Both the position numbers and the translations under genes were made by a program. Source: Folioceros fuciformis (taxonomy: Eukaryota). Taken from it: a stretch of 20,000 nucleotides of DNA. Location of the stretch: NCBI GenBank assembly GCA_049999805.1, contig JBNGIO010006348.1:74554-94553 (forward strand), read 5' to 3'. The first letter of the stretch is position 1. Every line of letters starts with the position of its first letter. Shown in pieces: positions 1 through 20,000 of the stretch. The notes beneath the pieces were generated by a model. It was not told the DNA's origin. It saw only the letters and a program-made list of their open reading frames with translations, and searched no databases.

Positions 1-452
1 TGTCACTTAACTATTTCATGCTCGGCTACTTGTCGGACGTACAGGTAGTCTCATGAACTTTCTCCTTGAACCATTCTAGGACACGCATAAGCTCCCAAGC
101 ATTGTCTAAGAGAGAGTATCTTCTAACATTTGAATTTTACAGGAGAGCTTCTCGCTGTGTCTTCAGGGGCGAGCGAGATGCTATGAATTCTGGTTAAGCA
201 GGTACGAGTCTCGGACTATTTTACAAGTTAGCACCTGCACACCAACCCTTCGAGCCTTCACCTATAACATGGTGTCCGAACTTGACCCCTTCTAACGGCC
301 AGCAATTTCACTGTCTGCACAGGTTGGATCTTTGATATCTGTATTCCTGAAAACGCAGTTCCACCTAGGTCCCCCAAGTTGGAGCGAATGTTGTGGCCGG
401 TTCTAACTTTTGATTCGTTTAACCCCAGAGGGTGATGTAGAATGGAAATAGC

Positions 453-2575
453 TTACCTCTCCGGACCTGCCCAGAAGTTTTTTTCTTTCGGGCCAGTGGG
501 TCCTTCCTCTCCTCCGAGCTCACCTGGAAGCTTGTCAAGGAGATCGGTCAATGAGTTTCTCAGTTTACTCGGCAGGGCTGAAAGCAGTTTGTCAAGCTCA
601 GTCCTGAAATCATATTGTATCGAGGGGCCCCATTGTCTCATGTACTGCAACCATGGGGGCTCTTCCAAGCAACTTTCCACTAGGCCTCTCGCTCCCAAAT
701 ACTCCATGGACACAATCTGGTATGCTGTGCTAACATCTAGGATAAACTTGCTCCTGGCTGTATCGTTCCGTATTCCCACCCCGAGAGTACTATCTCCTTG
801 CAGGTTGACACCCTCGTGGGCATATGCCGAATGGCCATTCTTGGAGGAGTACACCACAGGATGGTTGAGTGAGATGAACTCTAGGTCGCCTGGCTTCAGC
901 CATTGTCCCTTGCTGTGCTCCCCGAAGTAGATCTCCTGCAGCTCCCCATAAAAGTTGCCTATCCTGAGAGTAAAATGTTCCCAGTCCGACACATGTTCCC
1001 CAATTTTGCCCAGGGATAAATTGATCAATTTGATTTTGGCCTTGCTTGCTCCGTTGAAGGGGTAGTAAATCCAGCATTGGACTTCTGTGGTGGTTCCACC
1101 GAACATGGATTTGACGTGCACATACGTTTCAGCCGACCCCAAGTTTCCTTTCTTTACCTCATCGGCCGTCCCATCGTTCGGTAAATCAATCCAGTATTCC
1201 CCGTCGTTAGTCCCTCCAGCTGGTAAATTGGATCCGTCCAAGCTGATCCTCTCAGGGCTGGAAGTCGAGTTTTTTTTATACAGCAAAGCCCCCTGACTGA
1301 ATACCCAAGACACGGAGGAAGGGAGGTACTTTTCTTCTGGGTGGAAGAAGACAGTAGGACCATAGCTCTTCATGAGCCATTGAACCTGCTCCAAAGTTGG
1401 CATGGCATGCAGATTCCTGCTCACGTTACTAAGGCAGGTCACTGGAAGTGCATCCACTGGCCCTAGACTGGCATCGCTGTAGAAAGTCCCCACATTCACT
1501 CCAGTTCCTGTCACGCCCACCTCCAAAGGCGTCACGGTCCAGATTCTAAACGGAGACCTGTTGGAGTTGGTGCTCCAGAGAGCTGCATCCGCAACGCCGT
1601 CCTCCGTGAGATCTGACCGCACACAAACTACTTCTTGGATGTTAGGCTTGGCTTCGGTTGTAGTCACCACGTATCCCAGCGTTTTATAACCAGTGGGTGC
1701 GACCGGCATCCAAAAGTAAGCAGGGCCACTCTGCTTCCCACTCCATGTGTTGCTGCTCCAGACGAAGGTGTAGTCGATTGGGCAAGCCAATGGGGAGGCG
1801 TCATTCAAACGAACAGGATGTGCCAAAGAGTCACACTCCTGCACTGCAGGAAGGTGCATAGCGCAAGAACTCAGGCTTCCAAGTGATTCTTATCCCACTT
1901 GCAGAAAGACGATCAAAGAAAACTTCACCGAGCCGGCTAAGCTGTGAAATCTCATTTTCTTCCTGCACAGGCTACTTCAAAGAAATATCTTACCGTTGAA
2001 AGAACTGGTTTCTGCCACCGCAAGCATCCATCCAACAGGCTCGCCGTTGATTTGGCAGTGATGTCCGAGGCAGAAAAATTCCGAAGGTAAGGACAGAGGC
2101 TTGTATACGGCAGCCCCAGAGTTGTTTTGCCCTGGGAAGCTGCTCCAAACCACATCGAGCGACCAAATCTGAGTGACTGTAATCTCTCCAAGAGATATAG
2201 TCCCAGTTCCAAAGCCTGTTCCTGTTGGATGTGCACAAACTAAAATTCTTGAGAAAGTTGTGGACATCAACACCTTCGAAAGAGTTCGTCCCAATACCTT
2301 GAGAACAACAAACTAACTAACACTTCACCAAAAAATACCCGACCTGTGCCACCCAACTTTCAAACTCGCAATCACTGTAGTCCGGAAAACCAGCTTCTCA
2401 AGGAAAGCTGAGTGGCATGCCACGACGAAACTAACATGCATGACTTACCCGTCGGCCATTCCGGGACTGGTCCGAGCATTCCAGAATTGCTGTTCAACTC
2501 CCGTAGCTCCGCCAAGGATGAGACAGTGGTGTTAGATCCTCCCCAGGGCCAGGTTAGGCAGCCACACCGCACCAT
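453..2575 (-). CDS. Vps62 / DUF946 family plant protein; exons 2575-2449, 2221-1994, 1843-453 (or 1843-457 plus a small terminal exon 346-292)
   Basis: Three ORF-track segments join in phase across GT-AG introns (WPTG|TGFGTGTISLGEITV; ...FN|VQECD...). Family motifs recalled from knowledge: P.P.WP.G.GF..G.I.LG, FFHPEEKYLPSSVSW, YWIDLP, WIYYPFNG, GEHVSDWEHFTLRI, HPVVYSSKNGH, EPPWLQYMRQWGP, EEGPTGPKEKNFW. Confidence 0.9.
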
Positions 2576-2669
2576 CGGTCCGAGTATCTTCCTCACCAGC
2601 GTCCGAGCCTCGACAGAAAATGTCTCACACTTCTAGCCGCGATGACAATAATACATAGTGGAGACAAGC

Positions 2670-2676
2670 ATATATA
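2670..2676 (-). promoter_or_regulatory. Candidate TATA box of the Vps62/DUF946 gene
   Basis: Minus strand reads CTATATATGC about 95 bp upstream of the ATG at 2575; motif and position only. Confidence 0.4.
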
Positions 2677-3956
2677 GACAGCCAGGGAGTGGCTAAGCTA
2701 AACTTTAAGCACTACGGAAGTGACTTCCCCACCACCCAAGCACTCCCGTCTCCTCGAAATCGTCATGAACTACCCAGACGAGTTTCCTGACAACCTCCTG
2801 TGGAATGTGAATCAATTGCCTTACCAGCCAGAGCTGGAACTGGCAAAGCCAGGGCTCGACGCGTAACCTCCAAGGTTCCTGCTATCCAGTAAAGGAGAGA
2901 CGTGATGAGGCCACGACCCTACCTCCGGAAAGCAACGCTTTCAGTTTAAAGCGGCTCAGCAGCCTGTAAGCCACTTAGCATCAGAGGTAAGGTAAGCGAG
3001 GATGCAAGACAAAGACGAGCCCAGCACTGCAGGCCAGTGGCACAAAGCAGGTAAGAGAGGCACCCCACAGCACGGACAACTGGGCTGCCAACATCATTTC
3101 AAACTTTCTGAGCAATCGGGTGTAAAGCGATCTATTCTGGCACGCAGCAGACAGAGAGGTCGCATTTCCGCATTACCCAAAACGCGTTGCACGGAGCCTT
3201 ATCATCCAACTCTAGGTAACCTCCAGCATGTTGTGCCTCGCCTCCTCATCCTCTACATCAACTCTGAGCTTAGATCAACTAGCGAATGCAACACACACAT
3301 TCAGCAGTATCCCACGACTTGACACTCTAGTTGCCATCTTGTCCTATTTTCTCGTCCAGACTCTGCCGGCAAACGTTGCCAGTGGGAGCGTGTACTCGGT
3401 CCGAAATTTCACGAGGTCCCAGAGCGACCCCGGCTGCTCGAAATTCGCAGCACCGCAAATTGGGCCCAGCTGTAGAGCTGGGATGGCTGCGGCCTCCGAG
3501 AACGGAAAACAGACGACACTTGGCAGCGCCACGTGTGACAAGCAGGGCAGCCTGTCAGAGCTCCCAGTATGCAAACTGTAAGCGCGCCAGCTCTGCATGT
3601 TTTGTTTGAGCAGAAGACATTACGTAATACAGTACATCCATCGTTGGCATCCTGGGTCCATCCATATGCCTCTCGATCGGCCTTGTCACCACGGATAGCG
3701 GGTACCAATATTTAATACGGTATTACTGAAGATAAGCAAACTCATATAGATATTTAGTGCGGATTGATAAGCTACTGGCCAGATGGACACACATACCTCG
3801 CACCCGAGTTGAGACTAGGTCTACCCACAGGCCCGGAATGACAGTCGTGACTAGTTTGAGGAAGTTATTTCTCTGGACAATGCTCCTGCATTGATGGAGA
3901 GGATGCTCCACCTTGAAGTCTGGTGTCCAAAGAACATCACACGCAATTTTTTTCGC

Positions 3957-5013
3957 TCATGCAAGGCCGATAGTTTCTAGACCGCCCAGTCTAAGGCCAG
4001 GGTCATAATTGACGAAAAGCATGAACTCGTTGCCTAGCTTGTTTTGGTGCTGTGGCCTGAACTTGCAGGGATACGCATGTAAGAGCCCCCCAACGCGTTC
4101 TCTTTGAACAGCACCTGTAAAACCCAGAGCACGGACGTTTAGTGCATTTCAAGAAGACAAGGTTCAACGTGACTCCTTATAATGAAGTTCAATGCATTTC
4201 AAGAAGACAAGGTTCAACGTGACTCCTTATAATGAAGTTCAATGCATTTCACGGACAGATCCCACAATCCTCCCAGTGCGGAGAATTCGACAACAACCTG
4301 TGAGTAACAAGAGAATGGAATTTTCCGGCTCAACTGCAAGGTGCTTCATAGACTGCACAGTCTTTAGTAAGCACTCTTCACTCTGCATGGATTGAAACGC
4401 TTGTTAGAAAGGCTGACCACGACGAAGCAATGCGATTCTTCCATTCTGCAACTGACTGGGAAGTTGAGGCTATGGCCGAGATGATGGCTTGCCAAGTATG
4501 GAGGATCAGCCACGACAATGTGAAAAGCACCCTGGCATTCGGTTGGCACATCTTGAGGGAAGTTGTAGTCGTAGAAACTAAAATCATCGCCATACTTCGC
4601 AAACCGTCGGTCATACTCAAACAAATGAGCGTCTACTTCACGGTGCTTGTTCTGCATTCAAGACAATCCCATTCTACCCCTCAGAAATCAAGTCCGATAC
4701 AGTATAACCGTCAGAACCATCCAAAGTACAGCACCTTGAGTTCTACATAAAGAGAGGGACATGCGACACAGGCAATCCTCGCAGAATCGAAGGCCTTGCT
4801 AAGATGGTGGAGCTCCTCCGCGACGGTGGCTGCCGTGGCAGCATCATACCAGAATTGGCTCAAACGCCAATCCTCGACCACTATGTCCACAGTTCCGTCT
4901 TCGGCAACATCTGCCTTGTTTTCTTCCTCTTCTTTCCTCTCCGCAATCCATTCCCTCAGGGCAGCAAGAGTAGCGACGCTGAGCTGAGGCTCCTCATCGT
5001 CTTCCTCCGCCAT
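3957..5013 (-). CDS. EEF1AKMT1: EEF1A lysine methyltransferase 1 (N6AMT2/Efm5 family); exons 5013-4735, 4651-4493, 4382-4298, 4114-3957
   Basis: Spliced translation gives LSVATLAALREW, EDWRLSQFWYD, IACVACPSLY, LFEYDRRF, FYDYN.P, VVADPPYL|SEECL, LLLLTG|AVQ and FRPQHQNKLGNEF, all characteristic of this family. Stop TGA at 3959-3957. Confidence 0.92.
4143..4251. repeat. Perfect 50-bp tandem duplication (about 2.2 copies) in intron 3 of EEF1AKMT1
   Basis: TGCATTTCAAGAAGACAAGGTTCAACGTGACTCCTTATAATGAAGTTCAA occurs at 4143 and 4193; a third TGCATTTCA starts at 4243. Confidence 0.95.
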
Positions 5014-5167
5014 GCTTCGCCCCGGAGTCGCTTCTCTAACTCAGAAGGCCGGTTAACTGACGTAGGACGGTTAAGGGTTTAAGGCCAACTGCCCTAACGA
5101 AGCATCCTGATTTGGCTACAGGTTGGACCAGCTTGCCAGATCCGTTGTGGGGCAGATCCGAGCAGCC
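5014..5167. promoter_or_regulatory. Short divergent (bidirectional) promoter region between EEF1AKMT1 and KRTCAP2
   Basis: Only 154 bp separate the two predicted head-to-head ATGs (5013 on -, 5168 on +). Contains TGACGT and an imperfect telo-box-like TAAGGGTTT. Confidence 0.55.
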
Positions 5168-6016
5168 ATGGCGCAGCCTGTTGATTGTCAGTCACGGTTT
5201 GCTTCTGTGAAACTTCGAACTTGGATGCTGCAGATGGACTGGTTGTGACTACTTGCGGTGGTAATTGTGGAGCTGGAAATTGGTAGCTGAAGCTTGTGAA
5301 CTGTTGTGCTGGTCAGATCGGAAGCGTTTGACAAGCACGGGCAACTCGATGCTCTATTCCTTTCTTCTCTTCGTCATCACACTCTCGCTGCAGCAGGTCT
5401 ACAGGGAGAAATTGGCTTCAACTGAGTTGTTCACCATCTTTGGCGGCTTCGTCAGTTCCCTTTTGTTCGTCCTAGTTTTGACTGTAAGATCCGCTGTTGT
5501 TTTCTGATTGTCGAGCGTGATTTTTCTCCGTATTCGGACTCTGGTCACGTGTCTTTGCGTTTGCAGTTTGTGGGCAATTTACAAGAGTCGCTCGGATCAC
5601 GAACGGGATGGGGAGCTGGTACGCTTCCACCTCGGTTGACAATACTTTGGGGTGGCTGAGCTGCAAAACCTAGGATCAGAACTTGTTGGTTGTATGGGGT
5701 GCAGTGTGACATAGGCTTGCAAAGCCTGTGATCGCAGATATACTAATGCGTGGAAATTATCTGCAGTTCTCCTTGCCGAATTTATCGCTGTTGTGGCAGC
5801 AGGTTCGGTGCATAGGGTCTCTTGTACCACATGGTGAGTTGTGGTGATTTGGAACCTCTCTTGCATTTCATGTAGCCTTCTTCCCATCCTGTTGCAGTGG
5901 TCCTGATGTGTGCGTACTTGTGCAGCATACTGTTCTCAGCCGTCCTTTTGTACGAAGTGAACAAAATCTCTGGTGTGATGCATCAGCAGCCCGACCCGAA
6001 GAAGAAAGCAGCTTAG
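5168..6016 (+). CDS. KRTCAP2: Keratinocyte-associated protein 2 / oligosaccharyltransferase subunit KCP2; exons 5168-5186 (tentative), 5317-5483, 5567-5618, 5767-5833, 5926-6016
   Basis: Spliced translation SMLYSFLLFVITLSLQQVYREKLASTELFTIFGGFVSSLLF...|FVGNLQESLGSRTGWGA|VLLAEFIAVVAAGSVHRVSCTTC|ILFSAVLLYEVNKIS...KKKAA* matches the plant KRTCAP2 pattern and ends in a KKxx ER-retrieval motif. The start codon is uncertain. Confidence 0.88.
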
Positions 6017-6372
6017 CGTCATTCAGTGGTTTTGCATTCTTGTACCAAGGTCTTATCCTCGGGAGGGGCTGGGCACCTGTAAGCCGGAGGTCAATGATGT
6101 GTTCGCGGATAGCTCTCATCATGAAGTCGTAGCCATTGCAGGTCAAGGTCTTGAGTGAACGCCAGGTTCAAGCTAAACGTCCCAATGGCAAAGTATGTAT
6201 CTGGCTTTGCCCATTTGAATGTATCCTTACGGGTGGCCATGGACCTTTTGATCTGGTGGATGCGGTGTCATAAGATGGTTTCTTCCAAAACTCCTCATGT
6301 CAAAGCCTTTATCTCAAACGCTGGATCATCGTTATCCACGTCGACGCGTCCGTGGACAGCTTTGAATGACCG

Positions 6373-8122
6373 ATGATTGCCATGGTTTCCACGATTGCAC
6401 CTGGGTCTCCGGCGTTCAGTGCATTCCACTCACAGCCCAGGATCAGAGTTTCGGCTTCTATCTCTGGCAGACTGCGGGTTTCTGGCCATGAGTCCAAGGC
6501 AGCACAGGGTGGATACCCACGGGGCGGGAGAGGTTTTGGGAGAAGGCTTGTGCTGCAGGCCCCGGTGTGGTTTTCCTTAGCTGGTTTATGTGGCGTTGGT
6601 GCGGAGCATTCACATGCCGTGGTCCCTGCAAACATCGATCTCGGGAAAGCTCCTAAACGCGCTTTTGATCCAGCGGATGGAAGGCTGAGGGATGCTGCCA
6701 CTGTGTTCGAAAAGGCGCTGGATGCACCCACGGTACGTAGGTCGAGAATCAGCATGCCCTTCCTCGCTGGTAGCTGTTTGCTAGTGGACTGGAGCCACAT
6801 TGGTGCGTACTGCAGATTGAGGAAGAGGAAAGACTCTGGACAGAAGTCATCGACAAGTATGGAGAGATTGAAGCGGAGTGGGTTCCTGACATTCTCTCCA
6901 GAGCGTGGGGGAACCGCGGGAACTGCCGCAGTCGCCAGGTTAGAGTCAATGTCGGCAGAATTGGGGTTTGAGACGGATTTTTGAACGTGCTTCCCACCGG
7001 TGGCTGAGTAGTCGGAGTGCCTTGATGCTATTTAGCTGTTCAGGGAAAAATGGAGCAAGCCCTACAGGATTTCGACCGATCTATCGAGCTAGCACCGTAA
7101 GGCCTCCTTGTCCTGAATTTTGATGCTCTCAAGTGGCGGGGTCTGGGGCGCCTTCTCAAAAAATTGTTCGCCAAGAACTGACGAAGCTGCCAATGCTGCA
7201 GTTATGCAGTAGATCCTGTCCTGAACCGCGGGGTTGTGCTGGAGAGCCTTGGACGCTACGATGAGGCCGTTGCTGACTACAAGGCCGTCCTCTCTGTCCA
7301 GCCAAATGATCCTGCTGCCCTCAACAACTTGGGCAACGTGCTGGTAAGCTGCAGCATCTCACGTACCCCACAATTCTGAAGGCTGATCTCGCACCCTTGC
7401 TGGAACTCCAATCCCTGCTTTCTCTGGTAACAATCACAAAAGCCCCTAGCTCGAAGTGCAGTATTTTTCGGTGTTTGCAGGCTGCCATGAGCAAATGGGA
7501 TGAAGCCATCTCCACTTATCGCAGAGCTGCTCAACTGGCTCCCGAGTTCTCATTTGCAGCTGCGAATTGTGCTCTGGTTGGTATATCTTCTTACTATACA
7601 GAGACCAGCTATTGAACGCAGACCTGCCTTTCCCTCTCACTCGAGTTCCGCTCATCTACATGCGCTGGTTGCAACCTGACTCAAGCAGGCGCTCTATCAA
7701 GTTGGTCGGGACAACGAGGCTATCCGCCAGTTTCGCTCTCTTCTAAGAAGATACCCTCAGGTACACTTCATCTCACAGCTCTAAAGCTCTCCCTACCACT
7801 ACCTTCTAACCAAGCCACACTCCCTAAAAGACCCAGTTGGTTGTCACAGTTTCCGGACATGAGAGCAGCTCTAGCGGTATCCTTGTACGCGCAGGGGCTG
7901 ACTGCCGAAGCAGAAAATAACTGGGGTCGTCTGGAGGTACATCCACACATCTCCTCTAACTCGGTTGCCATCCCGGTTTCCTTCCTGCTCTGACACAAAG
8001 TCATGGTTCCCTGTGGCCAGGACGGGAGATACAGGGACAGGAACTGGGTCCGAGACACCAGGAGATGGCCTCCACGCCTCGTAACCGCACTGGAGGCCTT
8101 TCTGGATGTGAAACCAAACTAA
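6373..8122 (+). CDS. Plastid-targeted TPR protein, cyanobacterial-like (C-terminal RRWPP motif); exons 6373-6732, 6816-6938, 7044-7096, 7202-7343, 7481-7576, 7689-7760, 7850-7936, 8021-8122
   Basis: Eight exons splice in phase with GT-AG. TPR units: AWGNRGNCRSRQGKMEQALQDFDRSIELAP, PVLNRGVVLESLGRYDEAVADYKAVLSVQPND, ALNNLGNVLAAMSKWDEAISTYRRAAQLAPEF. C-terminus YPQFPDMRAALA...DGRYRDRNWVRDTRRWPP. Ser/Arg-rich N-terminus. Confidence 0.85.
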
Positions 8123-8985
8123 ACGAGAAGTCATACGGCACACTGTTTTGGCAGACACTGTGTCTGATACACTCTCGCACCTCCTAGAGCACTGGAATCA
8201 CAGCCGAATCAGGGCTCCCACTGTCGCCACGGCACCTAATTCTCTATTCAGGGCTGCCGTTTTCCAGAAGCAGATGCGAATCCGCCACCACAGATCCCAG
8301 CTTCCTTTTCCCGCAACGCTACAGCGTCACGGGGGCGCGATGAGACATTGCCCGCCCTAAGAAGTCCTCAAGAACGACACGGCCAGGCCAGTTGACGAAG
8401 CCCTCCCCCCCGGCTGCCCTAAACCCTCGTTTGGCAGCGAGGTGCCCGGCAGTAGATGCCGGAGCAGCTGAAGCTACGTAAGGCACGGCACAAGCTCCAA
8501 GAAGACAAACAAAGTTTGGCGCTGTAGACATGCCTGGTGTGGACACGTTGAAGCATAGTCGCCAGGCAGCCAACTCCTAGGAGCCCGCAGCCAAGTATTA
8601 TGGCCATGGAAAATGGCATGTTCTGCGCAATTCCTCACAAAATGCTGGACGAGCGTCACGACACGACCGCATGGACCTGGCAAGCAAAACCCCCTTCGAA
8701 GCCAGGTCCGCATCACAACCCTGTCAGCCCGCCATTCTACACCGCAAGCGCGGGCCCATGGAAGGGTGGTGAGATCTATGGGGTGCGCTCAGGAATGGGA
8801 AATTGGTGACGCTCCTCTTGGTCTCATGCTCCCCTTGCCCTGATCCTCCGAGTACCCTGATGCTCTTCCCGCCCTGGTGCTCGGCTCCAAGGTTTGCAAA
8901 GCCGCACTTTCTCTTACAGAAAGCTCATTGTTTAATCTAATGTAGGCTTGCAAAGACAACAAGCCGAACAGGAATTATTATAATT

Positions 8986-9023
8986 ATCTTCGTATTATAA
9001 TTCAATGATTATAATAAGAAGAT
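8986..9023. repeat. AT-rich imperfect inverted repeat (17-bp arms, 4-nt loop)
   Basis: ATCTTCGTATTATAATT-caat-GATTATAATAAGAAGAT: 15 of 17 Watson-Crick pairs, one T:G and one mismatch. Confidence 0.75.
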
Positions 9024-9157
9024 CGTAGTGTAGACTACATGAATCCACAATGTTTACACAGGAATCAGATCATCCAGGCCCGGACCATCGTCAAATGGAC
9101 CTCGTTGGAGAAAGATGGTCGTGTATTCAAGCTTTTCCAGTTAGAAGAAAGGAGGCA

Positions 9158-9163
9158 CACGTG
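9158..9163. promoter_or_regulatory. G-box (CACGTG) about 420 bp upstream of the CCD8 ATG
   Basis: ACACGTGG, a bZIP/bHLH core motif; motif match only. Confidence 0.3.
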
Positions 9164-9484
9164 GAGGCGGAGGGCATGGCATATGTATGTTCGACAGGTG
9201 CGGAAACAAAAGGCGTGAGGACGGGAGCATTCGTAGATTCGATGAAGGATGTCACGGGTCGAGGAGAAGAGAACATTAAGTGCTGGGGATGGCCTGTGAT
9301 ACCTTGTCGTTTTCAGGCACTGTATCGGCTTCCCAGCCAGATTTTTCTCTAAACCCGGATTCCATTGCTGGTCACTGTGGGCTAAGTGGCTGCCTTGTGT
9401 GGGGTCTACTGCTGCGGGATGGGCTCTACTTAAGGAGTCCTACTTGCTGCCGTACTTCAAAGCTCGTGCTCAGCATTGGAGACG

Positions 9485-9521
9485 AAGCTCACAGCTCAAG
9501 CTCAAGCTCAAACTCAAGCTC
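9485..9521 (+). repeat. Imperfect (AAGCTC)n hexamer repeat in the putative CCD8 5' UTR
   Basis: aagctc-ac-agctc-aagctc-aagctc-aaactc-aagctc. Confidence 0.8.
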
Positions 9522-9582
9522 GAGGAGTGCGGAGTGACAAGCTAAGTGCACTGCAGCTGCAGCAGCAGTGAGTGCAGACAAC

Positions 9583-12143
9583 ATGGCACTTCTCTTGCCC
9601 TCTCAGCTCCAGCAGAGTCAGGTGGCCAAGGTGTCGTACATCGGCTCCTTGAAGCAATCGGAGGCGCTGCGCGGGCGACGCCGCCGGTCCTGCAAAATCA
9701 GAGCGGAAGGTGTGGGTGAGAGCCAGGGGCACTCTGCAGACCAGGCCGCGAGCTTCACTCCGGCGCCAAAGCCTGTGGACCGGAAGGGGGCGGTGAATCG
9801 AGCTGTGGTGGCCGAGAGAGTTGGAGGTGTTGAGGCGCGGCAGGAGGAGAGGTATCCTGGGTATGCTTCCTGGAACACTGTCAAGCAGCCGAGATGGGAA
9901 GGGGAGCTGGAACTGCAGGGAGAAATCCCGAAGTGGCTGGTACGTGACTTTTGTGGAGGTTAAGTAGGTGTCTTGAAGAAGGCGTGTCGTGAATTGAAGC
10001 GGGCTCAGGTTTGCGGTCTTGGTTGCTGATGCAGAGTGGAACGTATCTCCGAAACGGGCCTGGAAGCTGGAAGACTGGGAACAGGGAATTTGAGCACTTG
10101 TTCGACGGGTGAGTGGTGGAACTTTGCTTCTGACATCTGGTGGCTGCAATCTTCATTTCCTTCGGTAGGGAGTGATGGAGTGTGCGATGTGATCGGCCGC
10201 CATCCAGGTACTCAACCCTCGTCCGCCTCCACTTCGACAACGGGAAGCTGGTATGCGGGCACGCGCAGCTGCAATCGGAGGCATATAAGCAGGCCACCGA
10301 CAAGCAGCGCCCCATGTACCGAGAATTCAAGGCTGTCCCGGACGGGAACGTGTTCGAGCGGATAACTGAGCTCGCCGGGATGGCCACGGGCCACACTCTC
10401 ACCGACAACGCTAACACGGGAGTCATCATGTAAGCTGCCTGCATCCTGCACTCCTACAGCACGCCACGCCACCCCACGCTACGGCCACATTCTTCAAGCT
10501 TGAAACATTCGTGCTTGAAACTGATTCTTGATGCAGGCTCGGAGACGGACGAGTCCTGTGCTTGACGGAGACCATGAAAGGGACCATTCAGATTGATCCA
10601 AACACGCTGGAAACCATGGGAAAATTCACATACGAGGACGGATTCCAGGTCCTACTCTCGGACTGCCTTCTTCCATGCTGCTGCACAGCGCCAGCAAACA
10701 CACCTCCTACTCTAGTCCTAAGGCTTTTTTTTCTCTCATCCATACATTTGAATGGGTGGCCGCAGGGACTCGTGCACTCCGCTCATCCCTACGTAGACTC
10801 CAAGGAATTCATCACGCTGCTGCCGGACCTGATCAACCCTGGCTACACCGTCGTGCGCATGCCCGCCGGATCAAACACCAGGCAGCTTATTGGCAGGGTG
10901 AGCCACAACACCTCTTCCACCTTCCTCACTGTGTTCCTCACGGCTTGGACCGCATGCGGCAACACTTTCTTCATTTCTTTTGGCGCTCCGTCCAGGTCCC
11001 ATGCAAGGGCAAGGGCGCCCCGGGATGGGTGCACTCCTTCGCCGTGACGGAGAACTACATCGTGGTACCGGAGATGCCACTGCGCTACTCCGCCATGAAC
11101 CTCCTCAAGAGCGAGCCCTGCCCGTACTACAAATTCGAGTGGCTCCCTGACAGCGGAGCCTACATGCACATCCTCAACAGGAAAACCGGCGTCCTGGTAA
11201 CAAATTCTGCCACGCCTCTCCAATGCTCTTCCACTTCTCACCCGCCCTTCCCCGTCCCTCACTCCACCACACTTGCTCAGGAAGCGTCAGTGGAAGTTCC
11301 ACCTTTCGTCACCTTCCACTTCATCAACGCGTACGAGGAGCCCGCGGAGGACGGCAAGCCCGCGAGAGTGATCGCGGACTGTTGCGAGCACTACGCTAAC
11401 CCTGTCATTCTCCAGCGCCTGGAACTCCATGAGCTCCGAGCTTTCCCCGGCAAGGTTCTTCCCGACGCCAGGTACCGTACCACATTCCATCCCTCCCTCC
11501 TCCTCCTCTTCCTCCTCTTCCTCCTCCTCCTCCTCCTCCTCCTCCGCTCTTGTCATAAGTGCATGGACTCACCCTTTCCAAACCGCATGAATCCGCAGGG
11601 TTGGGAGGTTCACCATCCCGCTCGACGGGTCCAGCAAGGGCACATTGGACGCGGCTGTGCCGCCAGACGCGCACGGCAGGGGCCTGGACATGAACACTAT
11701 CAACGACAGCTTCAAGTCCAAGAAATATCGTTACGTCTACGCATCTGGAGCACACCGCCCTTGCAACTTCCCTAACAACCTAGTGAAGGTGGATTTGGTG
11801 GACAAGAGCGCCAAGACGTGGTACCACGACGGCGGCATCCCCACTGAGCCATTCTTCGTTCCAAGGCCCGGCGCGACCGAAGAAGACGACGGTTTGTACT
11901 CCCAACCGAGCCCCCTTCCACCCCGAGCCAAAACGGAACGGGACCAAAGCCCTGCAGGCTCTCAGCACACTCTACCGTTCCGTTTCACTGTGCGCAGGCG
12001 TGGTTATATCCCTTGTGAGCGACGACAGCGGCGGCGGCTTCGTCATCCTCTTCGATGGCCAGACGTTCGAGGAGATCGCCCGAGGGGACCTGCCCTACGG
12101 CCTGCCCTACGGACTGCATGGATGTTGGGTGCCAACCAAGTGA
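9583..12143 (+). CDS. CCD8: Carotenoid cleavage dioxygenase 8 (MAX4/RMS1/D10; carlactone synthase); exons 9583-9939, 10035-10108, 10208-10429, 10537-10648, 10766-10897, 10996-11196, 11281-11471, 11599-11891, 11998-12143
   Basis: CCD8-type motifs: W..V.Q.RWEGEL..QG.IP.WL|SGTYLRNGPG, HLFDGYSTLV, YREF, LTDNANTGVI.LGDGRV.CLTET, HSAHP, PGWVHSF.VTENY.VVPEMPLRY, TFHFINAYEE, DCCEH, RPCNFPN, PYGLPYGLHGCW. All four Fe-binding His are present, with an N-terminal transit-peptide-like extension. Confidence 0.95.
11491..11545. repeat. (CCT)n microsatellite in CCD8 intron 7
   Basis: Run of CCT/CTT triplets; it produces the spurious poly-Leu, poly-Glu and poly-Gly tracts in the ORF track. Confidence 0.95.
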
Positions 12144-12490
12144 TTGCGGAATGGCCAAGCGTGCCGCCGTCACCTTTGTTTCTAATGTACATTTGTCGTA
12201 TTTGGCTTCAAAGTTATCATAGTTTGTTAGACCCAATCGGGTCGTCTTTTTGTCTTAGAAATTTGAGAAAACTTCGATTTATGGATTTTATACTAAGTTT
12301 TTTTTTCTTTTTTCCCTTTGGAGGAGTTAGCATGTGCTTACAAAAATTGTATCACATGTACTTTGATTATTAATAATACATAGTTCTTTATTCATCTATT
12401 CTCAAGATAGTCAATTGAGACATTCTGAAATAAGGTTGGTGAGGGAAGCTCAGAACTATGTTGGGTCTCTAGCTCTAGCTAGAACTCATA

Positions 12491-12792
12491 TGTAATTTCT
12501 TACAAAAATATTCAAAAATGGCTTATTATTGAGACTTATCACTATAAGTTCACCAAGAGTTGAATGGCGAGTCTTTTCGACCCTATGCTCACATGGCATG
12601 AGGTGAGTCCTCCAACTTTTCATGAGATGCGAAAGAAAAAAGAGAAAAGAGAAGTTGTAGCTCCAACAGCCGAATGGCCTCAACCCTCTATCTCATTTGT
12701 TTGTTAATGAGTTTTTTCAAGAAGGCTTTCATCCTTGGGCAAGCATTGCCTATGGTTATGGACCCGTTGGTGGCAATAGTTCCATGAGGCCA
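12491..12792. repeat. Left copy of a ~300-bp direct repeat (TG...CA termini)
   Basis: Aligns end to end with 14267-14563; by hand about 30 substitutions and about 4 small indels (roughly 85-90% identity). Confidence 0.95.
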
Positions 12793-13720
12793 AAACTGAA
12801 GTTCAATATGAGTACCCACTTGCTCTCGGATGAAATGGTATTATTGTATGTCGATATACTTTGTCCTTGAGTGATATTTGGGATCCTTCTCTAGTGCCAT
12901 GCTGCCCTAGCTATTAATATACACCACTATAGGGGAGGGTTGCTCGAATCCTAAGCCTTTTACAAAAGCTTGAAACCATATAACTTCTTTGCTAACCATT
13001 GTCAAAGACATACATTCAACTTCACTACTAGAGAGGGCTACGGTTGGTTGCTACTTGGACTTCCAACTGATTGCTCCTCCGTCCAACTTAAAGACATACC
13101 TTGAAGTTTATCACCTATCGCTTAAGTTACCTCCCTAATCAGCATGTGACATTATGTTTGTGCCCAACCAAAACATTGGAAGCTCCAACTAGAAGGTTAG
13201 GCCCAACTCCTACTATCAACTGTAGATCCTTAGTACCTTGTAAGTATCGAAAAACAAGTTTTACTACAGCCTAGTGCTCAAGAGCAGGATTGCTAACAAA
13301 CTACGAAACATAGCTAATTGAGGACCCTAGGTCACCACGAGTCATCAAACAATAAACAAGGCTGCCCACAACACTTTGATAAGGCACTTAGGCCATGAAC
13401 TCTTGCTCCTCATAGCTAAGGGGATGAAGTCTCTACATAAGCTTGTTACCAATTATGGGCAAGTGTTTGCCCATAATCCACACCAGAAAGTTAGGCATAC
13501 CCTTTTGCCACAAGAGGAGCCTTGTATCTTGAGATACTTCCATCAAAAGCACGCTTGAGTTTTAAAACCCATTTGCACCCCCACTACTTCTTGACCTTCA
13601 AGGAGGTCAACCAACTTCCATGTCCCCTTCTTAATGAGAGCATCATACTCAGCTTCAATAGCATGCTTCCATGCTTCCACATCAGGGTAGTTCAAAGCTT
13701 TTGCAAGAGTCAAGGTTCTA
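12793..13720 (-). mobile_element. Degenerate Ty1/copia pol remnant (RT N-terminus, RT C-terminus, RNase H) with the RT catalytic core deleted
   Basis: Minus-strand translation across stops and frameshifts: EP.TLAKAL...AWKHAIEAEYDALIKKGTWKLVDL...VG/CKWVLKLKRAFDGSISRYKAPLVAKGYA*LSGVDYGQTLA; then EEQEFMA*VPYQSVVGSLVY...NPALEH*AVVKLVFRYLQGT; then AD*GG...YVFKLDGGAISWKSK*QPTVALSSSEVE...KYHSRTK/YIDI..HFIREQV. These are classic copia motifs. Confidence 0.93.
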
Positions 13721-13805
13721 GGTCTAATACATCATCTACATATGTTTGCAAACTCTCAAGAGCTTTCTATGATGCTTTCCACCACGAGTGCTCCACCAGC
13801 AAAGG

Positions 13806-13985
13806 CAGTTGGAGGTGAAGTTGGGCTAGGGCTACCATCATGGATATCTTCCTATTCATTGCATAACAGTTGGAGCTGAAGTTGGGCTAGGGCTACCATC
13901 ATGGCTATCTTCATGTTCATGACATAACAGTTGGAGGTGAAGTTGGGCTAGGGCTGCCATCATCGCTATATTTCTATTCATGGCA
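13806..13985. repeat. 61-bp tandem repeat, 3 diverged copies
   Basis: Unit CAGTTGGAG(G/C)TGAAGTTGGGCTAGGGCT(A/G)CCATCAT... starts at 13806, 13867 and 13928. Confidence 0.95.
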
Positions 13986-14266
13986 GATGTTAAGAGGTTG
14001 CTCAATAGGCTATTCCAATCCATCCAAATGAGAATCCTAACTGTGTGAGATACCTCCAGACTGCTACACAAGACACGTCGCTAGATGATGATTAAGAGAT
14101 GAACGAACACTTATACTGGTTGGTGCTAGTGATCACAACACAATGCACATGGGCAACCATGTGCTCGCCTATGATTAGCACCCATGTGCCTACTATACTT
14201 ATTGCCTAAAGAAGGAAGCCTATGTTAACGCTGTTCAACAGAGCCCTTGCTAAAGCCCAGCGCAGA

Positions 14267-14563
14267 TGCAATTTCTCACAAAAATATTCGAAAATGTCTT
14301 ATTATTAAGACTTATCACTATAAGTCCACCACGAGCTGAAAGCGAGTCTTTTCGATCCTACGCTCACATGTCATGAGGGCGGGTCCTCCAACTTTTCATG
14401 AGATGGGAAAGGGAAAAGAGAAGCTGTAGCTCCCATAGCCGAATGACCTCGGCCCTCTATCTCATTTGTTTGTTAACGAGTTTTTTCAAGAAGGCTTTTA
14501 TCCTTTGGCAAGCATTGGCTATATGGTCGTGGACCCGTTGGTGACAGTAGTTCCGTGAGGCCA
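14267..14563. repeat. Right copy of the ~300-bp direct repeat; forms the proximal promoter/5' UTR of prfC
   Basis: TGCAATTTCTCACAAAAATA...GTTCCGTGAGGCCA; the final A is the first base of the prfC ATG. Confidence 0.93.
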
Positions 14564-17500
14564 TGGCTGCGATCGGAGCTCTGGCTCCTTCGCAGTTACT
14601 CGTATCTCCGTCTTCGTGCAAGCTATACGAGAACAGATACAAGGTTGCTGCCGGCTGCAGTGGCGCATGTCAGTCCAGGAGAATTGCCGGAGGACTAGTG
14701 CTCCATGTGGATGTGACAGAGAGGAGGCCGTGGCGGAGAAAATGCGTGTTTCTGGAAGCCGCACCTGTGACGGATGTGCGGCCAGACGAGGAGGCTGCGG
14801 AAGGGAGCTGGGACGATGAGCATGCCAGGAACGAGGAGGGAGCTCTGGCTCAAATCCACACGGAGGTAGAGGGCCGGGAGGATCCAGCAGTGCAGAAGTT
14901 GGAGAGTGACGGCGACCGGCTAGGGTCGGGAGGAGATAAAGGCAATGAGGATGGGGATTTGCTTTCTCCTCAAGCTCTGGCCAGGGAGGTGGCTAGAAGG
15001 CGCAACTTCGCCATCATTTCTCATCCTGATGCGGGAAAAACTACTCTTGTAAGCTGAGAGTTTTGAGGATGTGACTGGAATCTGGTGCCGTTGGAGTTTC
15101 ACCGGGTTCACTTTTACGATGTGTGGAGCAGACTGAGAAGCTGCTTCTCTATGGAGGAGCGATTCAGGAAGCAGGTGCTGTGAAGGCCAGGAGGTCTGCT
15201 CGTCATGCAACTTCTGATTGGATGGAGCTCGAGAAACAGAGAGGTGAGAGGAGGTTGTCACCGTTGCCAGTGTGTGGTGGCTGCGAGGAAGCTTGCGGGT
15301 ATGCGGAAGCTGATTCCTTTGTTTTATTTTTTCTGTTTGGTTAAGGTAGGTATATCAATCACGTCAACGGCGATGGTTTTTGAAACGAAGGGATATCAGA
15401 TTACGCTGCTCGACACTCCGGGGCATCAGGTTCGTTCACTCGCTCAGGGTCGGTCCTGTACGCGCGCTGAGTGCTTTTCTGGAAGCAGGGTAGTGCCTCT
15501 GGTAAAGGAGAGCTTTCTGAGGACCGGGTGTGGCACTGTTGCAGGATTTCGGAGAGGATACTTACAGGTGAGCCTGTACGCCTGGCTCTGCACTTGGCAA
15601 TGTAGGCCATCTGTGGTGTTCACTGTGTTCACATTGTTTGTGTACAATTTGAGCATTTTGCAGGACGCTTGCAGCTGCAGATAACGCTGTCATGTTGGTG
15701 GATGGGGGCAAAGGGCTGGAGCCACAAACAAGGAAGCTGTTTGAGGTAAGTTGGATAAGAGGAATAGCAGCAAAATTGGGGCAATAAGAGGACTCGTGTC
15801 TTGTTGATGAACTGATGGGCATTCCTGATTCTCCTGACAGGTTTGCAGAATGCGTAAGCTGCCAATATTTACTTTCATGAATAAGATGGACCGTCCTGCC
15901 TTAGCGCCATTGGAGCTCCTAGATCAAATTGAAAAGGAGTTTGGTCTTGCTACCTATCCGATGAACTGGCCGATTGGATCAGGTGACAGGTATGCAGAGG
16001 ATTGCCACTGCTGGCGCGCATGCCTTTGGTGTCATTTAGCAGCTGGTCTTCTGAGGGCAGGTCACATAACTGGGCCACGAATGAATGCAGGTTCTTGGGT
16101 GTTGTCCACAGACCTCGTCAAGAAGTTCATCTCTTTGATAAGGGCGAAAAACATGGAACGAAAGAAGCAATAGTGCAAGTAATCCCCTGGGGTGATTCTC
16201 GTCTTGAGGAGATTATTCCAGGAGATCTCTTCCAACAACTGAAGGTATAGCATGCATTATGGTTGGCCTTGGTTTTCCAGCTTCTTTTGTGAAATGTGCT
16301 GAAAGTTTCATTTCCTCAGGAGGAGATTGAGCTTCTGGAGGAGCTGACACCACCATTGGACTTGAATCTTGTGCATTCTGGAGATTTGTCCCCAGTTTTC
16401 TTTGGTAGTGCAATGAACAATTTTGGGGTAAGATTGCTATTTCCTGCTGTCGAACTCTACAGTCAATTGAGGATGATTTGGGCATTGACTTTCCTTCGGA
16501 TCTACATGCCTTTTGTAAAGGAGGGTTCATGTGTCGTATATTTTTCAGGTTGAGCTCTTCTTAGATAGCTTCCTTGAGTGTGCCATTCGACCAGGCAAGC
16601 ATCATAGTGACGCGGGAGAGGTCCTCCCTGAGTATCCCCACTTCACGGGCTTTGTCTTCAAGGTAACATTGCTGTGCATTCCATGGCCGTTCCCTTGTCA
16701 GGTGGAGTGTCCTTGCTAGAGATGCATTTGTTTTGACCTAGCAGTGCTGTGGAGTGCTATAAGTCACGGTGAGGCAATGACCCTGCAGGCAGATAGAACG
16801 ATGGTGAGATATCGTTTCAGGTCTCAAGGCCATGAGCCAATACACATCCTGATTGGTTCTCGTCAACGTTGTCCCTGGCATTTTATCTTTTGAAGGGTAG
16901 AGCCGACTTAAAAAGTCTGAGTCTAAGATGCATCTAATCTGGGGTCTCTCTTTGGAGACAATGGCAGCTCCAATGAGAGCATAGGAAAGAGCCCAACACA
17001 ATTGTTTTGGCAGAGTTTGGCGAATGTTTTTGCTGATACCACCTCATTGAGCGTCCCAAGTCTGGCGATGTTAGCATCGTGATATCTTTGGTCAACAATC
17101 GTTGGAGGCTCTGACGCACTTGAGTGTTTTACGAATTGAAGGATGATGCAATTCGAGGATCATGTTTAGAAAATTTCTTGTGACTTGGGGTTCCGTAATC
17201 CTTGCTTATGGTTCTTACCTAAGTCTGTTGTTGTCCACATGGTGGATTCAGTTGCAAGCGAATATGGACCCAAAGCATAGAGACAAGGTTGCCTTTGTAA
17301 GGGTCTGTTCAGGTTTGGACTCGTTCTCGCACCGCTGTCCTTGGGCATTGGAGGGCCTTGAACACAGTACTGACCACCTGTTTCTGACAGGTCAGTTCAG
17401 TAAAGGCATGAAAGTCCAGCTTGCTCGAACAGGCAAAGTATTGTCGTTAACAAGACCACAGAAAATGTTTGCACAAGATCGCTCTACTGTTGAAACTGGT

Positions 17501-18552
17501 TTTGCGGGGGATGGTAGGTACTTGGGCTCGTCCTTGCCAATGACTTCAGATGTTTGCGCATGTCTGGCTGTGGATGGTCTTTGACTTGGTTCCCTCGGGC
17601 CAGTGATTGGATTGAACAACCCAAATGCCTTCTGCATTGGCGACACGCTGTACACTGGCCCAAGGAGGACTTTCCCAGGAATCCCATCGTTTTCTCCGGA
17701 ACTGTTCTGTTACATGAGGAACCCAAATCCATCGAAGTACAAGCAGTTCCAGAAGGGGATAAATGAGTTGCTCGGTGAAGGTGCTGTACAGGTGCGTCTT
17801 TGTGAGGACCACGTTCTAGGTTCAGGCAGGTGAATATGCAAAGCTTGTCCTTCAGTGGTAAGCTATGAAAGCGGTGTACGTTGAGTGCTTTCTCAATATT
17901 TGGCTATTTGTTTTACGGCAGGCACTGTTTTCCGTTGATTCTGGAAGAACTGATCCAATTTTGGCAGCGGTGGGGCAGCTGCAATTTGAGGTATCCACAT
18001 CGGTTCCGTCCCTTAAGGATAGTTTCCCTTGAAACTGGGATATGAAATTATGCGTTTGGCTGCAGGTGGTACAGTACCGCATGCAGAGTGAATACAACGT
18101 AGAGACCCAACTTGAGCCTCTTGGATTCAGTGTGGCACGGTGGGTGTCTGGAGGTTGGCCCGCCCTCGAGAGAGTCGGCAAAATCTACAACTGTGCAACG
18201 GTGAAGGATCGGGTTAGTCTATGTGGGATTCTGTCATTCACTGATTGTTAGCCTTGTAGCCTTCGGGAAAGCGTCCAGGTTCTGAGGCACTGTTTTTAAT
18301 TTGATGCAGTGGGGGCGCCCTGTTTTGCTATTTCGAAATGAATGGAATGTAACTCAGCTACTGGTTCGTTCCATCCCACGTGTTTCCCACCATAAAATCT
18401 TCGAAGCTATGGCTATGGCACAAGTTGGAATACACTCGTACACGCTGGATGATGGTCTGACTTGTTGCACTTTTCCCTGACAGGGTGATCATCCAGAGAT
18501 AGGTGAACTAGCTCCCTACGCTCTTCCTCCGGAGGAGCCTGTCCGGAGATAA
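14563..18552 (+). CDS. prfC: Bacterial-type peptide chain release factor 3, probably plastid-targeted; 16 exons: 14563-15048, 15132-15243, 15350-15429, 15545-15567, 15664-15745, 15841-15989, 16091-16244, 16320-16427, 16549-16662, 17252-17312, 17391-17513, 17604-17791, 17922-17990, 18066-18212, 18310-18363, 18484-18552
   Basis: RF3-specific motifs: [137 protein letters not shown]. All introns are GT-AG and in phase; about 140-aa N-terminal extension. Confidence 0.95.
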
Positions 18553-18759
18553 TGTACGAAATGGGCTCAGGTTGTTGGTGATGGTTGCTTAGTCATGCTA
18601 GCATCCTCAAAAGGAAAATTTACGTGGTCCTACTTCCCCCAAGATTTAAGGTGGGTTAGCGATCTCTCCCAATACTCCTCAACACCCTTCTATCTACTCT
18701 CAGGAGTGTTCAGCGTCATCGGAAAGTACCTCCTGATTTGACAAGGGATCACTTACAAT

Positions 18760-19320
18760 CTAGTCGTCCTCCGTCTCTGTAACGTCTTGAAATTGTTCCA
18801 AGATGTCGTGCCTCCACGCTACCACAAAAATGGATAACACAAAGATTAGAACACCAATAAAGGTCCTCCATGTAGCTGACCGACCTTCCTCATACGCGTA
18901 CGAAGGGATGTCGTCGGAGTAAGCCGAGTACGCCACACTGGAAGGAGGAGTATCGTCGAACAGAGAGTTCTCCATGTCGCGCAAGTCCCTCGGACCCCAG
19001 CGCCGGGAGCTCTCCCCCCGCCCATATCTTTGCTCGTATCCATCAATATCGAGTCCCGTTTCTTGGTGCCTTCCCACAGACGCAAGGCCTTCTTCGACCT
19101 GGGGATAGGTGCGGGTGTAATAGGAGGTATACCCTTTGAACCTCCTTCCCTTTCTCTGCCTCCGAATCAGGAAGGCAAGGGTTCCGGACAGGCCCACGGC
19201 CAGAAGCCCAAGGCCAGCGTAGAGCCTCAGCCTCCGCAACTGCTCGGGGGAGAGTTTGTCAAGACTCCACGAGCTCGGGGACTTGTGAAAGAAGCCCGAG
19301 GCTTCGCTTTCGTCTTTCAT
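18760..19320 (-). CDS. Uncharacterised 186-aa protein with two predicted transmembrane helices
   Basis: Uninterrupted ORF with a good start context (accATGaaa). Hydrophobic segments LYAGLGLLAVGLSGTLAFLI (followed by RRQRKGRR) and FIGVLIFVLSIFVVAW. No family recognised; additional upstream exons are not excluded. Confidence 0.6.
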   Translation of the reverse strand: MKDESEASGFFHKSPSSWSLDKLSPEQLRRLRLYAGLGLLAVGLSGTLAFLIRRQRKGRRFKGYTSYYTRTYPQVEEGLASVGRHQETGLDIDGYEQRYGRGESSRRWGPRDLRDMENSLFDDTPPSSVAYSAYSDDIPSYAYEEGRSATWRTFIGVLIFVLSIFVVAWRHDILEQFQDVTETEDD

Positions 19321-20000
19321 GGTACCCTACCCCTCCCTCCCTTGTGCCCTCTCTAATCTCGAACTGGTGACAATCGACCGCGCACAAGGAATCCAGGCCA
19401 TGTGCAAGAGGTTAATCTAGGTTGGACACGGCTACCCGCCCCTCGTCAACCCCGTCTGCGCATTCTGCACAGGAAACCTGGCCGATGCTTCAGAATAGGG
19501 ATGACAAAATGCCGGCAGAACAGGATTCCTCTGCAAAACCATATCTGTTTTGCGTCACACCGTTGTTCCCCCGTGCGCGGAACACTCGGACTCAATGTTG
19601 AACATTTCATACAACACAGGCTCATCCATGCGCAGCATTCTGTGCTGTGCAACTCTCCCTCACTTCGCATAACCAATCCTCCATGCAGCCACGCTCCCGG
19701 CAGCCGTGCACGATCCCCACAGCCGGGCTCAGCGGTCGATGCCACAGCTCAGTCACGAATGAAGGTCTAGGGTTGTTTTTCTATGAGTTCGGACGACGTC
19801 AAAACGGTTCGAAGCCTGGCGGTGGGTATTTCAGTTATAAGTCTCACCACCTGGACTAGGCTTATCCGTATACTGAACGGGGCTGGTCTACAAAGCTCAT
19901 CAGCTTCGTTTACAGAATTATTATGGGTTTATGCTGTACATCTAAACAATGTGCCTTCTAAGCACTTAGAACACAAGGCATGGCTTCCAAGAGTGAACCA

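Follow-up and report, generated by a model that had tools for sequence, protein, structure and literature searches.

A repeat pair around copia debris at the prfC start codon: possibly an LTR mimic made by break repair

In Folioceros fuciformis, a Ty1/copia remnant enclosed by two TG...CA-bounded direct repeats lies directly in front of prfC. The question is whether an LTR has become the upstream region of a housekeeping gene, or whether the gene's own upstream DNA has been duplicated around transposon debris so that it only looks like an LTR pair. We analysed a window of 20 kb (the whole stretch of 20,000 nucleotides, whose numbering is used throughout), in which the following features surround the repeats.

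10532-12142, plus strand: 3' exons of a predicted carotenoid cleavage dioxygenase (CCD; RPE65 family) gene, stop TGA at 12140-12142
12143-12486, no strand: flank from the CCD stop to the left copy; distal 138 bp CpG-normal, proximal 206 bp (12281-12486) CpG-free
12487-12792 (12491-12792 in the initial annotation), plus strand: left copy of the repeat unit, CpG-depleted and decaying
12793-13830, minus strand: Ty1/copia pol debris, from tblastn with copia relatives and from ORF pieces
13806-13985, no strand: 61-bp tandem repeat (3.0 copies, 88% matches, TRF score 290), overlapping the upper edge of the copia homology
13831-14262, no strand: uncharacterised stretch from the pol debris to the right copy, CpG density climbing towards the gene
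14263-14563 (14267-14563 in the initial annotation), plus strand: right copy, the immediate upstream 301 bp of prfC, CpG-normal
14563-15048, plus strand: predicted prfC exon 1, with the ATG at 14563, an N-terminal extension of ~125 residues and then the start of the G domain
14563-18549, plus strand: RF3/prfC-like gene, whole and apparently intact, from tblastn with Marchantia peptide chain release factor 3 (P0013)

By homology, the gene on the right is an RF3/prfC homologue. Residues 140-683 of the 683 residues of Marchantia P0013 map in 10 HSPs to 14944-18549 (tblastn), and the relatives of the gene are named RF3 and carry PF00009, PF16658, PF03144, and PF22042. The Pfam domain GTP_EFTU is matched at residues 149-167 of exon 1 with an E-value of 0.0016, which is below the cut-off because an intron splits the domain. 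The N-terminal extension is lineage-specific: the tblastn HSP in exon 1 (14944-15048) begins only at 14944, and none of 25 RF3-type relatives, which cover only 16-48% of the query, aligns ahead of the G domain. The gene on the left can be assigned at the family level to the carotenoid cleavage dioxygenases, given the Pfam RPE65 matches of three of its ORFs (E 2.8e-18, 9.3e-19, and 1e-05) and a match to the carotenoid cleavage dioxygenase structure PDB 6vcf (E 2.5e-11). Joined straight to ATGGCT, the CCD-side flank would read ...CTCATATGGCTGCG....

Repeat finding, MAFFT, and blastn agree on two direct copies of the unit (left 12487/12491-12792, right 14263/14267-14563), as the initial annotation had described them, and reveal no third copy elsewhere in the 20-kb window. 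The copies are 306 and 301 bp long, start 1776 bp apart, and share 89% identity (blastn E 2.7e-101; 86.1% over 309 columns if gaps are counted). Their alignment comprises 298 aligned positions with 265 matches and 33 mismatches (26 transitions and 7 transversions), and 11 gap columns in four indels, corresponding to a K2P divergence of 0.122. Because the copies are 11% diverged and differ by four indels, an assembly duplication artefact is an unlikely source of the pair. The similarity ceases sharply, on the right at 12792/14563 and on the left at 12487-12491/14263-14267; beyond base 14563 the agreement between the copies falls to chance, at 4 of 12 positions (read from the sequence and the alignment). 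The last base of the right copy, 14563, is the A of the ATG at 14563-14565, exactly as noted in the initial annotation, and the right copy contains eight upstream ATGs on the plus strand. A TG at 12491/14267 and a CA at 12792/14563 are present in both copies. These termini are weak evidence for an LTR here, because the left edge is fuzzy by 4 bp, with similarity at three of the four bases preceding the TG (CATA vs CAGA), and the final CA is no more than positions -1 and +1 around the start codon. The unit lacks terminal inverted repeats, and it can therefore be rejected as a MITE. A SINE or tRNA-derived origin finds no support (ARAGORN 0 genes, Rfam no relevant match), poly(A) or poly(T) is not seen at the ends of the unit (read from the sequence), and the frames of the unit match neither Pfam nor the protein atlas. 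Searches with predicted proteins as a proxy for further copies (0 of 21 and 0 of 46 candidates scoring, and no usable match in a third search) are uninformative on the genomic copy number.

The DNA next to the left copy is what remains of a copia pol. All 138 copia-type proteins, collected at E <= 0.001 as relatives of a 62-aa ORF, match 12787-13830, with every one of the 332 HSPs on the minus strand (tblastn, best E 2.9e-31), which bears out the copia debris of the initial annotation. The profile match has an i-E of 2.2e-09; Pfam detects nothing on the short ORF pieces. The debris is collinear, with the pre-RT region and the RT N-terminus at 13830-13491 and the post-RT region and RNase H at 13387-12796, and is without RT core, gag, protease, integrase, and RNase H tail. 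It has decayed to about six frame changes plus stops per kb. Its RNase H breaks off flush at the left copy, as claimed before and confirmed by the profile tests: the profile matches from 12909 to 12796 only (profile positions 3-40 of 80), the tail (positions 41-80) is absent from all six frames of 12000-14800, and a copia profile of 15 polyproteins aligns no further than the IELQ position. The 3' end of the fragment is ~30-60 codons short of the end of pol, where the 3' LTR region would be expected to start.

We considered whether the unit could itself be the 3' end of pol, since the reading frame of RNase H stays open for another 34 codons inside the left copy, up to a stop at 12688. This was rejected. 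Pairwise comparison with six copia tails is marginal, with 62-85 of 1000 shuffles scoring at least as high; the 34 codons add nothing to the profile (30.4 bits vs 31.9 bits for the head alone), shuffled tails reach or exceed the score of the observed tail in 620 of 1000 cases with the 15-polyprotein profile, and the conserved AD.LTK motif is absent from the extension. An insertion of the unit into pol, with the tail resuming beyond the left copy, was rejected as well: a profile search found no tail there, that is, no copia tail homology in the flank 12143-12486. On the other side, the stretch 13831-14262 has no tblastn match at E <= 0.1 and no gag, integrase, or leader signal. None of its 13 ORFs has a credible Pfam match (a single row at E 0.11, below the cut-off), and Rfam gives one row at chance level (E 6).

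Beyond the repeat pair and TG...CA, the tested LTR hallmarks TSD, PBS, PPT, and RNase H tail all fail. The sequences directly outside the termini are TCATA and TGGCT, which match at one of five positions. Shifting both outer boundaries by up to 6 bp (13 x 13 combinations) yields no perfect TSD of at least 4 bp, and none of the 169 shifts yields a 5- or 6-bp TSD with one mismatch allowed. Matches of 3 bp occur at two of the 169 shifts, where ~2.6 are expected by chance (169/64, our own arithmetic), and a 3-bp ATG duplication that is present at both outer junctions was accordingly discarded as a TSD. A PBS was found at neither inner edge in either orientation, using one tRNA-iMet motif, which with up to three mismatches occurs 18 times in the window where 17.9 matches are expected; there is no TGG within 6 nt of either inner edge, and ARAGORN detects no tRNA gene in the window. 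The longest purine runs at the two candidate PPT sites are 4 and 3 nt, at or below the background median of 4. The initial annotation had reported the lack of all three signals, and it was right on each, for the PBS within the reach of that motif and the TGG check. True LTRs hidden in the uncharacterised stretches were rejected as well: there is no second candidate pair, and 12143-12486 bears no relation to 13831-14262, their score being reached or exceeded by 196 of 200 shuffles. Remnants of gag or of a leader next to the right copy were not detected by tblastn and Pfam.

The two copies differ strongly in their CpG content. The right copy keeps all 12 CpGs inferred for the unit (CpG o/e 0.82, compared with 0.76 for exon 1). 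The left copy is without eight of these 12, six of the eight being TG or CA, which is the signature of deamination, and has a CpG o/e of 0.40. The CpG-poor domain is confined to 12281-14228. At its left border the CpG o/e is 1.46 in 12143-12280, followed by 0 CpGs observed against 5.2 expected in 12281-12486, and upstream of the gene it falls gradually from the right copy through 14001-14200 (0.42) to 13801-14000 (0.10). Retention on one side and loss on the other suggest, from base composition, that the protected 5' zone of an expressed gene includes the right copy. This copy behaves like protected gene-proximal DNA, and this would be predicted whether the unit is an LTR or was copied by repair. 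As protection declines gradually away from the gene, the CpG asymmetry was dropped as a discriminator between these two models.

The best explanation, although we hold it only tentatively and would not call it probable, is that one double-strand-break repair event copied 302 bp upstream of prfC together with a copia fragment as filler and thereby mimicked an LTR pair. The ~302-bp unit would be the proximal upstream DNA of prfC itself, serving as promoter and/or short leader. A double-strand break may have occurred at the upstream edge of the unit, now the 12486/12487 junction. In synthesis-dependent copying, the broken end would have read the unit off an intact template up to the A of the start codon, switched template to a copia element elsewhere, copied ~1.0-1.5 kb of pol in antisense, and then been joined to the other broken end. 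The product would have the order flank, unit copy, copia filler, original unit, and prfC. As the gene would never have been without its native upstream DNA, the event would have been near neutral. Later, the upstream copy, the filler, and ~200 bp of flank would have become methylated and decayed via C-to-T changes, while the gene-adjacent copy would have stayed in the unmethylated 5' zone, presumably still holding the transcription start. We count for this model that the copia piece is fragmentary and ends at an arbitrary point, that the right copy looks like native gene-proximal DNA with respect to its CpGs, and that a single event would suffice without displacing the upstream DNA of the gene. 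The initial annotation had leaned the same way, and this lean agrees with the missing TSD, PBS, and PPT, the flush RNase H, and the lack of another LTR pair; its two models are still the two serious ones.

Repair of this kind is a documented kind of event and not a new principle. The available portions of Pace et al. 2009 (PMC2671141) describe repair-mediated duplications with a mean of 162 bp and a maximum of 619 bp, with donors on average 1.2 kb and rarely more than 5 kb away, and they include chimeric insertions from two donors and retrotransposon cDNA among the captured DNA. The 302-bp unit and the donor-copy distance of 1.78 kb fall within these ranges, and, as in those duplications, one copy is butted on broken transposon sequence and there is neither poly(A) nor a transposon-type TSD. 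In contrast to those cases, which are from vertebrates and for which these portions give filler of 1-68 nt, the filler at the breakpoints here spans 12793-14262, the non-proximal part amounts to ~1.5 kb, and microhomology is not visible at the junctions. In plants, filler of the SDSA type was found in 38 indels (12.7%) between the barley cultivars Barke and Morex, according to the available part of PMC3706897. The likeness lies in the non-homologous segments at plant break sites, attributed to ectopic template copying; the flanking 300-bp duplications and the TE-derived kilobase filler at prfC are unlike the barley cases as far as described there. Given these precedents, and with LTR-derived promoters being well known too, the earlier statement that either model is unusual is too strong.

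A true but heavily eroded Ty1/copia element in minus orientation, inserted on or beside the start codon of prfC and with the unit as its LTR, is a serious if doubtful alternative. It would require that gag-protease-integrase, the RT core, the PBS, and the pol tail with the PPT were deleted and that the TSD disappeared through recombination or a deletion in the flank. The promoter, the leader, and the A of the ATG of prfC would now come from the right (5') LTR, read antisense to the element. LTR-derived promoters are well known, also in plants. In plant genomes, repair events with kilobase filler are far rarer than eroded LTR elements, and the prior is therefore on the side of such a remnant. 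The locus resembles an eroded element with a co-opted LTR in having TG...CA repeats around collinear copia pol, one of them directly upstream of a gene, with RNase H towards the would-be 3' LTR copy. For a real element a pol end in this position next to one copy is expected, while we estimate ~5-10% for a random fragment. In addition, pol has decayed about as far as the divergence between the copies would predict, the CpG retention of the right copy fits an LTR co-opted into an active promoter, and excising 12491-14563 leaves ...CTCATA joined to TGGCTGCG, which restores the ATGGCT start (read from the sequence). The sharp ends of similarity, together with the TG start and CA end, are as in true LTRs by the criterion given in the available part of 10.1101/137141, which also states that a full TSD can be missing through recombination or mutation. 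The repair model further has to cope with the absence of evident microhomology at 12792/12793 and 14262/14263 (read from the sequence), and with copying that stopped exactly at the A of the ATG, an unexplained coincidence. The eroded element, however, calls for three or more additional, separate events, and in two of these an endpoint must coincide exactly with an inner LTR edge: RNase H is cut flush at one copy, and the other copy is followed directly by sequence that is not a PBS. Also against it, no boundary shift yields a TSD, and the DNA next to the putative 5' LTR shows no sign of gag or of a leader; it would further differ from known co-opted elements in lying antisense to the gene. The insertion would in one step have pushed the native promoter of prfC, a conserved single-copy gene for an organellar translation factor, several kb away, and hence the LTR would have been needed from the first moment, in antisense. 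The copia piece is also the sole TE in a gene-dense 20-kb window, which argues against nested insertions of the same family having made the flush edges. That the unit is a true copia LTR and that the antisense 5' LTR provides the entire promoter, the leader, and the first base of the ATG of prfC, having wholly escaped methylation, appears unlikely to us.

The unit could also be another, unrecognised dispersed repeat, either a solo LTR of a different family or a short unclassified element, whose two copies go back to independent insertions or belong to a TE cluster, but this is improbable. According to the available part of 10.1101/137141 on LTR_retriever, false positives are mainly due to solo LTRs and to neighbouring non-LTR repeats, and pairs with extended similarity or without TSD account for 42.6% of raw LTR candidates. 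The pair at prfC is like these false candidates in lacking an identical TSD, on which Module 3 of that program rejects them, and unlike the typical false pairs described there in that its similarity stops at the repeat edges, except for three of the four left bases. The left copy is flanked by GAACT and AAACT (4/5 matches). At the same unit boundaries, however, the right copy has CAGCG and TGGCT (2/5), its only 4/5 flank match needs a right end shifted by 3 bp, and the flank similarity of the left copy is near the chance level for the offsets compared (own estimate, p ~0.2). TSDs of the individual copies were thus rejected as having inconsistent boundaries and being near chance. The missing terminal inverted repeats, tRNA-like or Rfam signals, and Pfam or protein-atlas matches likewise speak against such an element, and two insertions in the same orientation 1.5 kb apart, flush with the pol break and with the ATG, would be a double coincidence. 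Whichever model implies a new right junction could be overlaid by the idea that this junction made the ATG, with the A from the unit and the TG from prfC, after loss of an ancestral start. This would account for a boundary that coincides exactly with the start codon. The ATG at 14563 is the sole in-frame Met of the exon-1 frame of 164 codons, and a stop lies five codons upstream, so that a rearrangement removing an upstream start would need a start here. Yet the N-terminal extension is no shorter than in relatives, with the G-domain motif beginning at about residue 143 here and at about residue 153 in the Marchantia protein. In addition, MAAIG... in an ATGGC context resembles what we take to be an ordinary plant transit-peptide start, and we consider a junction-made ATG very improbable.

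For annotation, the locus is a clean example of a structure whose TG...CA ends and pol content would lead an LTR finder to report an element although TSD, PBS, and PPT fail, and masking it as a transposon would hide the sole upstream DNA of a conserved gene. Under either model, LTR or repair, the two copies form an internally controlled pair of the same sequence and the same age, 1.5 kb apart. The copy at the active gene start has kept all CpGs and the copy on the side of the TE debris has lost most of them; therefore, the reach of promoter-proximal methylation protection becomes measurable at prfC. If the unit is an LTR, a housekeeping gene of organellar translation would be a further case in which the promoter has been replaced completely, and a true copia LTR would provide a natural paired experiment on how proximity to a gene shields one LTR while its twin lost two-thirds of its CpGs. 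The value of the prfC locus is that of a well-characterised example.

Two direct repeats of about 302 bp lie between the carotenoid cleavage dioxygenase (CCD) gene and prfC at 12487-12792 and 14263-14563, as found concordantly by find_repeats, MAFFT, and blastn, and none of these detected a third copy of the unit elsewhere in the 20-kb window. The neighbouring genes are:

12140-12142, + strand: stop codon at the 3' end of the CCD gene (Pfam RPE65; PDB 6vcf, E 2.5e-11)
14563-18549, + strand: intact homologue of peptide chain release factor 3 (RF3/prfC), by similarity to RF3 proteins

The copies match at 265 of 298 aligned bases (blastn, E 2.7e-101) and differ by 26 transitions, 7 transversions, and four indels (K2P 0.122). 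The last base of the right copy is the A of the ATG at 14563-14565, the sole in-frame methionine in exon 1; a stop precedes it by five codons. The initial annotation had described this LTR-like pair around a copia remnant, with the right copy ending on the start codon, and its observation is confirmed in all particulars. The left copy also contains a perfect 8-nt inverted repeat extending to its final base (12675-12682 and 12785-12792, TGGCCTCA / TGAGGCCA), the first arm of which has mismatches in the right copy.

The prfC gene is nuclear and intron-rich. Its relatives comprise 25 RF3 proteins from bryophytes, a lycophyte, algae, and bacteria, and residues 140-683 of the 683 of a Marchantia RF3-named protein were placed on it as ten HSPs (tblastn). 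The N-terminal extension of about 125 residues has no detected similarity to anything, and none of the 25 relatives aligns with the gene product ahead of the G domain. Because the named eukaryotic relatives are bryophytes, a lycophyte, and green algae but include no seed plant, their distribution suggests that this lineage keeps an organelle-type RF3. The long, unbroken minus-strand ORF at 456-1889 (Pfam Vps62, E 5.3e-187) shows that the window is gene-dense. A 50-bp tandem duplication with 94% identity is found at 4134-4233, and a low-complexity GAA/CTC-type tract in the CCD gene region (11405-11568), which reads as poly-Glu, poly-Ser, or poly-Leu depending on the frame, is probably intronic.

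The debris between the copies is a remnant of a Ty1/copia pol. Its longest unbroken piece is a minus-strand ORF of 62 aa, for which an exhaustive HMMER search returned 138 copia-type relatives. By tblastn, all 138 match 12787-13830, where each of the 332 HSPs is on the minus strand. Only six weak copia HSPs (E 0.005-0.09) fall elsewhere in the window, in which no transposon protein homology was found beyond the debris. The order of the pieces is collinear, from pre-RT and the RT N-terminus over a gap in place of the RT core to post-RT and RNase H, and 13831-14262 has no recognisable content. At the upper edge of the homology (13806-13985) a 61-bp unit is repeated in tandem (3.0 copies, 88% matches). 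Since 61 is not divisible by three, the repeat either arose in an already dead coding frame or killed it.

The frame of RNase H (…YHFIREQVGTHIELQF) continues without a stop for another 34 codons into the left copy. For this reason, and because copia polyproteins still have 28-62 residues to go at this point, the supposed LTR was suspected to be the 3' end of pol. Six copia tails compared with this frame gave marginal results (62-85 of 1000 shuffles scored at least as high, against 556-940 in other frames). However, the alignment to a profile of 15 polyproteins extends no further than IELQ; with the tail included the score is 30.4 bits, compared with 31.9 for the head by itself, and a shuffled tail did equally well or better in 620 of 1000 cases. 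The conserved RNase H tail is absent from all six frames of 12000-14800. We therefore rejected this possibility: RNase H is cut flush at the left copy, as first described, and pol is not resumed past it.

Three hallmarks of an LTR element were said to be missing, and this holds for each of them. Over 169 combinations of outer-boundary shifts there is no perfect 4-bp target-site duplication (TSD), and none of 5 or 6 bp with one mismatch allowed; two 3-bp matches at the outer junctions, one of them ATG at both, are about what chance would give by our arithmetic. The tRNA-iMet motif of a primer-binding site (PBS) has 18 matches versus 17.9 expected, none at an inner edge. The best one near the repeats (14568-14579, + strand, three mismatches) is located just outside the right copy in prfC codons 2-6, where TGG directly follows the CA of the unit, and given the window-wide count we take it as a coincidence. 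At both candidate sites for a polypurine tract (PPT) the purine runs are 3-4 nt, which is background. No hidden real LTRs were found: the two uncharacterised stretches resemble neither each other nor the unit. Measured against the LTR_retriever criteria (10.1101/137141), the pair has sharp boundaries and TG...CA but lacks the TSD.

We tentatively prefer, at somewhat less than even probability, that the block (both copies and everything between them) is a repair-made mimic of an LTR element. A break would have occurred at the upstream edge of the proximal flank of prfC, and its repair would have copied first this flank and afterwards a copia template. A single event suffices, and it would explain the flush pol cut and the missing PBS, PPT, and TSD while leaving prfC undisturbed. 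What weighs against this model is that the ends are TG...CA, that the pol fragment lies close to the terminus, that the filler is large, that no microhomology is visible, and that the prior is low. Proximal duplication by repair with captured DNA is an already documented kind of event: in PMC2671141, such duplications have a mean of 162 bp and a maximum of 619, with donors about 1.2 kb away, and are in some cases two-donor chimeras, and DNA captured at breaks includes retrotransposon cDNA. For two barley cultivars, PMC3706897 gives 12.7% of indels with SDSA-type filler.

An eroded true copia element with the unit as its LTR is a serious but lesser candidate. It would account for the TG...CA ends, the sharply bounded repeats, and a collinear pol whose RNase H faces one of them, and the prior is high. 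However, several additional events would be required, including loss of the TSD and two deletions that each stop precisely where an LTR begins on its inner side, and a conserved gene must have survived the abrupt swap of its whole promoter for an antisense LTR. Neither terminal inverted repeats nor tRNA-like or Rfam signals nor Pfam or protein-atlas matches were found for the unit; that it is another, unrecognised repeat is improbable. Looking for further genomic copies indirectly, by way of predicted proteins, gave no hits, which says nothing about how many copies of the unit exist. The exact coincidence of its end with the ATG is explained by neither the repair nor the true-LTR model, and a start codon created by the junction is possible but unsupported. 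The structure is real. It most likely mimics an LTR element through a mechanism of a known kind; otherwise it would be an ordinary eroded copia whose LTR was co-opted.

That the two copies had different fates is a new observation. They share four CpGs; a further eight are confined to the right copy, and the left copy has none of its own (binomial p 0.008). At six of these eight sites the left copy reads TG or CA, the signature of deamination, and overall it has A/T against G/C in the right at 22 sites, with the reverse at 10 (p 0.05).

CpG observed/expected ratios (o/e) across the interval
Flank 12281-12486: 0.00 (0 vs 5.2 expected)
Left copy: 0.40
Debris: 0.27
Right copy: 0.82
prfC exon 1: 0.76

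CpG protection declines away from prfC, with o/e going from 0.82 to 0.42 to 0.10 upstream. The CpG-poor domain (12281-14228, o/e 0.0-0.4) begins about 200 bp upstream of the left copy and ends some 35 bp short of the right one, and its edges are not aligned with those of the block. As judged from base composition, the right copy is within the protected 5' zone of an expressed gene, which is presumably unmethylated. The flank upstream of the block is unlike an active promoter, which counts against a remote start and removal of the block by splicing. Because the right copy contains eight upstream ATGs (14266-14525, + strand), transcription of prfC probably starts within a few dozen to about 120 bases of its right end. 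The upstream ORFs include one of 48 codons from 14398 and one of 11 codons from 14523, the latter ending 5 nt before the main ATG, and the TA creating CTATATGG at 14517-14526 is missing from the left copy. The CpG result locates the working upstream region and not the origin of the unit, and the paired contrast between the copies is the most reusable result of this analysis.
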